From an uncultured Chloroflexia bacterium (GTDB lineage Bacteria; Chloroflexota; Limnocylindria; Limnocylindrales; CSP1-4), in the NCBI GenBank assembly GCA_963817095.1, contig CAWFND010000001.1:88920-152919 (forward strand): DNA of 64,000 nt, read 5' to 3'. Positions within the stretch are counted from its first letter, which is position 1, and every line of letters starts with the position of its first letter. A model generated the notes under the pieces. The model was not told the origin of the DNA and searched no databases. It saw only the letters and a program-made list of their open reading frames with translations. Shown here one piece after another: positions 1-64,000 of this stretch. The position numbers were made by a program, and so were the translations under genes.

Positions 1-773
1 TGGCGCAGGATCTTCAGCTCCTGGTCACCCGGGGGAATGGCGATCAGCCCCGCGAATGTGCCGTTGTCGCCCGGAAAGGTCGAGAAGAGCCCATAACCGA
101 GGTCGGCGCGCGGCGTCGGGGCCCACGGGCCGTCCGGCAGCGATGCGCCATCCCGAACGCGGTAATAACGCGTGTAGTAGATGACGCCGCAGTCGGACGA
201 CGCCTCGCCCATGCGCCGGCCGCCGAGCCCCTCGATCCAGTCCGGAACCGGGCTGCGACGACCCATGGCATCGACCACGAGGTCGGCCCGGAGCAGGCCA
301 TCGCTCGTCCGAACGCCGGCCACGCGGGGAGTGTCACCTGACATCCCGTCGAGCCCGACCACCCGGAGCTCCGACCGCACCGTGACGCCCGGCTCACGAA
401 GCACCGCCCAGCGGAGGCCCCATTCGATCAGCGGGCGCCGAACGCCGAGGATCTGGAGCTCGTCGTCCTCGGGTCGGAGGGGACCGCGAAGCTTCGGTCG
501 CAGGTCGAGGTCGTGGGCGCCGGCGTTGAGCAACGCCTGGTACACGTCAGGGAAGAGGTCCCGCAGCTCACGCCGCCCGCGGGACGTGAACGCGTGGGCC
601 TGGAGGAAGTGCGGGATCCCCTGGCGACGCCAGTCGACTGCGTCGAGCGCGTCACCCGCTGTCACCTCGTCGCGCTCGATCAGGGTGACCGTGTGGCCCG
701 CGCGTCCAAGCGCCAGCGCTGAGGCGAGGCCGGCGACTCCCGCGCCCAGGACCGCGACGGACAGAGACGGCAT
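1..773 (-). CDS. FAD-dependent oxidoreductase (runs off the left edge)
   Basis: Manual translation MPSLSVAVLGAGVAGLASALALGRAGHTVTLIERD (Rossmann GxGxxG) and ADLVVDAMGRRS. TACGAT lies 6 nt before the ATG. Confidence 0.85.
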   Translation of the reverse strand, partial: MPSLSVAVLGAGVAGLASALALGRAGHTVTLIERDEVTAGDALDAVDWRRQGIPHFLQAHAFTSRGRRELRDLFPDVYQALLNAGAHDLDLRPKLRGPLRPEDDELQILGVRRPLIEWGLRWAVLREPGVTVRSELRVVGLDGMSGDTPRVAGVRTSDGLLRADLVVDAMGRRSPVPDWIEGLGGRRMGEASSDCGVIYYTRYYRVRDGASLPDGPWAPTPRADLGYGLFSTFPGDNGTFAGLIAIPPGDQELKILR

Positions 774-868
774 CGGTAAATCGTAGCGCGCTCCAATACC
801 GTCGACCCCGCCTGGACGCGGCGACGGGCCCGGCTCGCGAGCTGTCTCGCGGCCGTCGGCCGAGCCGG

Positions 869-1432
869 CTAGCGCGCCACGCGGTAGCGGAGGGAGACGA
901 CTCTCGAGCTGAAGGTGCGGGCCTCGATGAGTTCGAGATCCACCCGGCGCTCGTGCTGCGGGAAGTAGGGAGTGCCACCGCCGACCAGCACCGGGTAGAC
1001 CCTGGCCCGGTACTCGTCGATGAGACCCAACTCGGCCGCCTCGGCGGCGAGGGTCGCGCCGCCGATCGCGATGTCGCCGTCCCCCGGCTCGGCCCGCAAC
1101 CGCTCGATCTCCGCAGCGAGGCCACCGGAGGCCAGGCGGGCAGTGCCCTGCACCGCCGACAGCGTCGTGGAGAACACCACCTTCGGGAGCGGCTTCCACA
1201 GTGCGGCCCATTCGATCTCCGAGTCGTCGAGCGATGGATCCTGGTCGGCGGTCTCCCAGTACAGCATCGTCTCGTACAGTCGTCGTCCCATCAGGTGGAC
1301 GCCGACCGCTCGGATCTCGTCGGTGACCAACCGCCAGACCTCCTCGTCGGGCGGCGGCGCAGTGATGTCGCCGTCCGGCCCGACGATGTAGCCGTCGAGC
1401 GAGACGCCCATCGAGTAGATCACGCTGCGCAT
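869..1432 (-). CDS. Dihydrofolate reductase/RibD C-terminal family protein
   Basis: MRSVIYSMGVSLDGYI...LMGRRLYE...LIDEYRARVYPVLVGGG; GAGGAGG RBS. Confidence 0.9.
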   Translation of the reverse strand: MRSVIYSMGVSLDGYIVGPDGDITAPPPDEEVWRLVTDEIRAVGVHLMGRRLYETMLYWETADQDPSLDDSEIEWAALWKPLPKVVFSTTLSAVQGTARLASGGLAAEIERLRAEPGDGDIAIGGATLAAEAAELGLIDEYRARVYPVLVGGGTPYFPQHERRVDLELIEARTFSSRVVSLRYRVAR

Positions 1433-1579
1433 CAGAAGTCCTCCTCGGTTACAGCTTCGACGATACGACCGCCGGACGCCGCGCAGCGGTGACGCACGAG
1501 CCGGCTCATCCCGCGGTCGTGGCCGGAACTCCACCCCGGCATGATGTCGGGCCGTTGCCGGGCCTCTACGCTTCCGAGC

Positions 1580-2784
1580 GTGACGACACGCCTCCGCACG
1601 CCGCCGACCGTGATCCCGTGGCTCGTCGACGCGACGATCGCCTTCGGTCTGGCCGCGCTGTCCCTGCTCGCCGTGGCGAGCGGCTCGGCCGATGCGGGTC
1701 AGAGCGATCCGCTCAGCATCACCCTCCTCCTGCTCGAGACCCTGCCGCTCCTCGTCCGCCGGCGCTGGCCGATCCCCGTGCTCGATCGTGACGCTGGCGG
1801 CCACGGCCGCTCCATGCCTCGCTGGTCCAGGGCCAGGTGGTCAACGAGAGCCTCGGAGCGCTCGTGGCGCTCTTCACGGTCGCGGAGCGGTACGACCGGC
1901 GCGTGGCGATCATCGCGGCGCTCGCCGTCGCGGCCACGTTCGCTCGGCGGTCATCGTGGCCAAGGCCGGCACCCAGTTCGCCGTCGCCGGGACGATCCAG
2001 ACGATGCTGTCCGTCGGGCATCGTCCTGGCGCTCGGCGACTGGGCCCGGACGCGACGCCAGTACGCCGCGGCGATCGAGGAGAACGCCCGGCTCCAGGAG
2101 TCCGAACGCGAGGAGCGATCGCGCCGCGCGGTCGAGGACGAACGCGAGCGGATCGCCCGCGAGCTCCACGACATCGTCACCCATCATGTCAGCGTGATCG
2201 TGATCCAGGCGGGGGCCGGATTGACGGCGCTCGATCGACGACCGGAGCGGGTCCGGACGGCGCTCGAGGCGATCGACCGAACGAGTCGCGAGGCCCTGAC
2301 CGACATGCGGCGCATGCTCGGCATCCTCGGGGAGGTGCCCGGGACGCCGGCCGCCGGCGACGATGCGCGGGCGCCGATGCCACGCCTCGAGCGCCTCGGC
2401 GAGCTCATCGAGGAGGTGCGGGCCGCCGGCCTCCCGGTCGAGCTGTCCCTCGACGGCGTCCGACGGCCGCTCGACGCCGGCGTCGAGCTGTCCGCCTATC
2501 GGATCGTCCAGGAGGCCCTGACGAACGCGCTCAAGCATGCCCGCGGCGCCCGCGCCCGGGTCCGCCTCGCCTACGAACCCCGGGCCATCGAGATCGAGGT
2601 GACCGACCAGGGTGGGGCAGGCCGGCGCGACCTCGGCGAGGCCGGCGGCGGCGGCCGCGGCCTGATCGGGATGCGCGAGCGCGTGGCGCTCTACGGGGGC
2701 GAGTTCGAAGCCGGCCCGACGCCGACCGGCTTCCGGGTCCATGCCCGCCTGCCGATCGACCCGGAACCGGCGGCCGGCGCATGA
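1580..2784 (+). CDS. Membrane sensor histidine kinase (HisKA_3), frameshifted
   Basis: ERERIARELHDIVTH, AYRIVQEALTNALKH, GRGLIGMRERV; N-terminal TM segments spread over frames. Confidence 0.9.
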
Positions 2785-3488
2785 GCGGCGCCATCCGGGT
2801 GATCCTCGTCGACGACCAGGGGCTCGTGCGGACCGGGTTCCGGATGATCCTCGAGGACGAGCCGGGCATCGAGGTGGTGGGCGAGGCGGCCGACGGCAGG
2901 GCAGGGGTCGAGGCGGCCGAGCGACTCCACCCCGACGTCGTGGTGATGGACATCCGGATGCCGGTCCTCGACGGCATCGAGGCGACGCGCCGCATCGTCC
3001 GCGACGGTGCCGCGCCGAACGCGCGGGTCCTCATCCTGACCACGTTCGATGCCGACGAGAACGTCGTCGAGGCCCTGCGCGCGGGGGCCAGCGGGTTCCT
3101 GCTCAAGGACGTGACCCCGGCCGACTTCGTCGTCGCGATCAAGACCATCGCCGCCGGCGACGCGCTCCTCGCGCCGGCGGTCACGCGGCGCCTGCTCGAC
3201 CGGTATGCGGACCGCCTGCCGCCGGTCAACGATGAGCGCAACGCGGCGCTCCGGGACCTGACCGAGCGCGAGATCGAGGTCCTGAAGCTCGTCGGGCGAG
3301 GGCTCTCGAACCGCGAGATCGCCGATCGGCTCGTCCTCGCCGAGCCGACGGTCAAGACCCACGTCTCGCACGTGTTCGACAAGCTCGACCTGCGCGACCG
3401 GGCCCAGGCGGTCGTGCTCGCCTACGAGGCCGGGCTCATCCGGCCCGGCTCGGTACGTAGACGCGACCGATACCACGGGATGAGCTGA
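2781..3488 (+). CDS. NarL/LuxR family response regulator
   Basis: IRVILVDDQGLVR, DVVVMDIRMP, LTEREIEVLKLVGRGLSNREIA; ATGA overlap with the kinase. Confidence 0.95.
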   Translation: MSGAIRVILVDDQGLVRTGFRMILEDEPGIEVVGEAADGRAGVEAAERLHPDVVVMDIRMPVLDGIEATRRIVRDGAAPNARVLILTTFDADENVVEALRAGASGFLLKDVTPADFVVAIKTIAAGDALLAPAVTRRLLDRYADRLPPVNDERNAALRDLTEREIEVLKLVGRGLSNREIADRLVLAEPTVKTHVSHVFDKLDLRDRAQAVVLAYEAGLIRPGSVRRRDRYHGMS

Positions 3489-3615
3489 CCGCGCGCGAAC
3501 CGACCCACCCGGCGCCCGGACTTCGAGACCCGGGACCGACGACGCCGGACGAGCTCGGGGTCGAACCTGATGTCAGCGCGAACGGCCCGTTCGCAAGACT
3601 CAGGAGATCACCACG

Positions 3616-4577
3616 ATGACCCTCGACTCGGCCATCTCGATGGCCGGACTCACGAAGCACTATCCGGGCGTGGCGGCCGTGACCGACCTCAGCCTGGAGG
3701 TCCCGACGGGTTCCATCTACGGCTTCCTCGGCCCCAACGGCGCCGGGAAGTCGACCACGATCAAGATGCTGGCCGGGCTCACGAAGCCGACGGGCGGCAG
3801 CGCGTCGGTCGCGGGGATCCCCGTGGCCGCCGGGCCCGGCTACCGGCGCGAGGTCGGCTATCTCGCCCAGGAGCCCCGGTTCTACGACTGGATGACCGGT
3901 CAGGAGACGCTGCAGTTCGTCGTCGTCGCTCTATCCGGCCGCCGATCGGGCGGATGCGCCGAAGATCGCCGCGGTCCTCGACCGGGTCGGCCTGGCCGAC
4001 GCGGCCGATCGGCGCACGTCGACCTACTCGGGCGGGATGCGCCAGCGGCTCGGCATCGCCCAGGCGCTCATCGGCTCGCCCGCGCTCCTGCTCCTCGATG
4101 AGCCCGTCAGCGCCCTCGACCCGATCGGCCGCCACGAGGTCCTCGACCTGATGCGCGAGCTCCGGGGCGAGGTCACGGTCTTCTATTCGACCCACATCCT
4201 CGACGACGTCGAACGCGTCAGCGATCACGTCGCGATCCTCGATGGGGGCCGGCTCGTTCGCTCCGCCCCGACCGCCGAGCTCCTCGCGAGCTTCGATCAG
4301 GACCAGCTCCGCGTCATCGATCGGCGGCGCCGACGACGCGACCGCCGTCGCGATCGCCTCGATCCCGGGTGTCATCTCGGTCGAACCGGCCGGGCGCTCG
4401 GGGGATCTCCGCAGCTACGTCGTCCGGATCGCGCCGGACGCCACCGCCGCCGTGCAGGCGGCGATCACCCGGTTCGCCGCCGACCACGGCCAGACCGTCA
4501 CCGAGAACCACGTCGTCCGCCTCGGACTGGAAGACGTCTTCCTTCGCCTCGTCACTTCCAAGGAGCATGCGGCATGA
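3616..4577 (+). CDS. ABC exporter ATP-binding subunit, frameshifted
   Basis: GPNGAGKST, YSGGMRQRLGIAQAL, LLLDEP, STHIL. Confidence 0.9.
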
Positions 4578-5391
4578 CCGCCTCGATCTCGCTTCCCTGC
4601 CCGGACCTCCGCGAGGATCTCCGCCGACCGCGTCGCGGGCTTCGGACCGCTGTTCCGCAAGGAGCTGCGCGAATGGGCCCACGGCAAGCGCCTGTGGGTG
4701 ATCCTCGGGGTCACGACGGCGTTCATGGTCCTGACCGCGGCCAACGCCGCACTCAACACCTGGATCGTCGCGAACGTCCCGGACGCCGAGGTGCATGCCG
4801 GGCCGATCTCGCTCGATCCGACCATGAACTTCCTCGGGGCGATCGCGTCCCAGATCTTCGTGATCGTCGCGATCTTCGCGGCGATGAGCCTGCTCGTCGC
4901 CGAGCGCGAGCGCGGCACCCTCGCCTGGGTCGCGTCCAAGCCGGTCTCTCGTGGCGCCATCTGGCTGTCCAAGTGGGCCGCGGCCGCGATCGTCGTGTCG
5001 ATCGTCGCGGGGATCATCCCGATGGCCGCGACCTTCGGTGTGGTCGCCGTGCTCTACGGCTCCGGCCGGCCTCGGGACATTCGCGCTGGCGGCGCTCGGG
5101 GTCGTGGCCTCGATCGCGTTCATGGTCGCGGTCGTCCTCGCGGTCTCGACCGTCATCCCGAACCAGGCCGCCGTCGCGGCGATCGGGTTCGCGGTGTTCC
5201 TCCTGCCGCAGATCCTCGTGAGCCTGGTGCCGGTCGACATCTCGCCGTTCCTGCCGACCTCGATCATGGCCTGGACCATGGCGCTGATCGGCGGGGCGGA
5301 CGCGGGGATCGTGACCCCGATCGTCTGGGCCGTGTCGGTCGTCGCGCTGGCAGGCTTCGCCTCCTGGCGGATGGAGCGCATCGAGTTCTAG
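4574..5391 (+). CDS. ABC-2 type permease, frameshifted
   Basis: ERERGTLAWVASKPVSR, several TM helices, coupled to the ATPase gene. Confidence 0.85.
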
Positions 5392-5415
5392 ACGCGGGGC
5401 TCACGTCCCCCGCTC

Positions 5416-5454
5416 CCACGGCGCCCGGTCGACTCGCTCGGCCGGGCGCCGTGG
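5416..5454 (+). terminator. GC-rich hairpin after the ABC operon
   Basis: CCACGGCGCCCGGTCGA / TCGGCCGGGCGCCGTGG inverted repeat; no U-tract. Confidence 0.45.
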
Positions 5455-5582
5455 CGTTCCGCGAAGGAGGAGGTGCCGGACCGTGAGGCTGGCAGGTGAC
5501 CGATCCCTGATGACGAACGTACCAGCCGAACGCATCGTTGGCGCCACAGACGAGGCCGGCAGACCGCGCCTACCCTCCGCTC

Positions 5583-5975
5583 ATGTCCAAAGGGTTCGCG
5601 CGACTCCTGCACCCGCGACGCCGGCCAGATCGGCGATCGCCGGACGGCCAGGTGGCAGCTGGCGGTGCGGTGGCGCTCGAGGACGAGACGCTGGGGCCAC
5701 CGCCGATCCTCCAGCCGGCCGCGATCTTCCGCCAGTACCTGTTCGACCCGACCGAGTTCACGCCCGAGTGGGCAAGACCGCGCAAAGCACTTGCACCCGC
5801 GCCGGATCCCGCGGTCGCGTCGGGCGCGATCGTCGACGAGCCTGCGGTCGCGACCGTGACCCCGCCGTCGACCGACGATGCGAAGCCCGCGGCGCGCGCT
5901 CGGCGGCCGAAGGCGAACGGCCCGTCCGACGGGCCCCGAACCAGGTCGAAGCGGACGCCCAAGCCGAAGTCCTAG
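5583..5975 (+). CDS. Hypothetical Pro/Ala/Lys-rich protein
   Basis: ORF with plausible codon usage; no recognised domain. Confidence 0.4.
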   Translation: MSKGFARLLHPRRRPDRRSPDGQVAAGGAVALEDETLGPPPILQPAAIFRQYLFDPTEFTPEWARPRKALAPAPDPAVASGAIVDEPAVATVTPPSTDDAKPAARARRPKANGPSDGPRTRSKRTPKPKS

Positions 5976-6040
5976 TGCCGGGACCCCTCTGCGTTCGCTT
6001 TTCGGAGTACGGTCCGGATAGCGAACCCAAGGGAGGAACC

Positions 6041-6478
6041 ATGGCAAACCTCGTCGTCCACTTCGAGATCCAGGCATCCGAGCCCCAGCGCCTCATCGAC
6101 TTCTACTCCCAGCTTCTCGGCTGGCGGTTCACGCAGTTCGGCGAGATGCCGTACTGGTCGATCGAGACGGGGGAGGGGGCCATCGGCAACGTCGCGGGCA
6201 CGGCGGGGCACGGGATCAACGGCGGCCTGAACCAGCGGCGGGGCCCGAAGCCGGAGCTCGGCGCGCCGGTGATGGGCTGCAACGTCGTCGTTGGCGTCGA
6301 TGATGTCGATTCCCTGATGCGGCGCGGCGTCGAGCTCGGCGGCACCGAGGCCCTCGCGGCCGCGGACATGCAGGGCGTGGGCCGCGTCGGTTACCTGCTT
6401 GACCCCGACAACAACGTCTTCGGCCTGATCTCGGCCGTCATGTCCGACGGTACGACCGGGATGGGCGGCGGCGGCTAG
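6041..6478 (+). CDS. VOC/glyoxalase family protein
   Basis: MANLVVHFEIQASEP...FYSQLLGW...DPDNNVFGL; GGAGG RBS. Confidence 0.9.
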   Translation: MANLVVHFEIQASEPQRLIDFYSQLLGWRFTQFGEMPYWSIETGEGAIGNVAGTAGHGINGGLNQRRGPKPELGAPVMGCNVVVGVDDVDSLMRRGVELGGTEALAAADMQGVGRVGYLLDPDNNVFGLISAVMSDGTTGMGGGG

Positions 6479-6504
6479 CTCGTTCGCGCAGGACGGGAGC
6501 TCAG

Positions 6505-7218
6505 CTACCGGACGCGAAGCGGCTCGAAGCTCGGGTCGCGCCGCCAGGTGTCGCCGGCGCGTGCGATGCGCGCGATGACCAGGTGCCCGGGAGCGACATC
6601 CTCGAGCACGGCGATCTCCGCGGCCTCCTCGATGCGTGACGCCTGGCCGTCTGCGTCCACGTCCGTCGGTCGTTCTGCGAGTCCGACCGTGACGTAGCAG
6701 ACGGCCTTGCCCCGGCACAGGTCGCTGGTGGCCGGCTCGCACAGCAGAAGCTCCTCGCCGTCCGGACCGATCGCGACTCCCGGCGACACGACCACGACGG
6801 GGCCGCCACCGGGCTGGCCCGGCTCCAGGCTGACCTCGAGGCCGCTGACGATCCCACTTCCGTGGAGCAGCCGATTGTGGCGACGGTGCTTGGCTCGGTG
6901 GTAGTGCTGCTCCTCCTCGAAGTCATCGGCCGACAGCAGCTTGCCCGCGAAGAAGCGGTTCCGGATCAGCGCCCGGTCCGGACACGGCGCGGCGTGCACC
7001 CGCCCGAGGTGCTCCACGATCTCCTGGAGGCGAGCCCGGCCGCGTGACGTTCCGTCCGCTCGATCCAGCACGGATTCGGCAAGGAACGCGAACAGCTCGA
7101 CGATCGTCACGCCGGGATCGCTCTCCGCTTGGTCCGTCCACTCGGGCGCGAACACCGCGACACGCGCCCGCAGGTCGCGCGCAAGCTCGTCCCAGTCGCG
7201 TTCCGTCAGCTCGGTCAC
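6505..7218 (-). CDS. Orphan eCIS-related protein (baseplate N-terminal motif fused to a tail-fibre-anchor-like domain)
   Basis: APEWTDQAESDPGVTIVELFAFL, then RNRFFAGKLLSADDFEEEQHYHRAKHRRHNRLLHGSGIVSGLEV; GAGGAG RBS before the GTG. Confidence 0.7.
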   Translation of the reverse strand: MTELTERDWDELARDLRARVAVFAPEWTDQAESDPGVTIVELFAFLAESVLDRADGTSRGRARLQEIVEHLGRVHAAPCPDRALIRNRFFAGKLLSADDFEEEQHYHRAKHRRHNRLLHGSGIVSGLEVSLEPGQPGGGPVVVVSPGVAIGPDGEELLLCEPATSDLCRGKAVCYVTVGLAERPTDVDADGQASRIEEAAEIAVLEDVAPGHLVIARIARAGDTWRRDPSFEPLRVR

Positions 7219-7315
7219 GTGGTTCTCCTCGTTACGCCCGCTCACCGGCCGAGAGCCTACGCCCGGTGCGTCACGCCTCGATCTCGCCCGCCTCGAGGCC
7301 CCGTAGAGTGATGTC

Positions 7316-8092
7316 GTGCTGATCATCGTGCCGCCGTCGGAGTCGAAGCGACCGTCGCCGGATCACGGCCGGTCGCTGGTGCTGGAGGACCTGTCGTTTC
7401 CGGAGCTGACGCCGCTGCGGACCCGAATCCTCGAGGCCCTGATCGAGACCAGTGCCGGCCCGGACGCCTTCGATCGGCTGTTCGAGCGGCCGACGATGGC
7501 CGCAAAGATCGCGCGCAACACGCGGCTTCTCGAGCTTCCGACCCGACCCGCGAGCGACGTGTACAGCGGGCCACTGCACGGGGGTCTCGACCTCGGCTCG
7601 CTCACCGGAGCCGCCGCGGCGCGAGCCGAGCGCAGCGTCGTGATCGCGTCCGCGCTGTGGGGCGCCCTCCGGCCGGGCGATCGGATCCCTGCCTACCGCA
7701 TGCGGCCCTGGTCGAATCTCGTCGGCATCGGGCGTGTCGAGCAGACGTGGCGGACCGTCCTCCCGGGCCTCTTCGCCGGCCTCGCGGGGCCTGCGGGCAT
7801 CGTCTTCGACCTGCGTCCGCCGAGCCTTCAGGCGATGGGCATGCCACTTGGCCTCGGCGATCGAACGGTGGCGATCCGGGTCGACCAGCTGGACGATGGA
7901 GGAGGGCGCATCGGCGACGTCGTCGCCAAGCGGATGCGTGGAGAGGCGGCGCACCAGCTGCTCGAATCCGGCGTCGAGCCCGACGAGCCGGACGCCCTGG
8001 CCGACGTCCTCGCCGAACGATGGCCGGTACGCCTCGCCGAGCCGGAGCGATCCGGCCACTCGTGGACGTTGTCCCTCACGGCGAACGACTGA
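7316..8092 (+). CDS. yaaA: Peroxide stress protein YaaA (DUF328)
   Basis: [43 protein letters not shown]. Confidence 0.85.
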
Positions 8093-8157
8093 GACCTACG
8101 AGTCCGGGCCGGTCGCGTTCACGACCTTGATGCAAGACTAGACAGGGAGGGAGCCGG

Positions 8158-9564
8158 ATGGTCGAGACAACCGCGCGGATCGCGCCACATCACCTGGATC
8201 AGCTGCGCCGATCGTGCACCGACGTGATCGCGCCCGGGGACGCGGGCTACGACGACGCGCGCCGCCTGTGGAACGCAGTCCACGATCGACGGCCGGCGGT
8301 CATCGCCCGCCCGTCGGGCGCAGAGGAGGTGGCCACCGCGGTCGGCTTCGCACGCGAGCACGACCTCGAGATCACCATTCGGTCCGGCGGCCACAGCGCG
8401 GCCGCGTTCGGAGGCGCAAACGGCGGCCTCCTCGTCGACATGTCCGCGATGCGCGGCGTCGTGGCAGACCCGCGGACCCGAACCGCCCGGGCGAACGGCG
8501 GTGCGCTCCTCGGTGAGTTGGACGTCGCCGCGCAGGGGCACGGCCTCGTCTGCCCGATCGGCGTGATCGGCCACACCGGCGTGGCCGGGCTGACGCTCGG
8601 GGGTGGGATCGGCCGGCTCCAGCGCCACTTCGGGCTGACGATCGACAACCTGGCCGCCGTCGAGCTCGTGACCGCCGACGGGCGCCTCCTCCGCGCGACC
8701 GAGACCGAGGAGCCCGAGCTCTTCTGGGGCCTGCGCGGCGCCGGCTGGAACTTCGGGATCGCGACCGCGTTCGAGTTCCGCCTTCAGCCGTTCGGCCCGG
8801 ACCTCCATCGCGGCGTCCTGACGTTTCCAGCGACGCAGGTCCATGAGATCTGGAGCGTCTTCCGCGACTTCGCGCCGAGCGCCGCCGATGCGGTGGCGGC
8901 TATCTACGGGATCGCGCTCGCCGGGGAAGGGGAGGGCTACCCCGACGACGTCGTCGGCAAGCCGATCGCCTACCTGGCCTGGAACCACAGCGGCGCCGCG
9001 GCCGACGTCGAGCGGGATACGGCCGGCCTGCGGAGTGGGCCGAAGCCGCTGACGACGACGATCGGTAGTGCGCCGTATCTCGAGGTCCAGACTGCCCACG
9101 ACCTCGCGTTCGCCTGGGGCAGCCGGTCGTTCATCAAGAGCCACAACGCGGACGACGTGCGACCGGAGGCACTGGACGAGGTGGTCGAGCTCATCGCGGC
9201 GGCGCCGGGGGACTCGAGCTTCTCGATCACGGTGCTCGGTGGGGCGATCGCCCGCGTCCCCGAGGAGGCAACCGCATTTGCGGGCCGAACCGCCGCGTAC
9301 GACCTGAGCGCTGACTCCGACTGGAAGGACGCGGCGGACGACCAGCCCAACATGGAGTGGTGCCGGCGCGTGATGTCGGTCGTCGAGCCGGACCGCACCC
9401 TCGGCGCCTACCCCAACGGCAACGCCGACGCCGGCCCCGCGGAGACCCGCCGTCTTTACGGCGACGCGAAACTCGCCCGGCTGGCCGCGCTAAAGCGGAC
9501 ATGGGACCCCGAGAACGTGTTCCATGTGAACCCCAACGTGGCGCCCGCGCCGTCGGAAGGCTGA
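8158..9564 (+). CDS. FAD-binding oxidoreductase (BBE-like)
   Basis: RSGGHS covalent-FAD His motif, GVAGLTLGGG, LKRTWDPENVFHVN. Confidence 0.92.
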   Translation: MVETTARIAPHHLDQLRRSCTDVIAPGDAGYDDARRLWNAVHDRRPAVIARPSGAEEVATAVGFAREHDLEITIRSGGHSAAAFGGANGGLLVDMSAMRGVVADPRTRTARANGGALLGELDVAAQGHGLVCPIGVIGHTGVAGLTLGGGIGRLQRHFGLTIDNLAAVELVTADGRLLRATETEEPELFWGLRGAGWNFGIATAFEFRLQPFGPDLHRGVLTFPATQVHEIWSVFRDFAPSAADAVAAIYGIALAGEGEGYPDDVVGKPIAYLAWNHSGAAADVERDTAGLRSGPKPLTTTIGSAPYLEVQTAHDLAFAWGSRSFIKSHNADDVRPEALDEVVELIAAAPGDSSFSITVLGGAIARVPEEATAFAGRTAAYDLSADSDWKDAADDQPNMEWCRRVMSVVEPDRTLGAYPNGNADAGPAETRRLYGDAKLARLAALKRTWDPENVFHVNPNVAPAPSEG

Positions 9565-9601
9565 TTGCTGATCGTCCTCGCAAGGGCCGGTTTCGTGCCC
9601 C

Positions 9602-10280
9602 TCAGGCCTTGGAGAAGTCCGCCGTCCTGGGAATCAGCGGAGGCGGGGTCCCGATCACGATCGCGATCTCCTCAAGGTTGGTCAGCTGGATCGCGCGCGG
9701 ATCCCCTGCGTGGACGTCGCCGTTGACGTAGACGGCGATCGTCGTCGGGCTGCAGAAGGTCCCGACACACGAGTCGCTGAGGGGCACGCCCCACTCGGTG
9801 AAGAACTGTCCCAGCGTGTTCGGTTCGGGATCCGACGACTCTGTGTGGACGATTCCCGTCACGTCATGCGTGTGCAGCGGCGAGATGCACGGGTCATTGC
9901 ACAGGTTGATGCCGCCGTAGCCCACTGAGCCATCAGGCTCATTGAACCGGCGCACGGCGGGATCAACGATGTTGATGCCGAATTCCTGCCGGTACCACGA
10001 TCGGCTTGCCGTCGACGAACACATCCAGATGGGCGTGGACGTGATTGACCAGGAACTCCTTCGGCCCCGGCTTCAGGCCGGCTTCGACCGTCCGTTCCAT
10101 CGGATCCGGCGGCGCCGGCCAGAGGACGGCTGGACGGGCGGCGGGCGAGGCAGAGCCGCCATCGCTTTGGGATGCCTGGGCGGGGGAGCTCGCCCCGTCT
10201 ACCGCCCGACCTTCGCAGCCGGCGACTAGGGCAAGGCCCGCGATGGCGATTGCGAACGGCAAGGCCAGTGGCCGACGCAT
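9602..10280 (-). CDS. Hypothetical lipoprotein with His motifs, one frameshift near 9980
   Basis: Lipobox LVAGC; HVHAHLDVFVDG; CISPLHTHDVTGIVH. Confidence 0.75.
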
Positions 10281-10439
10281 GACGGTTCCCCTCGCGCCAG
10301 AGTCCCTCGGCCCGTCAGGGTACCGGATCTGACGTCGGTTGATGTGATGTCCGACCCTACGGTCGGATGGCCCATGAGCCGCCGCGGACTCGCACTTTGG
10401 CGAGTGCACAATGGCGATCGTCGAACAGAGGACGGGTTG

Positions 10440-11423
10440 GTGAAGATCGCAATGCGGGATCGCTGGGGCGGACCCGAGGTCATGGAGATCCGCGAGGTCC
10501 CGACGCCCGTCCCGACCGGCGATCAGGTGCTCGTGAAGGTTCGCGGCGCCTCGGTCAACCGGGCGGACCTTGACTGGATGCTGCCGAAGCTGGGCTGGAT
10601 CGCGCGCCTGTTCCTCGGGCTGCGGCGCCCACGGCGCCACACGCTCGGCATCGACGTCGCAGGGACCGTCGAGTCCATCGGGCCCGAGGCGAACAGGCTC
10701 AAGCCCGGCGATCGCGTGTTCGGGGACCTGATCTTCGCCGGCATGGCGGCGTTCGCCGAGTACGTCTGCGTGCCGGAGCGGGCGCTCCAGCTGATCCCCG
10801 ACGAGCTGTCGTACGAGGAGGCCGGGACGCTGCCGCATTCGGCGCTCCTCGGCGTGATGGGCCTGAAGCCCTACTGGGGCCAGGAGTTGCGGGCCGGCGA
10901 CAGCGTGATGATCGTCGGCGCGTCGGGCAACGTCGGCCCGTTCGCCGTCCAGATCGCCAAGGCCCGCGGCCTGCGGGTCACCGGCGTCTGCCGGACCGAG
11001 AAGGTGGACTTCGTCCGGTCGCTCGGCGCGGACGAGGTCATCGACTACAGGACGACCGACTACACGAAGAGCGGGCCGTACGACCGGATTGTCGACGTCG
11101 ATGCCCATCGCTCGATCTTCGGCTACCGGAAGACCCTCAAGCCGGGCGGCGTCTACATCTCGATGGGCGGGAACGGGGTCTGGATCCTGTCGTTCCTCGC
11201 TGCCGCGCTGACGTTCAGCCTGGGGCGGGGCGGCAAGCACCTCGGGCTGATGCCCGGCTGGCGCCCGTTCCACCCCGACGACGTCGCGATCCTGCGCCAG
11301 CTCATCGCCGAGGGCGCGATCCAGCCGCGGATCGACCGCCGCTACCCGCTCGCGGAGATCGCGGCGGCGCTCCGCGACGTCCACGAGGGCCGCAACAAGG
11401 GCAAGATCGTCATCACCTTCTGA
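10440..11423 (+). CDS. NAD(P)-dependent MDR-family oxidoreductase
   Basis: ASVNRAD, LGIDVAGTV, GASGNVG, GADEVIDY, GKIVI. Confidence 0.92.
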   Translation: MKIAMRDRWGGPEVMEIREVPTPVPTGDQVLVKVRGASVNRADLDWMLPKLGWIARLFLGLRRPRRHTLGIDVAGTVESIGPEANRLKPGDRVFGDLIFAGMAAFAEYVCVPERALQLIPDELSYEEAGTLPHSALLGVMGLKPYWGQELRAGDSVMIVGASGNVGPFAVQIAKARGLRVTGVCRTEKVDFVRSLGADEVIDYRTTDYTKSGPYDRIVDVDAHRSIFGYRKTLKPGGVYISMGGNGVWILSFLAAALTFSLGRGGKHLGLMPGWRPFHPDDVAILRQLIAEGAIQPRIDRRYPLAEIAAALRDVHEGRNKGKIVITF

Positions 11424-11445
11424 TCGGCGAGCCTCTTCGAGCAAA

Positions 11446-11472
11446 TGTCGAAGCCGGGCGGTGGGCTTCGTC
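11446..11472 (+). promoter_or_regulatory. ECF42-type promoter
   Basis: TGTCGA-17 nt-CGTC directly upstream of a DGPF gene, matching the described ECF42 consensus and target class. Confidence 0.65.
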
Positions 11473-11517
11473 GTGAACGTGAAGGCGGGACACTCCCGCC
11501 AGACCGAGGAGCACGCG

Positions 11518-11877
11518 ATGCCGCAGTACATGCTGTCCGTTCATACGACCGGCGAAACACACGAGCCGATGACCGAGGAGCAGCAGCGAGAGGGATATGC
11601 CCGCATCGCCGGGCTCGAGGCCGAGATGCAGGCGGCCGACGCGTTCGTCTTTTCCGCCCGGCTCAGCCAGTCGAGTGAGGCGAAGGTCGTCCGACGAGGC
11701 CCGGGGCGGCCGAAGAGCACCGATGGCCCGTTCGCCGAAACGAAGGAGCATCTCGGCGGCTTCTATCTGATCGAAGCATCAGACATGGAGGCGGCCGTCG
11801 AATGGGCGTCGCGCGTGAGCGACGCGATCGGCGAGCCGATCGAGGTCTGGCCGATCATCGGGAGTCGTGCCCGCTGA
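11518..11877 (+). CDS. YciI/DGPF family protein
   Basis: TDGPFAETKEHLGGFYLI; GAGGAG RBS. Confidence 0.93.
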   Translation: MPQYMLSVHTTGETHEPMTEEQQREGYARIAGLEAEMQAADAFVFSARLSQSSEAKVVRRGPGRPKSTDGPFAETKEHLGGFYLIEASDMEAAVEWASRVSDAIGEPIEVWPIIGSRAR

Positions 11878-11940
11878 GCGGGCCACCCTTGCAGCGCCCG
11901 CCGACCCTGCAGGCGCTGCATGATTGTCGCCATGACAGCC

Positions 11941-12889
11941 ATGTCGGAGGCGGCCGCTCTCGACACGGTCGTCGTGTGCCTGCTGGACGATCCAGACCGG
12001 GTCCACATGGGCGAGCTGCCGACGAACGTCGACGTCCGGCTCGTCCCGCCCGAGCCGGCGCCGCTCCCGGATCTTGCCGAGGTCGAGCTCTTCGTTCCCC
12101 TGGGACGGAGCCGCAAGGCGCTGCTCGATCTCCTCGCCGGGGGAGGGGGGCGGCTGCGCGTCATCCAGACGCTGAGCGCCGGCGTCGACTGGCTCATCGG
12201 TCGGGTGCCCGAGCACGTCTCGGTCTGCAACGCCCGGGGGGTCTACGACGCGCCGCTTGCCGAATGGGTGGTGGGCGCCATCCTGGCGATGCAGCGCGGC
12301 CTCGTGCAGTCCCGCGACGCCCAGGCGCGACGCGAGTGGGACGTGATCGAACCACCCGAGCTGCTCGGCCGTCGTGTCGTCGTCCTCGGGCTCGGGTCGA
12401 TCGGGACGGCGATCGCGGATCGGCTGCGCCCGTTCGGCGTCGAGGTGATCGGCGTGGGTCGAACCGCGCGCGACGGCGTGAGGGGCCTGGCCGACCTGGA
12501 TGACGTCCTTCGCGACGCCGAGATCCTCGTGGACATCCTCCCGCTGACCGGCGAGACCAAGGGGCCTGCTGGACGCGCGACGGCTGAGCCTTCTTCCTGA
12601 TGGCGCGCTCGTGGTGAACGCCGGACGCGGCCGCACGATCGTGACCGCGGCGCTCGTCGATGAGCTTCAGACCGGTCGACTTCGGGCGGCCCTCGACGTC
12701 ACCGATCCGGAGCCACTTCCCCCGGATCATGCCCTCTGGGGGCTGCCGAACGTCCTCATCACGCCGCACATGGCCGGCGACTCCCCGGGGAGCACGATCC
12801 GTGCCTTCGAGCTCGCCGGCGACCAGGTCCGCCGGTTCGCGGCCGGCGAGCCCTTGATCAACGAGGTCGCCCGATACCTGCTCGAGTGA
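11941..12889 (+). CDS. D-isomer specific 2-hydroxyacid dehydrogenase, frameshift near 12565
   Basis: SAGVDW, GLGSIG, VNAGRG, ALDVTDPEPLP, TPHMAG; start approximate. Confidence 0.9.
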
Positions 12890-12980
12890 CCGAGGGCGTT
12901 GCCCGCACGCCGGGAGGCTTGGGCGGATCCGATTGCCGCAGCGTCATCAACCTCGCCCGCACCAGCTAGGAGAACAAACG

Positions 12981-13220
12981 ATGTCGACGCTTGAGTCGCT
13001 GCTCGAGGCCATGCAGCTTTCGGCCGACAGCGACGTCGCCAACTGGATGGCCGATCGCGGCGTCGCGCTGGCCGACGAGGAGACGATGAGCCAGGCGATC
13101 CACGACGTGTACTGCGGGATCGCGGCCGACCACCCCGAGCCGAATGTGAAGGATCACGCCCAGGCGCTGGCGATGATCGCGGCACTCCAGAAGCAGGTCG
13201 CGAGCCATCCGCCCGCCTGA
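12981..13220 (+). CDS. Small hypothetical protein
   Basis: AGGAG RBS, 79-aa ORF containing HDVYC. Confidence 0.6.
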   Translation: MSTLESLLEAMQLSADSDVANWMADRGVALADEETMSQAIHDVYCGIAADHPEPNVKDHAQALAMIAALQKQVASHPPA

Positions 13221-13230
13221 CCGACCGGGC

Positions 13231-14481
13231 TCAGTCCCACCAGAACGGCCAGATCTCCTGTCCGACGAGCAGTCCGGCGTATTCGCGGATCGAGCCGACT
13301 CCCTGCTGGATGTTGTCGGGGCAGAACGCGAAGTGCTCCGCGGCGATCGCCGTTGCGGACAGTAGATCCCTGGGCGGACGTCCGACCGCCAGGGTGAGCG
13401 TGTCCGGCCCGAGTCCGATGACATACGCGTCGAACCGGAGCTCCCACGAGCGGAGGACGGTCGTCATGTCGAGCGGGTCAGCGTCGTAGTTGACGGCGCC
13501 CATCCAGCCGACCGCGTCGAGGATGTCCGCCGGACGGTTGAGGGCGACGAGGCCGAGATGACCCTTGGCTGACGCCACGATGTGATCGATCGACGTCGGC
13601 CGACGTCCGGGCGTGGGATCGGCCAGGCCAGGAAATGCCTTCCCGAAAGGGGCGATCTCCTCGAGCGGGTAGTCCTCGTCGAAGCTCACCAGCCCGTTCC
13701 AGGCCCTCCGGAGGACGGCAACGGCCTCGGTGTGGCGACCCCTGGGCACATCCATCAAGTAGTCATCGAAGCCGCGGAACCCGAACGACGCGTCGATGAC
13801 GACCGGCCAGACGCCCGTTTCCGCGAAGGCAGCAGCCACGCGGGACCAGATGCGACCGACATTCGCCACCGGCTGTGCCGAAGCCCAGATAACGGGATCC
13901 TCGCCGCGCGAGCCTCCCTCGGGCATCGGTGCATAGAGGACCCCGTCGGGCAGCGCGACGCCGGCGACCATGCCGCCCGTCGCCGCCGGCAACGGGCCGC
14001 GCTTGGCGGCTCGAAACAGCACCTGCTCGCGCTCGGCGTCGGCGGCCGATGCGTCCTCGTCGAACGCCGAGCCGTCAGGAAGCTTCAGGTTGGCTGGCCA
14101 GGGCCGGAGGTCATATCCCTTGCCCTTCTTCTCCTGGATGAGCCCCATGTACGCCGCTGCTGCCTTGGCCCAGGCAGCTCCCTCGACACGGGTGTCCCAC
14201 GCGCGGGGAAACCCGATGCGACCGAAGTTGAACCGCACGCGCCAGCTGCCGCCGTCCTCCTCCTCGAGGCTCACGGCGTAGAACTTCGACGATCCACCGC
14301 CGACGTACTCGAAGTACGCGTGCCGCGGCCCGGGTGGCAGGTCCGCAAGGGACGGCAGGGTCGGCTCCGGGCGGGGAGGCTCGGCCTCGGCATGCCTTGA
14401 GGATGGGACAGGGGAGGGCTCGGAGTCGTCGGACGGCTCCCGCTGGTCCCCTCCACCGAACAGCTTCCGCAGGAACGGCAT
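13231..14481 (-). CDS. WGR domain + DUF4253 protein
   Basis: SSKFYAV...FNFGRIG...EKKGKGY (WGR); AAEHFAFCPDNIQQG...WPFWWD (DUF4253). Confidence 0.85.
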   Translation of the reverse strand: MPFLRKLFGGGDQREPSDDSEPSPVPSSRHAEAEPPRPEPTLPSLADLPPGPRHAYFEYVGGGSSKFYAVSLEEEDGGSWRVRFNFGRIGFPRAWDTRVEGAAWAKAAAAYMGLIQEKKGKGYDLRPWPANLKLPDGSAFDEDASAADAEREQVLFRAAKRGPLPAATGGMVAGVALPDGVLYAPMPEGGSRGEDPVIWASAQPVANVGRIWSRVAAAFAETGVWPVVIDASFGFRGFDDYLMDVPRGRHTEAVAVLRRAWNGLVSFDEDYPLEEIAPFGKAFPGLADPTPGRRPTSIDHIVASAKGHLGLVALNRPADILDAVGWMGAVNYDADPLDMTTVLRSWELRFDAYVIGLGPDTLTLAVGRPPRDLLSATAIAAEHFAFCPDNIQQGVGSIREYAGLLVGQEIWPFWWD

Positions 14482-14558
14482 CGCTCGAAGTATGACGAGC
14501 CGAGAACGAGCTGCGATCCCCGGCTGAGCTCCGGCTACGATGCGCGTACGCTTCGACC

Positions 14559-14915
14559 ATGGCTCACGTGATCGATTACGTTGAACTGGCCGTAGACGAC
14601 CTCGAGCAGGCGAAGACGTTCTACGCCACGGCGCTGGGGTGGGCGTTCAACGACTACGGCCCCGACTACGCGGGGATCCAGGACCCCACGAGGCCCGGCC
14701 AGGAGTTCGCCGGGCTGAACCCGCACCCGGCCACCTCCCGCGGCGATGGCGTCCTGGCGCTCATCCGAACCGACGATGCGGATGCCGCGTTGGCGAGCGT
14801 GCTGGCTGCCGGAGGCCGAATCCACCTCGAGCTGCACGAGTATCCCGGCGGGCGGCGGTTCATGTTCGCCGACCCGTTCGGCAACATCCTCGGGGTCTAC
14901 GAGCCGGCCGAGTAG
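14559..14915 (+). CDS. VOC family protein
   Basis: IDYVELAVDDL...YPGGRRFMFADPFGN. Confidence 0.9.
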   Translation: MAHVIDYVELAVDDLEQAKTFYATALGWAFNDYGPDYAGIQDPTRPGQEFAGLNPHPATSRGDGVLALIRTDDADAALASVLAAGGRIHLELHEYPGGRRFMFADPFGNILGVYEPAE

Positions 14916-14951
14916 CCCCCAGGTTCACGCGAGACCCGGCGGCAATGCCCA

Positions 14952-15887
14952 TCAGAACGCGCCGCCGAGCTGCGGAATGATCTCCAGCGCGACGCGCTCG
15001 ATTTGTTCCACCTCGTCCCTCACCGGCCAGAGCAGCACCCGCTGCAGGCCGGCGCGCTGGTAGCGCCCCAGGAGATCCAGACACGCGGCCGGTGAGCCGA
15101 TCGGCAGGCGGTCCGCGACCTCCTCGATGGGGCGGCGCAGCATGTGACTCAGCCGCTCGTTGACGCCTCGCGCCTCTGCTTCGTCATCGGTGACATACAG
15201 CCAGGTCGTGGCCATGGCGGCGGGGAAGGTCGAGGGATCGCGCCCCTCGGCCTCCAGCATGCCGCCGAGCGTCCTCCACGCTGACGCGAACGCCTCGGGG
15301 GTGGTGTTGTAGCCCGATGCGAGCCAGCCGTCTGCGAGCCGGGCCACGCGGCGCAGGCCCGCCGTCGACCCCCAGCTCCCGATCCAGATCGGAGGGCCCT
15401 TCGGCTGCGCCGGAGATGGCGCCAGGGTGACGCCGGTCGTGTCGTAGTACCGCCCAACGAACGGTGGCACGTCGCCGTCCCACAGTGCGCGGACGGTAGC
15501 GACGGCTTCGTCGAACCGCGCCCATCGCTCCGTGAACGGGATGCCGACGAGGGCATAGTCGGCCTGGGACGAGCCCGGGCCGAGGCCGGCGTCCAGGCGA
15601 CCGCCCGACAGGAGGTCGATCGCGGCCAGGGTCTTTGCCAGGGCGAAGGGCCCTCGCACGACCGGCAGCGCGACGCTCGTCATCAACCGGACCGCTGGAG
15701 CCGCCGCAAGGACCGCCGCGAGCGCGGACGGGCCGTCGAGCCACGGCCGCCCGTACACGAGATGGTCGTTGGCCGAGACCGTCCCGAAGCCGAACCGCTC
15801 TGCGGCCGTCGCGACGGCGATCAGACGGTCGAGGGCGAGCGGCTCATCCTCCCAACCGATCAGCGGAAGATGAACGCCGAACTGCAT
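14952..15887 (-). CDS. LLM class flavin-dependent oxidoreductase
   Basis: MQFGVHLP, DLLSGGRL, PPIWIG. Confidence 0.9.
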   Translation of the reverse strand: MQFGVHLPLIGWEDEPLALDRLIAVATAAERFGFGTVSANDHLVYGRPWLDGPSALAAVLAAAPAVRLMTSVALPVVRGPFALAKTLAAIDLLSGGRLDAGLGPGSSQADYALVGIPFTERWARFDEAVATVRALWDGDVPPFVGRYYDTTGVTLAPSPAQPKGPPIWIGSWGSTAGLRRVARLADGWLASGYNTTPEAFASAWRTLGGMLEAEGRDPSTFPAAMATTWLYVTDDEAEARGVNERLSHMLRRPIEEVADRLPIGSPAACLDLLGRYQRAGLQRVLLWPVRDEVEQIERVALEIIPQLGGAF

Positions 15888-15954
15888 CAGGCGTTCCTCA
15901 TGCCGGCAGCATCTAGGGCGTCTTCCAGTCGTCCGGCTGGCGCACCGGCGGCAA

Positions 15955-16560
15955 TCAGCCGGCGGGCCCGAAGGCCACGCGGCCGTTCGGTCGATAGGTC
16001 TGGATCATCACGCCGGACGGCAGCGCCCGCGACTCGACCAGCTCCAGGTCATGCGTCGGGCCTTGCTCGGGGAAGAGCCGAAGGCCGTCGCCGACGACGA
16101 CAGGGGAGATCCGCAGGTTCAGCTCGTCGACGAGGTCGCGCTCGAGCAGCCATCGAAGCAGGACGCCGCTGCCGTGGACCTGGAGCTCGCGCCCGGGCTG
16201 CGCCTTGAGCTCGCGCACCGAAGCCTCGACGTCGCCGTCGAGGACGTGGGTGTTCTGCCACGTCGGGTCCTTGAGCGTGGTCGACGGCACGTACTTCGGC
16301 AGGACGTTGATGCCGTGAGAGACCGCATCGCCGCCGTCGTGGAGCGGCCAGTACGTCTCCCAGATCTCCCAGGTCTTGCGTCCGAGCAGCAGGGCATCCG
16401 CGCGCCCGAACCACTCGACCAGGAACGGCCACATCGCCGGGTCACCGTGCGAGGCCGTCCAGCCGCCGCGCTCGAACCCGCCGCGCCGATCTTCGTCGGG
16501 GCCACCCGGACCCTGGTAGACGCCGTCCACGGTCAGCATCATCGATGCGGTCAGCTTCAT
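15955..16560 (-). CDS. Dihydrofolate reductase/RibD C-terminal family protein
   Basis: TVDGVYQGPGGPDEDRRGGF, LLGRKTW, ELQVHGSG; AAGGAG RBS. Confidence 0.9.
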   Translation of the reverse strand: MKLTASMMLTVDGVYQGPGGPDEDRRGGFERGGWTASHGDPAMWPFLVEWFGRADALLLGRKTWEIWETYWPLHDGGDAVSHGINVLPKYVPSTTLKDPTWQNTHVLDGDVEASVRELKAQPGRELQVHGSGVLLRWLLERDLVDELNLRISPVVVGDGLRLFPEQGPTHDLELVESRALPSGVMIQTYRPNGRVAFGPAG

Positions 16561-16586
16561 CTCGTCACTCCTTGCTGGACGTATCG

Positions 16587-17537
16587 CTATAGGTAGCGAT
16601 CCCGGAGGGCTCGAACCGCGGGGGAGGGGAGGGCGCCGGTCCCGAGAACCTCCTCGAGCGTCGTCGACATGAATGTCGTCGCGTCCGCGAGCAGTTCGCC
16701 GTAGCGCGCCGAGCGGTCGGCCATGTCGACGTTGTCGGCCGCATGGATGGTCACGTACCTGCCCCAGGTCCAGGCGCCGCCCGGGTGCTGGAGCATCGAC
16801 AGCAGCAGGAGGTGCTCGAGCCACGGCGACCACAGGTCGCTGCGGCCCTTCACCTGGACGAACGCCGTGGGCCGGAACGCAGCCGATCGCTCGTGGACCT
16901 CGCGGTATCGCCAGAGGTTCTCGGGCTTCGGCGTCTCCGCCTTCAGGCGCTCGTGATAGGTCACGTCGACCGCCACGATGCCCTGCGAGCCGTCCTCCAG
17001 CGAGAGGACGAAGGCCGCGTCGAATTGCCGCAGGCTGTTGAGCCACTGCGCCTCGAGGCGCCCGGGCGAGTGGAGATACCGGACCTCCACGACGCGGCCG
17101 GGCGCGTCGGAGCACCACGCATGGACGAGGCGGTCTGCCCGCGAGGGGTCGGCCGCGAGGCTGCCGAACAGGTTGAACGCGAGCGCCTCGGAGGAAAGCA
17201 AGTCTGCCCAGAGGCCCTGGTGGTCGATGCTCTGCTCGCGCTCGACGATCGCCGTCCGGGCCTTTACCGCCTCGAGCGCGGCCGTCGTCACGAAGTTCGC
17301 CCCGGTGTCCCGGCCGTATGCCAGCGGGATCCGGCTCCCGATGGGCCGCGGATCGACGCCCGGACGCGGGGCATAGGGCTGGGACCCGATCGGGTGACCC
17401 TCGCGCTCGCGCCACCGCGCCTGGTGGAGGCGGGTCCGCTGCCGGAACGCCGTCATGGCCGGGCGCCGGGGAACAAGGTCGCTGGCGTCCCAACAGAGCG
17501 CGGCTTCGAGCTCTGCGCGTGTCGGCGGCTCGATCAC
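16587..17537 (-). CDS. PD-(D/E)XK-fold protein, PGN_0703-like putative restriction endonuclease
   Basis: RLHQARWRE, DLLSSEALAFNLFG, FDAAF...AVDVTYHE; family assigned from recalled motifs. Confidence 0.65.
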   Translation of the reverse strand: MIEPPTRAELEAALCWDASDLVPRRPAMTAFRQRTRLHQARWREREGHPIGSQPYAPRPGVDPRPIGSRIPLAYGRDTGANFVTTAALEAVKARTAIVEREQSIDHQGLWADLLSSEALAFNLFGSLAADPSRADRLVHAWCSDAPGRVVEVRYLHSPGRLEAQWLNSLRQFDAAFVLSLEDGSQGIVAVDVTYHERLKAETPKPENLWRYREVHERSAAFRPTAFVQVKGRSDLWSPWLEHLLLLSMLQHPGGAWTWGRYVTIHAADNVDMADRSARYGELLADATTFMSTTLEEVLGTGALPSPAVRALRDRYL

Positions 17538-17620
17538 GCTTGAAGGATACGAGCGTGGGCCGATGAGTCGCCGGAGGATGAGCCTCGGGTCGGTGGAGCA
17601 AAATCCTGCCGCTGACGGAC

Positions 17621-18973
17621 CTACCGAGCGCTCTGGGCGGCGGCTGTCAGGCCGTCGAGGATCGAGTCGACCTTGCTCGGATCCTTGACGAGGTCCAGCA
17701 TCGCCCCCCACCAGGCCCGTTGCAGAGACGTGGGCATCATGTCGCCGGCACTGAAACGCGTGACCTCGGCCTCGGTGAGCTCGTCGGCTACCGTTCGCGC
17801 CACCGGATCCACGTAGGTGTCTGCCGACACGCTGCGGTTCACGGAGGCGAAGCCGCCGAGCTTGATCCACGTTTCCTGCGCCCGGGCGCTCGCGAGGTAC
17901 GTCATGAACGAACGAGCGGCGGGGGTATCGCTCACCATCACCGGGACATCGGCGCCGACGGTGACGGCCCCCCGGTGCTCGACGTTGATGGTCGGAAACC
18001 TGAAGACGTCGTAGTCGGTACCCGGTACGAGGTCCGGGTGGCTCGCGGCGATGAACGCCTGGGCGAACGATGGGAGATAGCACAGGTAGGCCGTCGGCGG
18101 GTCGGTGAACAGCGGGTCTGCTCCGACGTCGTCACCTGTCGCGATGATGCGCTGACTGTCTCCGAGCACGTATCCCTTGGTCGAGACGATCCTGGTGAAC
18201 ATGTCGAACGACTGCTTGATGCACGCGTCGGTCCAGGGGATCTCGGATGCGATCCACCGGTCGTAGAGATCCGGGCCGCAATTGTTGAGCACGATCTCCG
18301 AGATCCAGTCGGTGAGTGCCCAGCCGCTCGCTGGACCGCTCGCGGCCACCACCGAGAAGGGGCTGTGGCCGTCCGCGACCATCCTGTCGGCCAGCGTGAT
18401 CATCTCGTTCCACGTCTTGGGAACGTGGTAGCCGGCGGCCGCGAAGGCCTTCGGGTTGTACCAGACCGCCGCCTTGTTCGTGACCTTGTAGAAGATGCCG
18501 TAGAGCTTCCCGCCGCGGCTGCCAAGCTCGATCCAGGCCGGCGCGTAGTCCCTGGCGACCTGCGTCATGTCCAGGGCGGAGTCGAGCGGGATCAGCGTTC
18601 CGTCGTCGGCGAGCTGATCCATCAGCGCCAGGTTCGGCAGGATCGCGATGTCGGGTGGATCTCCGGCCTGCTTGTGGCGAGCCAGGGTGCCGGGCAGGTC
18701 GTCCGTCGACTCCCAGTCGACGATCGCGCCGGTCTCCTTCTCCCAGGCCGACTTGACGGCTTCGAAGCTGTCGAACTCGGGTCCGCTCCACAGGCCGAGG
18801 ACGTGGACGTGTGCGCCTCCGAGGCCTTGCGAGGCCGTGCTCGTCGGACCCGCACTGACCGTCGTGGTCGCGGTCGCCGGCGGAGTGCCATCTGAGCCCG
18901 AGCAACCGCCGACGAGGGCGGCGACGAGCATCGCAAGGCCGGCGATCCGCCTGGCCGTCGGACGGACGATCAC
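17621..18973 (-). CDS. Sugar ABC transporter substrate-binding lipoprotein (AglE-like)
   Basis: Lipobox VGGC, GDPPDIAILP, VWYNPKAF, SGWALTDW. Confidence 0.85.
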   Translation of the reverse strand: MIVRPTARRIAGLAMLVAALVGGCSGSDGTPPATATTTVSAGPTSTASQGLGGAHVHVLGLWSGPEFDSFEAVKSAWEKETGAIVDWESTDDLPGTLARHKQAGDPPDIAILPNLALMDQLADDGTLIPLDSALDMTQVARDYAPAWIELGSRGGKLYGIFYKVTNKAAVWYNPKAFAAAGYHVPKTWNEMITLADRMVADGHSPFSVVAASGPASGWALTDWISEIVLNNCGPDLYDRWIASEIPWTDACIKQSFDMFTRIVSTKGYVLGDSQRIIATGDDVGADPLFTDPPTAYLCYLPSFAQAFIAASHPDLVPGTDYDVFRFPTINVEHRGAVTVGADVPVMVSDTPAARSFMTYLASARAQETWIKLGGFASVNRSVSADTYVDPVARTVADELTEAEVTRFSAGDMMPTSLQRAWWGAMLDLVKDPSKVDSILDGLTAAAQSAR

Positions 18974-19087
18974 GTCGGACCTGGGCACCGTTTCAGCGTA
19001 TCGCCCGGACCGGATCTGCCGCACCGGGCCGATGAATCGCCCTGCGGCCGATGAGTCGCCGTTTTGACCGAGCGCCACCTCGTCGCG

Positions 19088-20236
19088 TTACTCGAGGACG
19101 TCGATGTTCCTTGCCCGGCACATCGCCTTGAGGACCTCGGGCCAGACGGTGACGCTGACCTCGCCGAGGTGCGCCTTCTTGAGCAGGAGCATCTGCGTCC
19201 GCGACTGGCCGATGCCGCCGCCGATGCTGAGCGGCAGCTCGCCGCTGACGATCCCGCGGTGGTACGGCAGCTCGAGCCAATCAAGCTGGCCGGTGATCTC
19301 GAGCTGGCGCCGGAGCGACGCGGCGTCGACCCGGATCCCCATCGAGGTCAGCTCGTGGCGGCGGCGGGTCACGGGATTCCAGACGAGGATGTCGCCGTTG
19401 AGCCCGTGGAACAGCCGACCGTCCGGCGAGGTCGTCTCGGTCGCCCAGTCGTCATAGTCGGCGGCGCGCATCTCGTGCGGGTAGCCGTCGGCGAGCCGCC
19501 AGCCGATGCCGATGATGAAGACCGCCGGGTACTCCTGGAGGATCAAGGTCTCGCGCTGCTTGCGCGGCAGGTCGGGATAGCGATCGAGGAGGTCCTCGGC
19601 GTGGATGAACGTCAGCTCCTCGGGCAGGTCGGGGTAGCGCTCGGTGCGGAGTGCGGGGAACAGCTCCTGGACGTGCCGCTCGGCCCCACGCAGGACCCGC
19701 CAGATCGCCCGGACGGTCTCCTCGAGATAGGCGAGGTTGCGCTGGTCGGCGGTGATCACCCGCTCCCAGTCCCACTGGTCGACATAGGCGCTGTGGTCGT
19801 GATCGAGGAAGTAGTCCTTGCGCACCGCCCGCATGTCCGTGCAGATGCCCTCGCCCGGCGCCAGGCCGAACTGGCGGAGCGCGATCCTCTTCCACTTGGT
19901 GGCCGCCTGGACCACCTGGGCGTCGATCGGATGGCGGTCGCGGTCGTTCGCGATATGGAACGAGACCGGCGTCCGCGAGCCATCGCGATCGAGCATGTCG
20001 TTGATGCCCGACTCGGCGTCGACGATCAGCGGAACCTGGACCATCATCAGGTCGAGCTCGCCGCAGAGGTGCTCCTCGATGTAGCTCTTGACCGCGAAGA
20101 TCGCCTGCTGCGTCTCGCGCGGCGTGAGTAGTGAGCGGTAGTCGCTCGGCAGAACCCGCTCGAGCTCCGCGTAGTCGCCGATGCCGGGGCCGGCGAGGTC
20201 GGCCTCCTTGTTCAGCAGGGTTGCCGTCGTCGCCAT
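19088..20236 (-). CDS. asnA: Aspartate--ammonia ligase
   Basis: HSAYVDQWDWE, RAADYDDW, LNGDI, SMGIRVD, SIGGGIGQSR. Confidence 0.95.
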   Translation of the reverse strand: MATTATLLNKEADLAGPGIGDYAELERVLPSDYRSLLTPRETQQAIFAVKSYIEEHLCGELDLMMVQVPLIVDAESGINDMLDRDGSRTPVSFHIANDRDRHPIDAQVVQAATKWKRIALRQFGLAPGEGICTDMRAVRKDYFLDHDHSAYVDQWDWERVITADQRNLAYLEETVRAIWRVLRGAERHVQELFPALRTERYPDLPEELTFIHAEDLLDRYPDLPRKQRETLILQEYPAVFIIGIGWRLADGYPHEMRAADYDDWATETTSPDGRLFHGLNGDILVWNPVTRRRHELTSMGIRVDAASLRRQLEITGQLDWLELPYHRGIVSGELPLSIGGGIGQSRTQMLLLKKAHLGEVSVTVWPEVLKAMCRARNIDVLE

Positions 20237-20533
20237 GTCATCCCCTTGTCGTCCAGATCGGCGGACCGGGGCTGCTCGCGCGGCACCGCCACGCGACACC
20301 GCGCGAGCCGACCGGTCGATCCGACGCTGGACCCGGTCGTCGCGCCTGTCGATGGTCGGTGCCGGCCGGGCTCGCTCGCCAGTGCCGATCAGCCCGATCG
20401 ATCGAGGCCGGTTCGCCTGCCGTTCGCGCGGGCGCCGGATCGAGGGACTTCGCGGCGCGTTCGCGTCGCCGCGATATCGTGAGGGAGCGGGCATGAGCCA
20501 TGGCATCGTGCCGGCATCGATCGAGGAGGTTCC

Positions 20534-21022
20534 ATGACCGGCGATCCGCTGCGCGCCGAACTGATCCGACTGCTCGACGGGCTCGACGCCCACATGCCCT
20601 TCGAGGCGGCCGTCGCGGACTTTCCGGATTCGGACATGAATCGCCGGCCGCCGAACGTCGACTACACCCCATGGCACCTCGTCGAGCACCTCCGCCTGAC
20701 CCAGGCAGACATCCTCGACTACATCACGAACCCCGACTACACCGCGCGAGCGTGGCCGGACGAGTACTGGCCGGACCCGACGGCGACGGCGACCCGCGCC
20801 ACCTGGGATGCGAGCGTGGCGGGCTTCCTTGCCGATCGCGCCGCGCTGCGGACGATCGTGGCCGACAGCAGTCGCGACCTGCTCGCGGTCATCCCGGGCA
20901 CCCCCGGGCACACGCTCCTGCGCGAGGTCCGGGTCGTCGCCGACCACAACGCCTACCACGTCGGCGAGTTCGCGATCCTGCGCCAGGTGATGGGGACGTG
21001 GCCGCCGACCCACGACGGCTGA
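20534..21022 (+). CDS. DinB family protein
   Basis: AHM, TPWHLVEHLR, DHNAYHVG; GAGGAGG RBS. Confidence 0.88.
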   Translation: MTGDPLRAELIRLLDGLDAHMPFEAAVADFPDSDMNRRPPNVDYTPWHLVEHLRLTQADILDYITNPDYTARAWPDEYWPDPTATATRATWDASVAGFLADRAALRTIVADSSRDLLAVIPGTPGHTLLREVRVVADHNAYHVGEFAILRQVMGTWPPTHDG

Positions 21023-21058
21023 GCCTCGTCCTCGTCAGGCCGCGGACCACGGTCGCGT

Positions 21059-22006
21059 CTACGCCTCGGCCAACTCCTCCACGACCGGCGCGATGTCGCG
21101 CAACCGAGGCTCGTCGAACCACCCGACGAGGAACGAGTTGATGCCCCAGCGTGCCCGGATCCGGATCAGCTTGTCGACGAGGTCGCGAACCGACCCGATC
21201 AACGAATAGGGCGACTCGAGGACGTCCTCGGCGGAGATCGGGAGGCCCGTCCAGCCGGAGAGCCGGCTGGCGGCCTCGCCCGCGACCTTGAGCGGCGCCG
21301 GCGTGATCGTGATGTCGCCGATCAGGCGCAGGACGCTCAGGTCCAGCTGCCCGAACCGCTCGCCCGCCTCCTCCCGGACCCAGCCGACCCGGACGTCGGT
21401 TCGCGTCTCGAAGGCGTCCAGGATCGCCTCGCCGCGCTGGCGTAGGTCGAGCCCGACGATGTCGGCCTCTCGAGCCGCCAGGCGCACGACGCGCTCCCGG
21501 GTGCCGCCGATCAGGAACGGCGGATGCGGCCGTTGGACCGGCTTCGGCAGGCCGTCGAGCGCCGTGATCGTGTAGTACCGGCCGGCATGGCTGAACGGGC
21601 CGTCCGCGAACAGCCCGCGGAGGACCGCGATGGCTTCACTCAGCCGCTCGATCCGGATCCCCGCCCGGTCGTACGCGATGCCGGCTGCGGCGTACTCGCG
21701 CTCGTTCCAGCCCGCCCCGATCCCGACCTCCAGGCGGCCGACGCTGATCGCGTCCAGGCTGGCCAGCTCCTGGGCCAGGACCGCCGGATGCCGCAGGTCG
21801 TTGTTGAAAACCATCGGGCAGAGCCGGATTCGCTCGGTCGCCATCGCGACCGCCGTGAGCAGCGGGATCGGGGCGAGCTGCGATGCGAGGTGATCGTGGA
21901 CGGCGACGTGACTGCAGCCGATCGACTCGGCCCAGCGGGCGCGTTCGGCCAGCGTCCTCCCGTCGACGACGTCGCGGGAACCGACCATGAACCGGAATGG
22001 CCTCAT
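21059..22006 (-). CDS. LLM class F420-dependent oxidoreductase
   Basis: NNDLRHPAVLAQELASLD, GRLEVGIGAGW, PVQRPHPP. Confidence 0.88.
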   Translation of the reverse strand: MRPFRFMVGSRDVVDGRTLAERARWAESIGCSHVAVHDHLASQLAPIPLLTAVAMATERIRLCPMVFNNDLRHPAVLAQELASLDAISVGRLEVGIGAGWNEREYAAAGIAYDRAGIRIERLSEAIAVLRGLFADGPFSHAGRYYTITALDGLPKPVQRPHPPFLIGGTRERVVRLAAREADIVGLDLRQRGEAILDAFETRTDVRVGWVREEAGERFGQLDLSVLRLIGDITITPAPLKVAGEAASRLSGWTGLPISAEDVLESPYSLIGSVRDLVDKLIRIRARWGINSFLVGWFDEPRLRDIAPVVEELAEA

Positions 22007-22043
22007 GCACGCTCCTCGGATCGGCTGGGGTGTCGTTCGGGGC

Positions 22044-22523
22044 TCATCGTTTCTTCCCTCCGAAACCAGGGATGGCCGCGGCCTGTGTCATCCACGACGC
22101 GACCTGCTGCTCGTCGAGGTCGTCCACGGATTCGAGGTCGACGCCGCGCGAGTTCTTGCCCATCCCGATCGGCGTAACTGGCGGGACGGGACTGAGTAAT
22201 GTGCCGCGCCCGAACGTGAGCTTGACGTGGCCGGCGAAGCCGCCGCACGAGAAGCACCAGCCGTCGCCGACGCCATACCACGCCATGCCCCATTTCACCG
22301 AGCGCTGCAGGGCCGGCAGCGTCTCGGCCGCCAGGGCATCGAGGCGTTCGGCGATGGACCGTTGCGGCTGCGGCAAGCTGCTGATGTAGGCGAAGACCGG
22401 CTTGTCGCCGACCGCGGCCTTCGCGGGGCTTGCCCTGCCGGTCATGGCGACCGGCAGCGTCGTGAGGACGTCGCCTTGCACGGCGGTTGGCTTGGTGGGT
22501 GCCTTACGTGTCGGCGACGTCAC
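22044..22523 (-). CDS. DUF1801 domain protein
   Basis: VKWGMAWYG, HVKLTFGRG. Confidence 0.8.
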   Translation of the reverse strand: MTSPTRKAPTKPTAVQGDVLTTLPVAMTGRASPAKAAVGDKPVFAYISSLPQPQRSIAERLDALAAETLPALQRSVKWGMAWYGVGDGWCFSCGGFAGHVKLTFGRGTLLSPVPPVTPIGMGKNSRGVDLESVDDLDEQQVASWMTQAAAIPGFGGKKR

Positions 22524-22620
22524 GGTAGAAGTCCCAGCTGCGAGCGTGGTCGTCGAATGATGGACGGCCGATCGGGTCGAGAATCGTCGGTCCGCGAGCA
22601 GGGGCGGAACTGCCCGGCCG

Positions 22621-23184
22621 TCAGACGTCCCCCTCGGGCGCCTCGATACGCTCGAGCAGCGCCATCGTCGTTGCCCAGCTGCGGATCGTCATCGATTTGT
22701 ACGCCGGCGTCCCCATGATCTTGCCCAGGCGGCTCCTCGTTCGCTGAGCGCTCAGCCGCTGCGAGTAGATCACGCCCTTGCCCGGCCACACCTCGTCGAC
22801 GCCGGGCCGCGGATCGAAGACCTTCATCGCCGTCGGCGTGTCGATGCCCATGAGAAAGACCGCGTCGCTGTGGTACGTGTCGGGCTTGTCGCCGAAGCCC
22901 CTCGGTCGATCCCGGACGACGGCTCGCAGCTGGGCGCGCGTCAGAACCAGGACCGCGATCAGCTCGCTGTCGAGCTTGAACGTCGTGGGGAGTGCTTCCT
23001 CGAGCTCTCGCTTGATCGCGTTCGCCGTGCGGTCGGAGCTCAGGATCACGTTGCCGCTGGCGATGTAGGTGGAGACCTTCGTGTGGCCGTGCAATTCGAG
23101 AAGGTCGCGCAACGCGGCCATCGGCACGTTGTTCCGGCCACCGACGTTGATGCCGCGCAAGAGGATGAGGTATCGGGTCACCAT
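22621..23184 (-). CDS. DUF1697 domain protein
   Basis: LLRGINVGG...PMAALR, TYIASGNV, TIRSWAT. Confidence 0.9.
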   Translation of the reverse strand: MVTRYLILLRGINVGGRNNVPMAALRDLLELHGHTKVSTYIASGNVILSSDRTANAIKRELEEALPTTFKLDSELIAVLVLTRAQLRAVVRDRPRGFGDKPDTYHSDAVFLMGIDTPTAMKVFDPRPGVDEVWPGKGVIYSQRLSAQRTRSRLGKIMGTPAYKSMTIRSWATTMALLERIEAPEGDV

Positions 23185-23246
23185 CGGCGCGAGGATGCCA
23201 CGGTGGACCTCACGAGTGTCGGCCCGGCTGCACGTACCATCGGCGT

Positions 23247-23522
23247 GTGAACAGACCGACACTCCTGGCGATCCTGTCGCTCCCGGCGGCCGCCATCGGC
23301 TATGTCGTGACAGCGACAATTCTGACGTCGGCTCTGCCAGGCAGGGGAGGGCTGGCTGACCTCGTCGTCCTCTTCGTGCCGCTCCTTGTCGCCGGCCTGT
23401 GCATGCTCCCGTTCCTGATCCCATTCGTCGACCGGATGGCCACGCGCGACCTCGAGGCGCACCGCGCGGCGACGATCGACGCGGACCGCGTTCAGCCGGA
23501 TCCCGACGCGCCGGAGGACTGA
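23247..23522 (+). CDS. Small two-TM membrane protein
   Basis: Two hydrophobic helices; TACCAT just upstream of the GTG. Confidence 0.65.
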   Translation: MNRPTLLAILSLPAAAIGYVVTATILTSALPGRGGLADLVVLFVPLLVAGLCMLPFLIPFVDRMATRDLEAHRAATIDADRVQPDPDAPED

Positions 23523-23749
23523 CCGCTCGACGTGCCGTGGTCAGGACGCCATGGCTCGTGTTCATGCGCGAGCCAGACCCGCTCAGGATCGAGTGCGAGC
23601 ACCAGCCGCTGACCTTCGGTGCTCGGCTCGTCGAGCTCGCCGAACCAGACCGCCACGTCGCCGGCGATGACCACCGGATGTTCGCCCGACCCGACGACGA
23701 CTACCTGCGTGCCGGGTGTGTGGCCCGGCGCCGGGATGAGTCGGAGCCC
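23492..23749 (-). pseudogene. C-terminal fragment of an MBL-fold hydrolase (AHL-lactonase-like)
   Basis: GLRLIPAPGHTPG, IAGDVA, WLAH; HxHxDH N-terminal half missing. Confidence 0.75.
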
Positions 23750-23987
23750 ATTCAGTGCTGAAGAAGCGACCATCTTGGTCTACTGGCTTGGAAAACAATG
23801 TCTGATGCCAAAGACGCCGAATGACAAACTGGGTAACAAGTCGTTCGCAACGAAGAAGCCCGAACTCGAAGCATCGCAGTTCGTTCTCACACAGGAGATC
23901 GGTGCAAACGCGACATGGACGCCCGCCCAGATCCGCGAACGACAGACGCGCCTGGCAGCGCTGGCGATCTCGGCATGGGCGAAGTAG
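23750..23987 (+). pseudogene. C-terminal fragment of a GmrSD/DUF1524-type nuclease
   Basis: LGKQCLM...NDKLGNKSFATKK...SQFVLT...WTPAQIRERQTRLA...W; visibly more AT-rich; no start, and the HNH His motif is absent. Confidence 0.75.
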
Positions 23988-24010
23988 ACATAACTTCTCT
24001 TATCGGAAGT
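23983..24010 (-). other. dif-type XerC/XerD recombination site
   Basis: Minus strand ACTTCCGATAA-GAGAAG-TTATGTCTACT: 11+6+11 architecture with the canonical ATAA/TTATGT inner ends. Confidence 0.85.
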
Positions 24011-24057
24011 AGTACAGAGTCTGCTCGAACAACGCCTGGAACCGGCTCTCGGGACCT

Positions 24058-24435
24058 TCAGGCTGGGAGGACGGGCGCGTCGTAGCGGTCGAACGCCTCG
24101 TCGCGCGACACGATCGTGGCATCGAGGCGCGCAGCCTGCGCAATGAGCATTCGGTCGAACGGATCGCGGTGATGCGGCGGTAGTGCGGCGGCGCGCTCCG
24201 CGTCAGAGGCCGTGATCGGCAGCGTGGCGAAGCCCGCGAGCTCGACGGCCTCCGCCAGTCGAGGCGGTGCAGCGAGCTTGCCGAGGTGACGCTTGATCTC
24301 TACCTCCCAGACGGTCGCGGCCGAGACGAGGACGTCATTGGCCGGATCGGCGATCGATCGGCGTGCGGCGCCGTCCAGGTTCGGGTCGTCGGCCAACCAC
24401 CACAGGAGCGCGTGAGCGTCGAGGAGGAGGATCAC
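24058..24435 (-). CDS. vapC: VapC PIN-domain toxin
   Basis: LLLDAHALLWW, SAATVWE, HRDPFDRMLIAQA. Confidence 0.93.
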   Translation of the reverse strand: MILLLDAHALLWWLADDPNLDGAARRSIADPANDVLVSAATVWEVEIKRHLGKLAAPPRLAEAVELAGFATLPITASDAERAAALPPHHRDPFDRMLIAQAARLDATIVSRDEAFDRYDAPVLPA

Positions 24436-24665
24436 CGCTCGAACATGTCCTGGATCTCGGCGTCGACCGAGTCGAAGTCCGGTCCGATGACGACCTGTCC
24501 GCGCCACAGGCCGGGCTCCCTGGGACGGCTGCGGGTGCGATACGGCACGAGCCGCGCCACCGGCCGTCCCGCCCGGGCCAGGACGATCTCCTCACCGGCC
24601 TCGACCCGCTCCACAAGACGCGAGAGGTGCGTCTTCGCCTCGTGGATGTTCACGGAGTCGGCCAT
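24432..24665 (-). CDS. Phd/YefM family antitoxin
   Basis: VNIHEAKTHLSRLVERVEAGEEIVLARAGRPVARL; GTGA overlap with the toxin. Confidence 0.93.
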   Translation of the reverse strand: MADSVNIHEAKTHLSRLVERVEAGEEIVLARAGRPVARLVPYRTRSRPREPGLWRGQVVIGPDFDSVDAEIQDMFER

Positions 24666-24671
24666 GAACGC

Positions 24672-24700
24672 AGGCTAGGCGGTTAGTCCATCTTAGTCAA
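24672..24700 (-). promoter_or_regulatory. Leaderless sigma70 promoter of the TA operon with operator repeats
   Basis: TTGACT-17-TAGCCT-6-ATG; GACTAA repeated at 10-bp spacing. Confidence 0.75.
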
Positions 24701-24752
24701 GTAGGGCGATCCGCCGGCCTCGGATCATGCGAGGATCGCCAGCGGGCAGGGT

Positions 24753-25043
24753 TCAGGGCCGCGCGAACCCGCCCGAGCGAACCCGCGGCGCGACCTTCGT
24801 CGGTGCGGCGACCGAGCCCGGGACACGCGCTCGTGGAGTCATCAGGTCGAAGCGCCACGGCGCCGGCTCGGGCTCGCGGACGACCGGGCCCCGATCCGTC
24901 GAGATGCCTGCCACGAGCGGCGCGAGCAGGATCGCGAGCCCGCTGTCCTCGGAGGTGCCCGCGAGGACGCGGATCGTGGCGGCGATGATGGCCGACACGA
25001 ACACGAACGCGCCAAGCCCGGTCAACAGGGTCCAGATGTCCAT
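24753..25043 (-). CDS. Small membrane protein
   Basis: N-terminal TM helix followed by PVVREPEPAPWRFD. Confidence 0.6.
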   Translation of the reverse strand: MDIWTLLTGLGAFVFVSAIIAATIRVLAGTSEDSGLAILLAPLVAGISTDRGPVVREPEPAPWRFDLMTPRARVPGSVAAPTKVAPRVRSGGFARP

Positions 25044-25225
25044 GGCGACATGCTGGCTGCCGGGGCACGCCCGTCGCCATCGACGAAGGACCGCTTGCCG
25101 GCTGGACGGGCGTCCATTCGACGCTACGCGGCGCCCGCTCGAGGTGTCAGCACACGGAGCTGCCACGGCGTCGGCTCGGGCTCGGCGACGGTCGGGCGTC
25201 GATCGTGAAGCGCCGCTGGAAGGCG

Positions 25226-26122
25226 TCAGCCCCGCTGCACGGCTCCCGCCAGCATCTCATCGAGGATCGGGCCCGCGAGATCGACGAGGAGTGACAGGTG
25301 GCCGTGCTCGGCGAGCAGGTGCGAGCGGGCGTTGCCGACGTGGTCTGCCAGCCAGATCCCGTGGGCGAACGGCACCATCCGATCCTGCCCGCCCTGCCAG
25401 ACGTCGACCTGGCCGGTGATCGCAGCCGGATCGAAGCCCCACGGCCGGGCGAACGCAAGATCGTCGTCGAACCAGCCCCAGATCCCGCTCGAGAGTGCAT
25501 TGCGGATGTCCGCCGAGACGGCCTCGGCGAAGTCGCCGCTGAGGGCGGCATAGTCGACCGGCGGGACGAGCTCGCCGAGGGCGTCGGCGATCTCCGTTGC
25601 CGTCGCGTTCGCGAACCCGGGCGCCGCGGCGGTCAGGAACCGCTCGAGGGCGTCCGGGCCCTCGAGCGCGGCGCCGAACTCCTCGACGTTCTCCGGCGCC
25701 ATCCCGGCGAGGAAGTCGAGCCCGTCGGCGCCGAACGGTGCCACGCCGGCGACGGTCGTCGTCGCCCGGATCCGGTCGGGGATCAGCGCAGCGCATGCGA
25801 GCGCGTGCGGACCGCCGCCGGATGCGCCCATCGTGAAGCAGCGATCGGCGCCCAGGTGGTCGAGGATCGCGACCGCATCGCCGGCGACGTCCGACACGGT
25901 CCGACCCGGCCGTCGCGTCGACGAGGCGTAGCCGGGCCGGGCGAACCCGACGGTGCGCAGGTTCCGGGCCGCGGCCGTCTCGACGAAGGCCGTCGGCAGG
26001 ATCCCGCTCCCGGGCGTGCCGTCGTGGACCAGGAGCACGTCGCCGTCCGCCGGACCGCCGACGCGGCACTCGAGCGCCCGGCCATCCGGCGTGCGAACCG
26101 TCAGAACCTCGAGATCGTCCAT
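25226..26122 (-). CDS. Alpha/beta hydrolase
   Basis: GASGGG nucleophile motif, QDRMVP, HGH. Confidence 0.9.
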   Translation of the reverse strand: MDDLEVLTVRTPDGRALECRVGGPADGDVLLVHDGTPGSGILPTAFVETAAARNLRTVGFARPGYASSTRRPGRTVSDVAGDAVAILDHLGADRCFTMGASGGGPHALACAALIPDRIRATTTVAGVAPFGADGLDFLAGMAPENVEEFGAALEGPDALERFLTAAAPGFANATATEIADALGELVPPVDYAALSGDFAEAVSADIRNALSSGIWGWFDDDLAFARPWGFDPAAITGQVDVWQGGQDRMVPFAHGIWLADHVGNARSHLLAEHGHLSLLVDLAGPILDEMLAGAVQRG

Positions 26123-26278
26123 GAGCGTCCTCGCGCTGCGTGGTCCACGCATGATGGCGCCGATCTCGGGCTGCGATGCGGCGGGCGCCCAGGGATCGAT
26201 CGGAAACCGGCGGACGACTCGGCGGCGTAGGGGTCGTGTGGGACAGGACAACGATGCCCACAGGAGGACCCTCCGACG

Positions 26279-26819
26279 ATGAACCGAATGCAGCTCACTC
26301 GACTGGCCGGCACGCTGCCGGTGATCCTCATCCTCGCTGCGTGCACGAGCAGCGGCGGCGCCACGCCGGTGCCGTCGAGCCCGGACGCCGTGCCGAGCCA
26401 GGCCGCAGCGAGCGCCGCGGCACCCAGCACGGCTGCCAGCCCGGGAGGCTCGGTCTCCGGCGCCGCCGAGAGCTATCCGCTCAAGGTCGCCAGCGGCACG
26501 ATCGCGGGCTCGACCGTGAGCTTCCTGACCGGTGACGACGGCAAGACGCTCTACACGTTCCAGAAGGACACCGCCGACTCCGGCAAGAGCGCCTGCAACG
26601 GCGGACTGCGCGACGAACTGGCCGCCCTACGCCGCCGACGACCCGACCGAGATCAAGGCCGACAGCACGGCGACCGGCAAGCTCTCGATCGTCACCCGGG
26701 ACGACGGCACCAAGCAGCTCGCCTACAACGGGATGCCGCTGTACTACTTCGCCGCCGACAAGGCCGCCGGCGACACCAACGGCGCCGCCCTCCCGAACTG
26801 GGGCGTCGCCAAGCCGTAG
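26279..26819 (+). CDS. COG4315 (Lipoprotein_15 repeat) lipoprotein, frameshift near 26603
   Basis: Lipobox LAAC; GKTLYTF.KD; QLAYNGMPLYYF..D; AGGAGG RBS. Confidence 0.85.
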
Positions 26820-26929
26820 TCCCGACCGGACCTCGGCCGAGGGGTCGGGCGACCGACCCCTCCCCCGCCAACCCTCCCCCGCCGGCTGCGCGCCTCGGAC
26901 GCGGCCGGCGGGTTCTTGCTGTCAGGAGA

Positions 26930-27670
26930 TCACGCCGCGGGTCGACCGACGCCCTCCGGCCCGGCCGATCGGATCCGGCGGATCGCCTCCGCAACGCCGC
27001 CCGTCCACGCCTGGCCGTGGCCCGGCAGGACCCAGGCGGCCTCGACCGAGGCCAACCGGTCGAGCGAGGCGATCGCCTGTGCCGGGTCCGCGGTGAACGG
27101 CGCGATCATCGGGCCGGTCGAGCCGCTGGCGACCGACACCGTGGCGAGCGCGTCGCCGACGAGGAGCGCGTCGCGCGAAGCGACATGGAGCGCCGCGCTG
27201 CCGGGCGTGTGGCCCGGGAGATGGATGACGGTCGGCGACCCCGGGACGTCGAGCGTGGCCCCGTCGCCGTACGTGACGACCTCGCCGACGTGGACCGACT
27301 TCAGTCCGCCGTGTCGCAGGCCGTGCAGGAAGAACTTCAGGATCGGGATCGGCCGGATCGGGCCGCTGTCGCCGCCGGGGTTCTTGATCTCGCCGCGGGC
27401 GAGGGCGGCGTCGAGCTCGTGGATGGACACCGGCAGGTGCCGCTCCGTCCGGGCGCGCTCGGCGAAGCCGATGTGGTCGGAGTGGCCGTGGGTCAGCACG
27501 ACCGCCCGGACGTCGTCGAGGCTCCGGCCCATCGCGGTCAGCTCCGTGAGCAGCTCAGACCAGTCGCCCGGCATCCCCGCGTCGACGATCGTGACGGCCC
27601 CGGCCTCCTCGAGGAGGTAGGCGTTGACCAGGCCGCCGCCGAGCCGGTGGAGTCCCGTGGTGATCCGCAT
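26930..27670 (-). CDS. MBL-fold metallo-hydrolase
   Basis: THGHSDHIG, PGHTPGS, VGDA, LPGHG; CACAAT 6 nt upstream of the ATG. Confidence 0.92.
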   Translation of the reverse strand: MRITTGLHRLGGGLVNAYLLEEAGAVTIVDAGMPGDWSELLTELTAMGRSLDDVRAVVLTHGHSDHIGFAERARTERHLPVSIHELDAALARGEIKNPGGDSGPIRPIPILKFFLHGLRHGGLKSVHVGEVVTYGDGATLDVPGSPTVIHLPGHTPGSAALHVASRDALLVGDALATVSVASGSTGPMIAPFTADPAQAIASLDRLASVEAAWVLPGHGQAWTGGVAEAIRRIRSAGPEGVGRPAA

Positions 27671-27721
27671 CGGCCGATTGTGCCAGCGTCGATCCGGTGA
27701 CGCCGGATTGCGGCGGACATG

Positions 27722-27809
27722 AAAACGCCCGAAGGAACCGTCGATCACTAGTTGCCCCGATCAATGCAAGCACCGACCAGATCACCAGATGTTCGAGGCC
27801 CCTCCGGGC
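27722..27809 (-). ncRNA. Candidate small hairpin RNA, copy A (unassigned family)
   Basis: 13-bp terminal stem GCCCGGAGGGGCC/GGUUCCUUCGGGC, apical GGUG-CUUG-CAUU, U-rich tail, TACTGT -10 box upstream; paralog at 28672-28759. Confidence 0.6.
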
Positions 27810-27816
27810 AAGATCA

Positions 27817-27912
27817 ACAGTAGGGGCCGGCGCGTGCCGCGTCCAGCCACTTATCCACGAGGTTCGTGCCGCGGACCCGACAATTCGCGGGGTTGTCCAC
27901 AGCCTGTGCACG
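27817..27912 (-). promoter_or_regulatory. Promoter with three DnaA-type boxes, copy A
   Basis: -10 at 27817-27822; TTATCCACG 27851, TTGTCCACA 27893, CTGTGCACG 27904. Confidence 0.6.
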
Positions 27913-27943
27913 ATCGTCCCGGCCGACGGGTCCCGAATCGACC

Positions 27944-28645
27944 CTACGAGACCGCGGCCTCGAGCGCGATCAGGGCCTCGACCGCTGCCTCGGCATGGAT
28001 CCGGCCCGTGTCGAGGAACGGGAGGCCATCCACCACGGACTCCGTCAGGAGCAGCGGGAGCTCCGTGCCGCCGAGGACGATGGCCTCGACGCCATCGCGA
28101 TCGTGCAGCCGCGCGGCGATCCCGAGGAGCTCGTCGCGACTCTCCGGGAGGAACCGGCCCTCGACCAGCTCCCCGAAGTAGATCGCCTGGAGCCGTTCCT
28201 GGTCGGCCGCCGGTGGCGTGATGCACGTGATCCCGCGGTCGGCGAGCGTCGGGCCGTAGACGTCTGCCCGGATCGTGAATGTCGTCGCGAACAGGCCGAT
28301 CCGCGTCCGGCCGGCGAGGGCGTCGGCCGTCGCCTCGACGATGCTGACGAGCGGGATCGGGCTGGCTGCCCGGATCTGATCGAAGCCGATGTGCCCGGTG
28401 TTCGAGGCGACGATCGCGAGGTCGGCGCCGGCGCGGGCGAGGCGTCGGATCTCGTCCACCAGGCTGTCCACGATGGCCCGCCGGTCGTCCAATTCGAGGA
28501 GCTCGAAGAAGCCGAGGGTGTCGATGCTGTCGACGATCACCCGGAGCGAGCGACCGGTCCGCCGGCCGTAGGCGTCGAGGACGAACCGGTAGTACGCCAC
28601 GGTCGAGGGTGGGGCGATCCCGCCGACGATCCCGAGGATGCTCAC
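27944..28645 (-). CDS. Aspartate/glutamate racemase family protein (catalytic Cys residues absent)
   Basis: LGIVGGIAPPSTVAYY, ASNTGH, IVLGGTELP. Confidence 0.88.
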   Translation of the reverse strand: MSILGIVGGIAPPSTVAYYRFVLDAYGRRTGRSLRVIVDSIDTLGFFELLELDDRRAIVDSLVDEIRRLARAGADLAIVASNTGHIGFDQIRAASPIPLVSIVEATADALAGRTRIGLFATTFTIRADVYGPTLADRGITCITPPAADQERLQAIYFGELVEGRFLPESRDELLGIAARLHDRDGVEAIVLGGTELPLLLTESVVDGLPFLDTGRIHAEAAVEALIALEAAVS

Positions 28646-28671
28646 CCGCGTTCCGGCGGCCGGGCACAACG

Positions 28672-28759
28672 AAACGCCCGAAGGAACCTCGCTCCCGTAG
28701 CCTCCGCCGTCGATGCAAGCACCTGCGTCGTCACTTTCGGTCTCGTGGCCCCTTCGGGC
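28672..28759 (-). ncRNA. Candidate small hairpin RNA, copy B (unassigned family)
   Basis: Stem GCCCGAAGGGGCC/GGUUCCUUCGGGC, apical GGUG-CUUG-CAUC, U-rich tail, TACAGT -10 box upstream. Confidence 0.6.
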
Positions 28760-28766
28760 AAGACCT

Positions 28767-28889
28767 ACTGTAGGCGGCCGGCGTCGGGCTGCCTAGCCCA
28801 GTTGTCCACGAGTTTCGCGGTTCCGGGGCCGAATCCGCGAGGGTTGTCCACGCTCTGTCCACGAAGTCCCCGGAATTCGTTGTGGACGA
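28767..28889 (-). promoter_or_regulatory. Promoter with three or four DnaA-type boxes, copy B
   Basis: -10 at 28767-28772; TTGTCCACG 28802 and 28844, CTGTCCACG 28855, inverted TGTGGACGA 28881. Confidence 0.6.
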
Positions 28890-28890
28890 G

Positions 28891-29391
28891 TCAGCCGTCG
28901 CGCTCGAGGGGCCACGAAGTGCCGCCGTCGAGGCGCGGCAAGCCGAGGTGGTCGCGGGTAAACGCATCGGGCGGTTCCGACGTCCGGCGCAGCTCCAGGT
29001 CGAGGCTGATCCGCAAGGATCCGAACGGCCGACCGTCAGCCGGGGTCGCCGCGAGGCAGACCGTCGACCCATCCACCAGGACGATGTCGTCCGGCGCCCA
29101 CGGCAGGCCGATCACGTGGGTGACGCCAGCGGTCGTCACGGCGTTGCCGTGGATCGTGCCGTCGCCCTCCGGATGCAGGGTCAGGAGCCCCGCCGCCGTC
29201 GACAGCTCGAGATGACTGAATCGACCGTCCGGATCGAGCTCGAGCAGCAGCGAGGACCGGACGCCGCTCCCCTCCCCCGCCACGACGACCTCGCGCCAGC
29301 GGCGCCCACGGCTCCCCTCGGCGACGGACCACGTCACGAGGGATCCGTCCGGCGCCCGGCCCCGGCCGGCGCGGCGGAGCCAGCTCGCCAC
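28891..29391 (-). CDS. Hypothetical protein
   Basis: ORF directly downstream of hflX; WSVAEGSRGRRWRE. Confidence 0.65.
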   Translation of the reverse strand: MASWLRRAGRGRAPDGSLVTWSVAEGSRGRRWREVVVAGEGSGVRSSLLLELDPDGRFSHLELSTAAGLLTLHPEGDGTIHGNAVTTAGVTHVIGLPWAPDDIVLVDGSTVCLAATPADGRPFGSLRISLDLELRRTSEPPDAFTRDHLGLPRLDGGTSWPLERDG

Positions 29392-29396
29392 GCGGA

Positions 29397-30752
29397 TCAG
29401 CGCGACGACGCGGCGGTCACCGACGCCTGGCCCGTCCCGTTGCCGGCGTCATCGGCCAGCGAGGCCCGCCACGCATCCGCGACCGCGGTCAGCTCGCCGG
29501 CCAGCGCGGGTGCCGCGCGACCGTGGACGCGGACGTCACGCTCGCCGTACTCGAGCTCGACGGTCCCGCGCTCGCGGATCCGGGCGAGCAGCTCGCCGGC
29601 CGCGTACGGGACGTGGACGTCGACGTCGACCCAGAGCGAGGCGAGCAGCGCAGCGATCTCGGCCCGCAGCGTGTCGAGGCCGAACCCGGTCAGCGCGGAG
29701 ACGAGGACGGACCCGGCGAGCGCCGGCGCGGGCGCCTCGCCGTCGCGCGCCGCCGCCTCGACGAGGTCGGCCTTGTTGAACGCCACGAGCCGCGGCTTGT
29801 CTCCCGCGCCGAGCTCGTCGAGGACCGTCTGGACGGTCGCCCGGTGCTCGCGGAGATGCGGATCGGACGCATCGACGACCTCGACGAGGACGTCGGCCCG
29901 GTTGACCTCCTCGAGGGTGGCGCGGAAGGCGTCGACCAGCTGGTGCGGCAGCTTGTGGATGAAGCCGACCGTGTCGGTGACGATCGCGGTCTGGCCGTCG
30001 CCGAGCTTCACCTGTCGCGAGGTCGGATCGAGCGTCGCGAACAGCTTGTCCTCGGCCCTGGCGACCTCGCTGCCGACGAGGCTGTTGAGGAGGGTCGACT
30101 TGCCGGCGTTCGTGTACCCGACGATGCCGACCGTCGCCATCATCCGGCGATCGCGCCCGCGCGCCGCCGTCTGGCGCTGCTGGCGGACCTGCTCGACCCG
30201 CTCCTTCATCTTCGCGATGCGGGTCCGGATCAGCCGGCGGTCCGTCTCGAGCTGGCTCTCGCCCGGTCCACGGGTCCCGATCCCGCCCCCGGTCCGCGAC
30301 AGGTGTGTCCAGAGTTTCGTCAGCCGCGGGAGCTGGTATTCGAGCTGGGCGAGCTCGACCTGGAGCCGTCCCTCGTGGGTCTGCGCGTGCAGCGCGAAGA
30401 TGTCGAGGATCAGCCGGCTTCGGTCGATCACCTTGACGTTCAGCAGGCTCTCGAGCGCCTTCTGCTGGCTCGGTGACAGCTCGTCGTCGGCCACGAGGAC
30501 GTCGAAGCCGGTCTCGCTCTTCGCCTGGGCGAGCTCCTCGGCCTTGCCCTTGCCGACGTACCAGTTCGGGTCGACGTGGCGGCGGTTCTGCCACTCCGCG
30601 CCCACGACCTCGGCGCCGGCGGTCGTCGCCAGGTTGGCGAGCTCCGTGAGGGAATCCTCCGCGGACCAGCCGGCGTCGTCGCCGGTGTCGACCGCGACGA
30701 GGAACGCCTTCTCGACGGGCGGCGTGAGATCGATCGAGGTGGGTCGGGCCAT
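29397..30752 (-). CDS. hflX: GTPase HflX
   Basis: GYTNAGKSTL, LFATLDPT, DTVGFI, NKAD. Confidence 0.97.
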   Translation of the reverse strand: MARPTSIDLTPPVEKAFLVAVDTGDDAGWSAEDSLTELANLATTAGAEVVGAEWQNRRHVDPNWYVGKGKAEELAQAKSETGFDVLVADDELSPSQQKALESLLNVKVIDRSRLILDIFALHAQTHEGRLQVELAQLEYQLPRLTKLWTHLSRTGGGIGTRGPGESQLETDRRLIRTRIAKMKERVEQVRQQRQTAARGRDRRMMATVGIVGYTNAGKSTLLNSLVGSEVARAEDKLFATLDPTSRQVKLGDGQTAIVTDTVGFIHKLPHQLVDAFRATLEEVNRADVLVEVVDASDPHLREHRATVQTVLDELGAGDKPRLVAFNKADLVEAAARDGEAPAPALAGSVLVSALTGFGLDTLRAEIAALLASLWVDVDVHVPYAAGELLARIRERGTVELEYGERDVRVHGRAAPALAGELTAVADAWRASLADDAGNGTGQASVTAASSR

Positions 30753-30796
30753 CGGCGAAGGATACGCGGAAGCTCGGCGATCCCGGACGGGAGCTG

Positions 30797-30985
30797 TCAG
30801 CCCGGATCGGTCGGCCGATCGCGACGGACGATGTCGCGGAAGATCAGCCAGCCCAGGACGACGGAGAGGATGAAGCCGGTCGCGGCGCCGACGATTCGTG
30901 GGATGACCGGTTCCACCAGGGCGATGCAGAGCGCGGCGGCGACGAAGGAGCCCAGAGCAATCCCGATGAGACGCAGCTTGGCCAT
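30797..30985 (-). CDS. Small two-TM protein, paralog 1
   Basis: AAGGAGG RBS; GIALGSFVAAAL...LGWLIFRDIVRRD. Confidence 0.75.
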   Translation of the reverse strand: MAKLRLIGIALGSFVAAALCIALVEPVIPRIVGAATGFILSVVLGWLIFRDIVRRDRPTDPG

Positions 30986-31171
30986 CGACGACCTCCTTGT
31001 CGCGGAGTCTGAGCCATCGTGCGGCCAGACGGTTCCGCCCGGACGAGACGACCGAGCCAAACCGATTTCGAGTACCTACGGCACTTGTCAGACTCGGACG
31101 CGGATCGTCGAGGTCGCGCGCGCGGGTCGAGGGCATCGAGGAGGCTTGCCACGAGACCGAGATGGTCGGCC

Positions 31172-31423
31172 CTAGCTGATCAAACGTTTGGCGTGGACGA
31201 GGTCCTGACGCAGGATGTCGCGGTAGACCAGCCAGCCCAGAATCGCCGTCAAGGCGAGCGTGGAGACCGAGCCGGCGCCAGAGAGCCCGAAGAAGAACAC
31301 CGCGAACGGAACCCCGAGCATCGGCAGGGCCATGCTGCCGACGAGCGCGACGGACAGGGCCGCCGCGACGAAGGAGCCCAGGGCGATCCCCATGCGGCGC
31401 AGGCTCCGAATGACCCCCGTCAT
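31172..31423 (-). CDS. Small membrane protein, paralog 2
   Basis: GGAGG RBS; GIALGSFVAAAL...LGWLVYRDILRQD. Confidence 0.75.
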   Translation of the reverse strand: MTGVIRSLRRMGIALGSFVAAALSVALVGSMALPMLGVPFAVFFFGLSGAGSVSTLALTAILGWLVYRDILRQDLVHAKRLIS

Positions 31424-31478
31424 CGCCGTCCTCCCCGGCTGCGACGTGATGCGCACTGGCACCATTGTCGCGCGCGGA

Positions 31479-32429
31479 TCAACCCGCCGGCCGGACGCCT
31501 GCCAGCACCCGACGAGCCGCCGCCAGGGCCGCATCGAGCGGCGGCGCCGGTCGCGTCGAGCCATTCGATGTCGGGCTCGGAGCGGAACCACGTCCGCTGG
31601 CGCTTCGCGAAGGCCTGGTTGCGGCGCGCGTCCTCGGCGATCGCGGCCTCACGGCTGAGCTTGCCGTCGAGGACCGCCCACGCCTCGCGGTAGCCGATCG
31701 CGGAGAACGCCGGGAGCGCCGGATCGAACCGCTCGCGGAGGCCGCGCGCCTCGTCGACGAGGCCGGCGTCGAACTGGCCGCGAGCGCGATGCTCGATCCA
31801 CATCCGGTGCGTCGCGGGGTCCACCGTCGAGCCCGATCCAGCGCGACGGGCCCGTCGTAGCCGCGCGGGGCTGGCAGGTCGAGGTCGCCGCCGACGACCT
31901 CGGCGATCTCGAGCGCCCGGACGACTCGCCGCGGGTTGGCGGTGTCGATCGCCGCCGCCCGGCGCGGCGCGACCGATCGCAACCGTTCCACGAGGGGCTC
32001 CAGCCCGACGGCCGCGTACTCCGCCTCGAGACGTGCGCGGATCGCGGCGTCCGACGGGAGCGCGTCGGTCTGGATCCCGCGGGCGACGGCCCGCAGATAG
32101 AGCCCGGTGCCCCCGGCGAGGATCGCCATGCCGCCGCGTCCGTCGATCTCGGCGAGGACGCCGCGGGCATGGTCGGCGAAGTCCGCGACGGTGAACGGCC
32201 GGTCCGGATCGACGAGGTCGAGGCCGTGATGGGGGATCCCGCGGCGCTCGGCGAGGGTCGCCTTGGCGGTCCCGATGTCCAGTCCGCGGTACACCTGCCG
32301 CGAATCCGCGGAGATGATCTCCGCGGCGATCCCCTCCCCCGCCAGGCGCTCCGCGACATCGATCGCGAGCCCCGTCTTGCCGGTGGCGGTGGCCCCGGCG
32401 ATCACGAGGAGCGGCGGCGCGGCGGTCAC
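31479..32429 (-). CDS. miaA: tRNA dimethylallyltransferase, frameshifted
   Basis: GATATGKT, SADSRQVYRGLDIGTAK, GGTGLY, FAKRQRTWF. Confidence 0.95.
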   Translation of the reverse strand: MTAAPPLLVIAGATATGKTGLAIDVAERLAGEGIAAEIISADSRQVYRGLDIGTAKATLAERRGIPHHGLDLVDPDRPFTVADFADHARGVLAEIDGRGGMAILAGGTGLYLRAVARGIQTDALPSDAAIRARLEAEYAAVGLEPLVERLRSVAPRRAAAIDTANPRRVVRALEIAEVVGGDLDLPAPRGYDGPVALDRARRWTPRRTGCGSSIALAASSTPASSTRRAASASGSIRRSRRSPRSATARRGRSSTASSAVRPRSPRTRAATRPSRSASGRGSAPSPTSNGSTRPAPPLDAALAAARRVLAGVRPAG

Positions 32430-34074
32430 GCGGAGACCAGCACTCCTCGAAGCGCGTAGGGTCCCGCGTGCTCGATCCGGGCCGTCACGAGCCGGCCGAC
32501 GAGCTCCTCGCCGCCCGCGAGATGGACGAGCTTGTTCTGGCGGCTCCGACCCGAGACGCGCGGACCCGGCGCCGGCGCGCGGGCTGCGTCACCGGTCCGT
32601 CGCCGGCCTCGTCGTGGTCGTGACGTCGCGGCGGCGTCACCGTGTCGACGAGGACCTCGACCTCGCGCCCGACCCAGTCAAGGTTCCGCTCGAGCCCGAT
32701 CGCCTCCTGGAGCGCCAGCAGCTCGTTCAGCCGCGCCCGCTTCACCGCAGGCGGGACGTCGTCGGCGAGATGGGTCGCCGGCGTGCCGGGTCGCTCGGAG
32801 TACGCCGCTGCAAAGACCTGGTCGTAGCGGACGGTCTCGAGGAGGCGGAGCGTCGAGCGGAACTGGGCGTCGGTCTCGCCGCAGAACCCGACGATCACGT
32901 CGGTCGAGATCGCGATCCCCGGCACGGCCTCGCGGATCCGGGCGAGCCGCTCGAGATAGTGCTCGACCGTGTACTGGCGGCCCATCCGGCGGAGCACGGC
33001 GTCGTCGCCGGACTGGACCGGCAGGTGGAGGTGGGCGCAGACCGCCGGGCACTCGGCCATCGCCGCGATCAGCCGGTTCGAGAGGTCCCACGGGTGCGAG
33101 GTGACGAACCGGAGTCGCGGGATCGCGGGCACGCCGTCGGCGGTCCGGATCCCGTCGATCGCCCGGATCAGCGCGGCGAGGTCCGGGCGGCCGTGAAGGT
33201 CGAGCTGGCGTCCGGCCCAGCGATCCGTGTCGACGTCGGCGAACCGCGGCTCGGCCGGCAGGTCGTGGCCGTACGAGTTGACGTTCTGGCCGAGGAGCGT
33301 GACCTCGCGGTAGCCGGCGGCAGCGAGCGACCGCGCCTCGTCGACGATCGCGTCGAACGGACCGGCTCCGTTCCGGGCCGCGGCTGAACGGGACGATGCA
33401 GTACGTGCACGTCTTGTCGCAGCCATAGACGATCGGCAGCCAGGCGCTGATCGCCGACTCGCGACGGACCGCGCCGGCCGCCACGGCACTCGCCCTGGTC
33501 CCGGGCAGGTGGTCGGCGGCGCCGACCGTCGTGCGCCCGACGACCGTCGTCGCCGCGCTGGCGAGGCCCACGGCTCCCTGCGCCGACGCCAGCCCGAGCC
33601 GGTCGACCAGCTCCGGCTCCTCGTCGGGCCGCAGGAACAGGTCGACCGCCGGGAAATCGTCGGCGAAGCCCCGCCCGGTCCGGCTCGCGGACGGCGCAGC
33701 CCGTCAGGACGACGCGCATCCCCGGGTTCGTGTCCTTCAGCCGCTGGAGATGGCCCTGGCGGCCGATCACCTTCTGCTCGGCGGCCTCGCGGATCGCGCA
33801 GGTGTTGATCACGATCGAGGTCCGCGACATCCATCGATGCCGCCTCGGCGCATCCGGCGGCCAGGAGACGCCCGGCCATCTCCTCCGAGTCGCTCCGGTT
33901 CATCTGGCAGCCGAGCGTCCAGACGTGGAACGTCGGAAGCGCCGGAGTCTCGGGGCGGTACTCGGCGAGACGCGGGTCCGCGGCCTCGGGCGGCACCGCG
34001 GGCGCGGCCGATGCGCCGGGCACGACGACCTCGAGCACGGGCAGGGCGCGGCCGGGCGGTCGGGTGAGCGTCAT
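32426..34074 (-). CDS. miaB: tRNA methylthiotransferase, frameshifted
   Basis: [40 protein letters not shown]. Confidence 0.95.
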
Positions 34075-35007
34075 CGCCCGGGCATGGTACGCGAGCCGGC
34101 CGCCTCCACCGCCTCACGGAGGGCGGCGGCGACCTCGTCCGGGACCCGCAGCGCGGCGTGCGTCTCGGCGTAGGTCGTCGTGTCGCCGTGGTAGTCGGAG
34201 CCGCCGGTCGCGAGCAGGCCGAGCTCCTCGGCCACGGCCCCGACGGCCTCGACCGTCGATTCGATCGAACGAGATGTAGTAGACCTCGAGACCGGCGAGG
34301 CCCATCTCGACGAGCTCGCGGAGGAGCGGCATCTGCTCCGGCGCCTCGGAGAAGTGGGCGAGCGCCGGCACGCCACCGGCGGCGCGGATCGCCTCGATCG
34401 CCTCGCGCGGGCCCATCCCCTCGCGCGGCACGTACGCCGGACCGCCCCAGCCGATCAGCCGGCGGAACGCGTCCTCGACGCTCGTTGCGTGGCCCGCGGC
34501 GATCAGGGCCCGCCCGATCGTCGGCCGACCGAGGGCGTCGTCGCGGGTCATGTCCAGATCCGCGAGCTGCGCGTCGACCCCGAGCCCGATCTCGCGCAGG
34601 CGCTCGACGGTCTTCTCGAACCGGACGCGGCGCGCGGCACGTTGCCGTGCCAGCGCCGTCTCGAACGCCTCGTCGTCGGGGTCCATCCCGAACCCGAGGA
34701 TGTGGAGCTCACCGTCCTGCAGCGGGATGCCGCGGGCGAGCGCATTGATCTCGACCCCGGGGATCAGCTCGATCGCCGCCGGCAGCGCCCGCCCCAGGAT
34801 GAGCTCCCGGTACGCGGCGAGGTTGTCGTGGTCGGTGATCGCGAGCGTGCGGGTGCCGCTGTCGGCAGCAGCGCGGACGAGCTCGACCGGCTGGAGGACG
34901 CCGTCGGAGCGCAGCGTGTGGGTATGGAGGTCGACGGTCGAGCGGCCGGGCTCGGTGGCCGCCGCGAGCGCCGACGCCCGGGCCGCGTGGCGTCCCTGGC
35001 GCACCAC
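34071..35007 (-). CDS. PHP domain protein, frameshifted
   Basis: [24 protein letters not shown]. Confidence 0.9.
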
Positions 35008-35009
35008 GC

Positions 35010-35885
35010 TCAGACCTCGATCAGCCGGGCGATCCGCTCGATCGCGAGGGCGCGGCCGGTCGCCGGGTCGATGTCGATCTGGGCCGCGTTGAAGACCACC
35101 GGCCCGTCGCCGACCTCGAACCGCGTCGGCAGGGCGTTGATGAAGCGCGGCAGGACGGTCTTCGGGTCGAAGCCGATGACGCTCCAGATCGGCCCCGTCA
35201 TCCCGAGGTCCGTCTGGTACGCGGTGCCGCCCGGCAGGATCCGCTCGTCGCCGGTGACGACATGGGTATGCGTCCCGACGACGGCGCTGACCCGGCCGTC
35301 GAGGTGCAGCCCGAACGCGTTCTTCTCGGACGTGAGCTCGCAGTGGAAGTCGACGAGCCGGACGGGCGGCAGCGGCTCGGACGATTCATCGAGCAGCGCG
35401 TCGGCGTCGGTGAACGGGTTCTCGATCTGCTGCATGTACGTCCGGCCCTGGAAGTTGATGACGGCGAGATCCGTTCCGTCGAGCGCCTGGTAGACGCCCC
35501 ACCCGCGGCCGGGGACGTTGTGCGTGCCGTAGTTCAGCGGCCGCAGGACGCGGTCGCTGGCGTCGAGGAACGGGTAGATCTCGCGCTTGTCCCAGATGTG
35601 GTTGCCGGACGTGATCACGTCGACGCCGGCGGCGTAGAGCGACTCGGCGGTGGATGGCGTCAGGCCCATCCCGCCCGCGACGTTCTCGCCGTTGGCGGTC
35701 ACGAAGTCGATGCCGCGCTCCTCGCGGAGACCGGGAAGGAGGTGCTCCACCGCCACGCGGCCCGGCTTGCCGATCAGGTCGCCGATCATCAGGACCCGAC
35801 AGGCGCCCGGCGGCCGCGGCGCGTTCCCGTTCGGGGGGTTGCCGGGCCGGGTCCGCCCGACGGATTGCGAGGCGGCCTCGGTCAC
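35010..35885 (-). CDS. ymdB: YmdB/TIGR00282 metallophosphoesterase
   Basis: GDLIGKPGR, NGENVAGG, SGNHIWD, GTHTHV. Confidence 0.93.
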   Translation of the reverse strand: MTEAASQSVGRTRPGNPPNGNAPRPPGACRVLMIGDLIGKPGRVAVEHLLPGLREERGIDFVTANGENVAGGMGLTPSTAESLYAAGVDVITSGNHIWDKREIYPFLDASDRVLRPLNYGTHNVPGRGWGVYQALDGTDLAVINFQGRTYMQQIENPFTDADALLDESSEPLPPVRLVDFHCELTSEKNAFGLHLDGRVSAVVGTHTHVVTGDERILPGGTAYQTDLGMTGPIWSVIGFDPKTVLPRFINALPTRFEVGDGPVVFNAAQIDIDPATGRALAIERIARLIEV

Positions 35886-35979
35886 GACCGGTGGGATCGC
35901 CAGGCCGAAGGGCGCGCTTCCGGATCGGCTCGATGGATCATCAACCGCGCGAGGCTCCGCCCTCGAAGGCCGCGTCCCG

Positions 35980-37509
35980 TCACTTCGCGTACTCGACCGC
36001 TCGCGTCTCGCGGATGACCGTGACCTTGATCTGGCCCGGGTAGGTCAGCTGCTCCTCGATCTTCCGGACGATGTCGCGGGCGAGCCGCGACGCGGTGAGA
36101 TCGTCGATCTCCTCCGGTCGGACGAGGATCCGGACCTCGCGGCCGGCCTGGACGGCGAACGAGCGCTCGACGCCCTCGAAGCTGTCCGCGATCGCCTGGA
36201 GGTCTTCGAGCCGCTTGACGTAGGCGTCCATCGTCTCGCCCCGGGCACCCGGTCGCGACGCGCTGATCGCGTCGGCGATCTGGACGATCGGCGACTCGAT
36301 GCAGGTGTACTCGACCTCCTGGTGGTGGGCGGCGATCCCGTTCACGATCTTCGGCGAGAGGTTGTTCCGCTGGGCGATCTGCGCCCCGATCGCGGCGTGC
36401 GGCCCCTCGACCTCATGGTCGACGGCCTTGCCGATGTCGTGGAGCAGGCCGCCCGTCTTCGCGATCTGGACGTCGGCGCCGACCTCCGCCGCGATGACGG
36501 CGGCGAGGCGCGACGTCTCGACGACGTGGTTGAGGACGTTCTGGCCGTAGCTCGTCCGGTACTTCAGTCGACCGAGGAGCTTGATCAGCTCGGGCGGCAG
36601 GCCCGGGACGCCGGCCTCGTAGGCCGCGGCCTCGCCCGCCTGGCGGATGATCAGGTCGACCTCCGCACGGGCCTTGGCGACGACCTCCTCGATCCGTCCG
36701 GGGTGGATCCGGCCGTCGCCGATGAGCTTCGTCAGGGCGACCCGGGCGACCTCGCGTCGGACCGGATCGAAGCCCGAGAGGACGACCGACTCGGGCGTGT
36801 CGTCGATGATCAGGTCGACGCCGGTCGCCTGCTCGAGGGCGCGGATGTTGCGTCCCTCGCGGCCGATGATCCGGCCCTTCATCTCGTCGTTGGGGAGATG
36901 GACGACCGTGACCGTGTGCTCGGCGGTGTGATCGGCCGCGACCCGCTGGATCGCGGTCACGACGATGTCGCGGGCCTTCTCCTCGGCCTCGTCGCGGGCC
37001 CGTCGCTCGATCGAGCGGGCGAGCTTCACCGCGTCGTGCTCGGCCTCCTCGCGGACGGCCTCGAGCAGGAGGCTCTTCGCGTCCTCGGCGCTGACGCCGC
37101 TGACCCGCTCGAGGGCCTCGACCTGCTCCTGGTGGGCCTTCGCGAGGTCTTCGCGGGTCTTGTCGAGGTCGCGCTCGCGCTCGAGGAGCTTGCGATCGCG
37201 CTGCTCGAGCATGTCCGTGCGCTGGTCGAGCTGCTCGTCCCGGGCGAGGAGGCGGCGTTCGAGCGTGCCCAGCTCGTTGCGCTTGGCGCGCGCCTCGTCC
37301 TCGGCTTCGCCCTGCAGCCGGAGCTTCTCGTCCTTCGCCTCGAGGATCAGCTCCTTCTGGCGCGCCCGCGCCTCCGCCTCGATCCGTCGCGCCTCGGCCT
37401 GCGCGGCCTTCATCGACTGCGACGCGAACATCCCGCGGATGATCATGCCGAGCACGACGCCGCCCACGGCGGCGGCAAGGGCCACCGCGACGACGACCGG
37501 TGTCTCCAT
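35980..37509 (-). CDS. rny: Ribonuclease Y
   Basis: TM + coiled coil, [13 protein letters not shown] (KH), LLHDIGKA (HD). Confidence 0.97.
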
Positions 37510-37752
37510 CTGTACCTCCCGTCCGGCGCCTGGGTGCCGGAGGATGACGTTCAGTTGTGCGGCGTCGCCCGCGCCGGGAACGGCGACATCGACCGATGGG
37601 CCGGTCGTGGGCGGTGACGATCGCCGGTTGCCTGGGCCCGCGTCGCCTCGGAGCGACGCTTTCAAATCTGCGACGTAGCCTACTACGGTGCGGCCGGTCG
37701 GGCGGGCACGGCCCGACGCGACGACCGCCGATCATGGCCAAAGGGGGTCCGC

Positions 37753-39027
37753 GTGACGCAGAGCCACACCGCCCGGGCGCGAACGGTCGATGTCGTCGTC
37801 GTCGGCGCGGGCCAGGCCGGGCTCGTCGATGAGCCGGCTGCTCGGCCAGGCCGGGCGCGAGCATGTCGTTCTCGACCGTCGGTCCTCGCTCGGCGGCGGC
37901 TGGCAGGATCGCTGGGACGCGTTCTGTCTCGTGACGCCGAACTGCCGACGTCGCTCCCCGGGGATGACTACACGGGGCCCGAGCCCGACGGGATTCATGC
38001 CCCGTGATGAGGTGGTCGCCCACTTCCGCCGATACGCGGAGGTGATCGCCGCGCCGGTCGAGCTGCGAGACGGACGTGACGCGTCTGCGTCGGCGTGAGG
38101 ACGGCGCGTCCCGGTTTCGAGCTGACGACCAGCCAGGGTCCGCTGATCGCGCGAGAGGTCGTCGTTGCCGCCGGCCCGTTCCCGGTCCCGCACATCCCGC
38201 CGGTCGCGTCGGGTCTCGACCCGTCGATCCTCCAACTCCACAGCCACCACTACCGGAACGCGGATGACCTGCCTCCGGGGGGCGTCCTCGTCATCGGGTC
38301 CGGTCAGATCGGGCGTCCAGCTCGCGGAGGAGCTCGACGCGGCCGGCCGATCCGTGGTGCTCTCGGTCGGCCACTGCGGGCGCACCCTGCGCCGGTATCG
38401 CGGCCGGGACAGCTTCTGGTGGATCCACGAGATCGCGGACCGCGGTGCGGCGGTCGGGACGCCACTTGCCGTCGATCGCGGCAACGGCCGACCCGCGCGC
38501 CCGGTTCGTCTGCAATCCGCATGCTGTCCGGCCACGCCGGCGGCCACGACACGAACCTCCGCCAGATGGCGGCCGAGCGGCATCCGTCTCGCCGGGCGGC
38601 TCGAGGCAGCCGATGGACAGCGCGTCCGGTTCGCACCGGATCTCGGCGGCGAACCTCCGCTTCGCCGACAGCGTTCTTCGGCGAGCGCCTCCAGCCGCTG
38701 TTCGATGCCTACATCGAGCGGACGGGCGTCGCCGCCCCGCCGGGTGAGGTCCGCCAGGTCGACTTCGATCCGCCGGAGGTCGCGGAGCTGGATCTGGCCG
38801 CGGAAGGGATCTCGACGCGTCCTCTGGACCAGCGGCTATCGGGCGGCGTTCGGCTGGATCGAGCTGCCGATCCTCGACGAGATCGGGTCTGCCGCGACAG
38901 GTTGGCGGCGTGACGGACGTGCCCGGGCTGACCTTCATCGGGCTCGCCCTGGATGGTCGACATGGGCTCGGCGAACCTCGTCGGCGTCGCCCGCGACGCC
39001 GAGGCGCTCGTCGCCCGCATGGGCTGA
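37753..39027 (+). CDS. Flavin-dependent oxidoreductase/monooxygenase, multiple frameshifts
   Basis: VVVGAGQAGL, RWDAFCLVTPN, QLHSHHYRN, VIGSGQ. Confidence 0.8.
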
Positions 39028-39030
39028 GCC

Positions 39031-39690
39031 TCAGGGCACGATCACGAACGTCGTCGCGCCGAAGGCGTCGCACCAGAGATCATGCGCCGAACGACGGGTC
39101 CTCGAGCATCGTGCGCCACAAGGTCGACGCCGCCTCGCGACAGACGTCCGGCGACGAACCCATTGCGGGCGAGGAGCGCGTAGGCCTTCTGCCGGCGCTG
39201 TCGCGGGTCGGCGACCCGCTCCAGCGAACGCCGGTTGCGCTCGAGCAGCCTCCGGGCGGCGGCGCGATCCGGATCCGTCGCGGCATCGGCTTCAGCGTCC
39301 GTCGCCGGCGTCCGGGCGGTCCTCCCAGCGGACGGCGGCCTCGCGCCGGTCCTCGAGCGACGGCCGCGATCGTCGGCGCGTCGATCCCCTTCTGGCGCGA
39401 GCTCGACGATCAGGGCGTGCTCGCCGCGCGGGATGGGCCCGGTCGCGTGACTCGACCCACTGGCGCCGCGAACGCTGCGTCGTCGAGCATGCCGAGCTCG
39501 GTCAGGCGCCCGATCGCGCCCTCGACAGCTCCGGCCGATAGCCGGCGCTGGCCAGCCGGCTGCGGACCTCGGCACCGAACGGGATCGCGCCTCGAGGAAG
39601 CGGAGCGCGGCGGCTCGAGGACGACCGCCGGATCATCGATCGCCGCTCGTTCCGTCCCGCCGCTCGGCTCGATCGTCGGGCGCGGTCGAG
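39031..39690 (-). CDS. recX: RecX, frameshifted (ends approximate)
   Basis: [29 protein letters not shown]; directly downstream of recA. Confidence 0.85.
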
Positions 39691-39717
39691 CCGCCACGGG
39701 TCCGAGCGCCCGTTCGC

Positions 39718-40805
<1,088 letters not shown>

Positions 40806-40875
40806 GAGTCCGTCACGCTCCTGTCGATCTGTGGCCGTACCGACAGGTCACGCTCCCGGGCGGGACCCTCGACGA

Positions 40876-41047
40876 TCAGCCTTCGTCGGTCGTCTCTTCC
40901 TCGGTGACCCGTCGCGGCTTCCGTTCCTTCCGGATCAGCTCCGCCTGCATCGGCGGCGGCTCCGAAAGCGACGACAGCTTCGGGCTGGCCCGACTTGTCC
41001 TTCGGCTTCTTCTTCGCTTCGCGGTGGGGACGATCTCGAGAGCCCAT
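40876..41047 (-). CDS. Small basic protein, one frameshift
   Basis: GGAGG RBS; MGSRDRPHREAKKKPK...AELIRKERKPR across two frames. Confidence 0.6.
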
Positions 41048-41121
41048 CCATGCTCCTCCGCGTTGGGACGCAGGCTACCGAACGGCCATTCACGCGGACT
41101 GCTCCGCGGCTTCACTGCCGC

Positions 41122-42255
41122 TCATCCGGCCCGCGCGCAGGGCCAGATTCGGCAGCTCAGCGGGGAAGGTCTCCGGACCCCAGTGCGGCGCGGATCCTGA
41201 CCATGAAGTCTAGGGTGAAGGTCAGGTTGTGACAAGTCGCGAGACGGTACGCGAGGAGCTCCTTGGCCCGGAGCAAGATGGGCCAGATAGGCCCGCGAGA
41301 ACGACCGGCAGAGCAGGCACGGGCAGTCGGCCTGGACGGGTTCCGGATCGTCGAGGAAGCGCTGGTTGCGGAGGTTCAGCCGGCCGCCCGGGACCCACAG
41401 CTGGCCGTTCCGGGCGACGCGCGCCGGCAGGACGGAATCGAACAGGTCGACTCCCCGGTGGACCGCGTCGAGCAGGTCCGCCGGCGAGCCCAGCCCCATC
41501 AGGTAGCGCGGCCGCGGGTCGTCGGCGAGCAGCGGAACGACGACGTCCAGCGCGGCGCCCCGCTGGACCGGCGTCTCGTCGCCGGCCAGGCCGCCGATGC
41601 AGATCCCGTCGAACGGCAGCGACGCGATGAACCGCGTGCTCTCGGCGCGGAGGTCCGGCTCCAGGCCGCCCTGGACGATGCCGAACAGCGCCTGGTCCGT
41701 CGCGATGGTGCGCCGCCAGCGAGCGCTCCGCCCAGCGATGGGTCCGCGCGGTGGCATCCGCGACGACGGCCCGCGGCGAGCTCGGGAAGACGGGCTGGTC
41801 GAAGGCGACCGCGACGTCCGACCCGAGCGCCTCCTGGACGCCGATCGCGACCTCCGGCGTGAACCGGTGGGTCGAGCCGTCGAGGTGGCTTCGGAACGTG
41901 ACGCCGTCCTCGTCGACGACCCGCAGGTCGCCGAGCGAGACGACCTGGAAGCCGCCGGAGTCGGTGAGGATCGGGCCGTCCCAGGCCATGAACCGGTGGA
42001 GGCCGCCGAGCCGCGCGGATCCGCTCGTGTCCCGGCCGGAGGTACAGGTGGTACGTGTTGGCGAGGATGATCGAGGCGCCGACCTCGCGGATGTCGTCGG
42101 GATGGAGCGCCTTGACCGTCGCGTTCGTGCCGACCGGCATGAACTGGGGCGTCTCGACGACGCCGTGCGGCAGCTCCAGCCGGCCGAGCCGGGCGCGGGT
42201 CGAGCCGTCGGCGGGCGGCGGGCGTCGTGACGGTGAAGCGAGCGGCGCCGGTCAC
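41122..42255 (-). CDS. tgt: tRNA-guanine transglycosylase, frameshifted
   Basis: [35 protein letters not shown]. Confidence 0.95.
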
Positions 42256-42490
42256 GATCCCGCGACGGCCGAGGATCGCGATGACGATCGAGACCACGAC
42301 CGAGACGACGAGCATCGTCCCGAGCGGGATGTAGATCGTCACGTTGTCGCGCTGGATGACGATGTCGCCCGGCAGGTGGCCCGAGCGACGGGATCCGCGG
42401 GCCGAACACGATCACGAGCCCGGTCGACCGAGGATGACCGACGCCGAGCACGACGAGGGCCCAGCCGAGGCCCTGCATGCCGCTCGACAT
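42252..42490 (-). CDS. DUF2905 family membrane protein, frameshifted
   Basis: LPGDIVI...[12 protein letters not shown]; typical position after ruvB. Confidence 0.8.
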
Positions 42491-43592
42491 TCACTCGACG
42501 GTCGGATCCCCGGGTGCCGGGCTCGCCCGGCGCGTCCCACAGGCTCGGCATGTCGGCGTCGCCGCGGCGCGGCGGCGGGATCTCGTAGCCGAGCCGCGCG
42601 AGGTGGGCCCGGGCCGCCTCCGTCGCGATCCGGCCCTGCGGCGTCCGATCGAGGAACCCGAGCCGGAGCAGGAACGGCTCGTAGACGTCCTCGATCGTCT
42701 CGACCTCCTCCGCCAGCACGGCGGCGAGCGCCTGGACGCCGACCGGTCCCGACGCGAACTTCTGGATGATCGCCGCGAGGAGCTTGCGGTCGGTCGAGTC
42801 GAGGCCCTCGTCGTCGATCTCCATCTGGCGCATCGCCGCGGTCGCGGTCGCCTCGTCGACCCGGCCGTCGCCGTGGACCTGGGCGTGGTCGCGGGTCCGC
42901 TTCAGGAGCCGGTTGACGATCCGCGGCGTGCCCCGGCCGCGGCGGGCGATCGCTCGCTCGGCGCCATCGTCGATCGGGACCTCGAGGATCCGCGCCGACC
43001 GGTCGACGATCGCCGCGAGGTCGTCCTCCTCGTAGAAGTCGAGCCGGTAGGTCGCGCCGAACCGATCGCGAAGCGGGGAGCGAGATCCGGCCCGCCCGCG
43101 TCGTGGCGCCCGACGACGGTGAACGGCTTCAGGCTGAGGCGGAGGCTCCGCGCGCTCGGTCCCTTGCCGATCATCACGTCGAGGGCGAAGTCCTCCATCG
43201 CCGGGTAGAGGATCTCCTCGACCGCGCGGTTCAGGCGATGGATCTCGTCGATGAACAGGACGTCGCGCTCGTCGAGCGCGGTGAGGATCGCGGCCAGGTC
43301 GCCGGCCCGCTCGACGGCCGGGCCGCTCGTGTAGCGGACGTTCACGCCGAGCTCGCGGGCGATGATCGTCGCGAGGGTCGTCTTGCCGAGGCCGGGCGGG
43401 CCGTACAGGAGGACGTGGTCCGCGGCCTCTCCCCTGCCCTTCGCCGCCGAGTCAGCAGCACCGACAGGTTGGCCTTGACCTCGCGCTGGCCGATGTATTC
43501 GTCGAGCGTCCGCGGCCGGAGGGCACCTTCGACGACGCGATCCGTGTCGTCGACCAGGTCCGGGGCGAGGATCCGCGAGAGGTCGTCGTCAT
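42491..43592 (-). CDS. ruvB: Holliday junction helicase RuvB, frameshifted
   Basis: [34 protein letters not shown]. Confidence 0.96.
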
Positions 43593-43705
43593 CGTGCGGA
43601 GCGTACCACGGCCGGCACCATTTCGCACGGATGTTCGGTCTTGCTGCGTCGCGGCGTGGGCCGCGACGCGGAGCGGCGAGCGTGCGGAATCCCCACTCAC
43701 CGGTA

Positions 43706-43717
43706 GGACTTCAGTCC
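43706..43717. promoter_or_regulatory. Palindrome in the ruvB/Rrf2 divergent promoter
   Basis: GGACT-TC-AGTCC abutting CAGAAT -10 of the Rrf2 gene. Confidence 0.4.
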
Positions 43718-43728
43718 AGAATGGCCTG

Positions 43729-44213
43729 ATGCGCCTTTCCCGCCGCTCCGAGTACGGCATCCGGGCCCTCGTCGACCTGGTGCGGAGCGAGCAGGCGCCC
43801 GACCCCTCCCCGTCGCACTCGCCACCCTCGCCGAGCGGAACCACCTCCCGCCGAAGTTCCTCGAGCAGATCATGTCGACGCTCAAGCGGGGTGGCATCGT
43901 CCGGACGACGCTGGGCGCCCGGGGCGGCTACGCCCTGGCCGTCAATCCAACATCGGTGTCCGTGGGACGCGTCATCCGCCTCCTCGATGGCGCCCTGGCT
44001 CCGCTGTCGTGCGTCAGCCTTCGGTTCTACGAGCGCTGCTCCTGCCCGGACGAGGCCACGTGCGCGCTCCGCGACGTGATGCTGGACGTCCGCGACGCGA
44101 TGCTCGAGATCCTGGACCGCGAGACGCTCGCCGAGCTGGCTGCCCGACCCGGCCGATCCGACATCGACCCGCGCGGCGTTCACCGCGACGCGATCGCGGG
44201 CCTGCGCCCCTGA
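43729..44213 (+). CDS. Rrf2 family regulator, frameshifted
   Basis: MRLSRRSEYGIRAL, GARGGYAL, CVS...CSC....C. Confidence 0.9.
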
Positions 44214-44254
44214 CCGCCGAGCCAGGCAGGCCTGCGGCGCCGTGCGCGGCTCCG

Positions 44255-44855
44255 CTATTCCCGGAGCAGGCTCCGCAGCGCGGCCTTGACGCGGTCCTCG
44301 AGCGTGCCGCCGATCGTCGGGTCGGCGAGGGCGATCCGCGACGCCTCGCGCGCCTCCGCCAGCGAGTAGCCGAGCGCCTGGAGCGCCGCGACGACCTCGC
44401 TCTCGGCGGCGCCGACGCCCACCGCGCCCGGCACGCCGCCGCCGCGACGCCCGCCGCGGCGACCTTCTCCTTGAGCTCGAAGATGATCCGATCGGCCAGC
44501 TTCTTGCCGATCCCCGGGATCGACACGAGGACCGCCTGGTCCTGGGCCATGATCGCGAGCTGGAGGTCCGGCGTCGGTCGCGAGCCGACGATCGCCAGGG
44601 CGACCTTCGGCCCGACGCCCGTTACCGTCAGCAGCGAGCGTGAAGAACCCGAGGTCCTCCGTCGTCCGGAAGCCGAACAGCGCCTGCTGGTCCTCGCGGA
44701 CGAGGTGGTAGGTGTGGAGCTTGATCGTCGAGCCGGGCTGGGCGGTCGAGAGGATCGCCGGCGCCGCGAAGACCCGGTAGCCGATCCCGCCGACCTCGAT
44801 CGACGAGCGAATCGAACGCGACCGCGCCGACGCGGCCCTCGACGGAGGCGATCAT
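44255..44855 (-). CDS. ruvA: RuvA, frameshifted
   Basis: MIASVEG, VTGVGPKVAL, IPGIGKKLADRIIFELK. Confidence 0.93.
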
Positions 44856-45492
44856 CGGCCGCTCACCTCAGGACGCCGAGCCTCGCGCTTCTCGCGCTTC
44901 TCGCGGGCGAGCGCCTCGCGGACGGCCCGCTCGTACGGCGATGCGCCGCGCTCGATCGGGCGCCGAGGCGCCGCGATCCAGCACCGCCGGCCCCGGCCGG
45001 CCGCGACGACCGCCCGACCTGGCCGATGCCGTTCGCGATGCAGACCGCGATCGCGAGCGCGTCGGCGGCGTCGTCCGGCGTCGGCAGGGCGGACATCCCG
45101 AGCACCAGCTGGACCATCCGCGAGACCTGCTCCTTGTCGGCGGCGCCGTAGCCCGGCGACCGCGCTCTTCACCTCGCTCGGCGTCGCCTCGCGGACCGGC
45201 CGGCCGGCCTCGGCTGCCGCGAGCAGCACGACGCCGCGGGCGTGGCCGACGGCCATCGCGGTCTGGGCGTTGCGCGAGAAGTAGAGCCGCTCGACGGCGA
45301 CGACCGCCGGCTCGTGCGTCGCGATCAGCTCGCTCGAGCGCCTGATGGATCGCGAGCAGCCGCTCGCCGAGCGGCAGGTCCGGCGTAGGTGACGACGCAG
45401 CCGTGGTCGACCGCGCGCAGGCCGTCCCGCCGTCGTTCGATGACGCCGCAGCCGAGTGCCGCGGTTCCCGGGTCGATCCCGAGGATGATCAT
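44852..45492 (-). CDS. ruvC: RuvC, frameshifted
   Basis: [31 protein letters not shown]. Confidence 0.93.
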
Positions 45493-45531
45493 CCGAGCGC
45501 CGCCCCCGGATCGGCCGAGGGGCGGCCGAGC

Positions 45532-46290
45532 TCACCCGGCGACCTCGGCGAAGACGTCCTCGGGGATGTCGAAGTTCGCGGTCACCCGCTGGACGTCCTC
45601 GAGGTCCTCGAGGAGCTCGACGAGGCGAAGCGCCTGGCGCGCCTTCGCCGAGTCCAGCTCGACCGTCTGCTTGGCGATCATCGCGCTCTCGGCGGAATCG
45701 ACCGGGACGCCGGCGCCCTCGAGCGCCTTCCGGACGCACTCGAGCGCGCCCGGCTCGGTGTAGATCTCGATCGACTCGTCGGCGTCGGTGTCGACGTCCT
45801 CGGCGCCCGGCGTCGATCGCGGTCAGGGCGACCTCGTCGGCGTCGACCGCTGCCGTCGCGCGTGGATCGTGATCAGCCCGCGCGGCTCGAACTGCCAGGC
45901 GACCGCGCCGGAACCGGCGAGCTGGCCGCCGGTCTTCGTGAAGATCGAGCGGACCTCGGCGGCCGTCCGGTTGCGGTTGTCGGTCGCGGCCTCGACGAGG
46001 ACCGCCACGCCGCCCGGGCCGTAGCCCTCGTAGACGATCTCCTCGAACTGCTCGGCGTCACCGCCGCCGGTCGCCTTGTCGATCGTCCGCTTGATGTTGT
46101 CGGCCGGCATGTTGACCGAGCGGGCCTTCTCGATCGCGAGCCGGAGCCGGTAGTTCGCGTCGGGATCGCCGCCGCCCTGGCGTGCCGCGACGCTGATCTC
46201 GCGGGCGACCTTCGTGAAGACGGCGCTCCGCTTGGCGTCGGTCACGCCCTTCTGGCGCTTGATCGTGGACCACTTGGAATGACCGGACAT
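45532..46290 (-). CDS. yebC: YebC/PmpR family protein, frameshifted
   Basis: [29 protein letters not shown]. Confidence 0.95.
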
Positions 46291-46425
46291 CGCGGGCGGG
46301 AGTATAGCCGACGTAGCATGGCCCGACCGCGCTCGGAGGGCCGGCGGGCCGTGCCCAGCGCGCCTCGACCACCGCGGCTCCGTCCGACCGCCCGTCTTCG
46401 CGAAGTCGTGAGGTCCACTCCGCCG

Positions 46426-48518
46426 ATGACGATGAAGAGCGTCGATCCCGCCCACCTCCGGAGCGTCGTCCTGGCCGGCCACGCCGGCGGCGGCAAGACG
46501 ACGCTCGCCGAGCAGCTCCTCTTTCGCGCCGGCGCCGTCCCGCGTCTCGGTCGCGTCGACGACGGCACGGCCCACCTCGACCACGAGCCCGAGGAGCAGA
46601 AGCGCAAGGAGTCGCTGAGCCTCGCGGTCGCGACGTTCGAGCACGACGCGACGCGGATCACGCTCGTCGACACGCCCGGCTACCCGGACTTCGTCGCCGA
46701 GGTGATCTCCGGCTTCGCGGCCGCCGACGGCGCGCTGTTCGTGATGGATGCGTCGAGCGGCGTCGAGGCGGGCCTCGAGAACGCGGTCGCGCTGGGTCGG
46801 TCCACCGGTCGTCCCGGCGTGCTTCTTCCTGAACCGCTGCGACACGGAGAACGCCGACCCGATCGCCGCGCTCGACGCGCTCCGCGCCCGGTTCGGCAAC
46901 AAGATCGCGCCGCTCCACCTCGCGATCGGCAAGGGCGAGCACTTCACCGGCTACGTCGACCTCGTCCACCGCAAGGCGTATCGCGCTCGACGGCGGCAAG
47001 GAGGTCGAGGTCCCGGTCCCCGACGAGCTCGCCGACGAGATCGCGAGCCGCCGCGACCAGCTGCTCGAGGCGGCGGCCGAGGCCGACGACGACGTGATGG
47101 CGAAGTACCTCGACGGCGAGGAGATCAGCGACGCCGAGCTCGACACCTGCCTCCACCGGGGCGTCCGCGACTCGATCCTCGCGCCGGTCCTCGTCGGCAG
47201 CGCGACGAAGGGCATCGGGATGAACGCCCTGCTCGACGCGTTCATCCGCTACATGCCGACCGCGGCCGAGGAGCCGGCGGTCGAGGCGAAGGACGCGAAG
47301 GGCAACCCGGTCACGATCGCCCCGGACCCGAACGGGCCGCTCGTCGCCCGGGCGTTCAAGACGGCGGCGGACCCGTTCGTCGGCCGGCTGACGTATCTCC
47401 GGATCCTGAGCGGCACGCTCCACAGCCAGGCCCACGCCTGGAACGCCGAACCGCGACGAGGACGAGCGGATCGGCCAGCTGCTGCTCCTGCACGGCAAGG
47501 ACCAGGAGCCGATCGGCGAGCTCCAGGCGGGCGAGATCGGCGCCGTCGCCAAGCTCGCGGCGACCGAGACCGGCGACACGCTGTCGGCGCGCGAGAAGCC
47601 GGTCATCCTGCCGCCGATCGACTTCCCCGAGCCGTCCCTGTCGGTCGCGATCGAGCCGCAGACGAAGGCCGACCTCGACAAGATGGGCGCGGCCCTCCAG
47701 CGGATGCTCGAGGAGGAGCCGACGGCGCGCGTCGAGCGGTCGACGACCGGCGAGCAGCTGCTCCTCGCGATGGGCGACGCCCACATCGCGGTGATCGGCG
47801 AGCGGCTCAAGCGGAAGTTCGGCGCCGCGATCCTCACGCCGCCAGCCGAAGGTCCCCTACCAGGAGACGATCCGCGGCACGACCAAGGTCGAGGGCAAGT
47901 ACAAGAAGCAGACCGGCGGCCACGGGATGTTCGGCCACGTCTGGCTGGAGATCGAGCCGAACCCGGGCGGCGGCGTCGAGTTCGCCGAGAAGGTCGTCGG
48001 CGGCTCCGTGCCGAAGGGCTTCTTCCCGGGCATCGAGAAGGGCATCCGCGAGACGGCCGCCGAGGGCGTCATCGCGGGCTATCCGCTGTCGGACTTCAAG
48101 GCGACGCTCTACGACGGGTCGTTCCACACGGTCGACTCGAACGAGCTCTCGTTCAAGATCGCGGCGTCGATGGCCCTGAAGAAGGGCGTCCAGGACTGCA
48201 AGCCGGCACTGCTCGAGCCGATCATGGCGATCGAGGTCCGCGTCCCCGAGGAGTACATGGGCGACGTCAACCGCGACCTGAACACGCGGCGCGGCCGGGT
48301 CCTCGGCATGGACACGGTCGGACGGCCTGCAGATCGTCCAGGCCCACGTCCCGCAGGCCGAGCTGTTCTCGTACGCGACGGAGCTGCGGTCGATGACCCG
48401 CGGTCGGGGGACGTTCACCTCGACGCTCGATCACTACGAGGAGGTGCCGCAGCACCTCGCCGAGAAGGTGATCGAGACCCATCGGAAGGACACCGAAGCG
48501 GCCGGCGCCCATCACTGA
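46426..48518 (+). CDS. Elongation factor G paralog (EF-G2 type), frameshifted
   Basis: [32 protein letters not shown]; switch I reads EEQKRKESL instead of RGITI; not in the str operon. Confidence 0.9.
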
Positions 48519-48524
48519 CCCGTC

Positions 48525-48547
48525 CGCCGGGCTCACCGAGCCCGGCG
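48525..48547 (+). terminator. Hairpin after the EF-G paralog
   Basis: CGCCGGGCTC-ACC-GAGCCCGGCG. Confidence 0.5.
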
Positions 48548-48599
48548 AACCGACCGCTCCATCTCTAGCCGGCCCGGTCGACGCCGAGCTGGAGGGACT

Positions 48600-51066
48600 G
48601 ATCCGCCGCGACCTCGCCCGCGGCGGGCGGCTCGTCCGCCTGACCTGGGCCGCGGGCATCGCGAGCCTCGTGCTCGGGCTCGTCGCCCTCCGCCAGGCGG
48701 CCCTGCTCGTCAGCATCGACCGGCACCTCGTCACGACCGACGAGGTCCAATCGACCGGCGGTGGCTTCGACCTCGTCCGCCTCGTTCTCCTCGGGCTCGT
48801 CGTCGTCATCGGGGTCCTTGCGGCGCGCTGGCTCCGGGACACGATCCCCGTCGCGGGCGAGCTCCAGCGCCGCGGCGTCGTCGACGGAGTCGCCTCCGAG
48901 GACGCGGATCCAGCGGCTCGGGCTGCCGTGGCGCGCCGCGGGCATCCCGTCCGACCGGCTCGGCTGGGCGGGCGTCCGTGTCGAGGACGGACGAGGCCTC
49001 GTCGTCCTGACGCTCCTCGCGATCGGCCTGGCGGCGGGCGTGGGCATCGCCGCCGCGGCCGGTCTCGGCGCCGCGACCGAGGCATCGACCGCCCGCGGGT
49101 GGCGGTTCGATCGTCGGCCTCGACGGCGGCCTGTGGCTCATCGCGTTCGTCCTGCTCGGCGCCTCGATCGACGGCGCCCGCTGGCGCCAGGCGGCGGCAG
49201 CCCGTGCCCTGGGCCTGTATCTCCCGCTCGTCGACGCGCCCGGCCGGACCATCGTCCGGCTGCTGCCGCCCCTGCTGATGTTCGGCGCCGGCGTCCTGGC
49301 CGTGTCCGGCCGGCCGGACCCCTGGCTGGTCCCGTGTCCCCAGTCGTCACTCGCCTGCGACGGCATGCTCGTGCCGGTCGACCACGACAGCGGCTCGAAC
49401 GCCACGATGTGGATCGCCTACGGGGTGCACCGCGCCGCCGGCCCCCCGAAGGGGACGCTTGCGATCGCCGTGGGTGGCCCGGGCGACAGCGGGATCGGAG
49501 CCGCGCTCTCCCACATCGATGCCTTCGATCCTCGGCTCGTCGACGGCTATGACCTGCTCTTCTGGGATCAGCGCGGCGTGGGCGCGTCCGAGGGCAAGGA
49601 CTGCCCTCGGGCCGGGCGCGAGTACGTGACCACCCCGACGACGGCCGCGGACACCGCCGCGTTCGTCCAGGCCTGCCTGACCGAGGCCGGGGTCGCTCCG
49701 GACGACCTCGCCCGCTACTCCACCCACCAGGCGGCGGAGGACCTCGAATCCGATCCGGGACCACCTGGGCCTCGAGCGCTTCGCCCTGTACGGCGAGAGC
49801 TATGGCACCGAGCTCGCCCAGCAGTACGCGGCGAGCCACCCCGATCGCCTGACGGCACTGATCCTCGACGGCGCCGTCGACCGGACGCGATCCGCGAACC
49901 AGTTCTGGGCGGACGCCGCCCGCGGCTTCGAGCGGGCGCTGGATGACACCTTCGCGTCGTGCGCGGGCCGACCCGGCCTGTCGCGCCGACCTGCCGGACC
50001 CGGCCGAGGAGTACGACCGCGCCCTCCGGGCGTTCGACGATCCGGTCCAGGTGTCGTACGCCGACCCGGACGGCACGGTCCGGCCCCATGCCGTCGACGC
50101 AGCCGCGATCGACTCGGCGATCAGCCAGCTCCTGTACGAGCCGACCGGACGCTCCCTGGTCCTGCGGGCCGTCGCGGCCGCCGAGCGCGGTGACGAGGTG
50201 CCCCTCGCCCGTCTCTCGGACCTCCTCGGCTCCGGCGAAGGTCCCGGTGCGTCCGAGTTCGCCTACTACGCGATCACCTGCGCGGACTATCGGGTCTCCC
50301 CGACCGCCGACCCGCACGACTTCCAGGCCGTCGAGGACTACGCCCGGCGCAACGGGATCTCGACCCTCCGCACCGCCGGGGTCTTCACGAGTCAGTACCC
50401 GTGCCTCTCGTGGCCGTACCAGCCCGCCACGGGTCGACCGTCCGGCTCCGATCACCTCGACGCCGTACCCGGTCTTCGTCCTCGGCGCGGCCGACGACCC
50501 GATCACGCCGGTCGAGGGGGCCCGGGCGATCGCCGATCGGCTCACCGATGGCTACCTGGTCATGTCGAGCGGCGGGCCGCACGTCACCTTCGGTCGCGGC
50601 GATTCGTGCGTGGACGGGCCGGTCCTCGACTACCTGCTCGACGGCCGTCGACCGGCGACCCGGTCGATCTCGTGCGGCGGGGATGTCATCGATGGCTACG
50701 TCGAGCTGACGCCGGCCAGCCGATCCGACTACCGATCGGCCCTCGATGCGATGCGGGCCGCCCAGACCGAGATCTACGCCGATCCGGATGTCACGCTCTG
50801 GGACGGTCTGGACGAGATCCGGGTCGGTTGCCGGGATGGCGGCTGGTTCTCGCTCGCGGACCGGGCGCGAAGGAGACCGTCACGTTCACTGCTGCGCGTT
50901 CGTGCCCGACCTGCCGTTGACGGGGCTCGGGTCGTACGACTTCGCGACCGGCGGCGTCCACTGGTCGGTGACCTTCCCCGACGGCGAGCTGACGTACGAC
51001 GTGACCGGATCGACGACGAGCGTCAGCGGGCACTGGAACGGCCAGGCGGTCAACCAGTCGGAGTGA
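48600..51066 (+). CDS. Membrane-anchored alpha/beta hydrolase (TAP-like peptidase), frameshifted; start uncertain
   Basis: GGPGDSG, WDQRGVG, YGESYGT, DPITP, GPH; hydrophobic N-terminal region. Confidence 0.75.
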
Positions 51067-51846
51067 CGTCCTCGAGGGCACCGACGATGGCGATCGCGGC
51101 GGCGAGGTCGATCCGGCCGTCGTAGAGCGCCCGTCCGACGATCGCCCCGCGGCATCCGAGGTCCCGGACCGCGAGCAGGTCGTCGGTCGTGGCGACGCCG
51201 CCCGAGGCGATGACCGCGGCATCGGATGCCCGGAGCACCTCGTCCAGCAGGGCGAGGTCCGGCCCGCCGAGCAGGCCGTCGCGGGCGATCGCGGTGACGA
51301 CGAAGGTCGTGACGCCCTGCGCGCCGAGGACCGCGAGCGCGTCGACGACCGGCATGCCCGACGCTCCGGGCACCCAGCCGTCGCCCACGGCCCGGCCGTC
51401 GCGGACATCGAGGGCGGCGGCGATCCGGCCCGGCGCCGTGGCGATCCACGAGCTCACGGACGAGGCCCGGGCGCTGGAGGGCGGCTGTCCCGAGGACGAC
51501 GCGCGTGGCGCCGGCGGTCCAGGGCGGCCTGCACGGCGGCGGCGTCCCGGAGACCGCCGGCAACCTCGACCTGCATCGACGGGCGCTCCCCGGGTTCCGT
51601 CGGCCGCGACAGCGACTTCAGCCACCTGGACGTCGTGGGTCCGCTGACCCGTCCGCGCTCCGTCGAGGTCGACGACGTGGATCCAGCGGGCCCCGGCCGC
51701 CCGGAAGACCCGTCGCGACCGCCGCCGGATCGTCGCCGTAGATCTGCTCGCGGTCGAACGAGCCCTGCTGCAGCCGCACGACTCGACCGCCGCGGAGGTC
51801 GATCGCCGGGATGCAGATCGAACGTTGACGTCTCCTGTGCTAGCAC
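51050..51846 (-). CDS. hisA: ProFAR isomerase, frameshifted
   Basis: [45 protein letters not shown]. Confidence 0.88.
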
Positions 51847-51870
51847 GCTACCATGCTAGCACGCTACTAC
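51825..51870 (+). promoter_or_regulatory. his promoter with tandem TrpR-type operator
   Basis: TTGACG-18-TACCAT; TGCTAGCACGCTAC twice at 16-bp period (51838, 51854). Confidence 0.75.
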
Positions 51871-51896
51871 GTACCAGAGAGGACCGAGGGCGACCG

Positions 51897-52224
51897 ATGG
51901 AAGACTGGCGCACGCGAGATGTCGACGAGCTGATCGACGCGCTGCTCCGCCTGGAGACGGCGGACGAGGCCGCCCACTTCCTGCGCGACCTCTGCACCCT
52001 CGGCGAGCTCCGCGACCTCGCCCAGCGCTGGGCCGTCGTCCGTCGCCTCGACGAGGGCGAGCACTACGCGGCGATCTCCCGCGAGACCGGCGCCAGCACC
52101 GCGACGATCACCCGGATCGCGACCTGGCTGAACCACGGCGAGGGCGGCTATCGCGAGGCGCTCGCGAAGCTCAGCCGCCGCTCGCGAGGCGGGTGTCCCC
52201 TACCCTGCCGGACGCGAGCGATGA
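51897..52224 (+). CDS. YerC/YecD TrpR-like regulator (HisR)
   Basis: FLRDLCTLGEL...TGASTATITRIATWL..G.GGY; stop lost by frameshift. Confidence 0.9.
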
Positions 52225-53100
52225 CCGCGCTCGAGGGTCGCGAGCGGCTGCGGCTCGCGATCCCGAACAAGGGCCGGCTCGTCGAGCCGACGGTCCAGCT
52301 GCTGCGCGATGCCGGGCTCGTCTTCGAGGAGCACGAGCGGAGCCTCGTCGCGCGCGTCCGGAACTTCGACCTCGACATCCTGTTCGTCCGGACGAACGAC
52401 GTCATCGAGTTCGTCGGGGACGGCGTCGCCGATCTCGGCGTCACGGGCGAGGACCTCCTCGCCGAGACCGGCGCGGAGCTGCCGCGTCTGCGATCGCTCG
52501 GCTACGGCCAGTGCCGCCTCGCCGCGGCCGTGCCCGCCGACAGCGACCTATCGGCACGATCGAGGAGCTCGCCGGCCTCCGCGTCGCGACGGCCCACCCG
52601 AACACGACGCGGCGGTTCTTCGAACGGGCCGGGCTCGCCGTCGACGTCATCTCGATCTCCGGCGCCGTCGAGGTCGCCCCGCGGCTCGGCCTGGCCGAGG
52701 CGATCGTCGATCTCGTCTCGACCGGCTCGACCCTCGTGATGAACGGCCTGCGCCCGATCGCGGACGTCCTCGCCTCCGAGGCGATCCTCGTCGCCAACCC
52801 GACGGCCCAGGTCCAGCGGGCCGAAGAGCTCGCCGCGGTCGACACGATGCTCAGCGCGGTCATCGCGGCGCGCGACCGGAAGTACCTGATGATGAACGCG
52901 CCCGCGGCTCGACCTCCAGGAGCTCGAGACGCTCCTGCCCGGGCCTCGAATCGCCGTCGGTGATCCCGCTCGCGCACGCCGGGATGATCGCGATCCACGC
53001 CGTCGTCGGCGCCGACGACGTCTGGAGCCTGCTGCCGCGCCTGAAGGCCGCCGGGGCGTCCGGCATCCTCGTCCTGCCGATCGAGAAGATCGTCCCGTGA
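52221..53100 (+). CDS. hisG: ATP phosphoribosyltransferase (long form)
   Basis: AIPNKGRL, ADLGVTGED, GAVEVAP, DLVSTGSTL. Confidence 0.95.
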
Positions 53101-54497
53101 CCGCCGAGCCGCTCCGCCGCCTCGACGGTCACCGCCGCCGACGCCCCTCGTCCTTCGACGGCTCGACCTGGCCTCGACGAGCTCGGCCGACGTCGCCGAG
53201 CGGCGGGCGCTGTGTCCGCCGCGGCGCCGTTCCCGACGAGCGGGTCCGCGCGGGCGCGCGGACGATCCTCGACGACGTCCGGGCGCCGCGGCGCCGGGCG
53301 CGTCCGCGAGGCCAACGCCCGGTTCGGCGGCGGCCTCGGCGACGGCCGCCTCATCGTCGACCGCCCGGAGCTGCGGGCGGCCCGCGACCGGCTCGACCCG
53401 CGCCGATCGCGCGGCGCTCGAGCAGGCGATCGACCACGTCCGGCGCGGTTCGCCGCGACGCAGCGTCCAGCGACGACGTCGGACGACGATCGTGCCCGGC
53501 ATCGAGATCGAGCGTCGCTGGCTGCCGCTCGACCGCGTCGGCTGCTACGTCCCGGGCGGGTCCGCGCCGTACCCGTCGTCGCTCGTCATGACCGTCGTCC
53601 CGGCCCAGGACGGCCGGCGTGACCGAGGTCGTCGTCGCGACGCCGGCGGACGCCGGACGGGGGCGATCGACCCGGTGCTGCTCGGCGCCGCCGGGCTGCT
53701 CGAGGTCGATGCCATCCTCGTCGCCGGCGGCGCCCAGGCGGTCGGAGCGCTCGCGTTCGGTTGGGACGCCGACGCCTCGGCGGGCGACGCCGGCGTTCGA
53801 GCCCGTCGATCGGATCGTCGGACCGGGCAACGCCTGGGTCACCGCCGCGAAGCTCGAGGTGGCCGGCCTCGTCGGGATCGACCTGCCCGCCGGTCCGTCG
53901 GAGGGGATGGTCCTCGCGGACGACGCAGCGGATCCCGTCATCGTGGCCGCGGATCTCGTGACCCAGGCCGAGCACGGCCCGGACTCGCCGGCGATCCTCG
54001 TGACCACGAGCCCCGCCCTCGCCGACGCCGTCGAACGCGAGATCGCGACCCTGCTCCCGCGCCTCGACCGCCGAGAGATCCTCGCTCGGCCGCCCTCGCG
54101 ACCCACGGCCGGATCGCGCTCGCGCCGGACCTCACGTCCGCCGTCGCGTTCGTCGACGCCTACGCGCCGGAGCACCTCTCGTCGACGTCCGGGACGCCGA
54201 CGCGCGTCGCCGGTCGGATCCGCCATGCCGGATCGATCTTCGTCGGGCCCTGGGCGCCCGAGTCCGCCGGTGACTACGCGACCGGCGCCAACCACGTCCT
54301 CCCGACCGGCGGGCTCGCTCGTGCCTGCGACCCGCTGTCGTCGAGGCGTTCGGGCGGTACAGCCAGGTCCAGCGGATCGACGAGACGCGGCCTGGCCGCG
54401 ATCCGGGAGACCGTCGGCCGCCTCGCGACGGCGGAGGGGCTCACGGCCCACCGCAACGCCGTCGAGACGCGCGTTCGGCGCGGGTCTCACGCGATGA
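53097..54497 (+). CDS. hisD: Histidinol dehydrogenase, many frameshifts
   Basis: [41 protein letters not shown]. Confidence 0.93.
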
Positions 54498-55649
54498 GCC
54501 CGACGCCCGTGACGACGAGCCTTCCGACCCAGCCGGCGAGCTACAGCTGGGAGGCCACCGACGAGGAGGTCGCCGCCCGCTTCGGCGTGCCCGCTCGCCG
54601 ACATCCTCCGCTTCGACCTGAACACCTCGCCCGCGCCGCCCGAGCTCGTCGCGGGCGATCCTCGCCGCCGGCACGTTCGAGGCGCCGCTGTCGGAATACC
54701 CGCCGTCCGACTACCGCCGCCTCGTCGAGACCGCGGCCCGCGTCTACGGCGTCGCGACCGACGAGCTGCTCGTGGGCGCCGGGGCGGACGAGATCCTCGA
54801 CCTGATCGGCAAGGCGTTCCTGCCGGCCGGCGGGCGTGCCGTCGTCCCGACCCCGACCTACGCGATGTACCGGGTCGTGACCGAGCAGCGGGGCGCGACG
54901 GCCGACCTCGTGCCGCGGCTCGGACCGGACGACGGCTACCGACTCGACCTCGCCGCGACGCGCGCCGCCGCGACGACGGCGGACGTCGTCTGGCTCTGCA
55001 GCCCGAACAACCCGACCGGCCTGCCCGAGCCCGACGGCGCGATCGCCGAGCTCCTCGCCGGGATCGCCGGCGATGCCGCCGAGCCGCCGGTCGCGCGCCC
55101 GCGATCGGTCGTCCTCGACGAGGCGTACGCGGAGTTCGTCGGCTCGACCCTGCTGGACCTCCGCCACGAGCACCCGAACCTCGTCGTCGTCCGAACCGCG
55201 AGCAAGGCGTACGCGCTGGCCGGCCTGCGGGTCGGGTTCGCGATCGCCCGGCCCGGAGACGATCGCCCGGATCGCGCCGTATCGGCCGCCCGGCTCCGTC
55301 TCGACGGTCAGCGTGTCGGTCGTCACCGCGGCCCTCGCGGATCCGACGGGCATGGCCGCGAACGTCGCCCGGGTCGACGCCGAGCGCGATCGACTGGCGC
55401 GCGAGCTGCGGGACGCCGGCTGGTCCGTCGGGCCGTCGGTGACGAACTTCCTGCTCGTCGACTTCGGGACCGCCCGAGCGGGCCGCGGCCGTCGCGACCG
55501 GGCATGCTGCGGCGTGGGCTGGTGCCGCGGACGTTCGCGGCCGGCCATCCCCTCGCCCACTGCCTGCGGCTCACGATCCGCGACCGCGCCGGCAACGACC
55601 GGCTCGATCGCCGCGGCGCGCGACGATCGCGACGAGGCCGCGGCGATGA
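54494..55649 (+). CDS. hisC: Histidinol-phosphate aminotransferase
   Basis: [30 protein letters not shown]. Confidence 0.92.
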
Positions 55650-56276
55650 CGACCCCGCTCGGCACGATCGACGTCCGCGACCGCGCCGACCGGCGTGTGA
55701 CCGTCGTCCCGAACGACCCGCGAGACGGACGTGACCGTCACGATCGACCTCGACGGCAGTCGGGCGACGCCGACATCGCGACCGGGCGTCGGGTTCTACG
55801 ACCACCTGCTCGGGCTCGTTCGCCCACCACGGCCTGTTCGACCTGACGATCCGGGCGCGTCGGCGACCTCCACGTCGACGACCACCACACGGTCGAGGAC
55901 GTCGCGCTCGTGCTCGGCTCGGCGGTGGCCGAGGCGCTCGGCGACCGAGCCGGGATCGAGCGGTTCGGCGACGCGAGCGTGCCGATGGACGAGTCCCTCG
56001 CGACGGCGATCGTCGACGTCGGCGGTCGCCCGTATGCCGTCGATCGACCTGCCGTTCCGCGGAGAGCGGGCCGGCGAGCTCACGCTCCAGCTCGTCGAGC
56101 ATGCCCTGGAGGCCTTCGCCCGCACGTCCGGCGCCACGCTCCACGTGCGTGGAACCGGGCGGAACGACCACCACCTGGCCGAGGCCGCGTTCAAGGCGCT
56201 CGGCCGCGCGCTTCGCGCCGCCGTCGCCCCGGACCCGCGTCGCCGGGGAGTGGCGTCCACGAAGGGCTCGACGTGA
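55646..56276 (+). CDS. hisB: Imidazoleglycerol-phosphate dehydratase
   Basis: [27 protein letters not shown]. Confidence 0.93.
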
Positions 56277-56963
56277 GCGCCGCGGCCGCGCCCGCTCGTC
56301 GCGTCGTCGACTACGGCGCCGGCAACCTCGTGAGCATCGACCAGGCGCTCGGTCAGCGTCGGCGCCGACGTCGTCGTCGCGCGCGACCCGGAGGCGATCC
56401 GCGGCGCGGACCTGCTCGTCGTCCCGGGTGTCGGGGCGGCGGGCCCCGCGATGGACCGCCTGGAGCGACGCGGGCTCGCGACCGCGATCCGCGACTGGAT
56501 CGGGGCCGGGCGGCCGTACCTCGGGATCTGCCTCGGGCTCCAGCTCCTGTTCGAGGGCAGCGACGAGGACGGCGCGACGACCCTCGGCGTCCTCGCCGGT
56601 CGCACCTCGCTGACTCGCGACGCGCCGACGCTCCCCCACATCGGCTGGAACCAGGTCGAGCGCACCCGCGACCACCCGCTCTTCGCGGGCATCCGCGGAG
56701 GGCGCGGACTTCTACTTCGTCCACTCGTACGCCGGCGTCGCCGGCCGGACCGGACGCGGACGACGTGATCCTCGCTCGACGACCCACGGAGCGCTCGTTC
56801 GTCAGCGCGGTCGCGCGCGGACCAACGTGCTCGGCGTCCAGTTCCACCCCGAGCGGAGCGGGCGGACGGCCTGCGGCTGCTCGCCAACGCCGTCGGGCTG
56901 CTGCGGGACGGGCGCTGGCCCGGCGCGGATCCCCCGCCGCGTCGCCGCCGCGGAGCCGGCTGA
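56273..56963 (+). CDS. hisH: IGP synthase glutaminase subunit
   Basis: DYGAGNL, PGVG, GICLGLQ, PHIGWN, QFHPE. Confidence 0.93.
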
Positions 56964-57770
56964 TGCTCCGCCGCCGCGTCATCCCCTGCCTCGACGTCGC
57001 GAACGGCCGCGTCGTGAAGGGCACCCGGTTCGTCGACCTCGTCGACGAGGGCGATCCGCCCGAGCTCGCCGAGCGCTACGCGGCCGGAGGGCGCCGACGA
57101 GCTGGTCTTCCTCGACATCACCGCGGCGCCGGAGGGCCGCGGCACGCTCCTGGACATCGTCGAGCGGACGGCGCGACGGGCGTTCATCCCGCTCACCGTC
57201 GGCGGCGGCGTCCGGAGCGTCCGCGACATGCGCGAGGTCCTCCGGGCGGGCGCGGACAAGGTCTCGCTGAACACGGCCGCGGTCGCCGACCCCACGCTCG
57301 TCTCCCGCTGCGCCGCCCGCTTCGGCCGGCAGGCCGTCGTCGTCGCGATCGACGCCCGCCGCCGCGCGACCGGCCGAGCCGCGGCGACGCCGATGCCGCG
57401 CCGGCGTGGGAGGTCGTCGTCAAGGGCGGCCGCGAGTCGACGGGTCTCGACGCGATCGCCTGGGCCGAGCGGGTCGTCGACCTCGGCGCCGGCGAGCTCC
57501 TCGTCACCTCGATCGATCGCGACGGCACCCGCTCCGGCTTCGACACCGCGCTCCTGCGGGCGATCACGGACCGCGTCCGCGTGCCGGTCATCGCGTCCGG
57601 TGGCGCGGCCGGCCCCGACGGACTTCGTCGCCGCGATCCGCGACGGCGGCGCCGACGCCGTGCTCGCCGCCTCGATCTTCCATCGGCGGCTCCACTCGAT
57701 CGCCGAGGTCAAGCGGGCGATGGCCGCCGCCGGCCTGCCGGTCCGGCTCGTCGAGGAGGCCGCGGCATGA
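56963..57770 (+). CDS. hisF: IGP synthase cyclase subunit
   Basis: [30 protein letters not shown]. Confidence 0.95.
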
Positions 57771-58462
57771 CGCAGGGTGCCGACGACCCAGCCGCACCGG
57801 AGCCGCTGCTGGGGCCCGAACGGCCTCGCCCCCGCGATCGTCCAGGACGTCGCCGACGGCCGGGTCCTGATGCTCGCCTGGATGGACGAGGAGGCCTGGC
57901 GGGTCACCCGCGAGACCGGCGTCGTCCATTTCCACTCGCGGACGCGCGACCGGCTGTGGCGGAAGGGCGAGTCGTCCGGCCACGAGCTCGTCGTCCGCGA
58001 CGTCGTCCTCGACTGCGACGCCGACGCGATCCTCGTCGCCGTCGGATCCGGTCGGGCCGACCTGCCATCGGAACACCCGGAGCTGCTTCGATCCGCGACG
58101 CGCGTCGCCCCGCGCCGGAGCCCACCGACCCAGGGCTTCGGCTGGCTGCGAGGGACTGCTGGGACGACGATCGCCTCCCGCGCGGCCGAGCGGCCCGGAC
58201 GGCTCCTACACGACGAGCCTGCTCGACGGCGGCGTGGACGCGGTCGGGCGGAAGGTCACCGAGGAGGCGACCGAGGTCCTGATCGCGGCCAAGGACGACG
58301 CGACGGCCGAAGCTCGGCGGCACGCGATCGCGACGCCACCCGCGACGCCCTCGCCGGCGAGACCGCCGACCTCCTCTACCACGCCCTCGTGCTGCTCGCC
58401 GAGCGGGGCGTCGCGCCCGGCCGACGGTGATCGACGTCCTCCGCGGCCGCCACGCGGGCTGA
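57767..58462 (+). CDS. hisIE: Bifunctional HisI/HisE
   Basis: [34 protein letters not shown]. Confidence 0.92.
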
Positions 58463-59840
58463 TCAGCGCGGCCGGTCGTCCGCCCGACCGCCAGACTGCC
58501 GCTTCCGCGTCCCGACGGCGACGCCGATCCAGCCGTCGATCGATCGCCTCGGATCGGCGCCGTCGGCCTCGCGTCACGCGCGTCGCCGTTGACGGTCAGC
58601 CCCCCTGGACGCGATCAGCGCGCCGGGCCTCGCCCGTCGATCGCGAACAGGCCGGCGTCGGCGAGCGCGATGGCCGGTCGCCGGCGGCGAGCAGCGATCG
58701 GTGTCCGTGACATGGCGACCGCCGGACCGCCTCGTGGAGCGCCGCGATACAGCGCCGGGTCGACGGCCGCCGCGCGCCCGAACAGGACCTCCGACATCGC
58801 TCGATCGCTCGGCGTGCGTCCGCGCCTCCGCGCCGTGGGTCCGCTCGGTGATGTCCGCGGGCGAGCGCGCGCTGTGCCGCCCGTGCTTCCGGCGCGCGCC
58901 GCCATCTCCGCCTCGAGCGCCTCGATCTCCTCGCGACCGAGCAGCGTGAACCACCGCAGGTACGTGCCGGCGTCGCGGTCGTCCGTGTTCAGCCAGTACT
59001 GGTAGAACGCGTACGGCGACGTCCGCTCGGCATCCAGCCAGACCGACGTCCCGCCCTCGGTCTTGCCGAACTTCGCGCCCGACGGCGACAGCAGCAGCTT
59101 GTAGGCGAGCCCGTGGGCCGGCTCGTCGGCGCCGCGATCGGCCTCGTCGTCGGCGAGGCCGGCCCGGCGCCGGATCAGCTCGAGCCCCGCGGTGATGTTG
59201 CCCCACTGGTCCGCGCCGCCCATCTGGAGGTCGACGCCCATCGTCCGGTGGAGGTGCTCGTAGTCGGTCGCCTGGATCAGCATGTAGCTGAACTCGGTGA
59301 ACGACAGGCCGCGGTCCATCCGCGTCGTCACCGAGTCCTTCGCGAGCATGTACGGGATCGTGAAGTGCTTGCCGACGTCGCGGAGCCAGTCGATCAGGCC
59401 GATCTCGGCCGAGCCAGTCGAGGTTGTTGACGAGGACGCGCGCCGCGATCGCCCGCGGCGGGACTGAAGTCGAGGAACCGCTCCAGCTGGCGCGCGGATC
59501 CCGGCGACGTTCGCCGCCAGCGTCTCGCGGTCGAGGAGGTTCCGCTCGTCGGATCGACCCGACGGATCGCCGATCATCCCCGTCCCGCCGCCGAGCAGCG
59601 CCACCGGCCGGCCGCCGTGCCGCTGGAACTGGAGCAGCCCGAAGATCGGGACGAGGTGGCCGACGTGGAGCGACGGGGCGGTCGGGTCGAAGCCGTTGTA
59701 GCCGGCGATCGGCCGACCGCTCGCCAGCCGCGCCGGCAGCCCGGGCGTCGATGCCGTGGAGCATCCCCCGCCAGGTCGAGCTCGTCGAGGAGCGTCGCGA
59801 GCGTCGGAACCGTCGCCGCCGAGCCGCCGGCGGGCGTCAC
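58463..59840 (-). CDS. tyrS: Tyrosine--tRNA ligase, frameshifted (ends approximate)
   Basis: GFDPTAPSLHVGH, IGDPSG, GGADQWGN, KFGKT. Confidence 0.95.
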
Positions 59841-59917
59841 AGGACCCGCGGCCGAGCCGTCTCGACCGTCCGGACAGGGGGGACCACCACGACCCCTATG
59901 CTATCGTGCGGCCCGAC

Positions 59918-62644
59918 ATGCAGACCAGCCTCGCGCGGCGTCAGCGCCATCGGCGCGGCGTCGGACGCGGACGGCCTCGTGGCTCGTCGAACGCTTCGAC
60001 GAGTCCTCATCGCGATCCCCATCCTGCTCCTGGCCGTCTTCCTGCTGATCGGCCTGGCGGGGATGGTCGCGGCCGCCGCCGCCTACAACTACTACAGCCA
60101 GGGCCTGCCCGACCCCAAGCACACCCTGAGCGAGCTCAGCTTCGACCAGCAGACGACGATCACGGACCGGACCGGCAAGACGTAGCTGGCCAAGCTCGGC
60201 GAGTTCAAGCGCGAGCTCGTCACCTACGACGAGCTGCCGCCGGAGCTGCTCGACGCGACGACCGCGATCGAGGACAAGGACTTCTGGTCGAACCCGGGCT
60301 TCGACCTCGCCGGCTTCGTCTCGGCGACCATCGACACGCTCGAGGGCCGGCCCCGCGGCGGATCGACGATCACCCAGCAGCTCGTCCGGGCCCGCCTCCT
60401 GCCGGCCGAGGCGTTCAACGGCAGCCGCGAGGAGCGGAAGATCCGCGAGATCATCCAGTCGCTCCGCCTCACCCAGGCCTACCCGGGCGAGGAGGGCAAG
60501 CAGGAGATCATCACCGCCTACCTCAACCAGAACTTCTACGGCAACCAGAGCTACGGGGTGAAGGCGGCCGCCCACACCTACTTCAACAAGAACCTCAAGG
60601 ACCTGACGCTCGCCCAGGAGGCCGTCCTCGCGGCGATCCCCCAGTCGCCGACCGCCTACGACCTCGTCCGCAACGCCGAGGAGGTCTGCGCGACGCCGAA
60701 CGTCGAGCCCGGACGACTGCGATCCGAAGAAGCTCAGCCTCGTCGTCCCGAACACGACCCGAGATCTACAAGCGGCGCAACTACGTCCTCGACCTGATGA
60801 AGTCGCGCAGCCCGCTGTCCGGCTCGCAGCACACGACCGACGAGTACGAGGCAGGCCAAGACCGAGCCGATCGTCCTCGCGCCGCAGCTCGGCAACCACT
60901 GGCGGGCCCCGCAGTTCGTCCTCCAGGTCCGCCAGGAGCTCGGCGACGATCCTCTGCCCGGACGTCGCGGTCGACCAGTGCGACAAGATCGACACGGGCG
61001 GCTACCACGGTCACGACGACGCTCGACACGAAGATGCAGGCGACGGTCGAGAAGTGGCTGTACGCCGCCGCCTGGGCGCCCGAACCACGCCGACACCCGG
61101 ACGACCCTGAAGAACCTGAAGATCCCGAGCAAGGACTGGAGCTGGATCCAGAACCTGAAGGGCAAGAACCTCCACAACGCCGCGTCGGCGGTCATGGACT
61201 ACCGGACCGGCCAGGTCCTCGCCTACGCCGGATCGGCGAGCTTCAACGCCCGGGCGACGAGGCGGTTCCAGCCCCAGTTCGACGTCCTCTCGGACGGCTG
61301 GCGCCAGCCCGGCTCGTCGATCAAGCCGATCAACTACGCGATCGGCATCGAGGACGGGACGATGACCGCGGCGACGCTGTTCATGGACGTCACGACGAAC
61401 TTCGGCGGCAACTTCATCCCGACCCAGGCCGACAAGGCCGAGCGCGGCCCCGTCCGTCTCCGCGAGGCCCTCCAGTTCTCGCTGAACATCCCCTCGATCA
61501 AGGCGGGGCTGATGAACGGCCTGAAGCACTTCTACGACCGCTCGAAGGACTTCGGCGTCCACTACGTGCCCGGGCTCGGTGCCGGTCACGTCGATGTGCG
61601 ATCGGCACGCTCGAGGTCCACCCGATCGACATGATCGGCGCCTACGGGGCGATCGCCGACGGCGGCAAGCTGATGCCGCGGACGACGATCCTCAAGGTCG
61701 TCGACTCCAGATGGGAAGGTCGTCTGGCCGGATCCCGCCGCCAAGCCGGCCAAGGGCAAGGCCGTGATCAGCCCCCAGACCGCCTACATCATGACGGACA
61801 TCCTCGCGGGCAACACCGAGCCCGAAGACGAACCCGTTCTGGGGCGAGTGGGTCGATCACCGACGGCGGCGGCGCCGGCGACCGGCCGCCTACAAGACGG
61901 GCACGACGAGCGACAACCGCGACGTCCACGCCTACGGCTTCGTCGCTCCGCCCAAGGACCCGAAGGCACCGGCGATCGTCGTCGGCGTCTGGATGGGCAA
62001 CAGCGACAACTCGCCCGGACACGGACACCCTCTCGCTCGGCTCGTCGGCGCCGCTCTGGTCGCGGATCACTCACCGAGGTCACGAAGGGCACGCCGATCG
62101 CGACCTTCCGCCAGCCGAAGGGCCTCTCGACCGCGATCGGTCGACGCGTTCACCGGCTACAAGCCCGGGTCCGTTCACCACGAAGACGATCAAGGAGCTG
62201 TTCGTCGCCGGCACGGAGCCGACCCAGACCGACGACTTCCATCGGTCGGTCACGATCGACTCGGCGAGCGGCAAGCTCTGGCAGGACGGCTGCGTCGGGC
62301 CGAAGAAGACGGTCGGCGCGCTCGACTACAGCCAGATCGATGCGGGCCGCGCCAACTGGCAGCGCGCGGACAACAACTGGATGTAGCGGGCAGCCCGCGG
62401 GTCGGGCCGGGGCGGCGGGGCGAAGGGCACCCACACCTCGTACTTCTACGGCACGGGGTTCTTCCCGTTCGGCAAGAGCTGGGGCGGGATCTTCGCCCCG
62501 ACCGCCCTCTGCCCGCTCGCGCCGCCGCCGGTGCAGCCGCCGCCGTGCGACAACCCGTTCGGGCTGTTCTGCCCGCCGCCGGACCCGGGCAACCCGCCGC
62601 CGAGCCCGCCGCCCGGCCAGCCGCCGAAGAGCCCGAAGCCCTGA
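59918..62644 (+). CDS. Class A penicillin-binding protein, frameshifted
   Basis: [21 protein letters not shown]; [16 protein letters not shown]; Pro-rich tail. Confidence 0.92.
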
Positions 62645-62692
62645 TGGCCGTCCCGCTCGGCGGGTGAACCGCGCGGGTCGATCGCCGCGACG

Positions 62693-64000
62693 TCAGAGCT
62701 TGATGATCGTCGCCCCGTCGCCGCCCTCGCCGCGCTCGCCGGGCCGGGTCGAGGCACGAGCGGGTGGCCGCCCGCCCGGTCCCGCACGGCGTCGCGGAGC
62801 GCCCCCGTGCCGAGGCCGTGGATGATCACGACCTGGTCGAGGCCGGCCAGCGCCGCGTCGTCGAGGTAGCGGTCGAGGGCCGCAAGCGCCTCGTCCACCC
62901 GCGCCCCGCGGAGGTCGAGCGACGAGGCGACCGAGCGCGCCCGGTCCAGCTGGAGGGACGCGATCCCGCTGCTGCGGTCCGGCCGGTCGTCGGGGCGAGG
63001 ACCGCGTGATCCGGGCGTTCCGGCCGATCGTCCGGTCCTCGTCGACGGGCGGCGCCGGCGACGCGACCGGGTCCAGGTCGTCGGTCGTCGACGCTGATCC
63101 GCATCCCGCCGGACTCGAGCGTCGCCCGCTTGCCGCCCTTCTCGAGGGCCGCGATCCGGCCCTCCCAGCCGCCGCGTCCGGCTCCGGGCCCGCTCGCCGA
63201 GCTGCCAGAGGTGCTCCACCGGCGGCGCCGGGACGTCGACCGCCGTGCCGGCGTCGCCGTCGGCGACTCGCGCCGGGCAGGCGCGCCAGCTGGGCCTCCG
63301 CCCGGGCCACCGCCGCGTCGAGGGACGGCGCCGTGACGGTCTCCCGCTCGAGCGCGCTGGCGCGTCGCCCGGACCTCGTCCCGGATCGTGTCGACGAGCC
63401 GCTCCGCCTCGACCCGGGCCGCGCGGACCGCTTCGTCCCGCTCGCGGCGCGCGCGGCGGCGTTCCTCGTCGGCCGTCCGCAGGGCGTCGGCCGCGCGCGC
63501 CTCGGCGGCCCGGGCCCGCTCGAGCGCCTCGCTGGTCTCGCCCTCCGTCTCGCGGATCCGGGCGAGCGTCTCCTCGAACGCCCGCTGGTTCTCGGACAGC
63601 CGCGAGCGTGCGTCGGCGACGATCTCCGGCGTCGAGGCCCAGCCGCTCGGCGATCGCGAACGCCTGGCTGCCGCCCGGCAGCCCGATCGTCAGCCGGTAT
63701 GTCGGCGACAGCGTCTCGAGGTCGAACTCGACCGACGCGTTCCGGGCCCCGTCGGTCGTGTGGGCGTACGCCTTCAGCTCGGCGTAGTGGGTCGTCGCCG
63801 CGACGAGCGCTCCGGCCCGGATGAAGTGGTCGAGGAGCGCCTGGGCGAGCGCCGAGCCCTCGGTCGGGTCCGTCCCGGCCCCGAGCTCGTCGAGCAGCAC
63901 GAGCGTCCCGCGGCCCGCCGACTCGACGATCCGGGTGATCGAGCGGAGGTGGCCGGAGAACGTCGAGAGGCTCTGCGCGATCGACTGCTCGTCGCCGATG
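62693..64000 (-). CDS. mutS2: MutS2 (C-terminal part with Smr domain; runs off the right edge)
   Basis: [33 protein letters not shown]. Confidence 0.95.

What the first reader, a model, noticed from the sequence alone, without database searches (positions are those of the whole stretch)
27722..28889. Two paralogous units of DnaA-type boxes + promoter + ~84-nt hairpin RNA: candidate new small-RNA system
Seen: two intergenic blocks (27722-27912 and 28672-28889) share one minus-strand architecture. It runs: DnaA-type 9-mers, a -10 box (TACTGT/TACAGT), GCCCG(G/A)AGGGGCC, ~22 variable nt, invariant GGTGCTTGCAT, ~24 variable nt, GGTTCCTTCGGGC, then a U-rich tail. The ends form a 13-bp stem that needs G-U pairs, so it closes only on the minus strand, and it has an A-U/G-U exchange between copies. 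The invariant core is a G(CUUG)C tetraloop, an established extra-stable RNA loop. The variable arms differ almost completely yet can still pair within each copy. The gene below copy A has its own -10 (CACAAT), which suggests an independent transcript. I do not recognise SRP, 6S, tRNA or riboswitch motifs. Inference: a structure-conserved sRNA family, possibly tied to replication state.
Basis: partly seen in the sequence, partly recalled or inferred. Interest (0 to 1): 0.85.

Follow-up and report, generated by a model that had tools for sequence, protein, structure and literature searches.

The report
DnaA-box-fronted hairpin small RNA family
The two blocks are real copies of a previously uncatalogued family of hairpin-shaped small RNA genes found across one class of soil Chloroflexota, each sitting behind a promoter flanked by the same short DNA words that mark the chromosome's replication origin, which suggests that the replication initiator DnaA controls them.

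Summary
Both minus-strand units have the same order of parts: three direct GTGGA(C/T)-type boxes, a -35-like hexamer, TAnnnT, CUU, an 83-84-nt hairpin and a U-rich tail. The hairpins fold far better on the minus strand. No Rfam family matches. They are not REP/MITE copies: the genome holds 2 BLAST copies and 5 paralogues by motif.

The RNA occurs in 98 of 108 sampled genomes of the same family and in 14 of 50 of a second family of the class. It was found in 0 of 136 sampled genomes from other families of the phylum. Record titles of related contigs say Chloroflexota/Limnocylindria. Covariation is strong: 14 of 34 and 9 of 25 pairs show compensatory changes, and 0 of 500 shuffles reach the observed values.

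The boxes stay at fixed spacing in 117 of 137 distinct units while the DNA between them drifts. The same 9-mers cluster in this genome's dnaA-dnaN spacer.

Best reading: a new, class-specific small RNA family whose promoters are controlled by DnaA. DnaA binding, transcript ends and the RNA's targets are not shown. Public RNA-library contigs cover both units but run past both predicted ends.

The parts
27904..27912 (-). Unit A, box 1 (weak): CGTGCACAG
   Evidence: Read. Relatives have a GTGGAY core 52-53 nt upstream of the box 3 core in 52 of 117 anchored units, and degenerate forms such as CGTGGGAAC in others.
27893..27901 (-). Unit A, box 2: TGTGGACAA. Differs at one position from the reverse complement of the DnaA box TTATCCACA.
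   Evidence: A GTGGAY core lies 41-42 nt upstream of box 3 in 98 of 117 units. Identical to the first box of the dnaA-dnaN spacer, TGTGGACAACC.
27851..27859 (-). Unit A, box 3: CGTGGATAA, 5 nt upstream of the -35-like hexamer
   Evidence: This is the best-conserved upstream element (consensus cgAAacTCGTGGATAAg). It ends 41-43 nt before the stem in 113 of 117 units.
27840..27845 (-). Unit A, -35-like hexamer TGGACG (4 of 6 to TTGACA)
   Evidence: spacing of 17 nt to the -10. Not called by the generic scan.
27817..27822 (-). Unit A, -10-like hexamer TACTGT (TAnnnT)
   Evidence: TAnnnT was found at the same distance from the stem in 129 of 136 units examined. Not called by the generic scan.
27727..27809 (-). 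Hairpin RNA A (83 nt). Predicted RNA about 27718-27812, including 5' CUU and the tail GUUUUCAUG.
   Evidence: Fold -51.5 kcal/mol, z -6.3. A-type alignment of 45 sequences: 34 pairs, 14 with compensatory change, 98.7% paired, 0 of 500 shuffles as high.
28880..28888 (-). Unit B, extra box in inverted orientation (CGTCCACAA as read on the minus strand)
   Evidence: Read. It lies just after the stop codon of the 166-aa ORF. Its conservation was not assessed.
28855..28863 (-). Unit B, box 1: CGTGGACAG
28844..28852 (-). Unit B, box 2: CGTGGACAA
   Evidence: It starts 42 nt upstream of box 3, the same spacing as in unit A.
28802..28810 (-). Unit B, box 3: CGTGGACAA
28790..28795 (-). Unit B, -35-like hexamer TAGGCA
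   Evidence: TAGGCA is the commonest hexamer at this place among box-bearing units (15 of 113).
28767..28772 (-). Unit B, -10-like hexamer TACAGT
28676..28759 (-). Hairpin RNA B (84 nt). Predicted RNA about 28665-28762, including the tail GUUUCGUUGUG.
   Evidence: Fold -42.8 kcal/mol, z -3.0. B-type alignment of 38 sequences: 25 pairs, 9 compensatory, 97.7% paired, 0 of 500 shuffles as high.
28891..29391 (-). 166-aa ORF directly upstream of unit B (context, not shown to be part of the system)
   Evidence: No Pfam hit. Language-model look-alikes carry PF06475 glycolipid-binding, score 0.93, a lead only. Its 3' end (..WPLE..) abuts box 1 in genus relatives.
27944..28669 (-). Asp/Glu racemase gene lying between units B and A in this genome (context)
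   Evidence: PF01177, E 2.3e-34. In 16 of 17 relatives where both copies were found the B-A distance differs, ranging from about 330 to 900 nt. The shortest of these spacings leave no room for a gene of this size.
26930..27670 (-). Metallo-beta-lactamase-fold gene downstream of unit A (context)
   Evidence: PF00753, E 9.9e-30. CACAAT at 27677-27682 ends 6 nt before the ATG at 27670. The leaderless start is an inference.

Best explanation
The two blocks are two of at least five paralogous genes for a lineage-specific family of hairpin small RNAs. The family is found in Chloroflexota of the class Limnocylindria, going by the titles of related records.

Anatomy:
- Each gene has its own sigma-70-type promoter: a modest -35, a 17-18-nt spacer, then TAnnnT.
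- Transcription should start about 6-7 nt downstream of the -10, at CUU.
- The transcript folds into one long, almost fully paired hairpin.
- The hairpin's 12-13-bp base (GCCCGRAGGGGCC / GGUUCCUUCGGGC, with an invariant tandem G.U) is followed by a short U-rich tail. Together these should act as the RNA's own, probably leaky, terminator.

Control (inferred):
- Three direct DnaA-type boxes sit just upstream of the -35.
- Their starts lie about 11 and 42 nt apart, which is 1 and 4 helical turns, so all three face the same side of the DNA.
- The most likely working is that DnaA, bound cooperatively to these boxes, sets the rate of transcription. Box 3 ends 5 nt from the -35, and Bacillus subtilis sda is a precedent, so activation is the more likely sign.
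- The RNAs would then report the DnaA/replication-initiation state.

Action of the RNA (inferred):
- The invariant base is a common handle, probably for a shared protein partner or for processing.
- The paralogue-specific upper arms and loops give each RNA its own specificity. These are A-type CAUCUAGUGAUC on both arms, B-type CCGAAAG / CUACGG, and K-type loop GAGAUCACAUCAA.

Shown here: the anatomy, the strand, the conservation, the covariation, the fixed box-promoter-hairpin geometry, and the same boxes in oriC.
Inferred: DnaA binding and its sign, the transcript ends, and trans action with its targets.
For: RNA and strand:
- Minus-strand folds have z -6.3 and -3.0; plus-strand folds have z -1.8 and -2.7.
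- A-type alignment: 45 distinct sequences, 34 pairs, 14 with changes on both sides, 98.7% of cells paired. 0 of 500 shuffles reach this, and slid controls give 37-47% paired.
- B-type alignment: 38 sequences, 25 pairs, 9 compensatory, 97.7% paired, 0 of 500 shuffles.
- The tandem G.U is kept in 38 of 38 B-type sequences and in 40 and 44 of 45 A-type sequences. It can pair only on this strand.

Family and range:
- BLAST hits in 21 of 24 genomes of the genus.
- Covariance model R1: 98 of 108 genomes of family f1 and 0 of 42 of sister family f2.
- Class sample: f1 40 of 44, f4 14 of 50 (one of the 14 is the unpublished genome G235), f3 0 of 49.
- Phylum sample: 0 of 136 genomes outside f1, f2 and f4 at E<=1e-4.
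- 119 or more public contigs match an exact stem pattern, and nearly all are titled Chloroflexota/Limnocylindria.

Not a known RNA or a repeat:
- Rfam 15 gives nothing at gathering score in the window or at E<=10 in the region, and nothing at E<=0.1 on the other paralogue loci.
- The canonical SRP RNA lies elsewhere in 5 of 5 genomes.
- Only 2 BLAST copies occur in the 3.35-Mb assembly.

Promoter and boxes:
- 117 of 137 distinct units have a CGTGGAYAA-like box (at most 1 mismatch). It ends 41-43 nt before the stem in 113 of those 117.
- A second GTGGAY core lies 41-42 nt upstream in 98, and a third 52-53 nt upstream in 52. Information content is low between the boxes.
- 122 of 138 public pattern matches carry the box at the expected place.
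- The combined pattern box-N38-46-stem occurs 18 times in 5 genomes, against 0 for the reversed control.
- The upstream 125 nt has no consensus RNA structure: 0 pairs in 76 units, against 23 pairs for the hairpins.

DnaA identity of the boxes:
- TGTGGATAA and CGTGGATAA are the reverse complement of the high-affinity box TTATCCACA, or differ from it at one position (passage in PMC5835720; TTATNCACA in PMC2533591).
- This genome's dnaA-dnaN spacer holds TGTGGACAACC, CGTGGACAACG and TGTGGACAGAT, further GTGGAC/GTCCAC cores and an AT-rich stretch. Three relatives show the same pattern.
- GTGGAYAA occurs only 40 times in 3.35 Mb. Of the 8 TCGTGGAYAA sites, 5 front the five RNA paralogues and 1 fronts a weak GidB-like ORF.
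- DnaA itself is present with its ATPase domain and C-terminal helix-turn-helix (PF08299, 94 bits).

Precedent: five DnaA boxes upstream of the sda promoter are essential for sda expression, and thdF-gidA-gidB-noc is under DnaA control in B. subtilis (passages of PMC2533591).

Independence from neighbouring genes:
- The genes downstream of the five paralogues differ: an MBL hydrolase, a racemase, an ORF whose translation reads like inorganic pyrophosphatase, and an ORF whose translation reads like purine nucleoside phosphorylase. The last two names are my reading of the translations; no family scan was run on them.
- The C15 copy is convergent with its neighbour.

Expression: contigs from soil metatranscriptome libraries lie on both units with 1 mismatch in 150-151 nt.
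Against: - No experiment or read-level data shows a discrete ~90-nt RNA.
- The RNA-library contigs run 67 nt upstream of the predicted start of A (27730-27879) and 58 nt past the B hairpin (28618-28768). They are contigs, which cannot show ends or strand, and DNA carry-over cannot be excluded. X1 and X2 look like one data set filed twice.
- The generic scan finds no promoter-like and no terminator-like site in 27600-29000. The -10 hexamers match TATAAT in only 3 of 6 positions, and the U tract has 3-4 U.
- DnaA binding is inferred from sequence alone. Box 3 is more strictly conserved than the oriC boxes, which would also fit a dedicated regulator with a similar site.
- The idea that the boxes compensate a weak -35 is not supported: mean -35 match is 3.66 of 6 with boxes and 3.31 without (Mann-Whitney p 0.23).
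- 16 of 129 units lack the adjacent box. Nearly all of these are A-type, including four f4 A-type copies fetched separately.
- No conserved target was found. The best start-codon match, a solute-binding protein gene, is not kept in any of 11 orthologues.
- There is no excess complementarity to the dnaA 5' region or to oriC (a crude test).
Confidence: 0.55

Rival explanations
1. The hairpins are a real structured small RNA family with their own promoters, but the upstream direct repeats are bound by a lineage-specific transcription factor whose site merely resembles a DnaA box. There would then be no link to replication.
For: Box 3 with its flanks (cgAAacTCGTGGATAAg) is more strictly conserved than any oriC box seen in this genome or in three relatives. 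Direct repeats about 11 nt apart are typical of response-regulator sites (general knowledge). No binding data exist.
Against: The 9-mers equal the DnaA box consensus or differ from it at one position. The identical word TGTGGACAACC opens the dnaA-dnaN spacer. The motif is rare (40 GTGGAYAA in 3.35 Mb), and its other clusters are oriC and a weak GidB-like gene, both classic DnaA contexts.
Confidence: 0.15
2. The element is a cis-acting 5' leader or attenuator. The box-controlled promoter drives the downstream gene, and the hairpin with its weak U tract is a conditional terminator or a stabilising 5' structure, not a free small RNA.
For: The U tract is short and no terminator is called. An RNA-library contig passes 58 nt beyond hairpin B into the next gene. 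Four of the five paralogues have a co-directional gene within about 60-100 nt.
Against: The downstream genes are unrelated to each other: MBL hydrolase, racemase, a pyrophosphatase-like ORF and a nucleoside-phosphorylase-like ORF. In most genus relatives unit B is followed by the promoter of unit A and not by a gene. The C15 paralogue is convergent with its neighbour. The MBL gene has its own -10-like CACAAT 6 nt before its ATG.
Confidence: 0.12
3. The primary function is at the DNA level. The phased box triplets, five or more loci per genome, would be DnaA-titrating or DnaA-recycling sites of the datA/DARS kind. The adjacent strong transcription unit would only modulate DnaA occupancy, and the RNA product would be secondary.
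For: There are several dispersed clusters of high-quality boxes per genome. In E. coli datA, read-through transcription from a neighbouring stable-RNA operon modulates the locus (abstract of PMC10950094 in the listing).
Against: Purely DNA-level sites would not explain selection on RNA pairing (compensatory changes, G.U pairs). They would also not explain box-less copies of the same RNA. Transcription runs away from the boxes, not through them.
Confidence: 0.1
4. The hairpins are only terminators or REP-like palindromes left between genes, and the similarity of the two blocks is a local duplication without function.
For: Both hairpins lie between co-directional genes and end in a U-rich stretch. 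Short matches to the 3' arm occur at other places.
Against: The family is kept in 98 of 108 genomes of one family and in a second family, with compensatory changes. A conserved TAnnnT and boxes sit at fixed distance in front of the hairpins. Only 2 BLAST copies exist in the genome.
Confidence: 0.03

Closest known systems
Bacillus subtilis sda promoter and other DnaA-regulon promoters (dnaA, ywlC, yydA, thdF-gidA-gidB)
   Same: A cluster of DnaA boxes sits just upstream of a promoter for a very small gene. At sda, DnaA binding is needed for expression and ties a regulatory output to replication initiation (passages of PMC2533591). A 2026 paper reports DnaA control of gidAB-parAB in Pseudomonas aeruginosa (abstract of PMC13438810 in the listing).
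   Different: The product here is a non-coding hairpin RNA and not a protein. There are five or more paralogous targets per genome, in another phylum, and no binding or expression data exist.
E. coli datA / DARS1 / DARS2 (non-coding DnaA-box clusters that control DnaA-ATP)
   Same: Dispersed chromosomal clusters of a few phased, high-quality DnaA boxes outside oriC. datA sits next to a stable-RNA operon whose transcription affects it (abstract of PMC10950094).
   Different: Here the boxes are in strict register with a promoter and a conserved structured RNA. No IHF site or effect on DnaA nucleotide state can be tested. The details of datA/DARS are recalled beyond the abstract seen.
6S RNA (Rfam RF00013)
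   Same: A long hairpin-shaped, protein-binding regulatory RNA with a conserved closing stem, sometimes present in two paralogues.
   Different: 6S is about 180 nt with a large central bubble. These RNAs are 74-185 nt, and types A and B are almost fully paired. The Rfam scans of the region and of the other paralogue loci, which include 6S, returned nothing, and RF00013 gives no hit in 5 genomes of the family. That model also misses 6S in many control genomes, so the last result is weak.
Bacterial Y RNAs (Ro/Rsr-bound)
   Same: RNAs of about 100 nt whose 5' and 3' ends form a conserved basal stem under a variable upper part, often in tandem copies. Vertebrate Y RNAs are linked to replication initiation (recalled).
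   Different: No TROVE/Ro gene in 0 of 5 genomes searched. No Rfam Y RNA hit. No tRNA-like module.
Rfam release 15 as a whole (4227 families)
   Same: None reaches even E<=10 on the hairpins.
   Different: No family matches. The family is uncatalogued there. Four full-text searches found no description of it. The Chloroflexota cluster in bioRxiv 10.64898/2026.10.21.760802, of which section 2.3 was read, is a different TAGTC-repeat element.

Membership tests
Any curated Rfam family | Covariance-model score at or above the family's gathering threshold | tested here: not met
   0 matches in the window at gathering score. Only a chance mir-1307 match at E 9.3, elsewhere in 27600-29000. 0 matches at E<=0.1 on 7 other loci of the genome.
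Independent bacterial small RNA gene | Conserved secondary structure supported by covariation | tested here: met
   14 of 34 (A-type) and 9 of 25 (B-type) pairs carry compensatory changes. 0 of 500 shuffles reach the observed values, and slid controls give 37-48% paired.
Independent bacterial small RNA gene | Own promoter directly upstream | tested here: inconclusive
   TAnnnT lies at a fixed distance in 129 of 136 units, with a -35-like hexamer 16-19 nt upstream and a footprint profile. The generic consensus scan calls none in the window region.
Independent bacterial small RNA gene | Discrete transcript with defined 5' and 3' ends | not testable with these tools
   Only contigs from 3 RNA-library runs were available (2 probably the same data). 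They cover both units but overrun both predicted ends.
Independent bacterial small RNA gene | Intrinsic terminator at the 3' end | tested here: inconclusive
   A GC-rich basal stem followed by GUUUUC or GUUUCGUUGUG, conserved in relatives. It is not called by the scan, which requires at least 5 T in 8.
DnaA-regulated promoter (DnaA regulon) | Two or more DnaA boxes matching the consensus close to the promoter | tested here: met
   Boxes 2 and 3 match TTATCCACA or TTATNCACA in 8-9 of 9 positions. Their spacing is fixed in 98-113 of 117 units.
DnaA-regulated promoter (DnaA regulon) | Same box type used in the organism's own oriC, and DnaA with a DNA-binding domain present | tested here: met
   The dnaA-dnaN spacer holds TGTGGACAACC, CGTGGACAACG and TGTGGACAGAT plus further cores and an AT-rich stretch. 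The same pattern is seen in 3 relatives. DnaA carries PF00308, PF08299 and PF11638.
DnaA-regulated promoter (DnaA regulon) | DnaA binds the site and changes transcription | not testable with these tools
   This needs EMSA, footprinting, ChIP, or in vitro transcription.
6S RNA | About 180 nt, with a central open-promoter-like bubble; match to RF00013 | tested here: not met
   Lengths are 74-185 nt, and the A and B hairpins lack a large bubble. No Rfam family, 6S included, matches the region or the other paralogue loci, and RF00013 has no hit in 5 genomes.
SRP RNA (small bacterial) | Match to RF00169; single copy | tested here: not met
   RF00169 hits a different locus in 5 of 5 genomes, for example contig C21 of this genome.
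Y RNA | Ro/TROVE protein gene in the genome, usually adjacent | tested here: not met
   PF05731 was found in 0 of 5 genomes; three of them are 90% complete or more.
REP / MITE | Many dispersed near-identical copies | tested here: not met
   2 BLAST matches in the 3.35-Mb assembly. The five motif-defined paralogues differ almost completely in their interior.

The most novel reading that the evidence does not exclude
In a whole class of Chloroflexota, the main transcriptional output of the replication initiator DnaA would be a set of five or so paralogous hairpin RNAs rather than protein genes. These RNAs would share one protein-binding handle and carry different specificity modules. They would act as an RNA-based replication-state signal: an RNA counterpart of the Sda checkpoint, or a feedback on DnaA or the replisome. 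That would be the first dedicated DnaA-to-small-RNA regulatory circuit.
Probability: 0.3. Interest if true: 0.8.

Novelty: new variant of a known kind. Interest (0 to 1): 0.66.

Why it matters
DnaA is known as a transcription factor for a handful of protein genes. I found no description of a small RNA family whose promoters are built around DnaA boxes (full-text searches).

If the boxes are real DnaA sites, 5 of the 8 best extended boxes (TCGTGGAYAA) in this genome serve these RNAs. That would make RNA the chief read-out of initiator status in an abundant but uncultured soil and freshwater lineage.

Even without the DnaA link, this is a well-supported new RNA family for Rfam. It has an unusual design: an invariant basal stem with tandem G.U under exchangeable upper modules. 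That design points to an unknown common partner.

Tried and rejected
Rfam at permissive thresholds gave nothing useful.

Target search. Genome scans for the reverse complements of five conserved RNA segments gave hit counts within those of shuffled motifs, apart from the RNA genes themselves.
- A K-loop-like word at window ~10339 is in the same sense as the loop and is not a target.
- An 11-of-12 match over the start codon of a solute-binding protein gene (contig C8) was followed up. Orthologues exist in only 12 of 61 genomes of the family, and none of the 11 others keeps the match. It was rejected as chance.
- A match upstream of an MFS transporter gene looks like an operator palindrome.
- Crude duplex energies of RNAs A, B and C22 against the dnaA 5' region and oriC were not lower than 40 random windows, with z from -0.4 to +2.0. 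A larger version timed out.

'Boxes compensate a weak -35': not supported, p 0.23.

'Boxes are part of a longer structured RNA': the upstream 125 nt gives 0 consensus pairs.

'Terminus-linked locus':
- The hflX-linked tandem lies 49% and 46% of the way round the chromosome from dnaA in two single-contig genomes. In G126 it lies 1.58 Mb from dnaA on a 3.13-Mb contig, which is about 48% of that genome.
- Other paralogues are dispersed, and the three genomes share synteny. I make no claim from this.

6S and Y RNA readings were rejected.

Metatranscriptome cover:
- Within 27600-29000, near-identical RNA-library contigs lie on the two units only: 27721-27912 and 28618-28768, plus two short partial pieces.
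- Parts without cover prove nothing, and reads from relatives map best to these conserved blocks.
- I do not use the lack of cover on the neighbouring genes as evidence.

Protein look-ups:
- The 172-aa ORF behind a box cluster on contig C8 has no Pfam hit and no Atlas hit.
- The GidB-like ORF is below Pfam's cut-off.

Supplementary files of papers were not consulted.
Full report
**What is there**

Read on the minus strand, both blocks have the same order of parts.

Unit A:
- CGTGCACAG, 27904-27912
- TGTGGACAA, 27893-27901
- CGTGGATAA, 27851-27859
- TGGACG, 27840-27845
- 17 nt, then TACTGT, 27817-27822
- 7 nt ending in CUU
- an 83-nt hairpin, 27727-27809
- GUUUUCAUG

Unit B:
- an inverted box, 28880-28888
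- CGTGGACAG, 28855-28863
- CGTGGACAA, 28844-28852
- CGTGGACAA, 28802-28810
- TAGGCA, 28790-28795
- 17 nt, then TACAGT, 28767-28772
- an 84-nt hairpin, 28676-28759
- GUUUCGUUGUG

The pairwise alignment shows identity in the boxes, the -10 region, the basal stem and the apical GGTGCTTGCAT, with divergence elsewhere.

The words are not chance:
- All 4 GTGGAYAA of the 64-kb window are in these units (0.56 expected; 0 of 100 shuffles reach 4).
- GGTGCTTGCAT occurs twice (0.31 expected).
- The 3' arm 13-mer is exact only here.

As RNA, the minus strand folds to -51.5 kcal/mol (z -6.3) and -42.8 (z -3.0). The plus strand gives -24.2 (z -1.8) and -35.5 (z -2.7).

**What it is not**

- Rfam 15 has no match at gathering score in the window. 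It has nothing relevant at E<=10 in 27600-29000 and nothing at E<=0.1 on the other paralogue loci.
- The canonical SRP RNA is elsewhere (5 of 5 genomes).
- No TROVE/Ro gene was found (0 of 5 genomes).
- RF00013 (6S) hits nothing in 5 genomes, but that model is insensitive even in the control genomes. The hairpins also lack a 6S-type bubble.
- The assembly (3.35 Mb, 22 contigs, 59% complete, 71% G+C) holds only these two BLAST copies. This is therefore not a REP or MITE.

**Relatives**

- BLAST finds copy A in 21 of 24 genomes of the genus.
- In 17 of 18 loci read, both paralogues A and B are present in tandem, B first, 330-950 nt apart. B abuts the end of the 166-aa ORF that follows hflX.
- A covariance model built from 35 sequences finds the RNA in 98 of 108 sampled genomes of family f1, with 1-5 hits each. 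It finds it in 0 of 42 genomes of the small-genome sister family f2.
- In the class sample the counts are f1 40 of 44, f4 14 of 50 (13 of 49 without the unpublished G235), f3 0 of 49, f2 0 of 6 and f5 0 of 1.
- In a phylum sample it is found in 0 of 136 genomes of other families at E<=1e-4. These are samples, so 'not found in those searched' is the correct wording.
Nearly all are titled Chloroflexota, Candidatus Limnocylindria or Limnocylindrales.
- Four of the listed contigs carry other labels (Dormiibacterota, Gaiellaceae, Verrucomicrobiia, Anaerolineaceae). They carry genuine units, and one is near-identical to a genus member. These are probably binning or labelling noise, but I cannot tell.

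**Structure**

- A-type (45 distinct sequences): 34 pairs, 14 with changes on both sides, 98.7% of cells paired. 0 of 500 shuffles reach the observed values, and sliding the 3' partner gives 37-47%.
- B-type (38 sequences): 25 pairs, 9 compensatory, 97.7% paired, 0 of 500 shuffles.
- The loop-closing pair swaps G-C with A-U (29:16), and the C-G inside 'CUUG' swaps with U-A (20:23).
- The 12-13-bp base hardly varies. Its tandem G.U is kept in 38 of 38 B-type sequences and in 40 and 44 of 45 A-type sequences.
- Some interior sequence is conserved beyond what pairing requires. Examples are the 12-mer CAUCUAGUGAUC on both arms of A-type RNAs, also kept in family f4, and CCGAAAG / CUACGG in B-type.
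- Other paralogues have one or two extra apical hairpins (126-185 nt) or a 13-nt loop GAGAUCACAUCAA, which I call K-type. The K-type loop is seen in several genera and, as GAGAUUGCAUCAA, in f4.

**Paralogues in this genome**

Searching for box plus stem finds five units:
- A and B in the window
- contig C8:111330-111514 (185 nt)
- C15:142579-142652
- C22:128840-128915

All five have boxes, a -35 and a TAnnnT hexamer. Five other genomes have 3-5 exact box-to-stem matches each, 18 in all, against 0 for the reversed control. These are dispersed round the chromosome.

**Upstream region**

- Across 137 distinct units, 117 have a CGTGGAYAA-like box ending 41-43 nt (113 of the 117) before the stem.
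- 98 have a second GTGGAY core 41-42 nt further up, and 52 have a third at 52-53 nt.
- Information content is high in the boxes and at TA...T, and low in between.
- 113 of 129 units with a recognisable TAnnnT have the box 0-12 nt from the -35.
- 122 of 138 public pattern matches carry the box.
- The upstream 125 nt has no consensus RNA fold: 0 pairs, against 23 for the hairpins. The boxes are therefore DNA signals.
- Sixteen units lack the adjacent box. Nearly all are A-type, and four f4 A-type copies fetched separately also lack it.

**Are the boxes DnaA boxes?**

- They are the reverse complement of TTATCCACA or TTATNCACA, exactly or with one change (passages seen in PMC5835720 and PMC2533591).
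- The variant TTGTCCACA of high-G+C bacteria is recalled, not checked.
- dnaA and dnaN are adjacent on contig C14.
- Their spacer holds TGTGGACAACC, CGTGGACAACG and TGTGGACAGAT, further GTGGAC/GTCCAC cores and an AT-rich stretch. Three relatives show 4-5 cores plus an AT-rich stretch.
- DnaA has all its domains, including the helix-turn-helix.
- GTGGAYAA occurs 40 times in the assembly. Of these, 8 are in the five RNA units, 2 in oriC, 2 before a weak GidB-like ORF (Pfam E 1e-4, below the cut-off) and 2 before a 172-aa ORF of no known family.
- Of the 8 TCGTGGAYAA sites, 5 front the RNAs.

This is good circumstantial evidence, but there is no binding test.

**Expression**

- Three soil metatranscriptome runs hold parts of the stretch. 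Two are of equal size and give identical results, so they are probably one data set.
- Contigs lie on 27730-27879 and on 28618-28768, with 1 mismatch each. A relative's contig lies on 27709-27909.
- These are contigs, so they carry no information on ends or strand. They overrun the predicted start of A and the predicted end of B.
- The generic scan calls no promoter and no terminator here.
- Transcription of the units is therefore plausible, but a discrete ~90-nt RNA is not shown.

**Mechanism**

I commit to a DnaA-controlled promoter driving a self-terminating hairpin RNA. The hairpin's invariant base would be a handle for a shared partner, and its upper part would confer specificity (confidence 0.55).

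- Activation is favoured by the position of box 3 and by the sda precedent.
- My test of the idea that the boxes compensate a weak -35 failed (p 0.23).
- Rivals, each scored in its own section: another regulator binds the boxes; the hairpin is a cis leader or attenuator; the loci are DNA-level DnaA-titration sites; the hairpins are inert palindromes.

**Literature**

- Four full-text searches found no DnaA-box-driven small RNA family and nothing on non-coding RNA in Limnocylindria.
- The one Chloroflexota candidate, in a 2026 preprint of which section 2.3 was read, is a different repeat element.
- An antisense RNA that regulates dnaA in B. subtilis (abstract of PMC12112137) is the reverse relation: RNA controlling DnaA.

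Noticed in passing
window 28891-29391 (-): The 166-aa ORF between hflX and unit B has no Pfam hit. Its language-model look-alikes are clusters carrying PF06475 (glycolipid-binding domain) at score 0.93-0.94, which is a lead only. Its stop codon abuts box 1 of unit B in genus relatives.
   Followed up: partly
window 27670-27682 (-): The MBL-fold gene downstream of unit A has CACAAT ending 6 nt before its ATG, which would give a leaderless mRNA. This was not tested.
   Followed up: no
window 32485-34074 (-): The miaB-like ORF reads as garbled low-complexity sequence in its middle, while an overlapping frame (33168-33830) carries the expected MiaB-like sequence. This suggests two frameshifts, from an assembly error or a broken gene.
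   Followed up: no
window ~10335-10360 (-): A small hairpin with loop GACAUCACAUCAA lies in the 5' region of a lipoprotein-like gene (ATG near 10280). The loop is one letter different from the K-type loop GAGAUCACAUCAA. There are no boxes and no basal stem.
   Followed up: partly
own genome, contig C8:390228-390260 (-) (locus L225): Three direct GTGGAC boxes, 12-13 nt apart, and a promoter-like TACCAT sit in front of a long leader and a 172-aa ORF. The ORF has no Pfam hit and no Atlas hit. It may be another member of the same regulon.
   Followed up: partly
own genome, contig C14:76619-76660 (-) (locus L224): A box pair (GTGGATtcGTGGATAA) plus TTGACG / TAACGT lies upstream of an ORF with a weak, below-cut-off GidB (rsmG) N-terminal match. 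gid genes are classic DnaA-controlled genes. The site is near a contig end.
   Followed up: partly
genomes G109, G145, G126: The hflX-linked tandem of RNA genes lies nearly opposite dnaA on the chromosome: 49% and 46% of the circle in the single-contig genomes G109 and G145, and about 48% in G126, where the two loci are 1.58 Mb apart on a 3.13-Mb contig. Other paralogues are dispersed. The three genomes share synteny, so no inference is drawn.
   Followed up: partly
genomes G000, G017, G015, G109, G145: No 6S RNA was found with RF00013 in any of the five genomes, four of which are 90% complete or more. The model also misses 6S in most control genomes, so the 6S RNA of this lineage remains unidentified.
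   Followed up: no
loci L124 and L128 (public contigs): Contigs labelled Dormiibacterota and Gaiellaceae carry genuine box-promoter-hairpin units of the type found on contig C15 of this genome. This is either mis-binning or presence outside Chloroflexota.
   Followed up: partly
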